From Dehalococcoidia bacterium (GTDB lineage Bacteria; Chloroflexota; Dehalococcoidia; Lucifugimonadales; UBA3495): DNA of 64,000 bases. The notes beneath the pieces are model-generated. The model had not been told where the DNA came from and made no database searches. It saw only the letters and a list, made by a program, of their open reading frames with translations. Below, in pieces: positions 1 through 64,000 of the stretch. Within the stretch, counting starts at the first letter, position 1, and each line of letters starts with the position of its first letter. The stretch is taken from NCBI GenBank assembly GCA_022827095.1, contig JAJDTP010000011.1, forward strand, positions 1,230 through 65,229, read 5' to 3'. A program made the translations under genes and the position numbers.

Positions 1-495
1 GGCGAGGAGAACCGCGGGTGGTACGTGGCGGTGACACTGCTGGACTTCGAGCGATCGGGCATCGATTACTCAGCCATCGCACGGCGGCTGCTGGATGACA
101 CGCGGGAGTACGCGGGAAAGGTCTCCCGCAACGGCATTAAGGTGACGGAACAACCCTGGGTGCGAAACCTGCTGGCCGACCGGTACGTAGAGTGCGAGGT
201 GGCACGCCTGATGGCCTACAACGTGGCGTGGATGCAGGGGGAGGGCCTGGTCCCGAACAAGGAAGCGTCCATGAGCAAGGCTTTCGGGAGCGAAACACTG
301 CACCGGTCCGCCAACAGTGTGCTGGAAGTGGCGGGCCTCGATGGAGTGCTGGGACGTGGCGAGAAGCGGGCTCCATTGAATGGCCGCCTGCCGGAAAATT
401 GGATGATCAGCTTTTCCCACAAGATCGCCGGCGGCACCTCGGAAGTGCAGCGGGGCATTGTGGCCGGCCGGGGCCTGGGGCTGCCCCGGGGTTAG
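1..495 (+). CDS. acyl-CoA dehydrogenase, C-terminal part (5' end outside the window)
   Basis: The frame is open from base 1 to TAG 493-495. The tail (NKEASMSKAFGSE ... IAGGTSEVQRGIVAGRGLGLPRG) shows the conserved C-terminal helical-domain pattern of acyl-CoA dehydrogenases. Confidence 0.8.
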   Translation, partial: GEENRGWYVAVTLLDFERSGIDYSAIARRLLDDTREYAGKVSRNGIKVTEQPWVRNLLADRYVECEVARLMAYNVAWMQGEGLVPNKEASMSKAFGSETLHRSANSVLEVAGLDGVLGRGEKRAPLNGRLPENWMISFSHKIAGGTSEVQRGIVAGRGLGLPRG

Positions 496-501
496 ACCGG
501 G

Positions 502-897
502 CTATTCGTCGTCGCCAGCGAGCCTTCTGGCTAGTTCCGGGGTGAGTTCCACGCCCTGCTCTTGCAGGATTCGACCGATCCGCTTGCGCTCCTCCCGGAT
601 ACCTTCTTCGCGGGCTTGGCGCTGGCGTTCCCGGGCTTTGCGTTCGGCGGCTTCTTTGGCTGCGAAGAACATTTTGAAAACTCCATAGAGCGCTGTGGTG
701 GTGGGGAACAGCAGCAGCGTTGCCGTTATTATAATCCCGTCTTCCCGATTGGTCAGCGCCGCGAGGTAGCCCAACAGGGGAAGCCCGTTGCAGAAGGCGC
801 AGGCGTTGACGGCGACCGATAGCAACATACTGGCGCTGACTGATGCCGCACCATCGAAGAACCGCCACAGTGCGGTGTTGGGTCTGTCTTCGGCCAT
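502..897 (-). CDS. hypothetical membrane protein with charged C-terminal tail
   Basis: Hydrophobic segments (SASMLLSVAVNACAF, IIITATLLLFPTTTALYGVFKMFF) are followed by a Lys/Arg/Glu-rich tail. The preferred ATG (895-897) overlaps the upstream stop as TGATG; the ORF-track start at 927 is an alternative. No family recognised. Confidence 0.45.
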   Translation of the reverse strand: MAEDRPNTALWRFFDGAASVSASMLLSVAVNACAFCNGLPLLGYLAALTNREDGIIITATLLLFPTTTALYGVFKMFFAAKEAAERKARERQRQAREEGIREERKRIGRILQEQGVELTPELARRLAGDDE

Positions 898-1265
898 CAG
901 TGGGCTCGCTTCGTTCGAGGCGGCCATGCCGCCAGGCTGGCGAACACGGCGGCTTCTGACGGCGTCAGCTCCCGCATGGCATCACGACAACGGCGCAAAG
1001 CTCGAAACACGGTCCGCTCGGTGATGGAGAATCGTTTCGCTGCTTCGGGGATAGTGAGACCTTCGTTTTGTATCACCGAGGCCATGTGCAGATACCGCCC
1101 CAAACGACGGTATTTGTAGAACCACTCCATGTCGTCGAACTTGCAGCGGGGTAGCGGACAGTCGAAACAGGTGGAAGCGACCTCACACCCGGTATCCTCG
1201 TAGTGGTCGAATCTCGGCTCGGCGATTTGACGCTGCTTGGATGCCACGGCGTTCATGGCGAACAT
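897..1265 (-). CDS. small Cys4 plus helix-turn-helix DNA-binding protein (putative regulator)
   Basis: ORF-track frame 897..1451 is trimmed to Met 1265 (or 1256) because the longer version overlaps ruvX. It contains CEVASTCFDCPLPRC (four Cys) followed by the HTH-like segment LTIPEAAKRFSITERTVFRALRR. Confidence 0.5.
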   Translation of the reverse strand: MFAMNAVASKQRQIAEPRFDHYEDTGCEVASTCFDCPLPRCKFDDMEWFYKYRRLGRYLHMASVIQNEGLTIPEAAKRFSITERTVFRALRRCRDAMRELTPSEAAVFASLAAWPPRTKRAH

Positions 1266-1395
1266 AAGCCACCTCGAAACGGACGTTCTAAACACCTCAG
1301 CATTATAGAACGCAAGTTCGCAGTGCGTCAAGCGGCGCGACCGCATGAATTCAGGATGCCGACGGAAGAGCGGCCCGTCGGGATGGGAATGACGC

Positions 1396-1842
1396 CTATG
1401 AGGCGAGAAAACGACGCAGGATTGTCGCCGCGGCGGCGGCATCCACGGCACCGGGGTCGCGGCTCGGGCTCTGACCGGACTGCAGCAGGTCGTTGGCGGC
1501 AGCGTTGGAGCTGAACGATTCGTCGACGGTCAGCACGGGTATATCGATGGCCCTTTGCAGCGCGCGAACCAGCGTGGCGATTTTACGAGCCTGCTCCCCG
1601 GATTGGCCATGGGCGTCGTAGGGCATGCCCGCAACGATCGCTACTGCATCGCGCTGGCGGGCCTGTTCCAGGATCGCGGCGATATCGGATCGCCGATTGC
1701 GTCGTTCCAGGTAGCCGGCAGGCAGGATCAGCTCTCCCGGGGGTATGCTTACCGCCAGCCCGATGCGTCGGTCGCCCACGTCCAGGCCCAGCAGGCGGCC
1801 GGCGCGGGCAAGGTCCGACGGTTTGGGCGGAGACATGATCAA
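1396..1842 (-). CDS. ruvX: Holliday junction resolvase-like protein RuvX/YqgF
   Basis: 148 aa. It has the N-terminal RNase H-like motif LLGLDVGDRRIGLAVS, the length is typical of YqgF, and it lies downstream of alaS as in many bacteria. Confidence 0.85.
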   Translation of the reverse strand: MIMSPPKPSDLARAGRLLGLDVGDRRIGLAVSIPPGELILPAGYLERRNRRSDIAAILEQARQRDAVAIVAGMPYDAHGQSGEQARKIATLVRALQRAIDIPVLTVDESFSSNAAANDLLQSGQSPSRDPGAVDAAAAATILRRFLAS

Positions 1843-1860
1843 TCGTTCTATAACGACAAG

Positions 1861-2256
1861 TCAGCTGATTTGCAACTCCGGGAAGTAGGTGGAATAGAAT
1901 CCCCGGTCTCTGGTCAGGAATGCGTCAGCAGCAGCGATGGCGTGGACGCCAATCAGAAAATCGGTGACGATACGCGTTCTGGGGCCGCCAGCCCGCCGGT
2001 ATTGCCCCCAGCGAAACCCGGCGGCAAAGGCGATGTCCGTATTTATCGGTGAAACCGTTGCGCCGATGGTGTGCAACGCTGCGTCCAGGGCGTCGCGATT
2101 TTCAAAGTTCGGGACCAGTTCCGCATACACGATGTCGCAGATAATGATCGGGCCTCGATCATAGGCAATCCGAAGCAATTCTCCGGACGCCTGGCCGATT
2201 GTTTCATCTGAGGTGGTTATGTCCACCAAGATGTTGGTGTCAACTGCGGTGGTCAT
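1861..2256 (-). CDS. vapC: PIN-domain toxin VapC
   Basis: PIN pattern: an N-terminal acidic strand (TAVDTNILVD), a central DIVYAEL and a C-terminal FLTRD. The start is moved to Met 2256, which overlaps the antitoxin gene by 17 nt. The longer ORF-track start at 2370 is antisense-like and Pro/Thr-rich. Confidence 0.8.
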   Translation of the reverse strand: MTTAVDTNILVDITTSDETIGQASGELLRIAYDRGPIIICDIVYAELVPNFENRDALDAALHTIGATVSPINTDIAFAAGFRWGQYRRAGGPRTRIVTDFLIGVHAIAAADAFLTRDRGFYSTYFPELQIS

Positions 2257-2521
2257 TATACCGGCGCAGTTCTGCGGCATAATCATAGCCGCGAATGTCC
2301 GACATATACTCGTCGGTGCTCCCGTACTCCTTGGCTGCCCAGCCGTTGGCGATGCCGTAAATGGCGTCAACGGGATGCAACTCCGACGACCGTTTTCGTA
2401 TGAGCATCCCTTCGTCAGTCAGAATTAGTTCAATCTCCACATCGGGCGCGAAGCCGCAATATTCTCGCAGACGCTTGGGGATGGTGATCTGTTCCTCCAT
2501 GGAGATGGTAATACGCAACAT
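2240..2521 (-). CDS. vapB: AbrB/SpoVT-family antitoxin VapB
   Basis: 93 aa. It has an N-terminal swapped-hairpin-type motif (ITIPKRLREYCGF ... VEIELI) and lies immediately upstream of, and overlapping, the PIN gene. Confidence 0.75.
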   Translation of the reverse strand: MLRITISMEEQITIPKRLREYCGFAPDVEIELILTDEGMLIRKRSSELHPVDAIYGIANGWAAKEYGSTDEYMSDIRGYDYAAELRRYNDHRS

Positions 2522-2545
2522 GTCCTCCGATGCCCGGTTTGATTA

Positions 2546-5284
2546 TCAGTTTAGAGCATCGCGCACCAGGTTGCCGACGCTGTCCAGCGCCGCGCCCAGG
2601 CGTTCCGGTTGGCGTCCTCCGGCCTGGGCGGTTTCCGGACGGCCGCCGCCGCCGCCGCCCATGAGCTTGGCGGCGTCCCGGGCGATGTTGCCGGCGTGGA
2701 GGCCCCGGTTCACCAAGTCTGGCGTGACCATGGTGACGATGATTGGGGATCCATCGATGACCGCGCCCAGGGCGACGACGACGTTCTCCAGTTTCTGCTT
2801 CAGGAAGTCCCCCATCTCGCGCATGGCTTCAACGTTGTGCGCGGAGGTCACACTGGCGATCAGTTTCACGCCGTCGACGTCGCGGGTGCGCCCGAGCAGG
2901 GTCTCGGCTTCCGAGCGTAGGCTGGCGCGTTCGGCATCGGCGAGGCGCCGGCGCAGGACGTCAGTGTCGGCCATGTAGGCGTCCAGCCGGGCCTCAAGCT
3001 CGGCCACGGGCGCCTGCAGTTTGCGCGAGATGGCTTCCAGCGTGGCCGACTGCTGCACGAATAGTTCCTCGGCAGCCCGCCCGGTCATGGCTTCGATACG
3101 ACGCATACCGCCGCCGATGCTGGATTCGCCCAGTACGACCAGCGTGCCGACCTCGCCGGTGGCGTGAACGTGGGTGCCGCCGCAGACCTCGAAGCTGAAC
3201 GGTTCGTCATGATCATCGCGATGGCCCATACGCACAACTCGAACCACGTCGCCGTAACGGTCGCCGAAGAAGGCCAGCGCGCCGTCCCGAACCGCGTCAG
3301 TGTAGGTGGTCTCGCGGGTTGTGATTGACAAGTTCTCGCGGATTTTTCGGTTGGCCAGGCTTTGGACGTCCAATTGTTCGCCCTGGGTCATCGCTCCAAC
3401 GTGATTGAAGTCGAAGCGCAGCCGGCCGGGGGCGCACAGCGAACCGGCCTGGCGGACGTGGGGTCCCAATATAGACCGTAGCGCGGCGTGGAGCAGGTGG
3501 GTACCGCTGTGGTTGCGGGATGCGTCGAGGCGGCGCTCCGTCTCCACCTCGGCGGTAACCGCTTCGCCCAGAGCGATGTCACCCTCGGACACCAGTCCAC
3601 GGTGGACGATCAGTCCCGCCACTGGGCTCTGCGTGTCTTCGATGCGAACGCGGCCGTTTGGTCCCGTGATCAGCCCTTGATCACCCACCTGTCCGCCGCC
3701 CTCGGCGTAGAAGCAGGTTTCGGCCAGGACAATCTCGACCTGCTGGCCCCGGGTGGCGTGGCCCACTGCCTCGCCTTCCCGCAGGATGCCCAGCACGCGG
3801 GTGTCTATGGCCGTGCGCTGGTAACCGTCGAAGGTGGTGCGACCGGCGCCCAGGTTCTCATATGCGGTGACGATTTCCATGCTGCCGGTGACCTGGTGTC
3901 CGGCCCGGTCTCGCTCGCGCTTGGCTTCCATCTCGGCGTTGAAGCCGTCCATATCGACGGCCAAACCGTACTCCCGGCGACCGATCTCGTCCACCAGTTC
4001 GGGCGGGAACCCGTAGGTGTCGTATAGTTCGAATACCACCGCGCCGGCGATGATGCCCTCGGATTTGGACGACGCCAGGACATCCTCAAGCAGGGGCATT
4101 CCCTGGCGGATGTTGTCCAGGAACTGAGTTTCCTCAAGACCGACAACGCGGCGGATGAATCCCTCGTTTTCCGAGAGGGCGGGGTACGCTGAAGCGAAAC
4201 GCGCGATCACGGCGTCGGATACTTCGGTCATGAAAGGACGGTCGAGGCCCAGCTGGCGCCCGTAGCGGATGGCTCGCCGGATGATGCGGCGGAGGACGTA
4301 ACCACGGTCGCTGTTGGACGGGACGACGCCGTCGCTGATGAGGAACGATGCGGCGCGGGCGTGCTCGGCAACGACGCGGATGGCGTAGTCGGTTTCCTGT
4401 TCGGAACCGTATACGTGGCCGGTGAGATTGCAGACGGAGTCGATGATCGGGCGGAACAGGTCGGTCTCGTAAACGTTGGGCTTGCCCTGCAGCACGGCGG
4501 CGGCGCGCTCGAGGCCCATGCCGGTGTCGACGCTGGGGGCGGGCAAAGGGGTGCGGACGCCGTCGAGGTCCTGGTAGAACTGCATGAAAACCAGGTTCCA
4601 CAGCTCCACGAACCGTTCGCAGTCGCAGTTGGGATGGCAGCCGCCCGGGTCGGCAGCGGGACCGCCCTCGGCCTCTATCCTGAGCATGGCGGTGAGTTCG
4701 TCGGGGAGCATCATTTCGTCGGTGACGCGGTGTTGGCCACGCCCCTTTTCGGCTCCGCCGTCGTAATGTAGCTCCGAGCAAGGGCCCGTAGGTCCTTCCA
4801 GGCCGGCCGGACCCCACCAGTTGTCGCTGTTGCCGTAGCGGTAGATTCGCTCCGACGGCACACCGATGTCATTGAGCCACAGGTCGTAGGCTTCGTCGTC
4901 GTCCAGGTGGACGGTAACGTACATCCTTTCCGGTTCCAGACCGAAAACACCAGTGCAGAGGTCCCACGCGAAGGCGACGGCGTCCTTCTTGAAGTAGTCA
5001 CCGATGCTGAAATTACCCAGCATCTCGAAGAAGGTAAGGTGCTTATGGTCACCCACCTCGTCGATGTCGGTGGTGCGGAAGGACTTCTGGCAGCTGGTGA
5101 GACGGCGACGGGGTGGAGTCTGCTCCCCCATGAAGAAAGGCTTGAAGGGCACCATCCCGGCAGAGGTGAAGAGCAGGGTTGGGTCACCGGCTGGAATGAG
5201 GGAAGCAGAGGGCATGTACTGGTGCCCGCGCTGTTCGAAGAATTCTGCGAAGGATCTGCGAATACTGTCGCCGTCCGTGTTCAT
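2546..5284 (-). CDS. alaS: alanine--tRNA ligase
   Basis: 912 aa, full length. It shows the class II catalytic core (FFEQRGH, DPTLLFTSAGM), editing-domain metal motifs (HSGTHLLH, CGGTHV) and a C-terminal DHHA1-like region with a GGGGG run. Confidence 0.97.
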   Translation of the reverse strand: MNTDGDSIRRSFAEFFEQRGHQYMPSASLIPAGDPTLLFTSAGMVPFKPFFMGEQTPPRRRLTSCQKSFRTTDIDEVGDHKHLTFFEMLGNFSIGDYFKKDAVAFAWDLCTGVFGLEPERMYVTVHLDDDEAYDLWLNDIGVPSERIYRYGNSDNWWGPAGLEGPTGPCSELHYDGGAEKGRGQHRVTDEMMLPDELTAMLRIEAEGGPAADPGGCHPNCDCERFVELWNLVFMQFYQDLDGVRTPLPAPSVDTGMGLERAAAVLQGKPNVYETDLFRPIIDSVCNLTGHVYGSEQETDYAIRVVAEHARAASFLISDGVVPSNSDRGYVLRRIIRRAIRYGRQLGLDRPFMTEVSDAVIARFASAYPALSENEGFIRRVVGLEETQFLDNIRQGMPLLEDVLASSKSEGIIAGAVVFELYDTYGFPPELVDEIGRREYGLAVDMDGFNAEMEAKRERDRAGHQVTGSMEIVTAYENLGAGRTTFDGYQRTAIDTRVLGILREGEAVGHATRGQQVEIVLAETCFYAEGGGQVGDQGLITGPNGRVRIEDTQSPVAGLIVHRGLVSEGDIALGEAVTAEVETERRLDASRNHSGTHLLHAALRSILGPHVRQAGSLCAPGRLRFDFNHVGAMTQGEQLDVQSLANRKIRENLSITTRETTYTDAVRDGALAFFGDRYGDVVRVVRMGHRDDHDEPFSFEVCGGTHVHATGEVGTLVVLGESSIGGGMRRIEAMTGRAAEELFVQQSATLEAISRKLQAPVAELEARLDAYMADTDVLRRRLADAERASLRSEAETLLGRTRDVDGVKLIASVTSAHNVEAMREMGDFLKQKLENVVVALGAVIDGSPIIVTMVTPDLVNRGLHAGNIARDAAKLMGGGGGGRPETAQAGGRQPERLGAALDSVGNLVRDALN

Positions 5285-5343
5285 ACGAGGTTACGACTCC
5301 CGTAGTTAAGGTTACGAAAAGTGGTTATTCGGGGACGCAACTG

Positions 5344-5373
5344 ATTTTAGGGTAACGCCGCAAACAGCGTCAA
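5344..5373 (-). promoter_or_regulatory. candidate sigma70-type promoter for alaS
   Basis: On the minus strand: TTGACG (5373-5368), an 18-nt spacer, then TAAAAT (5349-5344), about 60 nt upstream of the alaS ATG. Confidence 0.35.
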
Positions 5374-5395
5374 CGATTGGCGGAGCAGGCAACGG

Positions 5396-5941
5396 TCAGC
5401 CGACACGCTGATCCCGCAGGTGGTCAATAAGTAGCGAGAAATTGGGGCAGGCGTTGTAGACGGTGGTGAGGTTTAGTTGATTCAGTGGTGCCGCGGCATG
5501 GTTTGTCTTATTGTACGTGCCCTTACGACACTCGCGTGTTGCGTTGTGCAGTCCGTTGAGCACGTCCTGCCTAAGAATGTTTTCGATGTCCGGGTTGCGG
5601 GGTAGGGAGTTCACACGGAACCCACTGCCAAAATATCCTGTCAGGGTCTCTCGGTCTGCCAAAAACCAAGCCTCCATGAGTTGGACCATGAAAAAGGCAT
5701 GATTGTTGTGTCCGATTCGCCCCTTTACGCGGTCCACCAGTTGGGTCGACACCGTGCCTTCAGAGTCAATGAGCAACACTGAACCGGAACCTCTGGCGCA
5801 TCTCCTGATTGCGTCGTCGCCCGAACCGCAGGGTGTGACATCCAGAGCTACTGATCGCTGGTGGATCACATAGGCAGAGCGGCTCAGAAATGCCTGCATG
5901 GGGCCGCGAAGGTGTCTGCCGCCCTCCAGAAATATGTCCAT
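5396..5941 (-). CDS. DUF4276-family protein (possible TOPRIM-like partner of the upstream ATPase)
   Basis: 181 aa. IFLEGG, LLIDSEG, FFMVQLMEAWFLAD and the C-terminal CPNFSLLIDHL match my recollection of the DUF4276 consensus (VEG.tE, EfEALlfaD, CPhFd.wl..L). The start lies 6 nt after the ATPase stop. Confidence 0.7.
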   Translation of the reverse strand: MDIFLEGGRHLRGPMQAFLSRSAYVIHQRSVALDVTPCGSGDDAIRRCARGSGSVLLIDSEGTVSTQLVDRVKGRIGHNNHAFFMVQLMEAWFLADRETLTGYFGSGFRVNSLPRNPDIENILRQDVLNGLHNATRECRKGTYNKTNHAAAPLNQLNLTTVYNACPNFSLLIDHLRDQRVG

Positions 5942-5947
5942 TGGCGG

Positions 5948-7141
5948 CTAGCGTACCCCACGGACAGCGCCGGACATCCACGCGTCGCCAAGTGTCATGT
6001 TCTCCAACCAGCCCTCCAGCTTCTCCAGAGAGAGACGGTTGAACTGAGTTCCGTCTGCGCGATGGCGGTTTCGCTCGCATACCACCACGTAATCGAGGTC
6101 ATCGGAGAAGCGGTCAATCAACCAGGGTGAATGGGTGGTTACTATCAGTTGGGTTCGCTCCGACGCTCTTTTCAGCAGTTGAACCACCAGGTCCTGCGAG
6201 TCGGGGTGCATGGCAAGTTCCGGCTCCTCGATGCAGATGAGCGGCGGCGGGTTGGGATGGCACAGGATTGCGAGCAGGGCGATGAAGCGGATGGTTCCAT
6301 CAGACAATCGGGAGGCCGGCAGCGCGCTGGACATTCCGATTTCGTTAACGATCAACTCAATGGTGTTCCCGAAGATGCGTGGATGCAGGCTTTCGTAGGA
6401 CTCGTAGAAACGCTGGAGGTAGGATTCCAGGGACGGTTCCAGCCGGTGGCTGAGCAAATCGTTTACCACCAGGGCCAGGTTGCTGAAATCCTCCTCCAGA
6501 AAATTGGGATCGCCATCAGTGCGCTGGGGACGACGCACCGGGCTGTCGCGGCCAACATACCAATTGCGATAAACCTTTATCGCAGAGAGCATACGTGCGG
6601 TCTCGGTGATTGCAGGATAGTCAGCGTAACTGCGTATTTCACTCAAAACTGACTTACCACGTTCGACATCAACCGTTATGGGTTCGTCGCCAAACTCGGC
6701 AAGAGTGCGGTCAGGCCGTTTCGGCCAAAGCTGGGCCTGCGCGTTATCCGCTCGAAAAAAGGGATTAGCATAGGAATATTCGCGGTCCCGCGCCATCAGG
6801 TCGAGCCGTTCGTTTATGGAATGAACACGGTCGTTTTGTACGATAATTTTCAATTCGTACCCGAATGGACTTCCCGGATTGTCAAACCTGACCGCCACTT
6901 CGGCGATCTGGAAAGGTGTTTCCTCCCACCCGGTCCCTTTCCAAATCCAGTCGTCGGTAGGTCCGTTACTGCGCAAAAACCCGGCTATATCGCTGGGTAC
7001 CGCTTTCAGCAGTCCGATCACATCAATCAGGTTCGACTTGCCCGACCCGTTGGCGCCGATGAGCACGTTCAGCGGCTGAAGATCCAGCTTGGTGTCCTTA
7101 AATGACAGGATGTTTTTCAGGTGCAGCGATTTGATCAGCAT
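5948..7141 (-). CDS. AAA_15/AAA_21-type ABC ATPase (OLD/SMC-like), no fused nuclease
   Basis: Trimmed to Met 7141 (MLIKSLHLKN); the ORF-track start at 7450 runs antisense through the neighbouring gene. Motifs: Walker A GANGSGKSN, signature-like LSDGT, Walker B/D-loop LICIEEPELAMHP and H-loop TTHSP. Confidence 0.8.
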   Translation of the reverse strand: MLIKSLHLKNILSFKDTKLDLQPLNVLIGANGSGKSNLIDVIGLLKAVPSDIAGFLRSNGPTDDWIWKGTGWEETPFQIAEVAVRFDNPGSPFGYELKIIVQNDRVHSINERLDLMARDREYSYANPFFRADNAQAQLWPKRPDRTLAEFGDEPITVDVERGKSVLSEIRSYADYPAITETARMLSAIKVYRNWYVGRDSPVRRPQRTDGDPNFLEEDFSNLALVVNDLLSHRLEPSLESYLQRFYESYESLHPRIFGNTIELIVNEIGMSSALPASRLSDGTIRFIALLAILCHPNPPPLICIEEPELAMHPDSQDLVVQLLKRASERTQLIVTTHSPWLIDRFSDDLDYVVVCERNRHRADGTQFNRLSLEKLEGWLENMTLGDAWMSGAVRGVR

Positions 7142-7176
7142 GGCGGCCCCCGTTTCGAAGGCGCGGGGTCGGTGGG

Positions 7177-7551
7177 TCAGTATTCGAAACCCGTCTCCGC
7201 GGCCCAGGCCTGGACGCCGCGGCGGAACGCCAGCGCGCCCATGGGAGCGATGACGGCCTGCATGGCTTCGAGGATTTCGCGGGGTGTGGCGCCCTCGTTC
7301 AGGGCGACGCGGATGTGGGCCTGGATCTGCTCCTGGTCGGCGCGCAGGGCGGTTTCGACACAGATCTGGAGGAGTTCCTTGGTTTTGCGGTCCAGCAGGC
7401 GTTGACCGGTGTAGGTGGCCTCGATGAACTCGCCGTATTTTTGGGTCCATTCCGGGTCGGCGAGGGCGTTGATGCGGTGCATCTCCAGGGTGTATCCCCG
7501 GGTCTGGGCGGCTTCCTCGATCAAGCGCTGGGCGTCTGCATTGTCCGGCAT
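7177..7551 (-). CDS. carboxymuconolactone decarboxylase (AhpD-like) family protein
   Basis: Trimmed to MPDNADAQ at 7551. The segment KTKELLQICVETALRADQEQIQAHIRVALNEGATPREILEAM fits the CMD/AhpD-like helical fold pattern. Confidence 0.75.
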   Translation of the reverse strand: MPDNADAQRLIEEAAQTRGYTLEMHRINALADPEWTQKYGEFIEATYTGQRLLDRKTKELLQICVETALRADQEQIQAHIRVALNEGATPREILEAMQAVIAPMGALAFRRGVQAWAAETGFEY

Positions 7552-7576
7552 GGTGGCCTCCTGGGTTGGATTGGGT

Positions 7577-8650
7577 TTAGAGATCGTAGTGGGTGCGGGC
7601 GGCGGCCTGGAGCGGGTCATCCTGCTGGAACAGGTCGGGATGTGTCCCACGCGCCAGGGCCAGGTGGTAGGTGAAAAGCTGCAGCGGGACGACACTGGCG
7701 ATGGGCATCAGGTATTCGGGACAATCCGGCAGCGGGAACGTGATCGCTCCAGCATCGGCCAATGCAGTGTCAACCTGGTTGGTCAGGGCCCACACCGGTG
7801 CGCCCAACTCGCGGGCGGCATTGGCCAGATCGGCGGACCGACCCCGGTCCTCGGTGTCAGGGGCGATGAGCGTCAGCAGGCACTCCGAGTCCAGGGAGCA
7901 GAAGGGTCCGTGGAGCAACTGCTCGATCTGGAAGCCCTCGCAATCGGCGCGGCTGGTTTCCTTGATTTTGAGGGCCACCTCGTAGGCGTTGGCCCGGTTC
8001 GCGCCCCAGCCCGCGGAAATGAACCGGCGCCGTGCTTGGTGCTCGGCGACCACTTGGCGCACTTCCTCTTCGTGGGCTAGGATGTCGGAGATCTGCTGTG
8101 GAAACGCGTCCAGGCCGCTGGCCGGATCATCGAGGCGACCGGCCATGCCCAGATTCAGCATGGCAAGCACGGTGAGGGCCGTCGTGTAGCTGATGGTGAA
8201 GGCCGCCGACTTCTCTTGATCCACGGTGCGAATGCCGTCATCGGCAACGAGGATGCGCGGCCCCGGGTCGGTGGAAGTGATGGCCACCGTATACGCGCCG
8301 AGACTGTTGGCGACATCCAGCGCGTCGTACGACGAACGCTTGGTGCCGCGGTGGCTGATGACGATCACCCCGTCGTCGGAGGTGACGCGCGGCGGAGACA
8401 CGCAGAATTCGAACGAGTTGCACGCGAAAGCTTCAGGGCCGGCGTCCATGATGGACGCTCCCACCAGCGCCGCGTGCCACGAAGTGCCGATGCCCACGAT
8501 GTACATGCGGCGCTTTCGTGAAAGTTCTGCGGCGACCTCTGCGCAACGTTCCTTCTGGGTGGATATCACCGACTGGATGGCGCCGGGCTGGGCGACGATG
8601 GCGTCGTGCATGAAGTACGGATGCCGGTCGCGTGGAGCGAGAGTAGTCAT
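7577..8650 (-). CDS. SIS-domain phosphosugar isomerase/deglycase-like protein
   Basis: 357 aa with two SIS modules (MYIVGIGTSWHAALVGA ... and FISAGWGANRANAYEVALKIKE). It resembles the GlmS C-terminal half, FrlB and AgaS. Confidence 0.8.
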   Translation of the reverse strand: MTTLAPRDRHPYFMHDAIVAQPGAIQSVISTQKERCAEVAAELSRKRRMYIVGIGTSWHAALVGASIMDAGPEAFACNSFEFCVSPPRVTSDDGVIVISHRGTKRSSYDALDVANSLGAYTVAITSTDPGPRILVADDGIRTVDQEKSAAFTISYTTALTVLAMLNLGMAGRLDDPASGLDAFPQQISDILAHEEEVRQVVAEHQARRRFISAGWGANRANAYEVALKIKETSRADCEGFQIEQLLHGPFCSLDSECLLTLIAPDTEDRGRSADLANAARELGAPVWALTNQVDTALADAGAITFPLPDCPEYLMPIASVVPLQLFTYHLALARGTHPDLFQQDDPLQAAARTHYDL

Positions 8651-8752
8651 GCAAGCATAATCCGGAGCGGTGAATTGCCACTGCGGGTTGGGTGGCGAAA
8701 ATATGATAACAGGGTTGGATTTGGTGTCCCAATCGCCGGGCCGAGCGGCGAA

Positions 8753-8781
8753 CTGACGGATGAAACCAAAGCGGCTATAAT
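8753..8781 (+). promoter_or_regulatory. candidate promoter for the amidohydrolase-2 gene
   Basis: CTGACG (8753-8758), a 17-nt spacer, then TATAAT (8776-8781), located in the divergent intergenic region. Confidence 0.3.
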
Positions 8782-8851
8782 TCGCTGTAACGTCCGTCGC
8801 TGGAAGTCGCTAAGGCTGAGGCGACCGCGCCAATACAGGAGCGAACCGATA

Positions 8852-9823
8852 ATGGCAGTACGCGTTCTCGATGTCCATGCGCACATAACGCCGGCCAGCG
8901 CGCTCCGTGCCATGCAGAGCGGAGAAAACTGGTTCGGGGTCACCGCGCCGCAGCTCTATAACCAGCACCGCTACAATCCGCGCACCTTCTGGACGCCAGA
9001 GCAGCGCATCGCCGACATGAACTCGTTGGGCGTGGACGTTCACGTGCTGTCGACCAACGCCAATATGTACTTCTACGACCTGAGCGTGGACCAGACCATG
9101 GCCATGCACCGGGAGTGCAACGACTACGTCGCCCAATTGACCGAAGAGTATCCGGACCGCTTCGCTGGACTGGCCCATCTGCCTTTGCAAGACGTGGGCG
9201 CGGCCATCGAGGAACTGACCCGTGCGGTGGAGGAGTTGGGCCTCAAGGGAGCCATGATCGGCGACCACGTCAATGGACGCACCTTTGACGATCCGGTGTT
9301 CCAACCGCTTTGGGCGACCGCCGAACGTTTGGGGGCGATGTTCCTCGTCCACCAGGGCGGCGACACCGTGGTCTCCGAGCGGCTCAATCGCTATCACCTG
9401 CCCAACACCATCGGGAACCTGGCCGATCGCGCCATCACGTACGCGTCGTTCGTTTTCGGCGGAGTGATGGACCGTTATCCCGGGTTGCGAGTGTGCCTGT
9501 GCCATGGCGGCGGCTACACCTGCTACGGCATTGGGCGCATGGACCGGGGATGGCAGGTGCGGCCTGAAGCGCGGGCAAACATCGACCAGCCGCCCAGCGC
9601 CTATCTCGGCCGGTTCTATTACGATTGCCTGACCCACAGCGAAGACGGCCTGCGCATGCTCATTGATATGGTGGGGATTGAGCAGGTGGTGTTCGGAACC
9701 GACTGGCCCTTCGACATGTGCGCCGACTGGCCGGTATCGTGGCTGCTTGGGTTGGACAGCTTAACCCGTGACGAAAAAGACGCCATCCTCTTCGGCAACC
9801 TGGAGAGGTTGCTGGGGATCTAG
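8852..9823 (+). CDS. amidohydrolase-2 (ACMSD-like metal-dependent hydrolase/decarboxylase) family protein
   Basis: ATG 8852 is preceded by AGGAG. The N-terminal metal motif VLDVHAHI and the later CHGGG and DWPFD motifs fit the family. The ORF-track start at 8606 is trimmed. Confidence 0.8.
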   Translation: MAVRVLDVHAHITPASALRAMQSGENWFGVTAPQLYNQHRYNPRTFWTPEQRIADMNSLGVDVHVLSTNANMYFYDLSVDQTMAMHRECNDYVAQLTEEYPDRFAGLAHLPLQDVGAAIEELTRAVEELGLKGAMIGDHVNGRTFDDPVFQPLWATAERLGAMFLVHQGGDTVVSERLNRYHLPNTIGNLADRAITYASFVFGGVMDRYPGLRVCLCHGGGYTCYGIGRMDRGWQVRPEARANIDQPPSAYLGRFYYDCLTHSEDGLRMLIDMVGIEQVVFGTDWPFDMCADWPVSWLLGLDSLTRDEKDAILFGNLERLLGI

Positions 9824-9864
9824 AACTCAAACCGCGCAATCTCGACAATCGGGAGGGAAACCTG

Positions 9865-10260
9865 ATGGGACTCATTGCCGACAACATTCGCCTGAAGGCG
9901 ATCAACCACATTACCTACAACGTCCGGGACAAGGACATCGCCCTGAAGTGGTACGAGGAAGTCCTTGGCGTTAAGCAGATACCGAAGATGGTGGACAACG
10001 ACAACCTGTACTGGCTGCAGTTGCCGAGCGGGGCCATGGTCCACATCATCGAAAACCCCGACGCGCCGTCCGCGCCGTCGCACCACACCGCCTTCGAAGT
10101 AGACGACATCTCCGCGGCGCGCGACGAGTTGCAGAACATCGGCGTGGAGTGCACGGACATCCAGACCCGCCACGACGGCCAGCAGGCCTTCTACTTCCAC
10201 GACCCGGACCACAACCGGCTGGAAATCTGCACCAAGTCGGGGTTTGGTGTGCTGGTATAG
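9865..10260 (+). CDS. VOC (glyoxalase/bleomycin resistance/extradiol dioxygenase) family protein
   Basis: 131 aa. INHITYNVRD, HTAFEVDDI and YFHDPDHNRLEI are typical paired beta-alpha-beta-beta-beta module motifs. Confidence 0.75.
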   Translation: MGLIADNIRLKAINHITYNVRDKDIALKWYEEVLGVKQIPKMVDNDNLYWLQLPSGAMVHIIENPDAPSAPSHHTAFEVDDISAARDELQNIGVECTDIQTRHDGQQAFYFHDPDHNRLEICTKSGFGVLV

Positions 10261-10285
10261 CCTCTGGACAACCCGTACAAAATAC

Positions 10286-10308
10286 GGGGCGGGTTTGAAA
10301 CCCGCCCC
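10286..10308. terminator. perfect 9-bp GC hairpin (GGGGCGGGT-ttgaa-ACCCGCCCC), bidirectional terminator candidate
   Basis: The stem is read directly from the sequence. It lies between convergent genes ending at 10260 (+) and 10373 (-). The loop/stem design matches the hairpin at 11937-11959. Confidence 0.5.
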
Positions 10309-10372
10309 TGATCTTTACCATCGGATCTGAACGTAGCCTGACCTAAAGGCCATTTTTCAGACGTGAACGGCC

Positions 10373-10720
10373 TCACTCATCAAGTTCGTACTCATAAGCC
10401 CATCTATCCAGTGCCGCCAAGCCGGGTTCCGCATTATCCATTAGCTCCGGCAATATCTTGTCCAATACCGGGTCTTCAAGCACGAAGTCGCGCAGATTTT
10501 CCAGCGCCCGGCTGTAATCGCCTCGCTGCATGACGTTGAGGACACTGCTTCTCAACATGGCGATATAGTCATCCCGTCCCAGCATTTCAAGCAATTGAAT
10601 GGCGCGTAAAGTGAGTATATCCGCCACGTTTTGCCGGATCTGTAGCAAATCGGCTCTTACTTGAAGCCAATCCTCTCCATGTTCATCCGGACCTTCCGAT
10701 GGCGGCGGTCTATTTGTCAC
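10373..10720 (-). CDS. hypothetical protein (115 aa, helical, acidic)
   Basis: The ORF lies in the low-G+C islet. Its GTG start (10718-10720) overlaps the stop of a small upstream ORF within GTGACAAATAG. No family recognised. Confidence 0.45.
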   Translation of the reverse strand: MTNRPPPSEGPDEHGEDWLQVRADLLQIRQNVADILTLRAIQLLEMLGRDDYIAMLRSSVLNVMQRGDYSRALENLRDFVLEDPVLDKILPELMDNAEPGLAALDRWAYEYELDE

Positions 10721-10880
10721 TGGCCACTCCTATCCTCTTCGCGCGGATCTGCCTGATTTTAGCAATGAGCCGATCGTTTTCCTCGGCTTTTTCCTTACCT
10801 AGGGCTTCCAAACGTCGAATCTCCTCCGCGTGCTTGACCAACAGGGCGTCCATCTTGGGATCACCAGTCAAATTTGCCAC
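10710..10880 (-). CDS. small coiled-coil-like protein, 56 aa (not in the ORF track)
   Basis: GTG 10878-10880 is preceded by AAGGAGG with a 7-nt spacer. Translation: VANLTGDPKMDALLVKHAEEIRRLEALGKEKAEENDRLIAKIRQIRAKRIGVASDK. It is translationally coupled to 10373..10720. Confidence 0.35.
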   Translation of the reverse strand: MANLTGDPKMDALLVKHAEEIRRLEALGKEKAEENDRLIAKIRQIRAKRIGVASDK

Positions 10881-10904
10881 AACATCACCTCCTTTTGGTC
10901 ATCA

Positions 10905-10910
10905 ATTATA
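10905..10910 (-). promoter_or_regulatory. candidate -10 box (TATAAT on minus strand)
   Basis: A perfect TATAAT lies about 25 nt upstream of the GTG at 10880. No convincing -35 element was seen. Confidence 0.3.
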
Positions 10911-10986
10911 TTGGACCTAACCGCAAAAAAAGGACCCCTGCGGTGTCTTGGAAGTCTTGGTGTAATCAATAAATACGCTATAAATG

Positions 10987-11005
10987 CAAAACGTCTGCCG
11001 TTTTG
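10987..11005 (-). terminator. 7-bp hairpin CAAAACG-tctgc-CGTTTTG downstream of 11018..11332
   Basis: Read directly from the sequence. It splits the islet into two transcription units. Confidence 0.4.
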
Positions 11006-11017
11006 ATGAGATGGCAA

Positions 11018-11332
11018 CTACGGCCTTCCCATCGAATAGCGGTTCAGAATGCCCAAGTAAGCCCGCTGCCCTTCCACCGCGATGGCGGTGCGGTCAGCGA
11101 GGTATTCGGCCCAGACCGATTGAGTGAGCGCCGTCGCCTTGCTCGACGGGGAGTACGGGTTGGCCGGGTCCAGTCCTGCGAAAGCCTGGATCCGGGTGCC
11201 GATGGACTTGGAGCTGCGTTCCAGCGCGGCCGCCAAAGCGGCCACCTCGCGGCTATCGAGGGCGACCTTTCCGCGGTACAGGTGCAGTACCGCCAAGTCC
11301 TCGATACGGGTCCATTTGCGTGCGGGAGGCAT
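11018..11332 (-). CDS. hypothetical protein (104 aa)
   Basis: The N-terminus (KWTRIEDLAVLHLY) resembles, from memory, the N-terminal domain seen on some HNH/restriction-associated proteins. No catalytic motif is present. Confidence 0.4.
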   Translation of the reverse strand: MPPARKWTRIEDLAVLHLYRGKVALDSREVAALAAALERSSKSIGTRIQAFAGLDPANPYSPSSKATALTQSVWAEYLADRTAIAVEGQRAYLGILNRYSMGRP

Positions 11333-11392
11333 TTTGCAATCTTGCCGTCTATTCTCGATGCACTATCGTGAGTACCGTTCGGTGCTGACTAT

Positions 11393-11884
11393 CTATCGCT
11401 TGTGATGCAAAGGGCGGCGCAGTAACCGATTGAGTTCAGTTGCGCACTCTCGATGAGAGTCCTCTAGGATGTTTATTTCAAGTGCCAGCTTGGATTGGAA
11501 GTTACCTCTCTTGCTGAGATCCCACACTTTCCAATCTACGCCGTTAGTCGGTACGGCGTACCCACGTTTCATCCCTTCAGAGTATGCCAACAGTTGACGC
11601 TCATGGCTGACCCTGATGCCACTACTAGTCAGTTTTTTGGCCTCGATGATAATTGCCGGATCATCGTTGTTGTCGAGCAGAGCGTAATCGATACGCCCAA
11701 AATCGTTGTGTTCGTATTCCACTTCGACTTCAGTGACGTCCGATAAGTCCCAGCCCAAGGAAATGAGGATGGGGTCAATGGCAGCGTATCTCGTACATGT
11801 TTCATGGCGGCTGATGTATTCATGAAATTCTTCAACGTGGTCAGCGACTTGTTCAATGGCTTCCCTTACGTCTGAAACTGCCAT
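11393..11884 (-). CDS. stand-alone type I restriction enzyme HsdR N-terminal-like (PD-(D/E)xK) domain protein
   Basis: 163 aa. The motifs ETCTRYAAIDPILISLGWD, GRIDYALL, AIIIEAKK and VPTNGVDWKVW match the HSDR_N-type nuclease-fold pattern. No helicase, methylase or specificity gene lies nearby. Confidence 0.6.
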   Translation of the reverse strand: MAVSDVREAIEQVADHVEEFHEYISRHETCTRYAAIDPILISLGWDLSDVTEVEVEYEHNDFGRIDYALLDNNDDPAIIIEAKKLTSSGIRVSHERQLLAYSEGMKRGYAVPTNGVDWKVWDLSKRGNFQSKLALEINILEDSHRECATELNRLLRRPLHHKR

Positions 11885-11936
11885 TCGCTAGTCCTCGTCA
11901 TTTTTGAAAAGGGCACACAGGGAGATTTGACCGATA

Positions 11937-11959
11937 AGGGCGGATTTCAAATCCGCCCT
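11937..11959. terminator. perfect 10-bp hairpin (AGGGCGGATT-tca-AATCCGCCCT)
   Basis: It lies immediately downstream of the GMC gene stop (11978, minus strand). It is a sequence relative of the hairpin at 10286-10308. Confidence 0.5.
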
Positions 11960-11977
11960 TACCGGTGCGCTGCTACC

Positions 11978-13528
11978 TTACCGCCCTTCTTTGATGAACT
12001 CGGCGACGCGCTCGCCGATGGTCATGGAGGTGACGTTGGTGTTGGCGCGGATGCAGTCGGGCATGACGCTGGCGTCGGCGACGCGCAGATTGGCAATGCC
12101 CTTGACCTTGCCGAACTGGTCGACCACGGCCATGGGGTCGCTGTCCGGACCCATCTTGCAGGTGCCGGAGATGTGCTGCGACGTGGTGACCTCGCGGGCG
12201 ATCCAGGCGTCCAGCGCGTCGTCGCTGGCCAGCGCGTCGGCCGGCGGCTCGATGCATTCCTGGATCAGGTTCTGGAACTCGGGGTGTTCCGAGAGCTGGA
12301 TACACAGGCGCACGGAATCCCGCAACCGCACGCGGTCCGACTCTTCCTCGAGGTAGTTGTAGTCCAGGAAGGGCTGCTGGTACGGATCCGTGGACTGCAG
12401 GCGCATGTGACCGGCGCCGGCGGCCAGCTGGATGCCGGTGCTCATGCGGATGCCCAGGGGCACCATGCGGTCGCCGCCGCGGTTAATCCGCTCGGTGGCG
12501 AAGGACTGCATGCTGATCTTCATGTCATTGCGCAGGTCCGAGCCGTCGGCGGTGTAGCGCAGGCACAACTGGGACCGCGGAGCCAGACCGTCCAGCTCAA
12601 CCTCGGGCTTGGTGCGCCAGGTGCACCAGACGGTGGGATGGTCGCGCAGGTTCTGGCCGACGCCTGGGGCGTCCTGGATCACCGGAATGCCCATTTCGCG
12701 CAGGTGATCGGCCGGTCCGATGCCGGACAGCATCAGGATGTGGGGCGAGCCGATGGCGCCGCTGCTGAGAACGATCTCGTCGGCCTCGGCCACGAAGGTC
12801 TCGCCGCCTGATTCCAACTGCACGCCGGTGGCCTTGTTGCCGTCGAACAGGATGCGATGCACGTGGCAGTTGGCCTTGATAGTCAGGTTCAGCCGGTGGC
12901 GGGACTCGGACAGGTAACCGAGGTTGGTGCTCATCCGGATGCCGTTGGGGTTGTTGAAGGGAGTGGGGCCAACCCCGTAGGAATCGGGGTGATTGTGGTC
13001 CCAGGTCTCCGGGAAGCCAGCGGCGACGCACGCCGCGCTGAACGCGTTCTGGGCGGGCAGCCACGTCTCGCGGGCGAACCGGTGCATCACGATGGGGCCG
13101 TCGCCGCCGTGGAAGTCATCGTTACCGTAGTCGGTGTCGGTCTCGATGCGCCGGAAGATGGGAAGAAGCTTGGTGTAGGCCCACTCGTCGTTGCCCTCGG
13201 AGGCCCAGCCGTCGTAGTCCTCGGGCCCTCCGCGCAGGAACACCTGGCCGTTGATGGCGCTGGATCCGCCGGTGACCTTGCCCCGGGGAACCATGATCTC
13301 CGGCGAGGTATCCGTTCCCTTGCCCACAAACTGCCAGTTGTGGTCGCTGACCATGATGTCGATTTCGGTGTTGTAACCGAACTTGACCTCTTCTGGCAGG
13401 TGTTCGAACTCAGGGTAGTCGGGGCCTGCCTCGATCAGCAGCACGTGCTTGCTGTGATCCTCGGTCAGGCGGCTGGCGATAATCGAGCCAGCCGAGCCGG
13501 CCCCAATCACAATGTAATCGTACTTCAT
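11978..13528 (-). CDS. GMC-family FAD oxidoreductase (choline dehydrogenase-like), paralog 1
   Basis: Trimmed to ATG 13526-13528 (MKYDYIVIGAGSAGS). GMC signatures are present: GGSSAINGQVF, SGAIGSPHILMLSGIG and the C-terminal SGTCKMG ... NLRVADASVMP. Confidence 0.9.
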   Translation of the reverse strand: MKYDYIVIGAGSAGSIIASRLTEDHSKHVLLIEAGPDYPEFEHLPEEVKFGYNTEIDIMVSDHNWQFVGKGTDTSPEIMVPRGKVTGGSSAINGQVFLRGGPEDYDGWASEGNDEWAYTKLLPIFRRIETDTDYGNDDFHGGDGPIVMHRFARETWLPAQNAFSAACVAAGFPETWDHNHPDSYGVGPTPFNNPNGIRMSTNLGYLSESRHRLNLTIKANCHVHRILFDGNKATGVQLESGGETFVAEADEIVLSSGAIGSPHILMLSGIGPADHLREMGIPVIQDAPGVGQNLRDHPTVWCTWRTKPEVELDGLAPRSQLCLRYTADGSDLRNDMKISMQSFATERINRGGDRMVPLGIRMSTGIQLAAGAGHMRLQSTDPYQQPFLDYNYLEEESDRVRLRDSVRLCIQLSEHPEFQNLIQECIEPPADALASDDALDAWIAREVTTSQHISGTCKMGPDSDPMAVVDQFGKVKGIANLRVADASVMPDCIRANTNVTSMTIGERVAEFIKEGR

Positions 13529-13804
13529 ACCAGTCTCGCTCCTTTCGTCACGGTAGTAAGCCCACCTCCGACATGCGCGCCGACGGCACCGATGCGGCAG
13601 TGGATTCCGTACTGCCGCAATGATATACACGGGCCAACATAGGCGCAAGCAAAGGGCGCACATTCGTCTCAGGTTTATCGTAGGCTTCGCTCGCGCCACC
13701 GATGCGATAGAATAGGCGAAAATCATGGTTCGGGTCGGCTTCCCCATATCCCGCATCTTGTGGAACGTGGATCGACAATAGAGGCGACCTAAAGGAGCCC
13801 GACA

Positions 13805-14800
13805 ATGGCAGAACTGGTACTGGGACTGGCATCTTCGCACAGCCCGCAATTGAGCACCCCGCCGGAAGGCTGGGCCGGCCGTGGCGAAAGGGATAAGGGA
13901 CATCTTGAGCTGATCGGAACCGATGGCATCGTTTCCAACTTCGAGGACTTGCTGGCCCGCACGGACACGGAGCGGATCGCCAAAGAGATCACGCCGGAGA
14001 AGTTCGCGAAGCGGCACGAGCAGAACCAGAAGGCCATCGCCCACCTGTCCAAAAAGCTGTACGACGCCAACCTGGACGTGCTGGTGATGGTCGGCGACGA
14101 CCAGCACGAGTACCTGCTGGACGACAACATGCCGGCCTTCTGCGTCTACTGGGGCGACGAGGTGAAGGTGTCCGGCCACGAGGCCGGCCCGTCCACCGGG
14201 GGCCTGAACCTCATCGGGTACAACACGGAAGACGCGCAGGTGCCGACCGACTCGGCGCTGGGCCTCCACATTATCGACAGCCTGATGGACGCCGAGTTTG
14301 ACGTCGGCACCTCAAAGTTCCTCGACCCCACCCGCGGACGCGGCGAGCGCGGCGGCATCGGCCACGCCTTCGGTTACGTGTACAACCGCCTGATGACCGA
14401 GGGCATCATCCCGACGGTGCCGGTGATGCTCAACACCTACTACCCGCCCAACCAGCCGACGCCCAAGCGGTGCTTCAACCTGGGTCAGGCGCTGCGGTCG
14501 GCCATTGAATCCTGGGACAAGGACATTCGGGTGGGCATCCTGGCATCCGGAGGGCTGAGCCACTTCGTGGTGGACGAGGAACTGGACCAGCAGGCCCTGG
14601 CCGGAATGCAAGCCAAGAGTGTCGATCAGCTGATGGACCTGCCCCGGGAGAAGATCAACTCGGGCAGTTCGGAGATCCGCAACTGGATCGTCGTGACCGG
14701 CGCCACCGAGCACCTGGACATGGACGTGGTGGACTACGTGCCGTGCTACCGTTCGCCGGCGGGCACGGGGTGCGCCATGGGGTTCGCGACTTGGGGTTAG
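13805..14800 (+). CDS. class III extradiol ring-cleavage dioxygenase (LigB superfamily), paralog A
   Basis: 331 aa. It carries His12 (SSHSP), VLVMVGDDQHE, GGLSHF and SGSSEIRNW, which is the LigB-type 2-His-1-carboxylate plus catalytic His pattern. Confidence 0.8.
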   Translation: MAELVLGLASSHSPQLSTPPEGWAGRGERDKGHLELIGTDGIVSNFEDLLARTDTERIAKEITPEKFAKRHEQNQKAIAHLSKKLYDANLDVLVMVGDDQHEYLLDDNMPAFCVYWGDEVKVSGHEAGPSTGGLNLIGYNTEDAQVPTDSALGLHIIDSLMDAEFDVGTSKFLDPTRGRGERGGIGHAFGYVYNRLMTEGIIPTVPVMLNTYYPPNQPTPKRCFNLGQALRSAIESWDKDIRVGILASGGLSHFVVDEELDQQALAGMQAKSVDQLMDLPREKINSGSSEIRNWIVVTGATEHLDMDVVDYVPCYRSPAGTGCAMGFATWG

Positions 14801-14814
14801 ATCGATTAGAAAAT

Positions 14815-14905
14815 TGTCAGAATCAGGATTTCCAGGATTTTTAGATTTACGGGATTGTTCTCCAATCCTGTCAATCCAGTAATTTTGACAATCCTGATTC
14901 TGACA
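14815..14905. repeat. AT-rich 91-bp imperfect palindrome with iterated CAGGATT/AATCCTG motifs
   Basis: The outer 16-bp arms TGTCAGAATCAGGATT (14815-14830) and AATCCTGATTCTGACA (14890-14905) are perfect complements. Inner copies are CAGGATT, CGGGATT | AATCCTG, AATCCAG. The element lies between convergent genes. Confidence 0.5.
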
Positions 14906-14925
14906 GAGGCAAAAGCGTTGCCGGC

Positions 14926-16413
14926 CTACGACCGCAACGGCTCGGCGACCAGTGCCTTGATGCCCTCGGTGATGTCGGTCTGGTCGTAGTTGCGGAGGAG
15001 GTTGATGCGGTTGCGGTTAGGGTCGCCGCCGTGCCAGTACTCGTAGATTTCCTGACGCATGCCGAATGACGACGCGGCCAGGTCGTGGGCCAGGCGGAAC
15101 AGGCGGGACTTGTACTCCACGCCCACGCCTTTCCCCGGCATGTAACGGTCCAGGTAAGGGCGGAACTCCGGGTTGGCCAGGTCGGCCTCGCTGGGCTGCA
15201 TAATCATGCCGGAGCCGGAGATCTCCCGGAGTAACTCGACCATGCGCTGAGAGGTCTGGGCGAAGTAGATGTTCATGCCGGAAGTTGAGCCCAGGGACAT
15301 GAGCCCGTTGTCTGCGGGATAAGCGTTGTGCTCGACCCCGTCCATGGCGTGCCGCCACATCTCGGTGTGCATGGCCATCTCGCCCAGTTTGGCGGACACT
15401 TCGCGGTACTCGATAACCCCTATGGCTTCGGCAATGAGGGTAGCCACTGCCGTCATTATCTTCATGCGCTGGTGGATGCGACACAGGTTGCCCCAGCCCC
15501 GGAAGTTGGCCTCGGAGCCCAGCCGTTGCAAAAGCGGAGTCGAGTCGTAGAGCATGAAGATGCGGTCCCACGGCACCAGGACGTGGTCGAAAAAAAGCAT
15601 GGCGTCCTGCTCGTCGTACGCCGCGCCCAGGGGATGGCCGTAGCTGCCGGCCCACTGAGAAACGGGTTCCCGGCACAGCATCTTTATTCCCGGCGTGTCG
15701 GTGGGAATGGAGAACGAGAGGATGAACCGGGGATCGGACCGGCGCATGAAGGTGGCCGACAGGGAAACGTAGGTCTCGTTGCTGATGGGCGCGGCGGTGG
15801 CGAGTTGCTTCGCGCCGTGGACGAGGACGCCCTCGTTGGTCTCTTCGACGACGTGCAGCGCGACTTCGGTCTCGCTTTCGGCACGGGTCTCGTTCTGGGG
15901 CTGCGCGCTGCGATCAACCTGCGGGTCGCCAAGGGCGTGGGTGAGGAACAGGTCGTTCTCCGTGCAGTAGCGGTGGTAGTTGACCACGTTCTCGGCGAAG
16001 TTGCACCTGGGGTGCCTCACCTGTTCCAGCGCGTCGCTGATGGCGACCAGGCCGGTGATAAAAGGAGCAAGGATATCGGGGCTGCGTCCCAGCTGACCCC
16101 ACGACTCCTCGTTCCAGATTTCACTGTTGCGTCGCTGCCGTTTCAGGTCCTCGTGACTCCGGGGCAGCAGCCACGATAGGCTGCACCGGTTGCCGGTCTC
16201 CGGGGAGACGAAGGTCATCTCGTCGCGGTACTTGTCCGAGTGTTGCAGGTCGTAGATGCGCGCCAGCTCGTGGACCATGCCGCTGGTGGCCGGGTGCTTG
16301 GTAACGTCCGCGACCTTTTCGCCGTCCAGCCAGACCTCGCGCCCGTCCCGCAGACTCTCGATGTAGCGGGCGCCGGTCATGGCGCCGAGCGTGGCTTCGA
16401 CTTTCAGGGCCAT
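14926..16413 (-). CDS. HpaB-family flavin-dependent monooxygenase, oxygenase component (4-hydroxyphenylacetate 3-monooxygenase-like)
   Basis: GARYIESLRDGREVWLDGEKV at the N-terminus, FLTHALGDPQVDRS, and the C-terminal YEYWHGGDP. The true start may be Met 16380. No reductase component is adjacent. Confidence 0.85.
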   Translation of the reverse strand: MALKVEATLGAMTGARYIESLRDGREVWLDGEKVADVTKHPATSGMVHELARIYDLQHSDKYRDEMTFVSPETGNRCSLSWLLPRSHEDLKRQRRNSEIWNEESWGQLGRSPDILAPFITGLVAISDALEQVRHPRCNFAENVVNYHRYCTENDLFLTHALGDPQVDRSAQPQNETRAESETEVALHVVEETNEGVLVHGAKQLATAAPISNETYVSLSATFMRRSDPRFILSFSIPTDTPGIKMLCREPVSQWAGSYGHPLGAAYDEQDAMLFFDHVLVPWDRIFMLYDSTPLLQRLGSEANFRGWGNLCRIHQRMKIMTAVATLIAEAIGVIEYREVSAKLGEMAMHTEMWRHAMDGVEHNAYPADNGLMSLGSTSGMNIYFAQTSQRMVELLREISGSGMIMQPSEADLANPEFRPYLDRYMPGKGVGVEYKSRLFRLAHDLAASSFGMRQEIYEYWHGGDPNRNRINLLRNYDQTDITEGIKALVAEPLRS

Positions 16414-16502
16414 TGTTGTCTCCGCGGTGTGGCGAAATTACCGGCTCCAATGCCGCCGATTATGCTAGCCACGTGTGATGACGGCATCTCCGGATTTCAA
16501 GG

Positions 16503-16874
16503 CTAATCGGCGGCGGGCTCTGGAATGGTGGGAGTCAGAATAACTGTGCCGGTGATTTCGTCGTGCCGGTGGCGCATGATGAGGTCGACTCGCTCGTGAA
16601 GCGCCAACAGGAGGCCACGGTTTTCAGCGACCTGCTCGCGGAGGTTGGCAATTTGTGCTTCCACTCGGTCGATGCGAGCGGAGAGACCGTCAATGCGATT
16701 GGACAGAGAGTCCTTGAGATCATCGATGCGGGTGTGAATGCCGCTGATCTCGACCTGCTGTCGTCCGACGGTAAAGCCGAGACGGAGCACCGCGCCCAGA
16801 GTGGCGATCTGCAACAGACCCAGGAAACCGATGAGACCGTAGAGAATGTAGGCGTTGACGGTAATGTCGTTCAT
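16503..16874 (-). CDS. hypothetical single-pass membrane protein with coiled coil
   Basis: Trimmed to MNDITV (16874). A TM segment (AYILYGLIGFLGLLQIATLGAVL) is followed by heptad-like IDDLKDSLSNRIDGLSARIDRVEAQIANLREQV. Confidence 0.5.
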   Translation of the reverse strand: MNDITVNAYILYGLIGFLGLLQIATLGAVLRLGFTVGRQQVEISGIHTRIDDLKDSLSNRIDGLSARIDRVEAQIANLREQVAENRGLLLALHERVDLIMRHRHDEITGTVILTPTIPEPAAD

Positions 16875-17015
16875 AGGGAAACCTCGTCGCCTAGGCAACA
16901 CAACGCGCAGTCCCATGCGTACTTTGGTCGATTGTAGGGATACGCCCGTGGGCGGTCAACGGGCGGAAATCGCTCGCGTCAGCTCCGGCATCACCAGTCC
17001 ACGCTGTCCGGTCTA

Positions 17016-18551
17016 TCACCTCCGGCCGTTGTAGACGTAGTGGGGTGAGCCCAGGGCCGGCGGGCGGCTGCGGTAGAATTGCTCGACGTAGGGCGACAGG
17101 TGCGCCGCCATGCGTCGGGTGGCCAGCGTTTCGGGTTCCACGGGGCGGGCCAGTTGCTCGCGCAGTTCCCGGGCTACGTCGGCCTTGTTGGCGCGGGTGT
17201 GGACGCCATCCTGCAGCAGGACCTCGCCGTCGACGACCACCGCTGTGATGTCGCTGGATTTGGCGCGCCCGAGCACGAGTTCCAGTGGGGGCAGGTCGTC
17301 TTCCAGGTAGGGGTCCTCCAACCTGTCCAGATTTACCAGCACCATGTCGGCGCGGCGACCGGGCTCCAGCGTGCCGATTTCATTGCCGAAGCCGGTCGGC
17401 GCGGCGGCGTTGGCGCTGGCCATGGTGAGGACCTGGTCCATGGTGATGGCCGGCTGTTCCAGGCCCGGTTGGCGGTGCAGCTTGCTGACCAGGCGCATCT
17501 CCTGGAGAAAATCATCGTCGTCGTTGATGGCGGTGCTGTCGGTGCCCATAGCCACATTGACGCCACGGGCCAGCATCGGGTTCACCGGCGCGATGCCGTT
17601 CTTCAGGCGTAGGTTGGAGCTGGCGTTGTGGGCAACGGTGGCCCCTGAGTCCGCCAGCAGGTCGATGTCGCGCTCGGTGAGCCAGACCGCGTGGGCGAAG
17701 GAGACCTCCGGCCCAAGGAATTCCAAATCCTGCAGATGCTCAACGGGCGTCTTGCCCCAGGTTCGGATGCCGTAGTCCTTCTGATAGGGGCTTTCCACCA
17801 GGTGCATGTGGATGCCGGTCTGGTACCGGGCCGCTTGCTCCTTGCACCGCACCAAGAAATCGTCGGAGTTCCATTGCGCGTTGGCCGGGCTGAACAGCAC
17901 CCGGACCTTGCCCGACGCATGGTTATGATACTCCGCGACCATTGTGTCGCAGAAGGCAAAATAGTCATCGTCGCTCATGTGGGCAACGGACAAGTATCGG
18001 CGCACATCGTCGGCGAGATCGGCCGGCAGCCCGCTCAGGAAATCATCGTCGCCGGTGTAGACCACGCGGTTCTGGTTGCGCAGGTAGCTGGAGAATGCCA
18101 CGCGCATGCCGGCGTCCAGGAAACCGCGCAGGACGGCGTCAACGTCTTCCTTCAGCGTGGCCGCCGCCGTCTGCGGGTGGTTGTACATCACCGTGGTCTG
18201 GCCTGACTCCAGCATGTTCAGGGCGGTGTACAGCGTCATCAGGTAGTGGTCGTAGGGACGGCGACCCCAGCCGGCGAGGATCCACACTTCCAAAAGGTCG
18301 TCGCAGGTGCCCATCTGCAGCGTGGTCACGCCGCGGCCGTGGTGGTGAGTGTTCACCAGGCCGGGGATGATGGCGTAGTTCGGGCCGCCCAGCTCGGTGT
18401 CGGGCTGATGTCGTTGCCGAAGTTCCCGGTACGGGCCGATGTCACGAATGAGTCCGTCCTGCTGGTAGATGGCCGCGTCGGCGATGGTGGTCACGCCACC
18501 GGCACTCTGCGGAGTGATGATGTGCTTGCCGCGTATCAGTGAGGAGGCCAT
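17016..18551 (-). CDS. amidohydrolase-1 superfamily aminohydrolase/chlorohydrolase-like protein
   Basis: 511 aa. It has the metal motif GLVNTHHHG plus HMHLVES, VAHN and GTDS. This places it in the SsnA/AtzA/guanine deaminase-like branch; the substrate cannot be inferred. Confidence 0.85.
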   Translation of the reverse strand: MASSLIRGKHIITPQSAGGVTTIADAAIYQQDGLIRDIGPYRELRQRHQPDTELGGPNYAIIPGLVNTHHHGRGVTTLQMGTCDDLLEVWILAGWGRRPYDHYLMTLYTALNMLESGQTTVMYNHPQTAAATLKEDVDAVLRGFLDAGMRVAFSSYLRNQNRVVYTGDDDFLSGLPADLADDVRRYLSVAHMSDDDYFAFCDTMVAEYHNHASGKVRVLFSPANAQWNSDDFLVRCKEQAARYQTGIHMHLVESPYQKDYGIRTWGKTPVEHLQDLEFLGPEVSFAHAVWLTERDIDLLADSGATVAHNASSNLRLKNGIAPVNPMLARGVNVAMGTDSTAINDDDDFLQEMRLVSKLHRQPGLEQPAITMDQVLTMASANAAAPTGFGNEIGTLEPGRRADMVLVNLDRLEDPYLEDDLPPLELVLGRAKSSDITAVVVDGEVLLQDGVHTRANKADVARELREQLARPVEPETLATRRMAAHLSPYVEQFYRSRPPALGSPHYVYNGRR

Positions 18552-18562
18552 GGTTCACCCCG

Positions 18563-19474
18563 TCAATCGGTTTGGGACTGGTACCAATCGATAATCTCGG
18601 AGCCAGTGGCGGCCCACACGCCGCCTTGCCGCATCATGTATCCCAACGCTTCGTCCACCGCGCCGACGCGGAAAGGTTGCCCCACCAACCAAGGGTGCCA
18701 GTTCAACGCCATCAGCCGGCCGTGGGTGGCACCGTCGGTGTGCAGCACGTCGAAGCTCTCGGTGAGACGGCGCTGGTAGTCGGACACCGTGACCTTGCGC
18801 TGCGCCATGGAAGCCACATCGTCCAGTTCATACAGCAACGGCAGCGAGAAGAAGGGGTTGTCGCCGGTGGTCATGGGATAGGGCTGCTCGTCGTTGGCCC
18901 AATCGCAGACGTAGCGCAGGCCGGCCTCCGCCAGCAGTTGCGGAGTGCGGTCGGACTCGCCATATTCAGGGCCGAACCAGCCCTGTGGCGCCTTGCCCGT
19001 GGCTCGCGTCAGGGCGTCGACAGAGGAGCGGATGTATTCGCGCTCCTCGCCTTCCGGCATGTTGCCAGTGATCATGCGGCTGACCGACACGCCGTGACCG
19101 ATGATTTCGCAGCCGCGATCCAGGCAGTGCTGCACCAGAAACGGGTAGTTTTCGGCGGTGATGGCGTCCATGGCGATGGTTGCGGTGATGCCGTGCTTTT
19201 CCAGCGTGTCCAGCAGCCGGAAGATGCCGATGCGGTGACCGTATTCCCGATGGGAGACGCGAGCATAGTCGGGGAACGCCCGGGGAGCGGAGCCGCCGGC
19301 CAGGCCCGCGACCTGGTAGCTGCCCTCCGGCGCCTGCCACTCCATGTGCTCCAGCACCAGGACAACGCACAGGGCCACCCGAGCGTCGTTGGGCCAGCGC
19401 AGTGCCGGCCGGCTGATGATGGGCGACCACTCGTGGTGCGGGTGGTCCATGCCGAAAGTGCGTTGAGCTGGCAT
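18563..19474 (-). CDS. polysaccharide deacetylase (NodB-homology, PuuE-like) family protein, paralog 1
   Basis: 303 aa. Pattern: REYGHRIGIFRLLD, GHGVS, GWFGPEYGES, LLAEAGLRYVCDWANDEQPY. Confidence 0.8.
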   Translation of the reverse strand: MPAQRTFGMDHPHHEWSPIISRPALRWPNDARVALCVVLVLEHMEWQAPEGSYQVAGLAGGSAPRAFPDYARVSHREYGHRIGIFRLLDTLEKHGITATIAMDAITAENYPFLVQHCLDRGCEIIGHGVSVSRMITGNMPEGEEREYIRSSVDALTRATGKAPQGWFGPEYGESDRTPQLLAEAGLRYVCDWANDEQPYPMTTGDNPFFSLPLLYELDDVASMAQRKVTVSDYQRRLTESFDVLHTDGATHGRLMALNWHPWLVGQPFRVGAVDEALGYMMRQGGVWAATGSEIIDWYQSQTD

Positions 19475-19555
19475 ACGAGAAGATCTCCTGAATACTTGAA
19501 ACGTGTCGCGGCGGTCGTTAAAGGAGCGGGTGGCTCCAGGCGTGCGCCCGGGATT

Positions 19556-20710
19556 CTACGGATAGAGACGGTTCAGGTTGGCGTTCCGGTCGGGATCGAG
19601 GTCTCGGCCGGCCAGGGCGGGATGATCGGGACCGTATCGGTGGGCACGAAATACGGAGTTGGCCTGACCCGTGATGGAACCGCCCACGCCGAAACCGCTC
19701 TGCCCCATGAAGGGATTGACGTACTCCCATACGATTTCTTTGGCGGATGTCACCTCGAAGATGCGTCCAGGGGCGCCCTCGCAGATCAGCGTGTTGCCGT
19801 TGGGCAGCCGTTCCGCCCCGCTGATGTGATAGCTGTAGAAGGATATGGGCGGGTCGCCCCGGTATTCCCAGGCAATCTCATTCGTAGCGTGATCCACTTC
19901 AATCACCCGCGAATGGGTGAACTCCCGCTTGTGCGGCCCGTTGTCGAAGAGAAGCACGTTCCCGTTGGCCTGCATCGTCGGATGATGCTGGCGGGAGATG
20001 TTGCCGGGCCCCCACTTCCAGCGGAACGAGCCACTGGACTTGTCGACAATGCCCACCGTATCGGTCTGTCGGAAACTGACCAGCAAGTCCCCTTCGGGCG
20101 TGACGTTGAGGGCGTTCTGGTGTGTCCATTCCCCGCGCCCTTCTGGGAAGCCGATCCGGTCCTCCTCCGGATCCAAGTGTTCCCACGATACCCACTCGTA
20201 CACCATGTCGCCCGCCGGCGTGATCTCGCGGACGACGTCGCCCAGCATACCTCGGGCCTCGCCGTCATCATGCCCGCCTTTCACCCGCTGCGAGATATCC
20301 TCGGGGATAACTTCCCACGCCAGCACGAGGGTGTTGCCGTTGGGCAGACGTTCGAAATCGTGGTGCAGTAACGGGTACCGGTACTCCCAGACCACGTTGC
20401 TGTCCCAGTCCAGCTCCAAGATGGCTCCGGACGCCGTTCGACCGCCCCGGGGCAGCAATTCCAGAGCCGGATGCTGCTGGAACGAGACTTCTTGTCCAGC
20501 CGGGCCGGTGCGCAGCAGCAGGTTGCCGTTGGGCAGCAGATATGAGTAGCTGATGCCCTGGTCGCAATTCCATCTGTGGCAGATGCGGCCCTCCATATCG
20601 ATGAGCCGCGATTCCTGGCTGTTGAGGTTGGTCACCAGGGTGTAGCCCCGGTACGCCTGACGGGGCGCGTAGTGAATTAGACCGTTCGGATGGTTGTTGG
20701 ACCAGCCCAT
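19556..20710 (-). CDS. arylsulfotransferase (ASST/Arylsulfotran_2)-like beta-propeller protein
   Basis: Trimmed to ATG 20710 (MGWSNN). It carries repeated LPNGN-type blades, HQNALNVTPEGDLLVSFR, HHPTMQANGNVLLFDNG and EIVWEY. No signal peptide is seen. Confidence 0.7.
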   Translation of the reverse strand: MGWSNNHPNGLIHYAPRQAYRGYTLVTNLNSQESRLIDMEGRICHRWNCDQGISYSYLLPNGNLLLRTGPAGQEVSFQQHPALELLPRGGRTASGAILELDWDSNVVWEYRYPLLHHDFERLPNGNTLVLAWEVIPEDISQRVKGGHDDGEARGMLGDVVREITPAGDMVYEWVSWEHLDPEEDRIGFPEGRGEWTHQNALNVTPEGDLLVSFRQTDTVGIVDKSSGSFRWKWGPGNISRQHHPTMQANGNVLLFDNGPHKREFTHSRVIEVDHATNEIAWEYRGDPPISFYSYHISGAERLPNGNTLICEGAPGRIFEVTSAKEIVWEYVNPFMGQSGFGVGGSITGQANSVFRAHRYGPDHPALAGRDLDPDRNANLNRLYP

Positions 20711-20825
20711 AGAATTCTCCCGTTGCTGCAATTGGCGCGAATAGCGCAGGCCCAACTGATTTTCGTCGCGGGGTGGAGCGCATAACCCCGGCCGGATTGC
20801 TGCGCTGCGCTCGCTACGACAATTC

Positions 20826-21740
20826 CTATGCTGTGAAGCGTTGCGCGTGTTCCATGGCCTGGTCGTAGTAGTTGGCGATGTAGTACTCGGCGATCTCGTC
20901 GGCGGTGGTCTGCCAGACGCCGTCGTGGGCCATGATGTGATCGAGGATGTCCTCAAGGTACTTGATGCGGTGTGGCTGGCCGATCAGGAAGGGGTGCAGC
21001 GCGATGCACATGACCCGGCCGCTCTCGGCGCCCTCCTCGTACAGGCGGTCGAATTGCGCCTTGCAGATGTCGGCGAAGTACTCGGCGGTGTAGTGGTTGT
21101 CCCGCAGGACGGACGAGTCGTTCAGCTCGATGGAGTAGGGAACCGACACCAGTTTGCCGCCGTTGTGCACCTTGATGGGCGTGGGCTGGTCGTCGTGGAA
21201 CCAGTCGGTGTGGTAGATCAGGCCCGCCTCGGCCATCAGGTCCGGGGTGCTCACGCTGCCGGAGATGGCCGGGCCCAGCATTCCCTTGAGTTGCTTGCCG
21301 GTGTGGCGCTTCAGTGTCTCGATGGTGTCCCGGTAGAATTCCCGCTCCTCGTCCTCGGTGTACGTGTAGAGGTATCGGGTGTTGTAGATGCCGTGGCTCA
21401 TATAGTCGTAGTCGCGCTCGACCATTGCCTCGGCGATCTCCGGAAAGTGTTCCAGCACCGCCATGTTCAGCGAGATGCAGCACTTGATGTTGTGCTTGTC
21501 CAGCGGCTCCAGCATGCGCCAGAAACCGACGCGGTTGCCATAGTCGCGGTAGGTGTACTGCTGCACGTCGGGATAGGGCACCCGAGGCCAGGGATCGCGC
21601 ACGCCTTCGTTTACGGGCGTGTACTCGTAGTGCTCGATGTTGGGCGAGATCCAGAGGGCCACCCGGGCCTCGTTGGGCCACTTGATGACAGGCCGGTCGA
21701 TGATGGGCAGGTAGTCGATTCGGTCGGGAGGCAGAGCCAT
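20826..21740 (-). CDS. polysaccharide deacetylase (PuuE-like) family protein, paralog 2
   Basis: Trimmed to ATG 21740 (MALPPDRIDYLP). Pattern: RDYGNRVGFWRML, SHGIYN, TPDLMAEAGLIYHTDWFHDDQP. Confidence 0.8.
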   Translation of the reverse strand: MALPPDRIDYLPIIDRPVIKWPNEARVALWISPNIEHYEYTPVNEGVRDPWPRVPYPDVQQYTYRDYGNRVGFWRMLEPLDKHNIKCCISLNMAVLEHFPEIAEAMVERDYDYMSHGIYNTRYLYTYTEDEEREFYRDTIETLKRHTGKQLKGMLGPAISGSVSTPDLMAEAGLIYHTDWFHDDQPTPIKVHNGGKLVSVPYSIELNDSSVLRDNHYTAEYFADICKAQFDRLYEEGAESGRVMCIALHPFLIGQPHRIKYLEDILDHIMAHDGVWQTTADEIAEYYIANYYDQAMEHAQRFTA

Positions 21741-21760
21741 GGTGTTGCTCCTTCGGTTTT

Positions 21761-21805
21761 CTGGATTCCGGCTTTCGCCGGAATGACGAAATGACGCCGG
21801 AATGA
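21761..21805. repeat. REP-like hairpin repeat, family 1 (GTCATTCCGG..CCGGAATCCA), plus a tandem half-copy
   Basis: CTGGATTCCGGC-tttc-GCCGGAATGAC occupies 21761-21787 (8-bp stem), and GCCGGAATGAC is repeated at 21795-21805. The reverse complement matches the copy at 24833-24860. Confidence 0.55.
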
Positions 21806-21828
21806 CGGAAATGAATTGCTGACAGCGC

Positions 21829-22809
21829 CTAATCCAGGAAACCCGATTCGCGGCGCCACTGGACATAATCGGTCAGGCCGGCGGCCAGGTCGTACTGCGG
21901 GACCCAGCCCAGGTCGTGCCACAGGCGGTAGCCGGACAGCGGGCCGCGGGTTGGTCCCAGGGAGGACTCCGCCGGCTCGGCATTCTCGGACTCTACGATG
22001 CGGGTCTCCGGGAACAGCTCGGCCAGCGTGCGCTGGATCTGCGCTCCGGTGACGGGCACGCCGTTGGTGATGTTGTACAGGTCGTGGGGCAGCTCGGGCG
22101 CATCCACCACGGTTGCGATGGCCGAGCCGGTGTCCAGGACGTAGGTGTAGTCTCGCCCGAAGTCGGTGGTGTCGAGCGTGATGGGTTCGCCCCTGAGCAT
22201 CGCGCCGGTCCACTGGTAGGGAGTGGACATGTTGTCGCGGTGGCCCGTGATGCGTTCCATGGGGCCGTAGGGTGTGCTGACGCGGAGGCTGGCCGTGCTG
22301 AACCCGTGCAGCTCGCCGTAGCGCTGGGTCAGCTGCTCGCTGGCGAGCTTGGTTATCCCGTAGAGGTTGCCCGGCTGCGGGTGGTCGTCCTCGTTGTAAG
22401 TCTGGTCAGGATCGCGGCACAGGCCGTAGGCCGCGCCGGAACTGATGTACACGAAGCGCTGGACGCCGATCTCCCGGGCCAGTTCCAGCAGGTTGCCGGT
22501 TCCGGTCAGGTTGATGTCCAGTATCTCTTTGCTGCGGGCGGTTTCCCGGTCGGTGCGGTTGACGGTGAACACCGCAGCGTGGACGATCTTGTCGATGGAG
22601 TGGTCACGCCGCAGAGCGTCGAGGCCGGCCGTGTCGAGGATGTCGCCGACGATGAAAGTGACCCGTTCGGCCAAGTCTCCCAGGAAATGCTCCATCAGCG
22701 CGTCGGCGGCCAGCACGTCGTAGCTGACGACCTCGTGGCCGCGAGCGGCCAGTTCCCTGACTATGCTCGCCCCGACGAAGCCGACGCCGCCGGTTACCAG
22801 GGTTGCCAT
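21829..22809 (-). CDS. NAD-dependent epimerase/dehydratase (extended SDR)
   Basis: Trimmed to ATG 22809 (MATLVTGGVGFVGAS). YxxxK is present as YGITK. The gene is divergent from the UDP-glucose dehydrogenase gene. Confidence 0.85.
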   Translation of the reverse strand: MATLVTGGVGFVGASIVRELAARGHEVVSYDVLAADALMEHFLGDLAERVTFIVGDILDTAGLDALRRDHSIDKIVHAAVFTVNRTDRETARSKEILDINLTGTGNLLELAREIGVQRFVYISSGAAYGLCRDPDQTYNEDDHPQPGNLYGITKLASEQLTQRYGELHGFSTASLRVSTPYGPMERITGHRDNMSTPYQWTGAMLRGEPITLDTTDFGRDYTYVLDTGSAIATVVDAPELPHDLYNITNGVPVTGAQIQRTLAELFPETRIVESENAEPAESSLGPTRGPLSGYRLWHDLGWVPQYDLAAGLTDYVQWRRESGFLD

Positions 22810-22971
22810 AACGTGGTTCTCCCTGAAGCGCAATGACCCGGTAAGCAAACCAGGTCGATTGCGGGTTTGATTGGTGGCGCCAGTATGCCGACCGACGGGC
22901 GGGAATTCAACCGGGCGTTTCGCAGGCGAGCGCTCAACAATGCGGCTGGCAGGAAGTGCGGACGCACTGCC

Positions 22972-23001
22972 TTGACACCGGAATCGGCGCAACCCGACAA
23001 T
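22972..23001 (+). promoter_or_regulatory. candidate promoter for the UDP-glucose dehydrogenase gene
   Basis: TTGACA (22972-22977), an 18-nt spacer, then GACAAT (22996-23001). Confidence 0.3.
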
Positions 23002-23052
23002 TGGTGCGGGATGCATGCCCCGTCAGCATGGAAAATAAGGAGGCGACCCGCC

Positions 23053-24390
23053 TTGAATATCACCGTAATTGGCCTTGGCTACGTGGGGATGGTGGCTGCA
23101 GCCTGCCTGGCCGCCGCCGGTCACCGCATACTTGGCGTCGACATAGACAGTGAGCGCATTACACAACTGAGATCCGGGGCCATGCCCTTTTACGAACCCG
23201 GTTTGCACGAATTGGTTGTTTCGGCGTTGTACGAGGAGCGTCTGCGTTTCAAACATCCGGACAGCGTCACCGAACCGCTGGGCGAGATCACCCTGATCGC
23301 CACGGGCACACCTCAGACCGCCAACGGCGCGGCGGACCTGAGCCAGGTCAGATCCGCCCTGAACTGGATCAGATCGCAGGACCACGACGACACCCTGGTG
23401 GTGATGAAGAGCACCGTGCCTCCCGGCACGGGCCAGCGGGTGATCGAGCAGGAGATGCGCCATGCGGAGCGCGTCGCCGCCGGATTGCGCTACGTATCGA
23501 ACCCTGAGTTCCTGCGCGAAGGCCAGGCCGTACGCGACTGGCAGCAGCCCGATCGCATCGTCATCGGCGCCAATCCTGGAGACAGCAGGTCGGTCGCGTT
23601 GGTGAAGGCCATGCACGCCGGGATCGAAGCGCCGTACATCGTCACCGACATCACCAGCGCGGAGATGATCAAGTACGCGAGCAACGCATTCCTGGCGACC
23701 CGGATTTCCTTCATCAACGAGATAGCGTCGCTGTGCGAGCGGGTGGGCGCGTCCATCGACGCCGTCAGCGACGGGATGGCCATGGATCCCAGAACCGGCG
23801 GGCGGATCTACGCCGGCGTTGGATACGGGGGTTCCTGCTTCCCCAAGGACGTGAGGGCGCTGGATAACGTTGCGCTCACCAGCGGGGCGAACGTGGAACT
23901 GCTGCGGTCGGTGATCAATATCAACAACCGCCAGAGGTTGCTGCCGGTGTACGCGCTGCGGGAACGATTTGGCGGCGGCATGGAGGGCCTGCGCGTGGGC
24001 GTGTTGGGTCTGGCGTTCAAGCCCAACACCGACGACGTTCGCGAGGCGCCCTCGCTGGACATGATCAACACGCTATGTGACGACGGGGCCATCGTCAGCG
24101 CATACGACCCGGAGGCCATCGACACCGCGCGACCGCACCTGCCGTCGTCCGTCCGGTTGGTGGACAACCTGCTGGAAGCGGCTAACCAGGCCCAGGCTGT
24201 CGTGCTGGTGACGGAGTGGCCGGAGTTCGTCGACGCCAACTGGCAGGACATTGCCCGCTGCATGAACCCGCCGCGCTTCGTGTTCGACGGGCGCAACGCA
24301 TTGGACGGCGCGAAGATGCAGCGCCTTGGTTTCCAGTACGTGGGCGTGGGCCGAAACGGAAACGGCCCGGGAACTGCCCAGGCCGTGTAG
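23053..24390 (+). CDS. ugd: UDP-glucose 6-dehydrogenase family protein
   Basis: TTG 23053 is preceded by AAGGAGG. Motifs: NITVIGLGYVGMVAAACLA (NAD binding), GGSCFPKDV (catalytic Cys) and AFKPNTDDVREAP. The ORF-track start at 22867 is trimmed. Confidence 0.9.
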   Translation: MNITVIGLGYVGMVAAACLAAAGHRILGVDIDSERITQLRSGAMPFYEPGLHELVVSALYEERLRFKHPDSVTEPLGEITLIATGTPQTANGAADLSQVRSALNWIRSQDHDDTLVVMKSTVPPGTGQRVIEQEMRHAERVAAGLRYVSNPEFLREGQAVRDWQQPDRIVIGANPGDSRSVALVKAMHAGIEAPYIVTDITSAEMIKYASNAFLATRISFINEIASLCERVGASIDAVSDGMAMDPRTGGRIYAGVGYGGSCFPKDVRALDNVALTSGANVELLRSVININNRQRLLPVYALRERFGGGMEGLRVGVLGLAFKPNTDDVREAPSLDMINTLCDDGAIVSAYDPEAIDTARPHLPSSVRLVDNLLEAANQAQAVVLVTEWPEFVDANWQDIARCMNPPRFVFDGRNALDGAKMQRLGFQYVGVGRNGNGPGTAQAV

Positions 24391-24465
24391 CGGGCGGCGA
24401 TCCCGTGAAGGCGGTCCTCTCGGTATCCCGGGACTACGCTGTGGTTCGCGTCGAAGGCGCTCCAA

Positions 24466-26766
24466 GTGAAGATACAATCCGACGGTATGATCGAACTCCG
24501 CGATTACCAGCATGACCTGCTCCGGGAGGTGCAGAACGGGCTGGCCGCCGTGCCCAGTGCCCGGTTGATGCTGCAACTGCCCACCGGCGGCGGCAAAACC
24601 GTCATCGCCGGCGCGCTGCTGGCCGATTGGCTGCAAGGTGGGCGCAAAGCTGTCTGGCTCACCCACCGCAAGGAACTAGCCGAGCAGACCCGGCGGATGC
24701 TCACCGACGCCGGCGTCTCCGCCATCACCAACGTCAACTGGACGCCCGGCGAGGACGCTCCGGCCATGGCCGGCGGTGCGGTGATTCTCATGGCCCAGAC
24801 CGTGGGCCGGCGCACCGCCCGCCTACCCCGCCGTCATTCCGGACTTGATCCGGAATCCAAGGGTGGGGTGTGGAACCGCTACACCTCTGACGACCTGCTG
24901 GTCATTGACGAGGCCCACCACGCCGCTGCCGCCGGCTGGGAACGGGCGATGCAGCAGTGGCCCGGCCCCATCGTCGGCATGACGGCCACCCCCTGGCGGC
25001 TGTCCGAAAAGGAAGGGTTCGACCACCTCTTTGACGGCCTGCTCTGCGGCCCCCAGACCGCCGACTTGCAGGCCCTTGACGAGCCGGCCCTGTGCCAGGC
25101 GCAAGTTGTCATCCCGCCCCCGGAGCAGCGCATCGCCGGCGGCGCCGTTGACCGCACCGGCGACTACACCGAGGCTGGCATCGAGCAGGCCAACCGCGAC
25201 CGTCCCGACATTATGACCGCCGGCGCTCTGGCCTTCTGGCAAAAGCACGCCATCGACTCCGCGAACAATCAACGGCCTACCATCGCCTACGCCGTATCCG
25301 TTGACCACGCCCACAACCTGGCCGCCGTGTTCAACGAGGCCAGCGTACCGGCGGCCGTCATCCTGGGCGATACCAACCGGGAGGATCGTGACCGGGCCAT
25401 CGACGGTTTCCGTGACGGCAGCGTCAAAGTGCTGGTCAACGTGATCGTCGCCACCGAGGGGTTCGACCTGCCCGACGCATCCTGCATCATCATTGCCCGC
25501 CCCACCATGAGCCTGGCCCTGTACCTGCAAATGGTGGGCCGGGGTCTGCGCCCCAAACCCGACGGTGGTGACTGCATCCTGCTCGACCTGGCCGCCAACG
25601 CCGTGACCCACGGCCTGCCTGAGGACTACCGCGAATGGTCGCTGGAACCGCGCGGAACGCAAAAGTCTGGTGGTGATGCTCCTGTTGTAGTATGTCTGGA
25701 GTGTCAAACTGTATCACCGGCCGCCAGCCACAATTGTCGAAAATGCGGCTATGCCTTCGGCAAAGACTGCCCTCGCTGCGGACGATGGCGTTCGCATAGA
25801 CGGTGGCAATACGAAACTCACTGTGGCGACAGACACCAACTGGTTTGCGACTATTGCCACATTGACGCGCACATCCAAGCGCATCTGCCCGTCGCTCCAC
25901 CGCTGGATGCCCTGGTTGACCAATACGATCTGGAGGATGAAATGACGTTGCCGAGCGACGTTGAGATTGACGACGAATTGGCCACCGGATTGCTGGCTTT
26001 GTTCAAAGCGTTGCTCGATCAGGAACGGCAGAACGTTGCTGGCGCTGACTACGCACGACGGAACGAACTGCGCTTGTTTATTGAAATGCGTGAGGCGGAA
26101 TTGGGGGATGACGACGAACTGGATACGCTGTTCGGCAAATACATCGCCACCCTGCCCGAAACGGAACGTCCAGACAGCCGAGCGCAAGAAAGCCGTATGT
26201 TCGGCGAATGGGAGGACAATCTCCAGTCAGAATTGACCAGTTGGAAATATGAATTGTCTGAACTGGAAAGCCGTGCCGTTGACAAACAGGCGATTTTCAA
26301 CAGCACGTGGAGTAAGGCGGCATACCTGCTGCGTCGCGCCGCCGAAAGTGAAGAGTTAATGCCTGACTTGCAAGCAATCGACGAGCGATCTGGCCGCAGC
26401 GTTGTTGCTGTGGCAGCTCAAGACGTCGATGGAACGCCCAAGCGTTTTTACATCGGCCCCAATCGCAACGGCACATTCGCAGAATGCGACGTTTACAGCA
26501 GGGACAGAATTATCGTCTTATCAGGCTCAACAGCCACTAAACGCAAACTCAATCAGCATTATTGGAGATACCAAAGGCGGAAAGATCAACTGATAGTGGA
26601 CGGCGTGTTAGTTGACGACGGGCAACTGTACAAATTTGCGGAAGATTACGAATTCAGTTCTACTACTCCCATTGGGGCTATCATATTGGGGAACACTGGT
26701 GTTGGACATGGAAAGGATCATCTGAAAGACGCCGGCGGCATCACTTTTAGGCACTACTTCCCGTAG
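24466..26766 (+). CDS. SF2 (DEAH, Res-III/RadD-like) helicase fused to two zinc ribbons, a coiled-coil linker and a DUF4357-like C-terminal domain
   Basis: 766 aa. Helicase motifs: I LPTGGGKT, II VIDEAHH, III GMTATP, VI QMVGRGLR. Zinc-ribbon cysteines: CLEC..CRKC and CPRC..CDYC (aa 410-464). An acidic helical region spans aa 480-640. The tail (IIVLSGSTA ... LIVDGVL ... YKFAEDYEFSS ... AIILG) resembles DUF4357 from memory. Confidence 0.85.
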   Translation: MKIQSDGMIELRDYQHDLLREVQNGLAAVPSARLMLQLPTGGGKTVIAGALLADWLQGGRKAVWLTHRKELAEQTRRMLTDAGVSAITNVNWTPGEDAPAMAGGAVILMAQTVGRRTARLPRRHSGLDPESKGGVWNRYTSDDLLVIDEAHHAAAAGWERAMQQWPGPIVGMTATPWRLSEKEGFDHLFDGLLCGPQTADLQALDEPALCQAQVVIPPPEQRIAGGAVDRTGDYTEAGIEQANRDRPDIMTAGALAFWQKHAIDSANNQRPTIAYAVSVDHAHNLAAVFNEASVPAAVILGDTNREDRDRAIDGFRDGSVKVLVNVIVATEGFDLPDASCIIIARPTMSLALYLQMVGRGLRPKPDGGDCILLDLAANAVTHGLPEDYREWSLEPRGTQKSGGDAPVVVCLECQTVSPAASHNCRKCGYAFGKDCPRCGRWRSHRRWQYETHCGDRHQLVCDYCHIDAHIQAHLPVAPPLDALVDQYDLEDEMTLPSDVEIDDELATGLLALFKALLDQERQNVAGADYARRNELRLFIEMREAELGDDDELDTLFGKYIATLPETERPDSRAQESRMFGEWEDNLQSELTSWKYELSELESRAVDKQAIFNSTWSKAAYLLRRAAESEELMPDLQAIDERSGRSVVAVAAQDVDGTPKRFYIGPNRNGTFAECDVYSRDRIIVLSGSTATKRKLNQHYWRYQRRKDQLIVDGVLVDDGQLYKFAEDYEFSSTTPIGAIILGNTGVGHGKDHLKDAGGITFRHYFP
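24833..24860. repeat. REP-like hairpin repeat, family 1, copy inside the helicase ORF
   Basis: GTCATTCCGGA-cttga-TCCGGAATCCAA with an 8-bp stem. It encodes RRHSGLDPESKG between helicase motifs I and II. The 10-nt flanks are identical to the copy at 21761-21787. Confidence 0.5.
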
Positions 26767-26952
26767 TGATGACAAATCTCGACTTACCCACCACAACCTA
26801 GAGACAGCCATTCGGCGGGCAGCCGGCGTTTTAACCGCCTTGCCAGCAGAGCCGACCGTACTTGGCTTGGCGGTGCAAAGCCGTATCAACTCACGAGTCG
26901 CAACGGTATAAAATATCCTCACACTTCCCATGCTCCGTAAGGAGGCGCTGTC

Positions 26953-27279
26953 ATGCCCCACTGCTCACAAGGCGAACTACTGGACCGGCTCGCCCACCTC
27001 GTCAAGACCGACCTGCAAGACCAATTCAAAGGTTCCTATGAAATCGGACCCGTGGCGGCTGACCTCCGGCATGACTTCATCTACGAAAGCCCGTACTTCA
27101 GGATCCTGGTTGGATACCGCGGCCAGGACCGGCGACCCGACCCTGCGATCACGGTAGGTATTCCATACCGGCTCCGGCGCGAGCTCGATGAGCTGGGCAT
27201 ATCCTGTTTGTTCACCAGCCTCGTGCCGGAATGCGAATGGGACCATACTGCAGAGGTGATGCACCTTGAACGGCGCTGA
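26953..27279 (+). CDS. hypothetical protein (108 aa), first gene of a three-gene overlapping cassette
   Basis: There is a strong SD (AAGGAGG, 7-nt spacer) and a TATAAA box about 40 nt upstream. No nucleotidyltransferase or other motif was recognised. It overlaps the next gene by 14 nt. Confidence 0.45.
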   Translation: MPHCSQGELLDRLAHLVKTDLQDQFKGSYEIGPVAADLRHDFIYESPYFRILVGYRGQDRRPDPAITVGIPYRLRRELDELGISCLFTSLVPECEWDHTAEVMHLERR

Positions 27280-27727
27280 CCTCATAGACAACGCAAGGCG
27301 GAACGCCAATTTCCCGCAACCTACCGAAGCCGACCTGAAGCGCGCCATCAGCGCCGCTTATTACGCCATGTTCACTGCTCTGGCCGAATCATGTGCCGAC
27401 ACGTTGGTGGGTCAATCGCCAAATGCGCGAAACGCCCGTGAGTGGGTCCTCACTTTCAGGGCGCTCCAGCACGGATACGCCCGCCAACAGTTCGAGCGCC
27501 GGGAAGTGAATCTGTACTCTCCGGCCATCGTCTCGTTCGCTAGAACGTTCACAACGACGCAGGCGATGCGACACGAGGCCGATTACAATCCCGTTTCCCA
27601 ATTTACGCAGCGCCAGGCGAATGACATCATTGACCAAGCCGAGTACGCCATTGACCAATTCATGGCTGCCAGCGAAGACGAAAGGCGACTGTTCGCTGCT
27701 TACGTGCTGATGAGGAATCGATTATGA
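27266..27727 (+). CDS. HEPN-like domain protein (153 aa)
   Basis: TTG start with GAGGTGA upstream. AISAAYYAMFTALAE and RHEADYNPVSQFTQRQANDIIDQAEYAIDQF fit the PF05168-type HEPN pattern (sR.YYA.f ... R..aDY). A canonical Rx4-6H motif is not evident. Confidence 0.55.
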   Translation: MNGADLIDNARRNANFPQPTEADLKRAISAAYYAMFTALAESCADTLVGQSPNARNAREWVLTFRALQHGYARQQFERREVNLYSPAIVSFARTFTTTQAMRHEADYNPVSQFTQRQANDIIDQAEYAIDQFMAASEDERRLFAAYVLMRNRL

Positions 27728-28005
27728 CCGACCAGCAAAAAGCCGAACTAGCCGCCCTGGCCGCGATGTCCGACGATGAGATTGACACCAGCGACATACC
27801 CGAAGTCCCTATAGACTGGTCAAAAGCCCGGCGCGGCGTGTTTTACCGGCTGACCAAGCAGCAGATTACGCTGGATTTGGACGCCGACATAATCGCCTGG
27901 TTCAAGTCCAATGCCAAAACCGACATTGACTGCCAGACTGGCATCAATCAAGTACTGCGGGAGCACGTCCGGCGCGAAAAGGCCCGTATTGCCGCTTCTT
28001 CCTGA
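27724..28005 (+). CDS. brnA: BrnA-family (RHH/CopG-like) antitoxin
   Basis: 93 aa. AMSDDEIDTSDIPEV, ITLDLDADIIAWFKS and TGINQVLREHV match the BrnA_antitoxin pattern. ATGA overlap with the upstream gene. No BrnT (DUF497) gene is present. Confidence 0.75.
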   Translation: MTDQQKAELAALAAMSDDEIDTSDIPEVPIDWSKARRGVFYRLTKQQITLDLDADIIAWFKSNAKTDIDCQTGINQVLREHVRREKARIAASS

Positions 28006-28257
28006 TTCCGTTCTTCCTTCCCCGCGCCGCCCTGCCCAGAAAATCCGGTAAGCCGGCTGATCCTGCATATCCCGGTAAAGGTCTCCTCCTCGCGGCCGGC
28101 AACCGGGTCCGGGTGAGGGCCGTGACGCGCGTGGAGCCACCGTCATCGACGGCATCATGGGTCACATTGCTGCTGATTATTGCCTCGTTCAGCAACGATT
28201 TGCCACCGGCGGCCCTTGTCTCTACAATTCGTGCTTACTGATAGGAGGGAAAATGTC

Positions 28258-28962
28258 ATGAAGGTTTTGGTGATTTCAGGCGGGCGTCATCCCTATGAGG
28301 AGTCGACGCCCATATTGGAGTCTTTTCTCAAGGGCGCCGGACACGACGTCACGGTCACGGAGGACGCCTCGCCGCTGGCGGATCGGTCCGCGATGAGCGG
28401 GTACGATGCGCTGGTTTTCAACACCCGCCGGGAAAACGTGCCCGATTTCGGCGACTGGACGCTTTCAGCGGCGGAAATGGAGGGCCTGCGGGATTACATC
28501 AGCGGCGGTGGCGGGTTCGTCTGCATCCACATCGCCACGTGCGTGGCGGCAGCGTGGCCTGACTACCACGACATTACCGGCGGCGGTTGGATCTCCGGCA
28601 CCAGCTACCATCCGCCCTACGGGCAGTTCACGGTCAACATCAGTCAGGCCGGTCATCCCGGGGCCGAGGGCATCGCTGATTTCTCGACCAACGACGAGCT
28701 GTACATGAACCTGGCGATCAAGGACGGCAACGACGTCTTCCTGACCGGCACGGCCGAAGACGGCACCTGGCCCTGGGGTCCAGACCGGAACCCCACGCAC
28801 ATGCCGGGCGGAACCTATCCGCTGGGATGGACGCGCAAATACGGTGACGGCAACGTCTACGTCCTGCTCTTGGGACACGACGGCAGGAGCTTCGAGACGC
28901 CGGAGTTCCAGCAACTGGTGCTCAACGGCGTGGATTGGGCCGCGGCGAAGGTGGCCGCCTAG
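28258..28962 (+). CDS. ThuA-like (trehalose utilisation, class I GATase-like fold) domain protein
   Basis: ATG 28258 is preceded by AGGAGGG. MKVLVISGGRHPYE, YDALVFNT and GGGFVCIHIA fit ThuA-domain proteins. Confidence 0.65.
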   Translation: MKVLVISGGRHPYEESTPILESFLKGAGHDVTVTEDASPLADRSAMSGYDALVFNTRRENVPDFGDWTLSAAEMEGLRDYISGGGGFVCIHIATCVAAAWPDYHDITGGGWISGTSYHPPYGQFTVNISQAGHPGAEGIADFSTNDELYMNLAIKDGNDVFLTGTAEDGTWPWGPDRNPTHMPGGTYPLGWTRKYGDGNVYVLLLGHDGRSFETPEFQQLVLNGVDWAAAKVAA

Positions 28963-29023
28963 CCCCAGGCGTCGAGGTTTGCTACCGCATCTCGGCGGTC
29001 AGACCGTACACGACTGGCATGAG

Positions 29024-29054
29024 TTGGGGGCGCGCCATAGCGGCGCACCCCCAA
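29024..29054. terminator. 13-bp GC hairpin (one mismatch) followed by TTT, bidirectional terminator candidate
   Basis: TTGGGGGCGCGCC-atagc-GGCGCACCCCCAA-ttt, located between convergent genes ending at 28962 (+) and 29086 (-). Confidence 0.55.
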
Positions 29055-29085
29055 TTTACGGTGTGGCTATTCCCGGCTGCGGTGG

Positions 29086-30255
29086 CTATCCGGCGCGTTG
29101 GGCGTAGGCCTCCCGGGCGCGGTCGATGGCGCGGACGCGTCCGCTCACCAGGTCGTCCTGCCGCTCCTTGGCCCACTGGTTTGACGCCTGGGTGCTGAGG
29201 ACGCTGCCCTGGAAGTGGGGCATGACGTAGCGAGCCATGAGCTCGTAGCTCTTCAGCATCTTGTCCCGGGGCGCCCAGTCGATGGTCTGGACGAGGAACG
29301 CGCCGAAGCCGCCGCTCTGCTCTCCCAGCCGCTCGATGGATTCAATGCAGTCGTCGGGTGTACCGATGATCCAGCTGCCGGTGTCGGCCATGTGGTCAAT
29401 CACCTTATCCAGCGGTCCGTCGAAGACTGGCTTGCGGCCGTTGGTTCCCTCGCTGTATTCCCGCAGGTAGCGGCCGGCGCCCATGCGCGCGTCGTCCAGG
29501 GCTTCCTTCCTAGTCTCGGCGATGTGGCAGGGCAGCACCAGCCGCCAGTCGTCGCGGTTCATGGTGTTGCCGTGCTCCGCGGCTGACTCCTCGGCGATGT
29601 TCCATAGCCCCTGCAGGTCAGACGGGCCGGCGGACGGGTCGCGCGGCACGGTGATGGTCAGGACCGAGCAGCCGTGTTTGCCGGCCAGTGTCACGCCGGC
29701 TGGCGACTGCACCGATGCCACGGAGGTATGCATGTACGGTCGCTGGTAGGGACGAAGCTGGAGCAGGCCATCTTTCAACTCAAACCAGTCGCTCTGATAG
29801 CTGAAAGGTTCCGTCTCGGTGAACAGGCGCAGGATTACGCCGAGTGACTCGTCCATGCGCTCTCGCTGCAGTTCGTGGGGGATGCCCATCATGTAGGCGT
29901 CGCCCGGCAGCGCGCCCGGCCCCACGCCGAAGAGCACACGGCCGTAGGTCATGTGGTCCAGCTGGACCATGCGGTTGGCCACCATCAGCGGATGGTGGTA
30001 CGGCAGGCTGACGACGCCGGTGCCCAGCTTGATGCGGTTGGTGCGCTGGGCGGCGGCGGCGATGAATACCTCGGGCGAGGATATGATCTCCCAGCCGGCG
30101 CTGTGGTGCTCACCGATCCAGGCTTCGTCGAACCCCAGCTTGTCCAGCCATTCGATCAGTTCCAGGTCGCGCTCCATGGCCAGGGTGGGGTTCTCTCCCA
30201 CGCGGTGAAACGGGCCCAGGAAGATGCCAAATTTCATTCGTTCGGGAAACGCCAT
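29086..30255 (-). CDS. luciferase-like monooxygenase (LLM, flavin/F420-dependent), paralog 1
   Basis: 389 aa. MKFGIFLGPFH and GFDEAWIGEHHSAGWE show the TIM-barrel LLM pattern (limonene monooxygenase-like branch). Confidence 0.85.
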   Translation of the reverse strand: MAFPERMKFGIFLGPFHRVGENPTLAMERDLELIEWLDKLGFDEAWIGEHHSAGWEIISSPEVFIAAAAQRTNRIKLGTGVVSLPYHHPLMVANRMVQLDHMTYGRVLFGVGPGALPGDAYMMGIPHELQRERMDESLGVILRLFTETEPFSYQSDWFELKDGLLQLRPYQRPYMHTSVASVQSPAGVTLAGKHGCSVLTITVPRDPSAGPSDLQGLWNIAEESAAEHGNTMNRDDWRLVLPCHIAETRKEALDDARMGAGRYLREYSEGTNGRKPVFDGPLDKVIDHMADTGSWIIGTPDDCIESIERLGEQSGGFGAFLVQTIDWAPRDKMLKSYELMARYVMPHFQGSVLSTQASNQWAKERQDDLVSGRVRAIDRAREAYAQRAG

Positions 30256-30557
30256 GTGGGAACCTCCTCCAATGGCGAATGCGCAGGCGCATTCCGTTAC
30301 GGATTACAGCGGAAGGGGCGACAGACCGCCCCGGATTTGCGCCATTCTGCGCTCGCAGATAAGCCCTGTCAATCGCGCCGAAGCTGGAGCAGCGGTTCAC
30401 ATTCGAGGCGAGCGAACCGCGTTGCCGATCGCCACAGGACGGTCGCAAAGAGGAGTCCGCCGGCTTCGACTTCTGCCAGTGGCGGCTCGGCGTCCGACTG
30501 CCCGGCCCACCGCGGCGGTGGTATGATTCCCTTCAACCCCGTCCGTCGAGGTTCAAC

Positions 30558-31301
30558 ATGACCACTATCCGACCCGCCAATGCGCCGGAGCCTCCAGCCG
30601 AGCGCTTCCGTCTCCCCGACATACCGGAGCGCCACCCTGACGACATGACCAGCGTCGACAACCTGCACCGGCACGGTGCAATTCCCAATATAGCCCAGTA
30701 CCTGGGCAATCCCGACACCACCATCGTCAGCGCCGAGCACTACATCGTGCCCGGCCCAGCCTACGTGGCTAACGAAAGCAGGTATCCGGACCTACTGGTT
30801 GCCTTCGACGCGGATCCCGACGCTTACGTAGCCAGCAACGGTTACATTGTGTCCGAGCAGGGCAAGTCTCCGGACTTCGTGCTGGAGGTGGCATCCAGAC
30901 ACACCGCCGAGGACGATCTGGATGCAAAGATGGACTACTACGAGCGGCTGGGCGTGGCGGAGTACTGGCTGTTCGACAGCGAGGGGCGGTTCTACGGGTT
31001 CACCCTGCGGGGTTACCGGCTGGTGGACGGCGGGTACGAGTCTATAGAAGTGAGCGAAATCAGCCCCGGCGTATTCCAGGGGTACAGCGCAAAGCTGAAC
31101 CTGATCCTGAGGGCGGGGAATCGCTACCTGGGCTGGCTTGACCCGTCCACCGGGGAGCACATCCCGACCCTGGAATCCGAAACGGCCCGGGCCGAGGCGG
31201 AACGCGCCTCTCGCATCCGGGAGAGCACCCGGGCCGACACCGCTGAAGTCCGGGTGCAGGAGTTGGAAGCGGAGTTGCACCGGTTGCGCGAGGGCCGGTA
31301 G
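30558..31301 (+). CDS. Uma2 (DUF820) family putative endonuclease
   Basis: PDLLVAF, PDFVLEVAS, D..AKMDYYERLGVAEYWLFD form the PD-(D/E)xK-type motif set of Uma2. The C-terminal tail is coiled-coil-like. Confidence 0.8.
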   Translation: MTTIRPANAPEPPAERFRLPDIPERHPDDMTSVDNLHRHGAIPNIAQYLGNPDTTIVSAEHYIVPGPAYVANESRYPDLLVAFDADPDAYVASNGYIVSEQGKSPDFVLEVASRHTAEDDLDAKMDYYERLGVAEYWLFDSEGRFYGFTLRGYRLVDGGYESIEVSEISPGVFQGYSAKLNLILRAGNRYLGWLDPSTGEHIPTLESETARAEAERASRIRESTRADTAEVRVQELEAELHRLREGR

Positions 31302-31363
31302 CGCTAGCGCGTCGCTTCGGCGCGTCGAACGCAATCCGTTTGCCCGAATGATGTGGGCTACCA

Positions 31364-33007
31364 ATGTCCGCCATCGCTCGGCTGCTTGTAGACATTCCCC
31401 GGCTCACGTGGGGCTATCTTTTTGAGGGTGCGGCGCGTCCGCCGGCCATCGTTTGGGTCCCGGCCCTGTTGGTGGCGGCCCTGCTGCTCGTTTCCCCGGT
31501 CTACCTCACGCTGCGCACAGTGAGCGCCGGCGAGGACGCCTTTGACCTGATCTTCCGGACTCGTACCCTCTGGGTGGTCGGGCGTACCGTCGCTCTCATG
31601 GTGGCGGTGATGCTGGGCTGCATCGTCATAGCGGCCCCCCTGGCCTGGCTCACGGTGCGCACCGACCTGCCCTGGCGCGGTTTCTGGCGCGTGGCGACCA
31701 TGCTCCCGCTGGCGTTGCCGTCGTACATTGTGGGCTTCCCCATCGTGGTGGGCCTGGGTCCCCGCGGCATCCTTCAGGGGTGGCTGGAGGCGGGCTTCGG
31801 CGTGGAACGGATCCCCAGCATCTACGGATTTACGGGCGCGGCCTTCACGCTGATCATCATCAGTTTTCCCTATGTGCTGCTGCCGGTGCGGGCCGCGCTG
31901 TGGAACATGGATGTTTCGCTGGAGGAGTCGGCGAGAGTCCTGGGCCGCAACCGCTGGCAAACCTTTCGAAGCGTCACGCTCCCCATGCTCAGGCCGGCCA
32001 TCCTGGCAGGTGGGCTGCTCACCGCGCTCTACGCCCTGAGCGACTTTGGCGCGGTGGCCATCATGCGCTACGAGACTTTCACGTGGAGCATCTTCATCCA
32101 GTACGGCGCGGCGCTGAACCGTACCCTGGCCGCCGCTTGGTCACTGTCGCTGATCGTGCTGGCCTTGGCGGTGGTCTGGGGCGAAAACACCGCTCGCAAC
32201 AATATGGGCGGTATGTACTATCGCAGCCGCGGAGGCGCGACCCGACTGCCCGAGCCGATACCACTGGGGCGTTGGCGCTGGCCCGCCCTGGGGTATTGCA
32301 GTTCAGTGTTGGCAGTTTCCATAGGATTGCCGGTGGTGGTGCTGGTTTACTGGACCATGCGCGGCGTCGCGGCTGGCGAACCGCTGTTGCTGCTGTGGAA
32401 GGCGGCGGCCAACTCGGTCGGTGTCTCGGCGTTGGCTGCGGTTCTCACGGTTTTGTGCGCCGCGCCCATCGCCGTGCTGGCAGTGCGTTATCCGGGACTG
32501 TTCAGCCGGTGGCTGGAACGGCTGGGCTTCGTGGGTTTCGCCCTGCCGGGGATCGTCATCGCATTGGGACTGGTGTATTTCGGCGCAAACTACGCGCCAT
32601 GGCTCTATCAATCTCTGGCGATACTGGCGGTGGCGTACGTGACGCTGTTCCTGCCGGCCGCGGTGGGTTCCCTGCGAACTTCGCTGCTGCAGGTGCGGCC
32701 GGAGTTCGAGGATGCCGCTCGGAGCCTGGGACGGCATCCGCTGTCGGTCCTCCTGACGGTTACGCTGCCGCTGGTGCGACCCGGAATCCTCACGGGCGCT
32801 GCCCTGGTGTTCCTCCTGACTATGAAAGAATTGCCGGCGACGCTGATACTCAGCCCCATCGGCTTCACCACCCTGGCATCGTCGATCTGGGCGGCCTCGC
32901 AGGAAGCGTTCTTCGCCCGGGCGGCGGCGCCGGCGCTGCTGCTGGTTGCGGTCTCGTCGATCCCGCTGGCGTTGATCACCATGCGCGAAGAGCGCCGCGA
33001 TGACTGA
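31364..33007 (+). CDS. two-domain ABC transporter permease (FbpB/ThiP iron(III)/thiamine class)
   Basis: 547 aa, about 12 hydrophobic segments. There are two EAA-type loops (LEESARVLGRNRWQTFRSVTLPML and FEDAARSLGRHPLSVLLTVTLPLV). No ATPase or binding-protein gene is adjacent. Confidence 0.85.
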   Translation: MSAIARLLVDIPRLTWGYLFEGAARPPAIVWVPALLVAALLLVSPVYLTLRTVSAGEDAFDLIFRTRTLWVVGRTVALMVAVMLGCIVIAAPLAWLTVRTDLPWRGFWRVATMLPLALPSYIVGFPIVVGLGPRGILQGWLEAGFGVERIPSIYGFTGAAFTLIIISFPYVLLPVRAALWNMDVSLEESARVLGRNRWQTFRSVTLPMLRPAILAGGLLTALYALSDFGAVAIMRYETFTWSIFIQYGAALNRTLAAAWSLSLIVLALAVVWGENTARNNMGGMYYRSRGGATRLPEPIPLGRWRWPALGYCSSVLAVSIGLPVVVLVYWTMRGVAAGEPLLLLWKAAANSVGVSALAAVLTVLCAAPIAVLAVRYPGLFSRWLERLGFVGFALPGIVIALGLVYFGANYAPWLYQSLAILAVAYVTLFLPAAVGSLRTSLLQVRPEFEDAARSLGRHPLSVLLTVTLPLVRPGILTGAALVFLLTMKELPATLILSPIGFTTLASSIWAASQEAFFARAAAPALLLVAVSSIPLALITMREERRDD

Positions 33008-33018
33008 CGTTCCCGCGA

Positions 33019-33972
33019 TCAGAACCAGTTGGCTTTGTCGACCACATTGCGCAGTTCCCGACCCTCGTTGAAGCGTTTGCAGTTGTCGATGAACAACTCG
33101 GTGCGGCGGTCGTCCAGATAGGGCCCGTTGCCGGCCACGTGGGGCGTGATCAGCACGTTGGGCATGGTCCAGAGCGGGTGCCCTTCCGGAAGCGGTTCGA
33201 TTTGGAAGACATCCAGGCCGGCGCCGACCAGTTCACCGGCGCGCAACGCGTCCACCAGGTCGTCGAGGATCACGGTGGCTCCACGCCCGATGTTGATGAA
33301 GAACCCGGTGTTTTTCATGGCCCGGAACTGGTCGGAGCCGAACATGCCCTGGGTCTCCGGCGTTTCCGGCACGGTGACCACCACGAAGTCAGCCCGGGGC
33401 AGGACTTCCAGGAGGCGGTCCGGGCGGTGCAGCTCGGCAACGCCCGCGGTGGGAGCCGGGAGGCGGGGGTCCACGCCGAGCACGGTCATGCCGAACTCGG
33501 AACACAGCCGGGCCGTCTCGCCGCCGATGCCACCGACACCCACGACGGCGACGGTGGCTTCGGGCAGGTAGATGGTCGGGTAACCTTGTTGCCAGACGCC
33601 TGCCACCTGCTGGGGGATGTACACCTGCAACCCCCGTGCAAAGGCCAGCAGCAGGGACATGATGTGCGCGCTGATGTGGTCGTTATAGATCTCGCGAGTG
33701 TTGGTGACCACGACGTCGCTGTCGATCAACGAAGGGTGGTAGTAGCCGGCGCGGGGGCCGGCCTGCGGGCAGGCGATCCACTTGAGGTTGTCAGCCCGTT
33801 CCAGCAGTTCAGGCACGATATCGCCAAAAGCGGCGTCGGCATCGCCGATGACCTCCATGGCCTCGCCCACGGTCGGGCACAGGTGGACGTCGATATCCGG
33901 AATTTCCTCCTGGAGCCTCTGCGGCCAGTGCTCCTGGTAGTTGGGTGGGCAGATTACCAGCTTGAATGCCAT
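33019..33972 (-). CDS. D-isomer-specific 2-hydroxyacid dehydrogenase family protein
   Basis: Trimmed to ATG 33972 (MAFKLVI). Motifs: NAD motif VAVVGVGGIGGE, NIGRG and ITPHVAG. Confidence 0.85.
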   Translation of the reverse strand: MAFKLVICPPNYQEHWPQRLQEEIPDIDVHLCPTVGEAMEVIGDADAAFGDIVPELLERADNLKWIACPQAGPRAGYYHPSLIDSDVVVTNTREIYNDHISAHIMSLLLAFARGLQVYIPQQVAGVWQQGYPTIYLPEATVAVVGVGGIGGETARLCSEFGMTVLGVDPRLPAPTAGVAELHRPDRLLEVLPRADFVVVTVPETPETQGMFGSDQFRAMKNTGFFINIGRGATVILDDLVDALRAGELVGAGLDVFQIEPLPEGHPLWTMPNVLITPHVAGNGPYLDDRRTELFIDNCKRFNEGRELRNVVDKANWF

Positions 33973-34235
33973 AACAGCGCTCCTTTCGGCGGGGTACGGA
34001 TGCGACATTCTAGGCTGAACTGGTGATTGCGCAACACCACAACCCGCACCCACAGCACGCGAGCTCCGGGCAAAATTACCGTTCCTCAGAGAGTTTGTAG
34101 TACAGTAACCCAGCAAATATCCCCGGGGCTGTCGCTCGCGCAAATTTGAGCGGTTGGCCAGTGTGGGTTGATCACATCGTACCGGCCAACCAGCGGGTTT
34201 CGAACGAGGGCCATCACGTAAGGAAGGGAATAGAC

Positions 34236-35078
34236 ATGACCACTAATGGCAAGCCGGTCGCCGTCGTGATTGGGGCGACCTCCAAATGGCAGTCCGACGG
34301 CCGCAACACACAATTGATCCACGGTGGGGAAATCGACGACAGCGATCTGCCCGTCGGCGTGCGCTGGGGCGTGGGTGGAGCCGTCGCCCAGAAGTTCGCC
34401 CAGGAAGGTTTCCTCACGGTGCTGACCACGCGCAATGCCGCCAACGCGGCGCCGTTGCAGGCCGCCATCAACGAGCAGGGCGGCGACAGCACCATCGTGG
34501 AACTGGACCTGTCGATTCCCGAATCCATCTCGAACGCTTTCGCGCAGATCCGCGAGGAAGCCGGCGATCCGGACGTGCTGGTCTACAACGCGGGTTACAT
34601 CGACGGGCGTGACCTGCCGCCCGAAATGGAACTGCTGGAAAACACCCCCATCGAGGTGTTCGAGACCGCCCAGCACATTTCCAGCAGCGGCCCGTTCCTG
34701 GTCGCCAAGGAGGTGTTGCCCGCCATGCGCGAGCGCGGCGAGGGCACGATACTGATCTCCAACAACCCGTCGTCGCTGCGGGGACGGAAGCGGTATACCG
34801 GCCAGTCGCTGTACTACCCACGGGTAATGATGCGCACGCTGGCGCAGGTTCTGACCGAGGAATACTCCGAATTCGGCGTGCACGTTGCCAACGTGATCAT
34901 CGACGGGACCATCGACTCTCCGGGCACGCGGGCCACCCCACGCGCCCAGCAGAACCCGGAACTGCTGATCAACCCCGTCAAGATCGCGGAGGCTTTCTAC
35001 TACCTGTACACCCAGGACAAATCCTGCTGGACCCACGAACTCCAGCTGACCCCGTATCCCGTGAAGCCGGCCTTTTAG
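34236..35078 (+). CDS. SDR-fold oxidoreductase (atypical; canonical YxxxK not seen)
   Basis: ATG 34236. It has a Rossmann N-terminus (VAVVIGATSKW) plus VYNAG and GVHVANVIIDGTIDSP. The catalytic region reads LYYPRV rather than YxxxK. Confidence 0.65.
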   Translation: MTTNGKPVAVVIGATSKWQSDGRNTQLIHGGEIDDSDLPVGVRWGVGGAVAQKFAQEGFLTVLTTRNAANAAPLQAAINEQGGDSTIVELDLSIPESISNAFAQIREEAGDPDVLVYNAGYIDGRDLPPEMELLENTPIEVFETAQHISSSGPFLVAKEVLPAMRERGEGTILISNNPSSLRGRKRYTGQSLYYPRVMMRTLAQVLTEEYSEFGVHVANVIIDGTIDSPGTRATPRAQQNPELLINPVKIAEAFYYLYTQDKSCWTHELQLTPYPVKPAF

Positions 35079-35105
35079 GAGTAACTGTTCAGAATTCAGG
35101 AGGTT

Positions 35106-35213
35106 GTCATTGCGAGGCGCTTGCGCCGTGGCAATCTCGACACCATAGCAGCAAGCTCTGCCCTAAAGGACTCCCTTGCGCCAACGGGATTGCCGCGCTG
35201 CGCTCGCAATGAC
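35106..35213. repeat. MITE/REP-like palindromic element, family 2 (108 bp)
   Basis: The terminal inverted repeats GTCATTGCGAG (35106-35116) and CTCGCAATGAC (35203-35213) extend imperfectly to about 26-31 bp (..GGCAATC / GATTGCC..). The element is intergenic. Confidence 0.55.
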
Positions 35214-35296
35214 ACTTTCCTCGCAACTCTGAGCAGTTATTTAGGACCGTTTCAACGAGGACACAGAAGTCTGGACCAAATGCAAGGAGTAATCGG

Positions 35297-36361
35297 ATGG
35301 ATGTCGGAATGATGATGATCTTCTCCAGCTACGGCTGGGATGAAGGCTCGGACGGCCAGATGTGGGAGGAAGAGCTTCGCCTGGCCGAGATCGCGGCTGA
35401 CGAGGGCTTTGAGTGCCTCTGGTCGGCGGAGCACCATTTCAACGATTACTCCTTCGTGCCGGATAACCTGCAGCTGATGACCCACGTGGCTGCCAAGCAC
35501 TCCAACATCGACGTGGGTACGGCGGCGGTAATCCTGCCCTGGCACAACCCTCTGCGCGTCGCCGAGAATGCCGCCGTGCTGGACATGCTCAGTGGCGGCC
35601 GGCTTCGCCTGGGATTCGGGCGCGGATTGGCCCGCCGGGAGTTTGCGGCCTTCGGGTTGAGCATGGACGAGTCCCGGGAACGGTTCGACGAGGCGGCGCC
35701 CATGATCGTCGATGCCCTGAAGACCGGCTTCATCCAGGGCAGTGGAAAGTTCTATCCCCAGGAACGGACCGAAATCCGTCCTCGTCCGCAGCACTCTTTC
35801 GACGGACGGATTTACGCCGTCGCCGCCAGCGACGAATCGGTGCTCTCCGCGGCCAAGCTCGGTGCGCATATCATCATGTTCGCCGACCGGCCCTGGGAAA
35901 TGCGGATGCCGGGCATCGAGCGCGGCCGTGCCCTGCATCGCGAGTTTCACGGCACCGAGCCGCCGGCTCTGATGCTATCCGAGTTCGTTATCTGCGGCAC
36001 CGATCTGGAACAGTGCGAGCAGGAAGCCCGCCAGTACCAGGGTAAATTCGTCGAGAGCAACTTCTACCACTACGAATTTCTGGGCGACCACTTCGCGTCG
36101 GTGAAAGGCTACGACGCCTATCAACAGAAGGCCGAAATCGCCCGTTCCGCCGGGCTCGAAGGGGCTGTCGAGGGGTTCATGAAGGCGGCCAGCTGGGGTA
36201 CGCCCGACAAAATCCTGCGCGGCCTCGAGGACCGGAAGGCGTTGTTGGGAGATTTCGAGCTGAACGTCGCCTTCCGCTTCGGCGGCACGCCCATGGACGT
36301 TGCCGAGCGCGGCCTGAAGCTCTTTGCCAAAGAGGTGCTGCCCGTTCTGAAGTCCTGGTAG
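35297..36361 (+). CDS. luciferase-like monooxygenase (LLM), paralog 2
   Basis: 354 aa. Motifs: GFECLWSAEHHFNDYS, LPWHNPLRVAENAAVLDMLSGGRLRLGFGRG. Confidence 0.85.
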   Translation: MDVGMMMIFSSYGWDEGSDGQMWEEELRLAEIAADEGFECLWSAEHHFNDYSFVPDNLQLMTHVAAKHSNIDVGTAAVILPWHNPLRVAENAAVLDMLSGGRLRLGFGRGLARREFAAFGLSMDESRERFDEAAPMIVDALKTGFIQGSGKFYPQERTEIRPRPQHSFDGRIYAVAASDESVLSAAKLGAHIIMFADRPWEMRMPGIERGRALHREFHGTEPPALMLSEFVICGTDLEQCEQEARQYQGKFVESNFYHYEFLGDHFASVKGYDAYQQKAEIARSAGLEGAVEGFMKAASWGTPDKILRGLEDRKALLGDFELNVAFRFGGTPMDVAERGLKLFAKEVLPVLKSW

Positions 36362-36386
36362 CGGGCAGAACAGGTCGCTAGATTTG

Positions 36387-36416
36387 CGCCTCGGCGGATT
36401 ACCCGCCGAGGCGTTT
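36387..36416. terminator. perfect 11-bp hairpin plus T-run
   Basis: CGCCTCGGCGG-attac-CCGCCGAGGCG-ttt, 26 nt after the LLM stop. The T-run abuts the stop of the convergent gene at 36416. Confidence 0.6.
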
Positions 36417-38194
36417 CACTGAGTTGACCAGGGACAGGAGCGGGCCATATCACGAACGCCCTGGGCTGTCGTGATCGGGGCGAGGCAACGTTCGCCCATG
36501 CATGCGTAGAGTGCGGCCTCGCGGCGCGGCGGGAACCCCAATCCGCGTATCCGCTGGGCGTCGCGCTCGATGTCCAGCGGCTGCACCACCTTGTGCGGGG
36601 CGGGGGTACGCAAGGCCGCCTGGGGTAATGGCCGATACGATGGGTCGGATGCGTCGCCCACTATTACCAGGCTGACCGGGCCGTGGGTCAGCAGGCTCTT
36701 GGCCCGACCCCAGGCCGCGCCGGCCGGCAGGAACAGTGCTTCCTCGTCCTCCTCCATCCGACGCGAGGCGTGGTCGCCCAGGTAGCTCTTGCCGGGTACG
36801 ACCGGCTCGACTATTCGCAATGCCGCGGCGGCACGGTCCGCGTACGCGGTCTCGCCGGTCAGGTGCGACAGGACCAGTAGCGCCTCCGCCCAGCAGCTGT
36901 TGTCCAACACCGGCTGTTCGCGGCGCAGAAACCCGGCCTCAAAGGATTGCGGCGGTGGCGTGTCGTAGCATCCACTCCCCGGCGCGCCGAAAATGCGTTC
37001 CGTAGTATCGGCGACCTCGACCGCCCGGTTCAGGTGTTCCAGCCGACCCGTGGACTGGTACCGGGCCAGCCAGGCTCGAAGGAAATAGACCTGGTCGATG
37101 AGTGTGGTGGCCGCGCCGTCGGTGCCGCCGACTCGGCGGGACAGGCCACCTGCGGTGCTCCAACTCCCTTGCCATAACGTGTCCAGGATGTCGGCTCCTA
37201 AACGGCGGTGAGAGGCGTGGTTCAATACGTCGGCCACTCGGATCAGGGCTTGGGCGGCCAGAGCGTTCCAACCGGCGTAGAGGGTGCGATCAAGGGGCGG
37301 AACAGTGCCCTGGTCCCGGTCCTTCCACGACCCTTGATAGAAAGGCTCGTCGGCGTCCTGGCTGGCGAAGAACATTCCATCTTCCTGGCTGAACAAGGTG
37401 GTCAGGAGAAAGTCGAGGATGCCGTCAGCCGCAGTCCTGTACAGCGCTTTGCGGGTGATTTGGAACGCTTCCAGGTAGGCCATCGCCAGGTTGGAGTTCG
37501 TGACCAGCATCTTCTCGTAGTGCGGCACCTTCCAGTCCCGGCTGACCGCGTACCGGAAAAACCCCTGGTCCTTGGGGTCGTAGATGCCGTGCCACATGCC
37601 CTGGAGGGTGGTTTCGACCATTGCCAGCAGGGCGCGGTCGCCAGTCAGGCCGTTGCGGGCGGTGAGGAACCCCAGCGCTTCCCACGGGGGCTGCTTGGGT
37701 TCCACGCCGAATCCGCCAAACTCGGCGTCATAAAGTTCCTCTAGCCGGCCCAGCACCGCATCCACCGTGGCGCCGGTTTCGCCGCTGGTCGTCGGCCGGG
37801 TTTCGGTTGATGGACGGGGTTGTTCGCCCACGAATTCGCCGCTGGATATCTGTTCCAGCAGGGCAGCCATCTCGTCTGCCGGGGTATAGGGCCGGCCGGC
37901 CAGCAGTTCTCCGTCCGGTGTCAAGACGGCCACGGAGGGGTAGGTGCCCTGGTTGTAGCGCAGCGAGATGTCCGGCCGCTGGTCAACGTCCACGCGGACC
38001 GGGATGAACCGGGAGTTAGCCAGGTCGATCACCCGTGGATCGGAATAGGCGATCTCGTCCATCACGTGACACCAGTGGCACCAGGTAGCGCCCAAGGTCA
38101 GCAGCACCGGCTTGTCCTCGGACCGCGCGGCGTCAAAGGCGTCCTCGCTCCAGTCGCGCCAGGCGATGGCGTGCTCGCCGTGAGACTGGCTCAT
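36416..38194 (-). CDS. thioredoxin-domain protein, DUF255/YyaL (SSP411-like) family
   Basis: 592 aa. The N-terminal thioredoxin-like domain carries GATWCHWCHVM and is followed by a long helical (alpha/alpha toroid-like) region. Confidence 0.85.
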   Translation of the reverse strand: MSQSHGEHAIAWRDWSEDAFDAARSEDKPVLLTLGATWCHWCHVMDEIAYSDPRVIDLANSRFIPVRVDVDQRPDISLRYNQGTYPSVAVLTPDGELLAGRPYTPADEMAALLEQISSGEFVGEQPRPSTETRPTTSGETGATVDAVLGRLEELYDAEFGGFGVEPKQPPWEALGFLTARNGLTGDRALLAMVETTLQGMWHGIYDPKDQGFFRYAVSRDWKVPHYEKMLVTNSNLAMAYLEAFQITRKALYRTAADGILDFLLTTLFSQEDGMFFASQDADEPFYQGSWKDRDQGTVPPLDRTLYAGWNALAAQALIRVADVLNHASHRRLGADILDTLWQGSWSTAGGLSRRVGGTDGAATTLIDQVYFLRAWLARYQSTGRLEHLNRAVEVADTTERIFGAPGSGCYDTPPPQSFEAGFLRREQPVLDNSCWAEALLVLSHLTGETAYADRAAAALRIVEPVVPGKSYLGDHASRRMEEDEEALFLPAGAAWGRAKSLLTHGPVSLVIVGDASDPSYRPLPQAALRTPAPHKVVQPLDIERDAQRIRGLGFPPRREAALYACMGERCLAPITTAQGVRDMARSCPWSTQ

Positions 38195-38244
38195 CCCTTT
38201 ACCTCCCGGCGTGGAGCCGATGTGCGTTCATTGAGGATCAACCG

Positions 38245-38982
38245 TTACTGTTTCAGGTGCCGGTCGTAGAACAGCAGGACCCGGTGCCACATGTCCTGGG
38301 CCGGGACGGCCCGGTAGCTGGGCCGGTAGTCGGCGAAGAACGCGTGGCCGGCGTTGTTGTACATCACCCACTCGTAGGTCTTGCCGTGCTGATCCAGCAG
38401 GGCCTTCATTTGCTCGGCCTGTTCCGCAGTGGGGTTTTCGTCCTCCACGCCGAATAACGCCAGCAGCGGGCATGCCAGGTCGGGGACCATGTCCATGGGT
38501 TGAACCGGACGCAATTCGGTGGGCTCGTGCACGATATGGCCGCCGGCGGAGTCCACCGCCGCGTTGATGTTGGCGCTGGTGCATGCCATCATCAGCGTGT
38601 AGCGGCCGCCGGAGCAGAACCCGATGATGCCCACCCTACCGTTGCAGTCGGCCTGGGACTTGAGGAACAGCGCGGCACCTTCCAGATCATCCATGGCGCG
38701 GGAGTCGGGCGATGCGAATAGAGTGGCCAGAACGTTTTCCGGTTCCGGCGTGCCCTCCCGGGTGTAAAGGTCCGGCGCGATTGCCAGGTAGCCCTGGCCG
38801 GCGAAACGCACCGCGATGTCCTTGTGGTGGTCCATCAGCCCCATGCCTTCCATGGTGACGATGACGCCGGGGTAGGAGCCGGCGCCCACCGGACGACTGT
38901 AGAACGCATCGATCGTCGTGCCGTCGCGGCTGGTGTACTGGATCGTGCCGGTTTCGAGTTCTTGTCCAACGAGTACCATCAT
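38245..38982 (-). CDS. dienelactone hydrolase family protein
   Basis: 245 aa. Motifs: GVIVTMEGMGL, GYLAIAPDLY, nucleophile elbow GIIGFCSGG and NAGHAF. Confidence 0.8.
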   Translation of the reverse strand: MMVLVGQELETGTIQYTSRDGTTIDAFYSRPVGAGSYPGVIVTMEGMGLMDHHKDIAVRFAGQGYLAIAPDLYTREGTPEPENVLATLFASPDSRAMDDLEGAALFLKSQADCNGRVGIIGFCSGGRYTLMMACTSANINAAVDSAGGHIVHEPTELRPVQPMDMVPDLACPLLALFGVEDENPTAEQAEQMKALLDQHGKTYEWVMYNNAGHAFFADYRPSYRAVPAQDMWHRVLLFYDRHLKQ

Positions 38983-39082
38983 CTACCTCCGCGAGTGGGT
39001 GTGATTGCGAGCGCCCCCGGCAACTCGCCGGAGGCGCCCGCCTGGGAGCAGGGTGATTGTTGTCGGGCGGACGCGGCGGCGT

Positions 39083-39838
39083 CTAGCCCGCGTCGTCAAG
39101 CAGGGACAGCTTTTCTTGGAACAGGTCGACGGCTTTTTCTTCGGGCACGCCCATGAAGAACCGCATGCCCTGCACGTACTCGAGCACTTCACGGGGCAGC
39201 ATCAACAGATCGTTGCGGGGCCCGGTCGACTTGTAGAGGTTGTTCATCCAATCCTCCTGGCCGACGAAAAGGGCGTCCTGCAATACGAGGAAATCCTGCC
39301 TTTCCATGCCCTCTCGGACCAGCCAGCGGGAGAAGACGAAGGGAAGGCCGGTCCACTCTCCCCAATCTTCGCCGAGATCGAGCCGGACGGGGTACCCCCG
39401 CACGGCGCGGCGCCCGCGCAGTCCCTGGTTGCCGGTGAGGAAAACCGCGTCGTGCTCGTCGTCCCGGCCCACGAATGTCGTCCCGCTCACGCCATGTTTC
39501 TGGGTCAACAGCACGCGGAGGAGTTGCATCCCGGTTGGATCGGGGTCGTCCACTGCTATGGAGCGGTTGCTGAGCTCGTCGACGGGAGATTTGGAGAGCA
39601 ACACGCTGGACGGCGCCCGGGTCACCGACGCGACGCAGAATCCGGAGATGGTTGAAGTCTGCGACGCCAACCGCTCGATCTCCAGCAACGACACTGGCCC
39701 GGCGTCCACTTCGCCCTGCTCCAGGGCGCCCGCAACCTCGCTGGGCTCCATGGGGACCAGGACGATTCCCCGGCGTTCCATGTCGAAGTAGAACGCTTCA
39801 CACTCCAGGTTGGGTATATGGGCTACGGTAATGGGCAT
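39083..39838 (-). CDS. MqnA/MqnD (VitK2_biosynth, periplasmic-binding-fold)-like protein
   Basis: 251 aa. The N-terminus ITVAHIPNLECEAFYF and GEVDAGPVSLLE resemble futalosine-pathway MqnA/MqnD proteins. The assignment is tentative. Confidence 0.5.
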   Translation of the reverse strand: MPITVAHIPNLECEAFYFDMERRGIVLVPMEPSEVAGALEQGEVDAGPVSLLEIERLASQTSTISGFCVASVTRAPSSVLLSKSPVDELSNRSIAVDDPDPTGMQLLRVLLTQKHGVSGTTFVGRDDEHDAVFLTGNQGLRGRRAVRGYPVRLDLGEDWGEWTGLPFVFSRWLVREGMERQDFLVLQDALFVGQEDWMNNLYKSTGPRNDLLMLPREVLEYVQGMRFFMGVPEEKAVDLFQEKLSLLDDAG

Positions 39839-39983
39839 GGCTCGGGCCGCCTCCTGAGATCGTATGGGCGCTGGTCAAACCTATTATCACGCGACGGGGC
39901 CTCCGTCCAGCACGAACCGCCGGTCAAACCGGTGGTGGTCCGGCCGGAGCGGAGGCCCCAGCGCTATCCGGTGCCGTCAGGCT

Positions 39984-41018
39984 TTACAGGCGCGGCCCCA
40001 TGAACATGGGGGACTGCTTCTGATAGACCTGGATGCGGTTGCGCGGACCCTCGCAGACGAACACCCGGTTGGCGTCGTCCACTGCGACGCCGGTGGGCGC
40101 CCAGAAGTCTCGCTCTCGCTCGAGGTTGGGCGCTCGCTCGCGCTCGCCCCACATCTCGGGGTTGGCGTCCAGCTTGTCCTTGCCCCACTTGGAGACGGTG
40201 GCTTCGCCGGTCTTCGAGCCGCAGAAGTTGCCGTCCGGATCGAAGATCTGCAGACGGTCGTTCAGCCAGTCAGCGACGTAGATGATTCCGTCCCGGTCTA
40301 CCGCAACGTCGGCGGGTCGATTGAACTCGCCGTCGCCGGACCCGGAGGACCCGAACTTCATCAGGAAGTCGCCCGACGGGCTGAACTTCTGGATGCGGTC
40401 GTTGCGCCAGTCGGCGATGTAGATGTTCCCCTGGCTGTCGATGTCGATGCCCCAGGGCTGGTCCAACTCGCCGTCACCGTCGCCGTGGCTCCCGAACTTC
40501 GTCAGGAACTGGCCGTCGGGGGTGAATTTCTGGACGCGGTGGTTGTTCCCGTCAACGACCCAGACATTGTCGTCCGCGTCGACGGCCAAGCCGGCCGGCC
40601 GGTCCAGCTGGCCGTCACCGCTGCCGATGTTCTCCTCCCACTTGCCGATAAACTCGCCGTCGCGGGTGAACTTGGAGATGCGGTGGAGCCACTCGTCGGA
40701 TACGTAGACGGTGCCGTCGCTGGCGATGGCAACGTTGACCGGCCAGACCAGAGAGCCATCCTCGAAGTTGTATTCGTGGGGGCCCTGCTGGGGTACGCCA
40801 CGGGCGAAGGCGTTGACGTATTCCTCGTCCACGGTGCAGACGGTGATACGCGTGCCTTCCGGCCGGTACTCGGAGGACCGGCACAGGACGTACATCAGGT
40901 CGTCCTCGCCCCGGGCCATGTGGATCGGATAGGTGAAACCAGGTCCGAACTGCTCGCCACGACCGATGGTGTGGCTATATTGCAGTTGGACGTGGGAAAT
41001 TCTCTGAGCTACAACCAT
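39984..41018 (-). CDS. NHL-repeat beta-propeller protein
   Basis: 344 aa with about six repeats of the form GDGxLxxPxGxAVDxDxNxxVxDxxNxRxQKF. No signal peptide is seen. Confidence 0.8.
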   Translation of the reverse strand: MVVAQRISHVQLQYSHTIGRGEQFGPGFTYPIHMARGEDDLMYVLCRSSEYRPEGTRITVCTVDEEYVNAFARGVPQQGPHEYNFEDGSLVWPVNVAIASDGTVYVSDEWLHRISKFTRDGEFIGKWEENIGSGDGQLDRPAGLAVDADDNVWVVDGNNHRVQKFTPDGQFLTKFGSHGDGDGELDQPWGIDIDSQGNIYIADWRNDRIQKFSPSGDFLMKFGSSGSGDGEFNRPADVAVDRDGIIYVADWLNDRLQIFDPDGNFCGSKTGEATVSKWGKDKLDANPEMWGERERAPNLERERDFWAPTGVAVDDANRVFVCEGPRNRIQVYQKQSPMFMGPRL

Positions 41019-41039
41019 AATCGTCTTCCCTCCACCGGG

Positions 41040-42173
41040 CTAAATGAAGTCCATCTGCTCGAAGGAACCATTCACGATGGGCTGGGCGTCCAGACCCATG
41101 TGCTTCTCAAGCAGCGTGGAGTACAGGCCACGGAAGTCGTTGTTGTAGTGGAGGTCGCCCTCCAGCAACTTGTTGTCTTCCAGCGACGGATACTCGCCGT
41201 AGAGGCCACCGTTCACGTTCTCGCCGACGAGGAACGCAACGCCGCCCGAACCGTGGTCGGTGCCGGAACCATTGTCATGGACGCGGCGGCCGAACTCGGT
41301 GAACACCAGCAGTACGACTTCGTCGCCAGCATTGTGTTCCTTCAGGTCGTCGTAGAAGTCAGCGACGGCGTGGGACGTTTCCGTCCACAGGCGGGTGTGG
41401 TTGGCCAGTTCGCCGGCGTGGGTGTCGAAGCTGTTGTACGGCGCGGTCGTGTAGAACACGCGGGTGCCGAAGCCGGCCAGGTGCGTCTGCGCGATGTTGC
41501 GCATGTACTGGGCGACCGTGTCGTTCCCGTATTCCACCGAGGAGGAATACATCTGGGGAGCGGTGCTCAGGATATCGGCGCCTTCCAGCGCGTCCAGGCC
41601 GGTCTGGGCGAAGTAGTCCAGCACCGGGCCCTGGCCCAGCATTGGTGAGTAGACGCGTGAGAACACGTCCAGAGCCTTGGTGCGCTGTTCCTCGATCTCG
41701 ATGCCCGTGAGCACGCCGTAGGTCTCGAGGTTGCCCACCGAGGCGACGGGCACGCCCGGGGCCACCAGGGCACGGGGGAGCCCGCGACCGAAGTTGACGC
41801 CGGTCAGCACGTTTTCCTTCCCCGGGTCCAGGTCGCGGACGGCGCGGCCCAGCCAGCCTTCGTCACCGACCTTGTCGGGCTCGCAGGTGTGCCAGATGTC
41901 CATGGACCGGAAGTGGGAGCGGCTGGGAGTGGGATAGCCCACGCCCTGGATGATGGCTACCTTGCCCTCATCGTACAGCCGCTTCATCGGCCCCATGGCC
42001 GGGTTGAAGCCGATGCGGTCGTTGATGGGCAGAACCTGGTCAACAGGTATCCGCACGTTGGGCCGGTTGTCCAGATACAGGGGATCGCCGTAAGGAACGA
42101 TCGTGTTCAGGGCGTCGTTGCCCCCCGACAACTGGAGGACCACCAGCACCGGATCTTTCTTGGTGGATGTCAT
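41040..42173 (-). CDS. DUF1501 (sulfatase/alkaline phosphatase-like) family protein
   Basis: 377 aa. Motifs: VVLQLSGGNDALNT, GVGYPTPSRSHFRSMDIW, TEFGRRVHDNGSGTDHG. The frame begins directly with the conserved core, with no Tat or Sec signal. Confidence 0.85.
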   Translation of the reverse strand: MTSTKKDPVLVVLQLSGGNDALNTIVPYGDPLYLDNRPNVRIPVDQVLPINDRIGFNPAMGPMKRLYDEGKVAIIQGVGYPTPSRSHFRSMDIWHTCEPDKVGDEGWLGRAVRDLDPGKENVLTGVNFGRGLPRALVAPGVPVASVGNLETYGVLTGIEIEEQRTKALDVFSRVYSPMLGQGPVLDYFAQTGLDALEGADILSTAPQMYSSSVEYGNDTVAQYMRNIAQTHLAGFGTRVFYTTAPYNSFDTHAGELANHTRLWTETSHAVADFYDDLKEHNAGDEVVLLVFTEFGRRVHDNGSGTDHGSGGVAFLVGENVNGGLYGEYPSLEDNKLLEGDLHYNNDFRGLYSTLLEKHMGLDAQPIVNGSFEQMDFI

Positions 42174-42189
42174 TTCATTCCCCCTTTTG

Positions 42190-43596
42190 TTACTCGAACA
42201 GGTACTCGGTGGTCGCCACGATGGACTGCAGCATCTGCCCGACGCGGGTGCCGAACTCGTCGGTGCCGGTCCGCAGCTCGCCTTCGCTGTCCGCCAGCGC
42301 GATCAGCTCGTTGCGGGTGACGTCGGCCAACTGGTAGTGGCCGAGCAACTGCAGGCAGCCGTCCACGAGCCGCTCCGACGAAATGGTGGCGCCCTCGGAA
42401 CCCAGGCGGCTGATGATCGCTTGCACGCCGCGGTGGGAGGTGTCGCCCACTGCGTCGGCGGTGAAGTTGATGCGCTCCACTAGGGTGCCGCTGTCGATCC
42501 ACTCGCGGCCGGTGTGCCAGCCCTCCACGGTGGGTGGGTTGAGCAGGTCCTGGCCCATGTAGCGGATGGTCAGGGTCATGGCGTTCAGGCCGGGGCGCGG
42601 CATGTCGAAGTCGCCGACCAGGCGCATGGTGCCCACGACGGTCTCGGTGGGGCTCTTCACCTTCTCGAACCGGGCGTTCTTGAAGAAGTCGGAGTTGAAC
42701 AGCACGCGCAGCATGGACCGGATGTCGTAGCCGGAGCGGAAGTACTCGTCTTCCAGCATCTTGACGGCTTCAGGATCGCGCGGCGGCGTGTTCTGCCAGG
42801 CGGGAACCTGCGGCTCATCGGCGACGAAGAAGTTGTACATGTGCCGCGCCACGAACCGGGCGGCTGCCGGCTGCCGGGCGACAATCTTGACGATGTCCTC
42901 GCCGTTGAAGTTGCCCGTCTCGCCCAGGAACGTCTTTTCCGTGTAGTCGTGGTCGGACGGATCGTAGATGAACGCGGCCTCGTACTTGCCATACGGATAG
43001 CGAGGAATGGAGTTCGTCACGGTCCACCCGGTGAACGCGCGGGCCGCTTCCTTGACGTCGTCCTCGGAGTAGTTGGCGTTGCCATCCATGCCGACGCCCA
43101 GGGAGAAGAGCTCCAGCAGCTCGCGGCCCCAGTTCTCGTTGATGGCGTCCTTGTGGCTCATGCAGTTGTCCAGGTAGAACACCATGGCCGGGTCCATGGA
43201 CAGGCCCATGAGCAGTTCCTCGAAGTTGCCGAACCCGAGGGTACGGAACATGTCGAGCTCGATATTCTGCTGCTTGGGATACTCGCACTTGGCGTGGCCC
43301 GTGCAGAAGATGTGGTGCCAGAACAGGGCGATCTTCTCCTCAAGCGGCCGCTTGGTGTTGATCATCCGGTAGGTCCACTCTTCCTGCTGACCCTCGAGGC
43401 CCGCCTTGGACACCCACTGCGGCTGATAGCGCATCAGGATGTCATCCTGGATAGCGGGCTGGGACTCCGGGTTCAGCAGCTCTTCCACCGTGGCCTCGTA
43501 GCCCTTGGCGGCGCGCGCCTCCAGTTCCTCATAGGTCGCCCCGAAACCGGCGCGGCGCATGAGGTGAGCCATCAAGGCAATGTCTTGTTCTGCCAT
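42190..43596 (-). CDS. DUF1800 family protein
   Basis: Trimmed to ATG 43596, preceded by AGGAGG. Motifs: HLMRRAGFGATYEE, LFWHHIFCTG. It lies 16 nt upstream of the DUF1501 gene. Confidence 0.8.
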   Translation of the reverse strand: MAEQDIALMAHLMRRAGFGATYEELEARAAKGYEATVEELLNPESQPAIQDDILMRYQPQWVSKAGLEGQQEEWTYRMINTKRPLEEKIALFWHHIFCTGHAKCEYPKQQNIELDMFRTLGFGNFEELLMGLSMDPAMVFYLDNCMSHKDAINENWGRELLELFSLGVGMDGNANYSEDDVKEAARAFTGWTVTNSIPRYPYGKYEAAFIYDPSDHDYTEKTFLGETGNFNGEDIVKIVARQPAAARFVARHMYNFFVADEPQVPAWQNTPPRDPEAVKMLEDEYFRSGYDIRSMLRVLFNSDFFKNARFEKVKSPTETVVGTMRLVGDFDMPRPGLNAMTLTIRYMGQDLLNPPTVEGWHTGREWIDSGTLVERINFTADAVGDTSHRGVQAIISRLGSEGATISSERLVDGCLQLLGHYQLADVTRNELIALADSEGELRTGTDEFGTRVGQMLQSIVATTEYLFE

Positions 43597-43842
43597 CCTG
43601 TTACCTCCTGGATCCTGGTTTTTGACGCAACTAACCACCAACTTCCCGGCGGGTGATGTCCCTACCGGGTTTGGCGCCGGAACGTGTCGAAACGGCCGTT
43701 TCTTCGGGCACGCCACGGCGGTTGGCAGCAATTCGTTAATTTGTCCGCCATGCTAGCCCGAATGGCTCAATACGTCAATGTTTTCTATTATGAAAACACA
43801 TATGGAAATTCATCGCTCCGTCCTGCCAATGAACCATCAATC

Positions 43843-43979
43843 CTCACGCGTACCCGGTTTCGCCCGATTTGTCATCGCGAGCGAAGCGTGGCAATCTCGC
43901 CAGGGTGACGGACGCCGCCGTCGGAACGAGATCGCCGCGTCGCTGCACTCCTCGCGATGACAAAGTGGGTACGCGTGAG
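43843..43979. repeat. nested palindromic element: family-2 MITE/REP-like core (43871-43961) inside a 13-bp outer inverted repeat
   Basis: Core terminal repeats are GTCATCGCGAG / CTCGCGATGAC with GGCAATCTC / GAGATCGCC sub-terminal arms. Outer arms are CTCACGCGTACCC (43843-43855) and GGGTACGCGTGAG (43967-43979). Confidence 0.55.
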
Positions 43980-44230
43980 ACGATCAATCTGAGATTCAAG
44001 CAATTGACAGCCGCCTGACCCCGGAGTTGCTTGCGTTCAACATCATGAGCCGTCCATTCGGGCGGATGATATCGCTATGAGCCAGTAAAACGCAGTCGCG
44101 GCCCATCCCGGCGCGGGATCGATTACAATCGCCCGGTGATCGGTGTATTGCGCAAATTGCCGTTTGGCCGGCGAGGCTGGCAGTGGTCGGAGGCCTCGGC
44201 GTCGTCATCAATGGTAGCCGGGGCTGAATA

Positions 44231-45502
44231 TTGCTAGAAACCCAGGCTTCACGAGGCCGCGCGGCTTCCTATGCCACGCGGATACTGAGTCCGTGGCGCT
44301 CGTACAACTTCCGGTGGTATTGGACCGGGTCGGCTACCCAGGCCCTCTCCCAGGGGGCGCAAATGCTCGTCCTGAGCTGGCTGGTGCTGGAAGTCAGCGG
44401 ATCGAGCACGAAGGTGGGTTTGACGCTGTTCCTCTACGGGCTGCCCAACGTCGGGCTGCTGATGGTCGGAGGGGTGATCGCCGATCGCATCGACCGGAAG
44501 CGACTGCTGATAACGATCCAACTGGCCGTGGGGGCATCGATCTCAGCGCTGGCGGCATTGTCGTTGACCGGCGTGGTCGCCGTCTGGCACGTCTACGTAG
44601 CCGCCGCGTTGTTGGGGTCTTTGCAGGCGTTGAACCAGCCGGCACGAGTGGCCATGGTCGCCGACCTGGTGGACCAGCGCGCCCTGCTGGACGCGGTGGC
44701 CCACTTCAACGCCGCCGTGCACATCGGACGGATCGTCGGGCCGCCACTGGTTGGCGCGATTATCGACCACTGGAGCATCAGCGCCGCGCTCCTGGCGAAC
44801 GTTGCGTGCTACGTGATCAGCGTGGCGTGCGTGGCGAGGATCTGCCCCATACCACGAGAATCGAGACCGGCATCCCAACCGATAATGCGGAACTTCACGG
44901 ACGGGATGGCCCAGATCTGGCGTGCGCCGGTGCTGCTCACCGTCCTGGTGCTGGCCTGTGCGTGGGGCGGTTTCGGCATGAGCCACCTTGCGGTGATCCC
45001 GGCCTTCGCCAAGGAACACCTGGGCACCGAGGCGTCGGGAGCCGGCCTGCTACTGCTGGCCTCCGGCGTTGGTTCGCTGTTGGGGAATATGCTCATCACC
45101 TTAATGCACCGGGCGTGGCTGTACCGATGGCTGCTGGTCTGCCTGGTGTCCTTCTGCGTCTGTCTGACCCTGTTCAGTTGGTCGAACTGGTTCTGGGTGT
45201 CGTGGTCGCTATTTCTGCTGTTGGGGATTCTCAGCCTGGGAACCGTCTGGCCCCTGGCCACCACCATCCTGCAACTGTCGACGCCCGCCGAGATACGGGG
45301 CCGGGTGATGGGGGTGCTGCACTTCACGCCGGGGTTCCATAACCTCGGGGCGCTGCCGCTGGCGGCGGCCGCCGGCTGGATGGGTTGGTCCTCCGCCATC
45401 AGCATAGCCGCCGGACTGTGCCTGCTGGTGACGCTGTGGTTCGGTCTGGGCCGGGCGGCGGGACGGCAGCTGGCCCAGACTCCAGCCACTCAGGCAGCCT
45501 AG
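44231..45502 (+). CDS. MFS transporter (EntS/MFS_3-like)
   Basis: 423 aa, about 12 hydrophobic segments. The N-terminal pattern FRWYWTGSATQALSQG ... GGVIADRIDRKRLL fits the family. The TTG start is uncertain. Confidence 0.8.
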   Translation: MLETQASRGRAASYATRILSPWRSYNFRWYWTGSATQALSQGAQMLVLSWLVLEVSGSSTKVGLTLFLYGLPNVGLLMVGGVIADRIDRKRLLITIQLAVGASISALAALSLTGVVAVWHVYVAAALLGSLQALNQPARVAMVADLVDQRALLDAVAHFNAAVHIGRIVGPPLVGAIIDHWSISAALLANVACYVISVACVARICPIPRESRPASQPIMRNFTDGMAQIWRAPVLLTVLVLACAWGGFGMSHLAVIPAFAKEHLGTEASGAGLLLLASGVGSLLGNMLITLMHRAWLYRWLLVCLVSFCVCLTLFSWSNWFWVSWSLFLLLGILSLGTVWPLATTILQLSTPAEIRGRVMGVLHFTPGFHNLGALPLAAAAGWMGWSSAISIAAGLCLLVTLWFGLGRAAGRQLAQTPATQAA

Positions 45503-45547
45503 AGCCAGAATGCACGGCCCCCCAAGGCCGATGAGTGCGGCGGTCGG

Positions 45548-46954
45548 TTAGTCGTTGCCACCCGCCGGGCTGGCCGCGGCCGCCACCGGTCGCGCCGTAC
45601 CCCGGAAGTAGATATCGCGCCAAAAGCCGCTGCCGATCACCGTGCCGACAACCACCAGCGTGAACGCTGCGCCCGCCACCGACATGACCAAACCCGCGGA
45701 CCAGAAGTCCGCCATGCGTCCGTACAGCAGGTTGGCGAAGGCCATGCTGCCGCCAATATGCATGGAGTAGGCCGCGGAGACCCGGCCCCGAATATCGTCG
45801 GGGACCACCGACTGGATGACGGTGTGGGTGATGGTCATGAACCCGGAGGTTCCGAGGCCCATCATCACCGCGGCGATCACTGAAATGCCAGTTTGGGAGG
45901 ACAACCCCATACCGATTGGCGTCAGGCTGCTGGTGAAGCCCAGCAACAGGAACACCTTGCCGCGCGTCATGTGGTTAACGATGCCGCCCACGAACAACGA
46001 TGAGAACAGAGCGCCAATGCCAAGGGCGGCCATCAGGGCGTAAACGTCGTTCGGGTTGAACGTTATCCCGTCGGGCGAGAGTTTCTCCAACGCCAGGGGC
46101 GGCAGCATGGACTCGAAGGACATCACCAGCACGCAGTGCGCCAGCGCCATCATGAGTATCCCGAAGACCAGCGGCGTGCTGTAGACATAGGTGAACCCGG
46201 CAACCGCGTTGGACCAGAAACTGCGCCGCCGGTCGACCACACCCGACGAAATGGTCCGGATGTTGAGCGCAGACGTCAAAGCCGTGAGGTAGAAAGCCGC
46301 GCACGCCCAGAACACAATCGCGGACGTGCCCAGCGTGATCAACAGGTTCTGCAGGGAGAACGAGATTCCGCCGGACCCGAATATGGCGCTGCTTCCCACT
46401 GTGGCCGAAATCGCCAGCAGGATGGCCGGACCCACGGCGCGCGACCCCTGCTGCATGGCCTGGTTCAGGGCAACCGCGTTGGGCAAGCGGTCCCGGTCCA
46501 CCAGGTTGGGTGTCAGAGACTGGGATGCGGTCATCTGCGTGGAGCGTAGTGTCCCGTTCACGACCGCCAGCGCCACGACGTACCACGGGTTGCTGACACC
46601 GGTCATCACCAGGATAGCCATGATAGACGCCTGGCCAATCTGGAGCGCATAGACCCATTGCAGCAGGGTCTTTCGGGTCATTTTGTCGGCCAGGTATCCG
46701 ATGAATGGGGTGGCAAAGAAACGCGGCGACATGGCCGCGAAGGTGATCAGTCCAACCCAAAGCCCCTGCGTGCCCTGCAACTCGGGGATGCTGTACACCC
46801 ACGCCCCCCGCGCCACGATCAGGGCCCAAGCGCCGCTGCTGCTGCACAGCGTGGAAAAGGCCAGGAAGCGAAAGTCTCGAAATACCAGCGCCGCCAGAAA
46901 CCGATGCCCCCTCTGGGCGAAGAAGTTGGGTTGCGGTGCTGGGGTTGTTGACAT
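45548..46954 (-). CDS. MFS transporter
   Basis: 468 aa, multiple hydrophobic segments. FRDFRFLAFSTLCSS and GYLADKMTRKTLL are typical MFS_3-like features. Confidence 0.8.
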   Translation of the reverse strand: MSTTPAPQPNFFAQRGHRFLAALVFRDFRFLAFSTLCSSSGAWALIVARGAWVYSIPELQGTQGLWVGLITFAAMSPRFFATPFIGYLADKMTRKTLLQWVYALQIGQASIMAILVMTGVSNPWYVVALAVVNGTLRSTQMTASQSLTPNLVDRDRLPNAVALNQAMQQGSRAVGPAILLAISATVGSSAIFGSGGISFSLQNLLITLGTSAIVFWACAAFYLTALTSALNIRTISSGVVDRRRSFWSNAVAGFTYVYSTPLVFGILMMALAHCVLVMSFESMLPPLALEKLSPDGITFNPNDVYALMAALGIGALFSSLFVGGIVNHMTRGKVFLLLGFTSSLTPIGMGLSSQTGISVIAAVMMGLGTSGFMTITHTVIQSVVPDDIRGRVSAAYSMHIGGSMAFANLLYGRMADFWSAGLVMSVAGAAFTLVVVGTVIGSGFWRDIYFRGTARPVAAAASPAGGND

Positions 46955-47124
46955 GTAGCGTCTCCGGCCGTGTCAAATAGCGGGCTGGCACGGCGTCGAA
47001 GCCTGATGCTCACCTTGCGGGTATCCGCGCATTGTACTCCAATTATTCGACGGATCGATACCTGGAGCCACGCGATATAACGTTTGGGCTACACATCGTG
47101 CGCAGGATTGGCTCCAAAGCGCAC

Positions 47125-47150
47125 GGGGGCGAGACTTTTGCCTCGCCCCC
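47125..47150. terminator. 9-bp GC hairpin downstream of the BNR-repeat gene
   Basis: GGGGGCGAG-acttttgc-CTCGCCCCC. Confidence 0.45.
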
Positions 47151-47197
47151 GCGACAGCCTCCGGCAGGAGACCTCCCTGATCCGTCTCAGGAAGGAA

Positions 47198-48169
47198 TCA
47201 GTTGGGCACCCACACGACGGCGCCGACCTCGGTGAACTCGCGGTTCACCTTGACCCACGAGTCGCCGGCGTCGTCGCTGGAGTACAGCTCGCCCATGAGG
47301 CTGGAAGCCACGACGAAGTCGGGATCCGCCGGATGAGTCGCAAACTGCCAGATGTTGGAGTTGGGCTCCACCGGTAGCGGGCGTCGCTCCCAAGTTTGGC
47401 CGGCGTCCGTGGAGCGCTGGATGGCGCCCGCGCCGCCGATGGCGGTGTCGCCCACGCCGGCGAAGATCACGCTGGGGTCGTCGGGCTTTACAGCGATGCC
47501 GCGGCTGTAGGGCAGCACAAACTGGTCGGTGGTTGCCACCGACTGCCAGCTTTCGCCCATGTCCGTGGTTGCGTAGATTTCGCGCGGGGTGCTGGCCAGC
47601 ACCCGGTTGGGCTCGCCTAGGCCGATGGCCATGCCGTGGATGTCGGGGTGGAGGCCGCCCTCGACGTGGGTCCAGGTGTCCCCGCCGTCCAGGCTCCGGT
47701 AAACGCCATCCACCTCAACGCCGGCCCAGACGGTGCGGTGGTCCTTCGGGTCCACCATCAGCATGGTCACCATGGGCGGGCCGATGTGGCACTCCTGGGC
47801 CATCTGGACGGACAGTTTGGTCCAGCTCGCGCCGTCGTCCCGCGTCCGGAACAGGGCCGCCGGCTTGATGCCCACGAATACGGTGTCGGTGTCCTCCGGA
47901 TCGATGGCGATGGACCAGATTGGCACGCCGTCCATTGGCGACCAGAGCTTTTCCCAGGAGGCGCCCTTGTCCTCGCTCCGGTAGATGCCGTTGTCGGCGC
48001 CCGCGATGATGCGACTGGGGTTGTCGGGATACACCGCCATCGCTCGGACCTGGCTGCCCAATGGGAATGGGTCGCGGATTCGGGTCCAACTCTCTCCACC
48101 GTCCGGGCTGTGCCAAACGCCGCCGCCGAACCCCGTGGCTCCAACGCAAATGCTGTGGTTCTTGCTCAT
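47198..48169 (-). CDS. BNR/Asp-box repeat beta-propeller protein (sortilin/Ycf48-like)
   Basis: Trimmed to ATG 48169 (MSKNHS). Seven SxDxGxxW-type Asp-boxes are present: SPDGGESW, SEDKGASW, TRDDGASW, SLDGGDTW, TTDMGESW, STDAGQTW, SDDAGDSW. Confidence 0.8.
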   Translation of the reverse strand: MSKNHSICVGATGFGGGVWHSPDGGESWTRIRDPFPLGSQVRAMAVYPDNPSRIIAGADNGIYRSEDKGASWEKLWSPMDGVPIWSIAIDPEDTDTVFVGIKPAALFRTRDDGASWTKLSVQMAQECHIGPPMVTMLMVDPKDHRTVWAGVEVDGVYRSLDGGDTWTHVEGGLHPDIHGMAIGLGEPNRVLASTPREIYATTDMGESWQSVATTDQFVLPYSRGIAVKPDDPSVIFAGVGDTAIGGAGAIQRSTDAGQTWERRPLPVEPNSNIWQFATHPADPDFVVASSLMGELYSSDDAGDSWVKVNREFTEVGAVVWVPN

Positions 48170-48227
48170 AACACTCCCCCCTTCAAATCGTGCCGTCGAT
48201 TTTACAAACGCGGTTGAATGGAAAGCC

Positions 48228-49250
48228 CTATCCCGGCAGTTCTGTAATGGAAATCCAGCCTGGTCCTTCACCCAACGGATGCGTTCCCACGCGGGACAGT
48301 TCTCCCGAATCCCCGACGCCGAAGATGGCCATCTGGCCCGAATCTTGGCCGGCGGAATAGATGAACCGGTCCTGGAGGTCCAGGCACAGGGCGTTGGGCC
48401 TCGGCTCGGATTGGACGATGCCATTGGATGTCAGCGCTCCGGTTTCCGCGTCCACCGTGTAGCAGGCGATGCTGTCGTGGCCCCGGTTGGGGGCGTACAG
48501 GAACCGGCCCGAGGACGTGATCTGGATCTGCGAGCAGGTGTTGCGCTCGCCGAACCCTTCGGGCGGCAGGGTGGTCACGGTCTGGAACAGCGACAGCGTG
48601 CCGTTGGAGGTGTCCAAGTTGTACGCGCTCACGCTGCAACCCTGCTCGTTGGAGAAGTAGAGCACGTCCAACGATGGGTGGAAGCAGAAATGGCGCGGCC
48701 CGAGGAACTCCTCAGGGTCAACAGTGGCCGGCGAGTTGAGCGTGATTTGGCCGGTGTTCTCGTCGAACCGGAACTGCCAGATGGAGTTGGGCCCGTTGCC
48801 CGCGATGTGCGGCACGAAGGCGTAGGCATTGGTTGGGTCGGTCTGCATGGCGTGGGCGCCGGTGGCGGTTTCCAGGGATACGACGGCGTCCCCGCCCACC
48901 GAGCCGTCATCGCCGATGGGATGCACCGCCACGCGCGCGCCCTGGTAGTAGGACGACAGCACGAAGCGACCCCGGCGGTCGGTTGCCACGTAGACGGGCC
49001 AGGCGTCCAGTGGGACGGACCCGTTTCGGGTCAGGCCGCCGCTGGCCTGGTCAATCTCGAAGCTGACCAGTTGGGTGATCTCCCGGCAGCCCACGTAGAG
49101 GAACCGGCGGTCGGGGCTGATGGCCATGGTGAACGGGCCGCCGTCCACGGAGACATCGGACTGCAAGGTCATGCCGCCCGTATCGGGGTCGATGGTGAAG
49201 ACGGAGATCTTGTTGTCGCCCTGCACGGCAACGTACATGTAATAAGGCAT
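48228..49250 (-). CDS. lactonase, 7-bladed beta-propeller (6-phosphogluconolactonase/muconate lactonizing-like) family
   Basis: 340 aa. MYVAVQGDNKISVFTIDPDTGGMT and the repeated G..P..xx.sPDgrFLYv pattern fit the family. Confidence 0.8.
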   Translation of the reverse strand: MPYYMYVAVQGDNKISVFTIDPDTGGMTLQSDVSVDGGPFTMAISPDRRFLYVGCREITQLVSFEIDQASGGLTRNGSVPLDAWPVYVATDRRGRFVLSSYYQGARVAVHPIGDDGSVGGDAVVSLETATGAHAMQTDPTNAYAFVPHIAGNGPNSIWQFRFDENTGQITLNSPATVDPEEFLGPRHFCFHPSLDVLYFSNEQGCSVSAYNLDTSNGTLSLFQTVTTLPPEGFGERNTCSQIQITSSGRFLYAPNRGHDSIACYTVDAETGALTSNGIVQSEPRPNALCLDLQDRFIYSAGQDSGQMAIFGVGDSGELSRVGTHPLGEGPGWISITELPG

Positions 49251-49298
49251 CGCTTCTTCTCCCTGGTTGATATGCGGCGGGCGGTGTTGACGCCGGTG

Positions 49299-49754
49299 TT
49301 ACCCGGTGGGCGGACCGTAGCCGGGCTTGCGGGCCCAGACCATGCCGTCCGGATCGTGGGCGATTTCGACGGTGTTGCCCCTGGAGTCGCGCAGGCCCAG
49401 CGGGTGCTGGACCAGTTCGATCATGTTGCCGTCGGGATCACTGATGTAGGTGGAGTGGCCGCCGCTGTACTCGCGGACGCTGGGCGGAGTGTATTCCACG
49501 CCAAGGGCGTCCAGATTGCCGATCATCTCCTCCCAGTCGTGGATCTCCACGGCGAAGTGTCCCGACGGGTTGGGATTCGGCGTGAACGTGCTGTGGATCT
49601 CGCCGTTGCCGATTCTCAACTGCAGTTGACGCTGGTTCAGTTCGGGTCCGCGATCCAGGAACTCCGCTCCAAAAACCTTCTCGTACCAGTCCCGGCTCCG
49701 GTCCTTGTCGCTGATCTGGATGTTGATGTGCTGGATCATCGTAACTCGCGACAT
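49299..49754 (-). CDS. VOC (glyoxalase-like) family protein
   Basis: Trimmed to Met 49754 (or 49739). Motifs: IQHINIQISD, GHFAVEIHD, YISDPDGNMIEL. Confidence 0.7.
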   Translation of the reverse strand: MSRVTMIQHINIQISDKDRSRDWYEKVFGAEFLDRGPELNQRQLQLRIGNGEIHSTFTPNPNPSGHFAVEIHDWEEMIGNLDALGVEYTPPSVREYSGGHSTYISDPDGNMIELVQHPLGLRDSRGNTVEIAHDPDGMVWARKPGYGPPTG

Positions 49755-49881
49755 GATCGCACTCCTTTTTCGTGGCTTTCCCCTTTCATGTTGTCGGATT
49801 ACTACCAAAATCACGCTTTGGGCGCAAGTGTAAGGCCGTGAGACCGGCACGGATGGGTCGGACTCGTCAATCCAAAACAAC

Positions 49882-49911
49882 GGAGGGCCAGGTTCCGCAA
49901 CCCGGCCCTCC
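49882..49911. terminator. 11-bp hairpin (one mismatch) downstream of the alpha/beta hydrolase gene
   Basis: GGAGGGCCAGG-ttccgcaa-CCCGGCCCTCC. Confidence 0.45.
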
Positions 49912-49941
49912 TGCGTGCTCCGTCGTCCGTTACCTTCGTGC

Positions 49942-50817
49942 TCAGCCCAGGTGCTGACGGATGAACGCCGTCATGCGTTCCAGAGCCTCCTGCGCCACCT
50001 GGGTGGTCGGGTTCTCTAGCAGCCGCTCGCCTTGGCCTTCGAAGATCTTCACGTCGATGGGGCCGCCGGCCTTGCGGTACTGGGCGATGAATTCGTCCAG
50101 GTCCGGACGCGGGTGGGCTTCCTCGTAGGAGCGGGCCAGGCACAGCGTGGGCGGGAGTTCCATGCGCTCGCCGGCGGCCAGCGCGCGGGCCGGCGCCGCC
50201 TCGGCCATGGCCTCTTCGGTGACCCAGTACAGGTCGTGCATAGGACCAACCCGGTCAGCCATGCCGGCCGGCGGGGTCACATCGTCGCGCAGGCCCTTTG
50301 CGTACAGGTACCGGCCCAGCGGGTCGATCACCGGGGACACCATGATGACGCAGCCCAACGTGCCGTCCAGCGCCGAGGTGCCGTTCGACAGGGGCAGCGC
50401 CGCGTAGCGCGGATCGTTGGGACGCATACCCAAGAGCATGGCCTGGTGCGCGCCGCTGGAGGTGCCCATCGCGCCGACCTTGCCGGGAATGCTGTTCCAC
50501 GCCTCGGCTTGGGTCTTGCACCAACGGATTCCGTAGTGAATGTCCGCGAAGGACGCGGGATAGGATGCAACCGGCGGAACCCGAAAATCCAGGGCCGCCA
50601 CGATCACGCCGTTGCGGGCCAGAGCCTCGTTGGCAGCGTTGCCGTTCAGGCGGTCTCCCCTCACCCAGGCGCCGCCGTGCAACTCGACCATGATCGGGAA
50701 CGGTCCGGTTCCGCGAGGCTGGAACAATCGGGCCAGCAGCGGAGTATCGTCGTGGCGGAGATATTCCACGTCCTCGATGTCCACTTCGTAGGTTGTCGCT
50801 TGCTTGCTGGTGACCAT
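49942..50817 (-). CDS. alpha/beta hydrolase (fold-3 esterase/lipase-like)
   Basis: 291 aa. It has the oxyanion-hole motif HGGAW and the nucleophile region GAMGTSSGAH. Confidence 0.8.
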   Translation of the reverse strand: MVTSKQATTYEVDIEDVEYLRHDDTPLLARLFQPRGTGPFPIMVELHGGAWVRGDRLNGNAANEALARNGVIVAALDFRVPPVASYPASFADIHYGIRWCKTQAEAWNSIPGKVGAMGTSSGAHQAMLLGMRPNDPRYAALPLSNGTSALDGTLGCVIMVSPVIDPLGRYLYAKGLRDDVTPPAGMADRVGPMHDLYWVTEEAMAEAAPARALAAGERMELPPTLCLARSYEEAHPRPDLDEFIAQYRKAGGPIDVKIFEGQGERLLENPTTQVAQEALERMTAFIRQHLG

Positions 50818-50862
50818 GCTGAACCTCCCGTTCCGTTGTTGCCAATGTATCCGATGCTTTGC

Positions 50863-51687
50863 TCATTCCAGGTTGCGCAGCAGGCTGCCGTAACCGTTGA
50901 TCGGTTCAGTCCAGCCCACCCGACGCAGGGCCATCCAGATGGTGGCCTGGTTGACGGAGATTACCGTCTTGCCCAGTTTCTGCTCTAGCTCTTCCACCGC
51001 GTCCAGGGCGCGCCAGGCGGTGCCGGGCAGGAAGATGGTGTCAGCCTCGTCCTGGGCGACCGTGAGGGCAAAATCGATGATGGCCTGGGGCGGGTCCATG
51101 TCGATCTCCCTAGGGTTCATCGAGTCTTCCATCCACGGCGCACCGTCCGCGCTCAGAACCTCGAAGCCGGCCTCTTCCATCAGCGGCTTCAGGCGATTGC
51201 GCAGGTGGAAGTTGCGGTAAGGACCGGCGATGCTCAGTTTCCGGCTGCCCATGTGGCGCATGGCGGCGATGCAGGAGGCCACGGCGGTTATCGACTGCAC
51301 GCCACTGGCTTCCTCCATGAGCTTCGCCATCGCCTGGTCATAGGCCATGTAACCCTTGTGCCAGGTGCCGGAGGTGCAGGCGTAAACCAGGATGTCAGGA
51401 CCGATGTTGGACAGGACGCTGGCGCCGCGAGCCACGTCCTCGTTCATCTTGCCGACGTCGAAGCCGAACAGGGCGTAGTCGACCTCGTTGGCTTCCGCGC
51501 TGGTCATGCTGAGGCGATGGCCCGATTCGGCGGAGGTTTCCGGCTGGCTGCCCCAGGTGCCGTTCCACATTCGCTCGAAGTGGACGGTGATTTCCGGTGG
51601 CACCACCCGGTAGAAGTCAGGTTCCACCACCGGGTTGGTAGCGGGAACCAGCGCGCCGATGCGCTGCGTGTTGGTCAGATTAGCCAT
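50863..51687 (-). CDS. Asp/Glu/hydantoin racemase superfamily protein (maleate isomerase/arylmalonate decarboxylase-like)
   Basis: Trimmed to ATG 51687 (MANLTN). Motifs: IGALVPATNPVVEPDF, VYACTSGTW. Confidence 0.7.
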   Translation of the reverse strand: MANLTNTQRIGALVPATNPVVEPDFYRVVPPEITVHFERMWNGTWGSQPETSAESGHRLSMTSAEANEVDYALFGFDVGKMNEDVARGASVLSNIGPDILVYACTSGTWHKGYMAYDQAMAKLMEEASGVQSITAVASCIAAMRHMGSRKLSIAGPYRNFHLRNRLKPLMEEAGFEVLSADGAPWMEDSMNPREIDMDPPQAIIDFALTVAQDEADTIFLPGTAWRALDAVEELEQKLGKTVISVNQATIWMALRRVGWTEPINGYGSLLRNLE

Positions 51688-51815
51688 GTTTCGCTGCTCC
51701 AGGCCGTTTTCGAGCGTATTATACAGGCGGAATTGAGCACCCAACCCGGGTCAGCGCCGAGACCTGCGTGGGGTCAAAACACAGCAATAGCAACCGATTA
51801 TCGAGGAGAGAGACG

Positions 51816-52853
51816 ATGGCTGATGAACCAATCAGGGTGGGTCTTATCGGGGCGGGCGGCAACGTCCGCAACCGCCATATTCCCGGCTTCCAGGGAGTTG
51901 AAGACTGCGAGTTAGTGGCCGTTGCGAACCGGACGGTGCAGTCCGGCCGCGTGATCGCGGACCAGTTCAACATCCCGAAGGTGTACGGGCATTGGCGCGA
52001 AGTGCTGGAGGACGACGAGGTAAACGCCGTCTGCATCGGCACCTGGCCCTACATGCACCGCACCATGACCCTGGCCGCGCTGGAGGCCGGCAAGCACGTC
52101 CTTACCGAGGCCCGCATGGCCAACGACGCCGCGGAGGCCCGGGACATGCTGGCCGCATCGCGGGCCCACCCGCACCTGGTTTGCCAGCTCACCCCGACAT
52201 CCACCAGCTACACCATCGACAACGTGATTAAACGGCTGATCGACGAGGGACACTTGGGCGAGCTGTTGTCGGTGGACTTCACGTCCCTGCAGAACAACTT
52301 CGCCGATTTCGATGGTCCCCTGCACTGGCGGCACGACCGCGCCCTGAGCGGATACAACACGCTGAACATCGGAGCGTCCTATGAGTCGATGATGCGCTGG
52401 CTGGGTCGCGGAACCCGGGTCATGGCCATGGGCAAGGTGCACGTGCCCTACCGGCGGGACGACAACGGGCATCTCACGTCCGTGTCCATTCCGGACCACA
52501 TCGACATCCTCTACGAACTGGCCAACGGGGCGCAGGTGCACATGCAGATGAGCGCCACCTCGGGGCTAAACCGGGGGAGCCAGATCTGGATGTTCGGTAC
52601 TGAGGGCACGATTCACGTGGATTCCCAGCGTAGGGTATGGGCCGGCAAGCGCGGCGATTCGGAATTGACCGAAGTGCCCAACCCGCCCGAGACGCAGGCC
52701 AGATACCGGGTCGAAGAGCAGTTCACCAACGCCATCCGCGGGACCGAAGTCGTGGACATGGTGGCCTTTGAGACCGGCGTCCACTACATGGAGTGGACCG
52801 AGGCGGTGGGCCGCAGCGCCATGACCGGCCAGGCGGTTTACCTGCCTCTTTAG
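51816..52853 (+). CDS. Gfo/Idh/MocA family oxidoreductase
   Basis: ATG 51816 is preceded by GAGGAG. IRVGLIGAGGNVRNRHIPGF forms the Rossmann N-terminus, followed by EKP-like LTEARMA. Confidence 0.85.
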   Translation: MADEPIRVGLIGAGGNVRNRHIPGFQGVEDCELVAVANRTVQSGRVIADQFNIPKVYGHWREVLEDDEVNAVCIGTWPYMHRTMTLAALEAGKHVLTEARMANDAAEARDMLAASRAHPHLVCQLTPTSTSYTIDNVIKRLIDEGHLGELLSVDFTSLQNNFADFDGPLHWRHDRALSGYNTLNIGASYESMMRWLGRGTRVMAMGKVHVPYRRDDNGHLTSVSIPDHIDILYELANGAQVHMQMSATSGLNRGSQIWMFGTEGTIHVDSQRRVWAGKRGDSELTEVPNPPETQARYRVEEQFTNAIRGTEVVDMVAFETGVHYMEWTEAVGRSAMTGQAVYLPL

Positions 52854-52954
52854 GCAGAAAACCGGCACCCGCCCCAAAAGAGGCCAACGCGACACCGGTG
52901 ACTGGATGGAGACTTGAGCCAACAGCTGGCCTGATCCGACTTGGCGGAACATAG

Positions 52955-53491
52955 ATGCAGTTCAGACTCAACCGCGAAATCAAGGCGTACTGTCCCGATT
53001 TTGAACCCGTGCGGTCGATCCTGCGCAAGCGGTCGGCGTATTTCGTCGAGGTCAAGGAACAGGTCGACTACTACTATCGGCTCCCGCCCGCGGACGATAC
53101 CGAGGGAACGCGTCGGCTCAAACTCCGCGTGGAACCGGCAGCCTCGGAGTTGATTTACTACGTCGAGGGCCAGGAGGACGGCGCCAGGACCAGCCGGTTC
53201 CAGATAGCGGCGGTGGAGGACCCGGCGATGGCCGGAGTGCTGGAGGCCGCCCTAGGCGCCCGCGCGGTGGTGTGCAAACGCCGCGAGCTTTGGCGCAAGG
53301 ACAATGTGGTTTTCAACCTGGACACGGTCGAAGGAGTGGGTCAGATCCTCGAGGTGGAGGTCCAAGCCGAAGAAGGCTGCGACATCGACGCCCAGGTGGG
53401 CGAGTATCGCAGCCTGCTCGGCCATTATTTGAACGGTTACATCACGGGGTCAAACGAGGACCTGGTCGCCTCGATCAGTCCCCAGCCTTGA
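52955..53491 (+). CDS. CYTH-domain protein (class IV adenylate cyclase/triphosphatase-like)
   Basis: 178 aa. It has an N-terminal ExK-type motif (NREIKA) plus RLKLR and LEVEVQ acidic/basic strand patterns. The 3' end overlaps the convergent GMC gene by 17 nt. Confidence 0.7.
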   Translation: MQFRLNREIKAYCPDFEPVRSILRKRSAYFVEVKEQVDYYYRLPPADDTEGTRRLKLRVEPAASELIYYVEGQEDGARTSRFQIAAVEDPAMAGVLEAALGARAVVCKRRELWRKDNVVFNLDTVEGVGQILEVEVQAEEGCDIDAQVGEYRSLLGHYLNGYITGSNEDLVASISPQP

Positions 53492-55013
53492 TGAAGTCGG
53501 AGACGCGCTCGGCGATCATCATCGTGGTGACGTTGGTGTTGGCGCGGACGACGTCAGGCATGATCGAGGCGTCAGCTACCCGCAGGTTGGACACGCCGCG
53601 CACGCGCAGATGCGGGTCAACGACCGCCATCGGGTCATCGTCCGGCCCCATCTTGCAGGTGCCGGAGATGTGGTACGAGGTGCTGATGTTGCGGCGCAGC
53701 CAGAGGTCCAGGGTCTCGTCGCTCTCCAGGTCCGCCGGGGTCGGAGCCGTTATCTCGTCGATGATTCCGTCGTAGGAGCTGTGTTGCAGGAACGACACGC
53801 AGAGCCGGACGGCTTCCCGCAACCGTTCCCGGTCCCAGTCCTCCTCCAGGTAACGATAGTCCATGCTGGGGGCTGTATGCGGGTCCGAAGATTCCAGCCT
53901 CAGCTCGCCCTTGCCGGCCGCCAGGTACAGGCCGCAGTTGACCGTGTGAGCCGGGTTGTCATCCCGCACCACGGTGTTCAGCGACGCCGGCGAAAGGATC
54001 ATGTCGTTGGGCGTGTCCGAACCGGAGGCGGTGAAGCGCAGTCGCAGCGCCCTCATGCCGTTGGGGTCCTGGGGGACGTCTTCCTTGACCATGAAGCGCA
54101 CCGACACGTTGGGGTGGTCGCGCATATTCTGGCCAACCCCGGGCAGTTCCACCGCGACCGGAATGCCCTGCGCCTGCAACTGGTCAGCGGGGCCGATGCC
54201 GGACAGCATCAGCAGTTGCGGTGAGGCGACCGCGCCGGCGCACAGGATGATCTCGCTGCCCTCGACGACGAAAGTGTCGCCGCCGCTCTCAACCTCGACA
54301 CCAACGGCGCGCCCGTCTTCCAGCACCACTTTCCGAGCCTGGACGTTGGCGCGAATGGTGAGGTTCAACCGGTGGCGCACCGAACTGATATAGGACAGGG
54401 CCATGCTCATGCGCACGCCGTCGATATTGTTCTCGGCGCGCAGGCTGACGCCGGTAGCCTCCGGGTTGTTCACGTCGGGATGGAAGGGGTATCCGGCGGC
54501 CGTGGCAGCCTGGAAAAAGGCCTCCTGGGACGGCGGCCAGGTCTCGCGCTGGTGGTGCCGCACTGGAACCGGCCCGTCGGTGCCGTGGAAATCGTCGTGG
54601 AAATCCGCATCGTTCTCCAGCTTGCGGAAGTAGGGCAGGCATTCCAGGTAGCCCCACCCGTCGTTGCCCCAGGACTCCCACGTGTCGAAGTCTTCAGGTG
54701 CGCCCCGGATGAAGGTCTGGCCGTTGATGGCGCTGGAGCCGCCCAACACCTTGCCCCGGGGTACAGGCATGGGCTCGGCTTGTTCCGGCGTGGCCTTGCC
54801 GGTGAAGGACCAGTTGTAGGGCGAACCGGCGGCGCGGGCCTCCAGGTTCACCGTTCCCCAGCCCAGCTTGAGCATGTCGGGAAGTTGCTCGAAGTCGGGA
54901 AAGTCAGGCCCGGCCTCCAGGAGCAACACCGAGCGGTCCGGGTCCTCGGAAAGCCGCGTCGCCACGATGCACCCGGCCGTGCCGCCGCCGACAACGATAT
55001 GGTCGTATTTCAT
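53475..55013 (-). CDS. GMC-family FAD oxidoreductase, paralog 2
   Basis: Trimmed to ATG 55013 (MKYDHIVVGGGTAGC). Motifs: GGSSAINGQTF, AGAVASPQLLMLSGIG, SGTCKMG ... NLRVADASIMP. Confidence 0.9.
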   Translation of the reverse strand: MKYDHIVVGGGTAGCIVATRLSEDPDRSVLLLEAGPDFPDFEQLPDMLKLGWGTVNLEARAAGSPYNWSFTGKATPEQAEPMPVPRGKVLGGSSAINGQTFIRGAPEDFDTWESWGNDGWGYLECLPYFRKLENDADFHDDFHGTDGPVPVRHHQRETWPPSQEAFFQAATAAGYPFHPDVNNPEATGVSLRAENNIDGVRMSMALSYISSVRHRLNLTIRANVQARKVVLEDGRAVGVEVESGGDTFVVEGSEIILCAGAVASPQLLMLSGIGPADQLQAQGIPVAVELPGVGQNMRDHPNVSVRFMVKEDVPQDPNGMRALRLRFTASGSDTPNDMILSPASLNTVVRDDNPAHTVNCGLYLAAGKGELRLESSDPHTAPSMDYRYLEEDWDRERLREAVRLCVSFLQHSSYDGIIDEITAPTPADLESDETLDLWLRRNISTSYHISGTCKMGPDDDPMAVVDPHLRVRGVSNLRVADASIMPDVVRANTNVTTMMIAERVSDFIKAGD

Positions 55014-55060
55014 TGACAAAACTCCTATTATTGGCCGGCACGCTTCCGGCATTGGCGAGC

Positions 55061-55969
55061 TTACAGAGGTCGATCAGGGAGGTACTTGTCCTCCATTTCG
55101 CGGATCCGGTCCGCGCCGAGGATGCCGCCGTTGGTGGCGACGCCCCACTTGCTCTGCGCCGCCGCTGCCAGGAAGTCGTCGATGGCGGCGGTGCCGCGAT
55201 CCTGGAAATCACTCAAGAAGTCCCATGACGCCTGGACCCCCGCCATGGTGGTCAGGGCCGGGTACCAGGCTGCTGCGGCTCCGGCGTCCTGCAACTCCTG
55301 TAGCGTGGGATGGGTCTGGCTGCCGTGGGTGAACAGGGGCAGAACCGGGCCCGGAATGCGCCGGATGGCTTCCTGGTTGTCCTCCCAGGAGGCGACGGCC
55401 GGGCACACGACGTCCACGTTGGTCTCGCTCTTGTAGGCCAGGCAGCGCTCCATCACGTCTTCAAAGGTGACGCCCGGCACGCCGGCGTAGTCGCACCGCG
55501 CTACGATCACGAAGTCGGGGTCGTACTCCATCTTGGCGTCCATGGCGGCCCGCAGTTTGCCCACCATTTCCTCGATGGAAACGCAGCGGCGGCGGGGGCC
55601 GGATTTGGGCGGATAGGTCTGGTCTTCCAGGTGGGTGCCGGCGATGCCGGCCCGGATGTACTCCTTGACCGTCTCGTAGACCTGGATGGCGTCGCCGTAG
55701 CCGGTGTCCATGTCCACGAACGCCGGGATGTCGATGGTGTTCACGATTTTCCGGGCGTTGTCCACCATGTCGCGCATGCTGGTGCCGCCCTCGGTAAGAC
55801 CCATGACTTGGGCCGAGGTGTTGCCGCCCGACATGTAGAAGGCCTCGAATCCCAGCACTTCGGCCATCTTCGCCCCCATGGCGTTCATGCCGCCGGCCAG
55901 GACGAAGATCTCGGGGCGCTCGAACAGCTCCTTGAGCCTAGTGGTCATGCGTTGTTTCTCTGGCATCAC
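55061..55969 (-). CDS. isocitrate lyase/PEP mutase superfamily protein (methylisocitrate lyase/carboxy-PEP mutase-like)
   Basis: 302 aa. Motifs: AFYMSGG, VDMDTGYGD, GTHLEDQ. Confidence 0.8.
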   Translation of the reverse strand: MMPEKQRMTTRLKELFERPEIFVLAGGMNAMGAKMAEVLGFEAFYMSGGNTSAQVMGLTEGGTSMRDMVDNARKIVNTIDIPAFVDMDTGYGDAIQVYETVKEYIRAGIAGTHLEDQTYPPKSGPRRRCVSIEEMVGKLRAAMDAKMEYDPDFVIVARCDYAGVPGVTFEDVMERCLAYKSETNVDVVCPAVASWEDNQEAIRRIPGPVLPLFTHGSQTHPTLQELQDAGAAAAWYPALTTMAGVQASWDFLSDFQDRGTAAIDDFLAAAAQSKWGVATNGGILGADRIREMEDKYLPDRPL

Positions 55970-56003
55970 TCTTCCCCCTTTGGAAATTTCGTGTGTGGGC
56001 TTC

Positions 56004-56621
56004 CTACCAGCCGAGGCTTTCGGGAATGAGGATCATGGTGATGCGGCCCACCATGGGCTCGTGTTCCATCACCAGGTACTTGCCGATGGGAGTGGGCGTA
56101 GAGCCGCGCCCCTCCAGCCAGCGGTCGTGTTGTTCCAGGGTGAAACCCCGCGTGCGGGCCTCGGCATCGGCCAGGGTGGGGCAGATCTTCTGCGTCCCGG
56201 CCACCATGATCACTCGCTTCGCTCCATAGGAGAAGGCCCCGATCTGGCTGCCCGAGCCGCTGGCCACGACGATCTCTCCGGTTTCCGCGATGGCCTGCAC
56301 GCTGCCCACGAAATAGTCGGCGATGGTGGTCTTGCGGCGGAACTCGCGCTGTGCAACCGGATCAGTGTGGGCCACCATCTGGTCGTGCAGATTTACGTAA
56401 CGATCGTTGCCGTCCATGTACTCTGTGTAGCCGATGGTGTCTAGCGTCTCCGATGTGCTCACGAAGACCTCGGAACCCTCTGGTACCAACTCTTTGAGTT
56501 TCAGCAGCGCCGCCTCGCGATTCTCTACGAGGACAGCTTCCACGTTCCGCGCGGCCAAGGCCGCTATTGTCCTGTTGATCGAGGCGGCAGTGGCCGGCGC
56601 GTAGGATGCGCGGGATGTCAT
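56004..56621 (-). CDS. LUD-domain (LutC/YkgG-like, DUF162) protein
   Basis: Trimmed to Met 56621. Motifs: VQAIAETGEIVVASGSGSQ, RVIMVAGTQKICPTLADA. Confidence 0.65.
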   Translation of the reverse strand: MTSRASYAPATAASINRTIAALAARNVEAVLVENREAALLKLKELVPEGSEVFVSTSETLDTIGYTEYMDGNDRYVNLHDQMVAHTDPVAQREFRRKTTIADYFVGSVQAIAETGEIVVASGSGSQIGAFSYGAKRVIMVAGTQKICPTLADAEARTRGFTLEQHDRWLEGRGSTPTPIGKYLVMEHEPMVGRITMILIPESLGW

Positions 56622-56650
56622 TCTGGGTCTCCTGTTGGTGCTGCGCGGGT

Positions 56651-57709
56651 TCAGGCGCCGGGCCGCAGGTGGGGCATGATCTCGTCGACGAACAGCCCCA
56701 TGGAGCGCATGACCTGGTCGGGGGTCAGGTCGCCCCACGCGAAGATCGGGCAGAAGTAGTTGATGCCGGTCTCGTCGACGGCCCGCTGGACCCGTTCCCT
56801 GACGCTGGACGGCGTGCCGACGATGATCACGTCTTTCGCCTCCAGCGCGTCGAAGTCCCGCATTGCGCCCAGGCGGTCAAGGTTGTTCTTGGCCCACAGG
56901 TAGTCGATGTTGTGGAACCACGTCCCGTATGCCGCCTTCGCTTCGTCCCGCGCCGCTTCTTCAGTGTCGGCGATGTACATGTGGCGCACCAGACCCAGCT
57001 TGGGGACGGGCACGTGGCTGTTCATGCCATCTGCCATGCGGTCGGCGGCCCACACCTGCTTGTACAGATCGTAGTGGGCCTTGACGCCGGCGTTGTCGGC
57101 GAACACGGCGCAGGTGTTGAAGCCGTGCTGCGCCATCCACGGCACCGTTTCGATGTTGTTGCTGGCGTACCAGAGCGGCGGATAGGGCTTCTGATGCGGC
57201 GCAATCCAGAGTTCGATGTCCTCATAGTTGTAGTGCTTGCCCTGGTAATTCAGCATACCGGTGGTGAATCCGCGGGTGAACATGTCCATCTGCTCGTTGA
57301 ACATTTCCCAGCTGATGCCGAGGTCGACGCCGAATTCCTCGGCCTCCACGGGCGATACGCCCCGACCGACGCCCAGGTCCAGGCGGCCGTTGCTGAGGTT
57401 GTCCAGCATGCAGATCTCGTGGTAGAGGCGGATGGGGTTGTAGAAGGGGAGGAGGAACACCAGCGGACCCAGGCGCAGGTTAGTGGTGCGTTGTGCGGCG
57501 GCGGCCAGGAACACGGCCGGCGAGGGTGACACGCTCAACGGCGTGATGTGGTGCTCCGCCAGGTGGTAGCTGTAGAACCCGCTGCGATCGGCGTACTCCA
57601 GCATCCGCAGCCGGTTTTCGAAGATCTCGCTGGGCGCCGACTTGTCCCATTCGATCCAGTCGAACAGCCCAAACTCCAGGGTATCGTTCAGCGTGGCGAC
57701 CTGGGTCAT
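56651..57709 (-). CDS. luciferase-like monooxygenase (LLM), paralog 3
   Basis: 352 aa. Motifs: GFYSYHLAEHH, LPFYNPIRLYHEICMLDNLSNGRLDLGVGRG. Confidence 0.85.
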   Translation of the reverse strand: MTQVATLNDTLEFGLFDWIEWDKSAPSEIFENRLRMLEYADRSGFYSYHLAEHHITPLSVSPSPAVFLAAAAQRTTNLRLGPLVFLLPFYNPIRLYHEICMLDNLSNGRLDLGVGRGVSPVEAEEFGVDLGISWEMFNEQMDMFTRGFTTGMLNYQGKHYNYEDIELWIAPHQKPYPPLWYASNNIETVPWMAQHGFNTCAVFADNAGVKAHYDLYKQVWAADRMADGMNSHVPVPKLGLVRHMYIADTEEAARDEAKAAYGTWFHNIDYLWAKNNLDRLGAMRDFDALEAKDVIIVGTPSSVRERVQRAVDETGINYFCPIFAWGDLTPDQVMRSMGLFVDEIMPHLRPGA

Positions 57710-57740
57710 TGCTCACCTCCTCGGCGACGATGCGGCTGCC

Positions 57741-58622
57741 TCAGTCGGCCACCAGCGGCAGTGACGAGTCAGCGGCGTACTCGGACATCGAGGCGTCGTA
57801 GACTGCGACGTTCTCGTAACCCAGCATCGCGAGTATGAAAGCGTCGTTGGACGCGGCGATGCCACCGCCGCAGTAGGTGACCACTCGTTTTGAGCGATCC
57901 GCGCCGGCCGCCTCGAAAAGGGACGCGAGTTCGTCGGCCGGCCGGAACAGGCCGGTTTCGGGATCGGTCAACTCGCCGGACGGGACGTTGGTCGCGCCGG
58001 GGATGTGCCCGGCCCTACCGTAGCCGCTGCCGCCGTCTGCGCCGGAGTGCTGATCCCGACCCAGGGCGTTGATCAGGCAGATCCCGCCGCTGGTGCCCGA
58101 CTCGATGAACGCCTTGACCTCGGCCAGGTCTGCAAAGTGCGCCGGGTCGGGCGCAGGGTTGAAAACGGCGGGGGCGTACGTCGCCGCGTCGGTTGACGTC
58201 GCTCGACCCTCGGCCGTCCAGCGGCGCAGGCCGCCGTCCAGCACGACAGCGCCGCGGCAACCCATCGAGCGGAACATCCACCAGAATCGGGCGGCCCACT
58301 GCGAGCCAAGACGGTCGTACAAAACCAGCTTCGAGGTGTCCGATATGCCGTGCCGGCCGGACGCATCCGCGAAGGCGCCGGCTGAGGGCATCATGAACCG
58401 GTAGGCTTGGTCGTTGTCGGAGAAGTCGGCCTGGAGGTCGAGGAAGCCGGACCCGGGGATGTGCCCGGTCTCGTACGCGCTCCGTCCGGACTCGGCGCGG
58501 CGGCCGCCCCCTTCGACGGAATGCAGGAACACCGTGGTCTCGAAAACGCGAACGTCAGCGTCGGCCAGATGCGCGGCCAGCCAATCGGTCGAAACGAGGA
58601 ACTCGGGATGCGCAAATGCCAT
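57741..58622 (-). CDS. two-domain rhodanese (thiosulfate/3-mercaptopyruvate sulfurtransferase-like)
   Basis: Trimmed to ATG 58622 (MAFAHPEFLVSTDWL). Motifs: GHIPGS/GHIPGA and the active-site loop TYCGGGIAAS. Confidence 0.8.
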   Translation of the reverse strand: MAFAHPEFLVSTDWLAAHLADADVRVFETTVFLHSVEGGGRRAESGRSAYETGHIPGSGFLDLQADFSDNDQAYRFMMPSAGAFADASGRHGISDTSKLVLYDRLGSQWAARFWWMFRSMGCRGAVVLDGGLRRWTAEGRATSTDAATYAPAVFNPAPDPAHFADLAEVKAFIESGTSGGICLINALGRDQHSGADGGSGYGRAGHIPGATNVPSGELTDPETGLFRPADELASLFEAAGADRSKRVVTYCGGGIAASNDAFILAMLGYENVAVYDASMSEYAADSSLPLVAD

Positions 58623-58776
58623 GATCAACTCCAGCCATTCCCGGCTAGTCGTGGGCGGTCGATACTCGGCACAGTATCCCCGCTCGGTGCGCTGCCGGCA
58701 ACCGGTTCGCGGCGGCATCGCCACACCCCTGTGCTATAGTTTTTGCGCCCCATTTTGCATTCGAGAGTGAACATTC

Positions 58777-59679
58777 GTGGATATCAGCACAGTGGCCATT
58801 TTGAGTCCCGGCGACATGGGACATGCCGTTGGCCAACGTCTCCGGGAAAATGAACTGGACGTCATCACCTGCCTGGCCGGCCGTAGCGACCGGACGCGCG
58901 CCCTGTCCCAGAAGGCCGGGATACGCGATGTTGCCACGATGGACGAGTTGGTCGAGCAGTCTGACCTAGTAATGTCCATGACCGTGTCGGCGGCGGTCCC
59001 GGGTGTATGCCAACAGGTCGCCGACGCGCTGATCGCCACCGGCGCCCATATCCTGTTCGCGGAGTGCAACGCCATTTCTCCCCAGTTGGTTCGGGATCTG
59101 GAACCGGTGATCACCGGCGCCGGCGGTCGGTTCGTGGACGTGTCCATAATCGGCGGGCCACCCCGGCCGGGTTACGGTCCGCATTTCTACGCGTCGGGTC
59201 AGCATGCCAAGCAGTTTGAGCAGCTGAGCGATTCCGGTTTGAGGGTGCTGAAGCTAGACGGCGAAGTGGGGCAGGCTTCGGGCATCAAGATGTGCTACGC
59301 CGCAATGACCAAGGGTTCGTGGGCGTTGTATACCCAGTTGTTGATGGCTGCCGAGATTATGGGCCTGACCGAGCCCCTCATTGCCGAATTTCAGTCGGGT
59401 CAGCAAGCAGTGCTGCAACGGATGGAACGCACCATCCCCACCGTGCCGCCCCGTTCGCGCCGCTGGGTCAGCGAGATGGAGGAGATCCGCGACACCTTCG
59501 CGGAACTTGGCATGACGCCGCTACTGTTCGAAGGTGTCGCGGAAATGTACCGGTTTATCGGAGACACGCCTTTGGGAGAGGAATTTCCCGAGTCGAGAGA
59601 CCGCGATCGCACCTTCATCGAGACCATCGAAAAACTGGCGCAGCACGTAGTGGTACGCGACGACGGCGACCAAGCCTGA
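58777..59679 (+). CDS. NAD(P)-binding 6PGDH-like oxidoreductase with DUF1932 C-terminal domain
   Basis: GTG start. VAILSPGDMGHAVGQRL forms the Rossmann N-terminus, followed by ECNAISP, ASGIKMCYAAMTKG. Confidence 0.75.
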   Translation: MDISTVAILSPGDMGHAVGQRLRENELDVITCLAGRSDRTRALSQKAGIRDVATMDELVEQSDLVMSMTVSAAVPGVCQQVADALIATGAHILFAECNAISPQLVRDLEPVITGAGGRFVDVSIIGGPPRPGYGPHFYASGQHAKQFEQLSDSGLRVLKLDGEVGQASGIKMCYAAMTKGSWALYTQLLMAAEIMGLTEPLIAEFQSGQQAVLQRMERTIPTVPPRSRRWVSEMEEIRDTFAELGMTPLLFEGVAEMYRFIGDTPLGEEFPESRDRDRTFIETIEKLAQHVVVRDDGDQA

Positions 59680-59717
59680 CCATGGCCCGGCGCCAGCTTT
59701 CTATCAGGAGACATTCA

Positions 59718-59966
59718 ATGCCCGAACCGGCGCCTACCAGCAACAACCGGCTCATGTTCTCCACCGAAGAGTTGGCCATGGTGTCCCGATCCCAAATTGA
59801 GCGTTCGACGGTCCCGGACGGTATGGACGAGGAGGCCGGCGTCCTTATCGTGTGGGCTCGCGGAACCGCGGGTCAACCCGACACCGGATGGACCGCCCGG
59901 CACGCCATCTCGGGGGATGCCCTGCGCGACGCGCTGGTCGCGGCCGGCCTGATTCCTGCGGAATAG
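59718..59966 (+). CDS. hypothetical protein (82 aa)
   Basis: ATG 59718 is preceded by AGGAG. Only this distal part of ORF-track frame 59292..59966 is non-overlapping and has normal composition. Confidence 0.35.
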   Translation: MPEPAPTSNNRLMFSTEELAMVSRSQIERSTVPDGMDEEAGVLIVWARGTAGQPDTGWTARHAISGDALRDALVAAGLIPAE

Positions 59967-60040
59967 GGCTCCGGCATACGCACCGCAGGTTCGGCTGTTC
60001 CCGGAAGAGCCTTCTTGATGCCAGTTAGTGCCCGCCCAAA

Positions 60041-60070
60041 TTGACAGTGCTCCGCGCGTGTCCCTACAAT
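60041..60070 (+). promoter_or_regulatory. sigma70-type promoter for the LigB-like gene
   Basis: TTGACA (60041-60046), an 18-nt spacer, then TACAAT (60065-60070). AGGAGG at 60111-60116 precedes ATG 60122. Confidence 0.5.
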
Positions 60071-60121
60071 CGTGGAAATGCGCCAAATCGTGCGAGGGTT
60101 CCGGCTCGTTAGGAGGACAAC

Positions 60122-61093
60122 ATGGCTGAACTACTGGGTCTGGGCTGTTCTCACGGCCCCATCATCCTGACGCCGCCCGAGGCATGGGCTACGGGTCGAG
60201 AGCGGGTGTTCGCCCGGGTGCCGGGCTACGAGGCGCCAGCCGCTTTGCTGGAAGAGTTGGGCGATGACAACGGGCTGAGCCGGGACATCAGCGATCAGAA
60301 AAAAGTCGTCGAGTCGTTCCGGATCATGCGGGATCGGCTCCACGAATGGGAACCTGACGTGCTGATGGTGATCGGCGACGACCAGGCGGAGAACTTCCTG
60401 CAGGACAACCTGCCTCCCTTCTGCCTCTACACCGGCGATGAAGTCGACGGCTTTCCCTTCCAGCGTGGCGCGGCCCGCACCAACCTGTGGGACGCTGAAC
60501 CCGAGACGAAGTTCACCTTCCAGTGTCCCAAGGAGTTTTCCCGGGACCTGCGCAACTTCCTGATCCGCGACGGGTTCGACATGGCCTCATCCAGTGCCCT
60601 CAAGGGCTGGGACTGGGGGCTGGCCCACGCCATCATCAACCCGCTGGTGTTCCTGGACCCCGAGGGCAGGTTCCCGTTGCTGCCCCTGTTCGTCAATTGC
60701 TACGGCGAGGAAGCGGGCCCGGACTATCCGCCGCGCCCCACGCCCCAGCGGTGCTATCAGCTGGGGCAGGGAATCCGGCGGTTCCTGGACACCCGGGACG
60801 AGCGGGTTGCCGTGGTGGCGTCCTCCAGTTGGTCGCACAGTTTCCTGGCCCACAAGTTCCAGTGCCGCGAGATCGACGTCGAGACCGACCGCCGCTACCT
60901 GGAAATGGTTCGCGCCGGGAATGGCAGCAAGCTGGCGGAACTCAGCCCCGAAGAGATACAGGATTCCGGAGACCACGAGATCCTGAACTGGATCATCGCG
61001 CTGGGGATCCTGGGCGACGTTCCGGCCGAGATAGTCGATGTGCGGGAGTCAAACACCCAGCTGGCGTACCGGGTGGCCGCGATCTGGAACTAA
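60122..61093 (+). CDS. LigB-superfamily extradiol dioxygenase-like protein, paralog B (one metal ligand position altered)
   Basis: 323 aa, alignable with 13805..14800 (MAELLGLGCSHGP, VLMVIGDDQAEN, SSWSHSF, SGDHEILNW). The DDQHE His of paralog A is Ala here. Confidence 0.75.
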   Translation: MAELLGLGCSHGPIILTPPEAWATGRERVFARVPGYEAPAALLEELGDDNGLSRDISDQKKVVESFRIMRDRLHEWEPDVLMVIGDDQAENFLQDNLPPFCLYTGDEVDGFPFQRGAARTNLWDAEPETKFTFQCPKEFSRDLRNFLIRDGFDMASSSALKGWDWGLAHAIINPLVFLDPEGRFPLLPLFVNCYGEEAGPDYPPRPTPQRCYQLGQGIRRFLDTRDERVAVVASSSWSHSFLAHKFQCREIDVETDRRYLEMVRAGNGSKLAELSPEEIQDSGDHEILNWIIALGILGDVPAEIVDVRESNTQLAYRVAAIWN

Positions 61094-61195
61094 CTACCGT
61101 CACAGCAGCGATTCATCGACCAGGAACTGCCGCGCCGGGTGTGGCATCCGGTGCGGCCGGCCACTTTTTCAAGAACTGAGGGGAAGGCGTCGATC

Positions 61196-61453
61196 ATGGT
61201 CACGGTACTGGAGCCAAGAACCCAAACGGGACAGGGCACGGGCAACCGGAAGTGCGACGGGTGTCCGCGGTGCGAACGGCCGGACAGCCCGACGTGCAAC
61301 ATCCCGCATCCGAAATTCGCCAACCGGCATCCGGTGTGCAAGGTTTGCGGGCACTGCGTCCTGCGCGGCCAGCACCAGGATGACGCATCGGACCTGGACG
61401 ACCATCCAGGGTTCATCTCTGGCGGCTCCGGGGGCGGGCCGAGCCTGAACTGA
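61196..61453 (+). CDS. small Cys-rich protein (85 aa), candidate
   Basis: ATG 61196 with GAGGGGAAGG upstream. Seven Cys are arranged CDGCPRC-x7-C and CKVCGHC, with an acidic then Gly-rich tail. G/C-rich third positions are consistent with coding. The ORF-track start is 61139. Confidence 0.4.
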   Translation: MVTVLEPRTQTGQGTGNRKCDGCPRCERPDSPTCNIPHPKFANRHPVCKVCGHCVLRGQHQDDASDLDDHPGFISGGSGGGPSLN

Positions 61454-61541
61454 ATCGGCTGGCGGGCGTACCGGAGCGGCCGGGTGGATTTCCGTAGCAT
61501 CCTGCGGTCCCTGCTTCGCAAGAGGCCAGAGGTGCGTGCCA

Positions 61542-62702
61542 ATGACCCACGTTCGCGTGATCCCGGACAGGTATACGCGGGACACTTTCGACGCATCCCA
61601 ATATCCGGGGCTTGATGCGCCGGCGTCGACCGGTCCGGTCATCGAAATCTGCACCGACGGGGCGACGCTGGATCTTTCCGGCGCGGTGCTGGACGGTGAA
61701 GGGAACGGCGGCGTTGGGATTTGGGTCCACGATTGCCGGGACGTAACCATTGCCAACGGTATTGTGATCGGGTTCCACTACGGTATACACGCGGAAAACG
61801 TGAGCAATCTCAACATCCGCGGCTGCGTGGTGTCGGACAACACGAATCCAGCGGACGCCGGTTGGCTGCCGGATATCGAAGCACCGATGGAAGAGGGCTT
61901 CGGCGGCGGCATCTATTTGCGCGCGGTGCGGAACAGCGTGATCGAGAACAATCAAACCGGTAACAACTTCAACGGCATAAGCCTGGTGCGCTCGGACCAC
62001 AACGTGATTTCGGGGAACAACGCGTCGTTCTGCGGAAACGTGGGAATTTACCTGCTGAAGTCCAGCCATAACCGGGTCTTGGACAATCAGGCCGAGCACT
62101 GCATCCGCTACACCGACCGCTTCTGGTGCGACACCGCGGACTCGGCTGGCATCCTGCTGGAGGACGGGTCGCATCACAACCGGATTTCCGGCAACAACCT
62201 GCGCTACAGCGGAGACGGGTCCTTCATACGGGGACACCACGGCGAGCCTTCTCGCGACAATTTCGTAGCCCGCAATGACGCCAGTTATTCTCCCAACAAC
62301 GCTTTCGAGGCGGTGTTCACCTCGGGCAACGTGTTCGAAGACAACGTCGCCAACTTTTGCAACTATGGTTTCTGGCTGGACTATTCAACGGGCTCAACGG
62401 TCCGGGGAAACGAAATACTGGCCAATCGTTTCGATGGTATCGCCATCGAACACGGGCAGGACAATGCCATCGAAGGCAACCGCATTGAGGGAAACCGACA
62501 CGGCATTCGGCTCTGGAGCGACGGGGCAGGACAAACGTCGGCAAGCAAGGACGGCCCCAGGCGTCGCTATACCGTTTCGCGCAACCGTGTCACCAACTCT
62601 CGACAGTGCGGTATCTTCGTAACGGACGATCACGACGCGTTCCTGGAGGAAAACGTCTACGAATCGAACGCCTGCGACCACCGGAGCCAACCCCTTCAGT
62701 AA
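61542..62702 (+). CDS. right-handed parallel beta-helix repeat (NosD/CASH-like) protein
   Basis: About 386 aa (GTG 61536 is an alternative start). It has iterated N-rich coils: VIENNQTGNNFNGISL, VISGNNASFCGNVGIYL, RISGNNLRYSGDG, TVRGNEILANRFDGIAI, AIEGNRIEGNRHGIRL. No signal peptide is seen. Confidence 0.8.
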   Translation: MTHVRVIPDRYTRDTFDASQYPGLDAPASTGPVIEICTDGATLDLSGAVLDGEGNGGVGIWVHDCRDVTIANGIVIGFHYGIHAENVSNLNIRGCVVSDNTNPADAGWLPDIEAPMEEGFGGGIYLRAVRNSVIENNQTGNNFNGISLVRSDHNVISGNNASFCGNVGIYLLKSSHNRVLDNQAEHCIRYTDRFWCDTADSAGILLEDGSHHNRISGNNLRYSGDGSFIRGHHGEPSRDNFVARNDASYSPNNAFEAVFTSGNVFEDNVANFCNYGFWLDYSTGSTVRGNEILANRFDGIAIEHGQDNAIEGNRIEGNRHGIRLWSDGAGQTSASKDGPRRRYTVSRNRVTNSRQCGIFVTDDHDAFLEENVYESNACDHRSQPLQ

Positions 62703-62753
62703 CCCACGCTGTTGATTGATGTTCATCAGAGTGAATTCAACCCGAGGGAAACC

Positions 62754-64000
62754 ATGAAATACGATGTGGCAATAGTCGGAGCCGGGTCTGCCGGCTCGGT
62801 GCTGGCCGCCCGCCTATCAGAAGACCCGGGATGCTCGGTCCTGCTGTTGGAGGCCGGGCCGGACTATCCGGATTTCGAACGCCTGCCCGACGAGCTCAAG
62901 TACGGCTTTGCCGCCTTCCCGACCCCGCCGGCGACGCGAACCGCCGCCGGCCACCCGGACTGGTTGACCACCGACCCGCATAACTGGCAGTTCACCGCAA
63001 CCGCAACCGACCTTGCGCCACCGATGCTGGTGCCTCGTGGCAAGGTTACCGGCGGTTCCAGCGCCATCAATTCCTCGGCGTTCTACCGGGGCGTTCCCGA
63101 GGATTTCGACGCCTGGGCCGCGCGCGGGAATGATGAGTGGAGTTATGAGAAGGTCCTGCCGTTCTTCCGCAAGTCGGAAACGGACATTGACCAGCACGGC
63201 GACTTCCACGGTTCAGAAGGGCCCATCTTCGTGCACCATTCCAATCCGGAGGCGTGGGACGCAATCCAGCGGGCCTTCTTCAGCGCCTGCCGGGCCAGCG
63301 GCTACGACGAGGCCGACGATCACAACCATCCGGACTCCAACGGTGTAGGCCCGGGTGTAACCAACAACCACAACGGGGTGCGGTTCAGCACCGCCCTGGG
63401 CTACCTCGGCCAGTGCCGCCACCGGCTCAACCTGACGGTGCGACCCAACTGCTAGGCCCAGCGGATCCATTTTGAGGGTAACCGCGCCACTGGTCTGCTG
63501 GTGGAGAGCGGTGGTCAGACGTTCAACGTTGAGGCTGAGCAGATCATCCTCAGCGCGGGCGCGGTCGGTTCACCTCATTTGTTGCTGCTTTCCGGCGTCG
63601 GGCCGGCCGTACAGTTGGGAGGCGTGGGTGTTCCGGTGGTACACGACCTGCCCGGCGTGGGGCGCAATCTGAAAGACCACCCGAAGGTCTATGTCACCTG
63701 GGAAGTGGGCGATGGCTTCGACGCCGTTTCCAACCGGGGAGCCGGTGGGGCGGCGTTGCGTCTGACCGCACCCGGTTCCCATTTGAGAAACGACTTGGGG
63801 ATTAGTCTTTCCGGACCGGCTGTGCCTCGGGTCAAGGCAACCGGCGCCTCGGATGTTGCGTCAGCGGCGCGTGCCGAGGGTGGGGGTAACGTTCGCCACC
63901 TCGAAATGATGGTGGCCCTGCTGTTGCCGGAAAGCCAGGGAGAGTTGACGCTCACCTCGTCCGACCACCGGGTACAACCCGCCATGCGCTACAACTACCT
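62754..64000 (+). pseudogene. GMC-family FAD oxidoreductase, paralog 3, interrupted by an in-frame TAG at 63453-63455 (3' end outside the window)
   Basis: The N-terminus is MKYDVAIVGAGSAGS. After the TAG the same frame continues AQRIHFEGNRATGLLVESGGQTF ... SAGAVGSPHLLLLSGVGP ... GVGRNLKDHP, collinear with the two intact paralogs. Confidence 0.8.

Follow-up and report, generated by a model that had tools for sequence, protein, structure and literature searches.

A core gene with one swappable cargo slot on each side in a probable small defence/addiction hotspot of a sponge-associated SAR202/Dehalococcoidia bacterium

On the chromosome of a sponge-associated SAR202/Dehalococcoidia bacterium, a handful of small genes, one of them resembling the nuclease domain of restriction enzymes, lies between two core genes and is framed by two related GC-rich palindromes, which raises the question of whether these genes arrived together as one element delimited by the hairpins or were brought together at this site in another way. 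An earlier note, made from the sequence alone, favoured the first option, namely a horizontally acquired mini-island that could be a minimal defence or addiction module or a decayed restriction-modification (R-M) remnant. We analyzed the whole 64-kb stretch of DNA that contains the locus (hereafter the window) and compared the interval between the GMC and VOC genes (Table 1) with its counterparts in 52 related SAR202/Dehalococcoidia genomes fetched via gene B (species-level); the occupancy and hairpin surveys covered 51 genomes. A tblastn map comprised 57 loci, and a neighbor-joining tree of core genes was used to judge the congruence of slot occupancy. The interval is a core gene, B, with one swappable cargo slot on each side, and as such a fairly ordinary defence-type hotspot; for the locus as a whole, the best reading, which we hold to be probable, is that of a small recombination-driven defence/addiction hotspot.

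Table 1. Features of the GMC-VOC interval and its flanks (positions in the window).
Feature	Position	Strand	Description
VOC/glyoxalase-family core gene, 131 aa	9865..10260	+	right-hand conserved hotspot flank; Pfam Glyoxalase on orthologues; GC3 0.885
Hairpin 2, GGGGCGGGT-ttgaa-ACCCGCCCC	10286..10308		GC-rich palindrome that separates the VOC gene from the B-side genes, which converge on it
D, 115-aa acidic (pI about 4.5) helical protein	10373..10720	-	downstream gene of the cargo operon in slot 2
C, 56-aa basic helical protein	10710..10880	-	upstream gene of the operon in slot 2; 20 loci retain the ORF
C-D expression signals	10886..10910	-	Shine-Dalgarno AAGGAGGTG (10886-10894) and TATAAT box (10905-10910)
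Short 7-bp hairpin, CAAAACG-tctgc-CGTTTTG (CAAAACGGCAGACGTTTTG)	10987..11005		just 3' of B; left edge of the slot-2 insertion
B, 104-aa basic (pI 9.9) all-helical core protein	11018..11332	-	stand-alone homologue of the HNH_2-type endonuclease N-terminal domain
A, 163-aa stand-alone PD-(D/E)xK endonuclease	11393..11884	-	HSDR_N family; slot-1 cargo
Hairpin 1, AGGGCGGATT-tca-AATCCGCCCT	11937..11959 (extendable to 11930-11966)		GC-rich palindrome 17 nt downstream of the GMC stop
GMC-family oxidoreductase core gene, 516 aa	11978..13528	-	left-hand conserved flank; Pfam GMC_oxred_N/C on orthologues; internal start MKYDYIVIGAG

The four minus-strand genes described in the earlier note, here named A to D, were confirmed in the ORF list, and so were the short hairpin beside B, the TATAAT box upstream of C and the two framing hairpins, which share about 17 of 21 core bases as judged by eye; the absence of methylase and helicase genes inside the interval also held. 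The low G+C content is real, the lowest value of the window falling within the interval, but it does not form the continuous block of about 1.6 kb that had been reported, as it is interrupted by the segment that contains B (approximately 10950-11400), whose G+C content of 0.60-0.62 and GC3 of 0.80 resemble those of core genes. In contrast, GC3 in A, C and D is 0.53-0.61 (0.53 in A and 0.56 in D) compared to 0.8-0.9 in core genes. Purifying selection was detected on all four genes, with pN/pS values of 0.15-0.23 for A, 0.10 for B, 0.30 for C and 0.35 for D in a comparison in which synonymous sites are saturated. The higher pS of the cargo genes could partly reflect relaxed codon bias and not older alleles.

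The comparison of the syntenic loci separates B from its neighbors. B lies between the GMC and VOC genes in 52/52 genomes at 73-98% identity, within flanks that are themselves conserved (the GMC gene 91-98% identical in 51/52 relatives, the VOC gene 91-100% in 50/52), and its divergence tracks that of the flanks (rho 0.69). B is a vertically inherited core gene of host-like composition, and thus shows the uniform composition and conserved context against which the earlier note had itself weighed its claim of acquisition. The remaining genes are variably present and the slots that hold them are empty in some relatives. In slot 1, between the GMC gene and B, A was found in only three scattered lineages (3/51 genomes) and is missing from the nearest relatives, and a Schlafen/AlbA_2 and ParA-like pair (SLFN_AlbA_2+HATPase_c_4 and AAA_31) occupies this position in five. 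In slot 2, between B and the VOC gene, about 20 genomes carry C-D and about seven the candidate defence system PDC-M02 (PDC-M02A, 4e-54; PDC-M02B, 5e-98), some carry other small cassettes and about 20 carry nothing. Occupancy by A and by C-D is mutually independent, and since only two of the 52 genomes have A beside B, A and B do not constitute the conserved acquired unit that had been proposed. The clade-wide core order is GMC oxidoreductase, hairpin, B, hairpin, VOC gene, with two short spacers serving as independent cargo slots, the first from hairpin 1 to B and the second from B to hairpin 2, of which the present genome carries A in slot 1 and a self-contained C-D operon in slot 2. In one relative (L061), a HigB/HTH_3 pair adjoins the GMC gene.

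The hairpins had been taken as the borders of the islet, and the view that the interval is a single acquired mini-island of about 1.6 kb and four genes, with the hairpins as insertion borders, gains from the way in which they bracket the low-G+C genes exactly and resemble each other, as well as from the position of the window's G+C minimum. However, hairpins related to hairpin 1 were found 11-23 nt past the GMC stop in 29/51 genomes, and hairpins related to hairpin 2 lie 20-27 nt from the VOC stop in 34/51, in both cases including empty sites. As both are present where both slots are empty, they are part of the core locus and not island borders. Together with the host-like GC3 of B in 52 genomes and the independent occurrence of A and C-D, this makes the single mini-island exceedingly unlikely, and the interval does not behave as a genomic island gained as a unit. 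The claim of horizontal acquisition stands in part, as A, C and D are accessory, patchy and of atypical composition, and fails for a single island that would include B.

The nature of the hairpins themselves agrees with their assignment to the core locus. Perfect hairpins with a stem of at least 8 bp are rare in the window, with only seven at a stem G+C of 0.6 or more, a count from which hairpin 1 (stem G+C 0.5) is excluded by the filter; this rarity implies that their placement here is not due to chance, and the core locus explains it whereas the cargo does not. Likewise, 48 of the 61 GGGGCG..CGCCCC hairpins in 614 kb fall inside the GMC-VOC interval. A repeat search extended the arms of hairpins 1 and 2 to 18 nt. 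Hairpin 2, scored as terminator-like on both strands, is a native bidirectional terminator-like element and no cargo border. Hairpin 1 is likewise native to the core locus; it was not flagged by the terminator scan and, having no T-run, is not a canonical intrinsic terminator. Both would remain with the GMC and VOC genes as their 3' structures, and the short hairpin next to B may be a weak terminator of that gene. A cassette designated HEC-01, the other low-G+C cassette of the window, lies 3 kb from the locus in a defence-rich neighbourhood. The hairpins do not flank it, so that the recurrence at islet borders which the earlier note had proposed to check was not seen there. A REP family or general islet border was discarded as an explanation, as only about 13 copies occur in the roughly 590 kb outside the interval and HEC-01 has none.

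With regard to the way in which cargo is exchanged, A, C and D are distributed patchily across the 51 related genomes and incongruently with the core-gene tree, and cargo alleles are shuffled relative to near-identical flanks: the divergence of D is uncoupled from that of the flanks (rho 0.09), and loci L024 and L028 differ by 0.5% in the flanks and by 44% in D. No att-like or target-site repeats, tRNA genes, Rfam hits or flanking direct repeats were found at the cargo edges, and neither the ORFs of the interval and those directly flanking it nor the gene calls of two syntenic loci of 16 kb, L002 and L003, include a recombinase. The shuffled alleles and the absence of an integrase, tRNA gene, att-like repeat or target duplication point to homologous recombination, and most likely cargo would be gained, lost and swapped through the conserved flanking genes. 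For A in particular, three occurrences are compatible with gain as well as with a loss-only history. The same core-flanked position thus carries different defence-type cargo in relatives, as in chromosomal defence or accessory hotspots, and since the positions of A, C and D hold PDC-M02 and the Schlafen/AlbA_2 and ParA-like pair elsewhere, a defence or addiction flavour is reasonable. In the same direction, DUF4365 is known from SPARDA systems as a nuclease effector (PMC10810196). The idea of a minimal defence or addiction module survives in this form, for accessory genes in slots with defence-type cargo, and not as one hairpin-bounded unit.

Profile searches recognized two of the four proteins, A through Pfam and B through a PADLOC HNH model, and returned nothing for C and D. 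The HsdR N-terminal identity proposed for A was borne out by matches to HSDR_N (38.2 bits; cut-off 25.1) and HSDR_N_2 (30.4 bits; cut-off 25), and among PHROGs it matched phrog_4225, annotated as endonuclease (2.4e-16). Its profile aligns with the HsdR structure 3h1t across the catalytic core, and the catalytic residues D66 (RIDYALL) and E81-A-K83 (IIEAKK) are invariant in 30 homologues, which are stand-alone proteins mostly of 163-206 aa. From these sequence features, A is probably an active-looking restriction-like endonuclease. The remnant reading, by which A and B would be non-functional leftovers of larger HsdR and HNH enzymes, takes up the fact that both are domain-sized and have no methylase, specificity subunit or helicase beside them. 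Against it, A belongs to a stand-alone family that keeps its full length and D...ExK motif, purifying selection acts on all the genes, with low pN/pS in A and B despite the saturated synonymous sites, B is conserved throughout the 52 species-level genomes, and the 60-nt spacers contain no frameshifted traces of missing domains, so that decay can be given hardly any credence.

Most likely, A would be a DNA endonuclease that requires Mg2+ and serves in restriction-like defence. The lack of an adjacent methylase suggests that it would either depend on DNA modification (type IV-like) or be restrained in some other way, and as far as sequence can tell is consistent with a type IV restriction endonuclease; stand-alone HSDR_N proteins have been grouped with predicted type IV restriction endonucleases (PMC3424549; group 48 of the PD-(D/E)xK classification). 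The putative defence role rests on the family, composition and neighbourhood of A, which lacks a cognate methylase, a partner and a specificity domain. A type I R-M system is not what was found, A having no helicase domain in its 163 aa and only GMC, B, C, D and VOC as neighbors. Alternatively, A could be a housekeeping or repair nuclease (for instance a resolvase-like or RecB-like PD-(D/E)xK enzyme) and C-D ordinary lineage-specific small proteins, at a site that is merely tolerant and has no role in defence or addiction. The PD-(D/E)xK fold does serve many repair functions (PMC3424549), and no relatives of A, D or B were found on the viral contigs scanned. Such a role is nevertheless unlikely, as A is present in 3/51 genomes and absent from the nearest relatives, has a low GC3 and finds its best family matches among restriction and Cas4-type nucleases, PADLOC candidates and a phage endonuclease family, and as its slot and that of C-D hold PDC-M02 and Schlafen-type cargo elsewhere and D alleles are shuffled between lineages.

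For C and D, the two genes and their overlap of 11 nt were found as described, and the overlap suggests the translational coupling that had been given as a fact. In an alignment of 20 regions upstream of C from relatives, both a TATAAT-like box and a strong Shine-Dalgarno (AAGGAGG) are conserved. A simple sigma-70 scan did not flag the box because there is no good -35 element at 16-18 nt, and as a canonical promoter it was set aside in spite of its conservation. The distances of C and D co-vary (rho 0.66). Neither protein matched Pfam, NCBIfam, PADLOC or PHROGs, and the AF2 model of D, a helical bundle (pLDDT 78), had no significant match in PDB or BFVD. In the homologue, locus and viral-contig scans C-D was seen only at the GMC-VOC locus of one lineage: the 42 homologues of D are each at least 62% identical over the aligned part, and every D-homologue locus examined belongs to the present lineage and has the C-D pair at this site. 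Such confinement fits a lineage-specific polymorphic locus as well as a mobile module. In the hotspot that we favour, the pair would most likely act as a two-component addiction or defence-type module of co-evolving basic 56-aa and acidic 115-aa proteins, a label suggested by its location and gene architecture.

The likeness of B to domains associated with HNH proteins was upheld by a match to positions 25-121 of 286 of the PADLOC HNH model (E 2e-6), and 31/39 longer relatives carry a C-terminal HNH_2 domain (PF13391) after the B-like domain. B itself matches no Pfam family and has no HNH catalytic domain; its AF2 model consists of five helices (pLDDT 92). A would be co-transcribed with B and possibly assisted by it. 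Taken further, the two could form a split nuclease in which A provides the PD-(D/E)xK catalytic domain and B acts in trans in DNA recognition or regulation, slot 1 being a nuclease slot upstream of a resident partner. In line with this, A lacks a DNA-binding domain, and each of the three lineages that carry it has it immediately upstream of B in the same orientation, with a gap of only 3 nt in L002. Most long relatives have the B domain fused to the N-terminal side of HNH_2, and in 3/4 loci a distant stand-alone B-like gene immediately follows a nuclease gene (GmrSD_N, a 315-aa HNH and a 135-aa HNH). On the other hand, B is strongly constrained in the genomes without A, A-family genes at other loci have no B-like neighbor and are paired with a small HNH, a paralogue or nothing, slot 1 also accepts the non-nuclease Schlafen/ParA pair, any insert in a spacer of 15-20 nt would adjoin B anyway, and the distant B-like contexts sampled are only four. 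A metagenome scan for B-like loci yielded one locus only, so that the association with nuclease neighbors stays at 3/4, and the 135-aa HNH and 226-aa neighbors of the B-like gene in L067 belong to families different from those beside the A-like genes in L005 and L058, with weak similarity in the HNH motif only. A split nuclease is therefore, in our opinion, a rather unlikely arrangement.

A broader and more speculative version would make hairpin-B-hairpin a docking platform, with B as the common subunit, for DNA recognition or regulation, of any effector that lies next to it (A, DUF4365/PDC-M02 or Schlafen) and with twin palindromes that promote cassette exchange. It starts from the observation that the B domain, normally part of HNH_2 fusions, is found elsewhere as a separate gene immediately following those of GmrSD or HNH nucleases. 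We consider it very unlikely; if true, it would describe a modular immunity locus with one adaptor and swappable effectors.

Returning to the hotspot as the preferred reading, the locus provides a base-pair view of how uncultured sponge symbionts keep a tiny defence or accessory hotspot between metabolic core genes, and corrects the appealing picture of a hairpin-bounded island. It offers three leads, none of which overturns current concepts: A, a near-minimal (163-aa) HsdR-N nuclease and possibly a compact restriction-like enzyme; C-D, a lineage-specific, allele-shuffled cassette without known relatives and a candidate new addiction or defence pair; and B, a conserved stand-alone copy of the HNH_2 N-domain whose recurrent place beside nucleases hints at a role as partner.

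Each of these components can be set beside a known system. Like other stand-alone HSDR_N/HSDR_N_2 proteins (PF04313, PF13588; COG2810, predicted type IV restriction endonuclease), A scores above both Pfam cut-offs and lacks a helicase motor, and it shows the TR..IDPIL helix, the D...ExK motif and the TNG..W strand. It differs in being close to a bare catalytic core, whereas annotated relatives from a phage and a Thermomicrobium megaplasmid measure 296-359 aa and have extra C-terminal regions, and its own subfamily has no characterised member. With type I HsdR (e.g. EcoR124I, PDB 3h1t family) it shares a homologous nuclease domain, but having neither the ResIII/Helicase_C motor nor HsdM or HsdS nearby it cannot act as a translocating type I enzyme. 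B is homologous to the non-catalytic N-terminal region of many HNH_2 proteins of 230-330 aa, a family (PF13391, COG3440) whose restriction endonucleases include HphI and BbrI (PMC5714182), and differs from these enzymes in that the HNH domain is wholly absent from what is a conserved stand-alone core protein. C-D resembles type II toxin-antitoxin operons in its two small overlapping genes with a promoter-like box of their own, and in being accessory, fast-evolving, co-varying and placed in a defence-type slot, but it matched no known toxin or antitoxin family and no structure, its charges are inverted with respect to many such pairs, the upstream gene being basic and the downstream gene acidic, and neither mobile elements nor other loci were seen to carry it.

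As in integron gene cassettes and REP-associated insertion sites, small cargo genes lie beside palindromic hairpins. Unlike integron cassettes, the locus has no integrase, its hairpins are short perfect palindromes dissimilar to attC that stay with the core genes at empty sites, its cargo has no hairpin of its own, and C-D carries promoter-like signals. The locus also resembles chromosomal defence hotspots, in which conserved core genes enclose variable cargo as known from defence islands, and with which it shares fixed core flanks, alternative small defence-type cassettes, low-G+C cargo and an occupancy incongruent with phylogeny in the absence of a dedicated integrase. It is set apart from them by its very small size (0.5-2.3 kb per slot), by the single resident core gene that splits the two slots and the pair of related palindromic hairpins that frames them, and by its host, an uncultured sponge-symbiont lineage of Chloroflexota.

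Four minus-strand genes, here called A to D, lie between core genes for a GMC oxidoreductase and a VOC/glyoxalase-family protein, an interval that the earlier note had described as a hairpin-bounded, AT-rich islet acquired as a single mini-island. Reading of the window bore out both palindromic hairpins, the small hairpin, the TATAAT box and the four ORFs, and the observation was largely right; the single-island model was wrong, as B is a core gene held in syntenic order across relatives. The locus is a small hotspot for accessory/defence genes with two slots, one on either side of B: slot 1 in the GMC|B gap (here A) and slot 2 in the B|VOC gap (here C-D). The interval does contain the lowest G+C of the 64-kb window, but the dip is not continuous: the B segment, at about 0.60-0.62 and with a G+C at third codon positions (GC3) of 0.80, resembles the flanking genes (GC3: GMC, 0.89; VOC, 0.885; amidohydrolase, 0.81), whereas A, C and D have GC3 values of 0.53-0.61. 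The ORFs of C and D share 11 nt, and both the TATAAT-like box and an AAGGAGG Shine-Dalgarno sequence upstream of C are conserved.

Features of the locus and of two other low-G+C regions in the window
Feature	Position	Strand	Basis
Hairpin, palindromic	10286-10308		Sequence reading
Hairpin, palindromic	11937-11959		Sequence reading
Small hairpin	10987-11005		Sequence reading
TATAAT	10905-10910	minus	Sequence reading
A, 163 aa	11393-11884	minus	ORF
B, 104 aa	11018-11332	minus	ORF
C, 56 aa	10710-10880	minus	ORF
D, 115 aa	10373-10720	minus	ORF
HEC-01 defence-type cassette in G+C dip	5396-7142	minus	PADLOC match
Low-G+C stretch (0.52-0.59)	24466-28200

The comparison drew on B-encoding loci from 52 genomes at species level. 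All of these are MAGs carrying the label Dehalococcoidia, SAR202 or Chloroflexota, and sponge hosts are indicated by several of the names and by a Geodia barretti record; defence genes are known to abound in sponge symbionts (PMC5649159, PMC5099237). The order GMC, B, VOC, amidohydrolase was found in nearly all of them, the exceptions being one locus cut upstream of GMC (L032) and two without a VOC or amidohydrolase match (L054, L057). Both gaps are short, about 55 and 80 nt, in the "empty" sites of about 20 genomes. A occupies slot 1 in the window, L002 and L003 only, and five genomes carry there a 2.3-kb pair of SLFN_AlbA_2/HATPase_c_4 and ParA-like genes. Slot 2 is filled by C-D in about 20 genomes and in about seven by a DUF4365 gene plus a 390-aa gene, matching the PADLOC candidate system PDC-M02 (E-values 4e-54 and 5e-98); DUF4365 serves as a nuclease effector in SPARDA systems (PMC10810196). 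Other B|VOC gaps hold different small cassettes. These states are scattered over a tree of the flanking proteins, in which the closest relatives of every A-bearing genome lack A, and C-D, PDC-M02 and empty sites alternate among sister genomes. One relative (L061, 2045-2656) has a HigB-like toxin gene paired with an HTH_3 antitoxin gene directly upstream of GMC; small addiction cassettes also enter the position just outside the hotspot.

The hairpins had been taken for islet borders, yet empty sites also carry a GGGGCG...CGCCCC palindrome after the GMC stop codon and a second one between B and the VOC stop codon. With a strict perfect-stem criterion, hairpins occur on the GMC side in 29 and on the VOC side in 34 of 51 genomes, and 48 of the 61 hairpins of this kind across 614 kb of loci fall inside the GMC-VOC interval. 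They are therefore core-locus elements bracketing B and not cargo, which sits between each hairpin and B. Within L022 and within L031 the two copies flanking B are identical over 28-29 nt, and across L006-L043 two sequence types, GGGGCGAATGATCATTCGCCCC and GGGGCGGGTTTGAAACCCGCCCC, exchange between positions and genomes, a pattern suggestive of gene conversion or of a family of palindromic repeats with few copies. The hairpin at 10286-10308 looks like a bidirectional terminator, and that at 11937-11959 has no T-run. Recombinase genes, tRNAs, Rfam RNAs and flanking direct repeats are all absent from the locus.

Purifying selection acts on each of the four genes (pN/pS: A, 0.15-0.23; B, 0.10; C, 0.30; D, 0.35), and none is a decaying fragment, contrary to the suggestion of a decayed restriction-modification remnant. 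Divergence of B tracks that of the flanks (Spearman 0.69), whereas that of D is uncoupled from it (0.09): D is 44% apart between L024 and L028 despite flanks only 0.5% apart, and 3.8% apart between L018 and L027 though their flanks differ by 9.9%. These data fit a model in which cargo alleles would be exchanged by recombination via the conserved flanks.

C (basic) and D (acidic) had no matches in four HMM libraries, and structure searches with the AF2 model of D, a helical bundle (pLDDT 78), found no relatives. The 42 D homologues are each at least 62% identical across the aligned part; the D loci examined all belong to the lineage of the window (Chloroflexota MAGs or the same sponge metagenome projects) and carry the pair at the GMC-VOC site only. 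Distances of C and D co-vary (0.66). C-D is an uncharacterised, lineage-restricted, horizontally shuffled pair, for which a role in addiction or defence is our guess. One 7,998,203-bp ENA contig holds two full GMC-B-C-D-VOC-amidohydrolase loci (L061 and L062) whose D alleles differ (93 and 115 aa), probably through the joining of two related strains during assembly and not by genuine duplication.

B has no Pfam match and, in its confident five-helix AF2 model (pLDDT 92), no significant PDB match. A profile search of 1.84 billion representatives recovered 176 relatives; of 39 longer relatives that were scanned (about 200-410 aa), 31 have an HNH_2 domain at the C-terminus, so B is a stand-alone version of their N-terminal domain, in keeping with the likeness to HNH/restriction-associated domains noticed earlier. 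HNH_2 takes in restriction enzymes of the HphI and BbrI type, for which the N-terminal recognition domains are unresolved (PMC5714182). At three of four loci, a distant stand-alone B-like gene is positioned directly 3' of a nuclease gene (GmrSD_N, a 315-aa HNH or a 135-aa HNH); the specific partners are not orthologues of those found with A. This leaves some room for the minority view that domains of the B type act as partners of nucleases and that the A-then-B arrangement is functional; however, all but two of the 52 B-bearing genomes conserve B in the absence of A. One distant B-like gene (L065, 1653-6309) has DUF6339, a Vsr endonuclease and a GmrSD_N protein of 631 aa as cluster neighbours, a setting that resembles a restriction/modification-sensing region. 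At sites with an empty slot 1 (e.g. L006, 5945-6001), the ATG of B lies only about 15-20 nt past the GMC hairpin, which leaves too little space for a promoter, and a clear Shine-Dalgarno sequence is lacking; expression of B probably relies on read-through from GMC, or from slot-1 cargo where present.

Elsewhere in the window, an AAA_15/21 ATPase (397 aa) and a DUF4276-like protein (181 aa) match PADLOC HEC-01 (HEC-01A, 2.9e-117; HEC-01B, 7.5e-35); the same pair occupies the equivalent place in L062, and no GC hairpins surround the cassette. The low-G+C stretch further along encodes the C-terminal half of a ResIII/Helicase_C protein (766 aa), which has a double zinc ribbon and matches DUF4357 weakly; unannotatable ORFs of 123 and 153 aa come next. 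This stretch may be another accessory or defence region.

The HsdR-N-like nuclease pattern proposed for A was upheld: A exceeds the curated Pfam thresholds for both HSDR_N and HSDR_N_2, D66 and E81-x-K83 do not vary among 30 aligned homologues, and the family profile aligns with the HsdR structure 3h1t over this core. Several PADLOC nuclease models and the phage "endonuclease" family phrog_4225 (2.4e-16) also match. The majority of its 35 homologues are stand-alone proteins of 163-206 aa, some reaching about 280 aa, and an A-like domain forms the N-terminus of 296-359-aa proteins in a phage and a Thermomicrobium megaplasmid. At other loci the A-family genes are also stand-alone: two have a 135-aa HNH gene after them, amid resolvase and AAA_15/21 genes, one is solitary and one locus has tandem paralogues. 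The latter (L059, 5118-6618; 195 and 205 aa, 43% identical, with a charged insertion of about 45 aa) adjoin MerR-GrpE-DnaK genes on another Chloroflexota contig of sponge-metagenome origin. HSDR_N, HSDR_N_2, COG2810 and COG4748 form one group in the PD-(D/E)xK classification, among which predicted type IV restriction endonucleases have been noted (PMC3424549), and A is an additional member of an already known family of stand-alone restriction-like nucleases.
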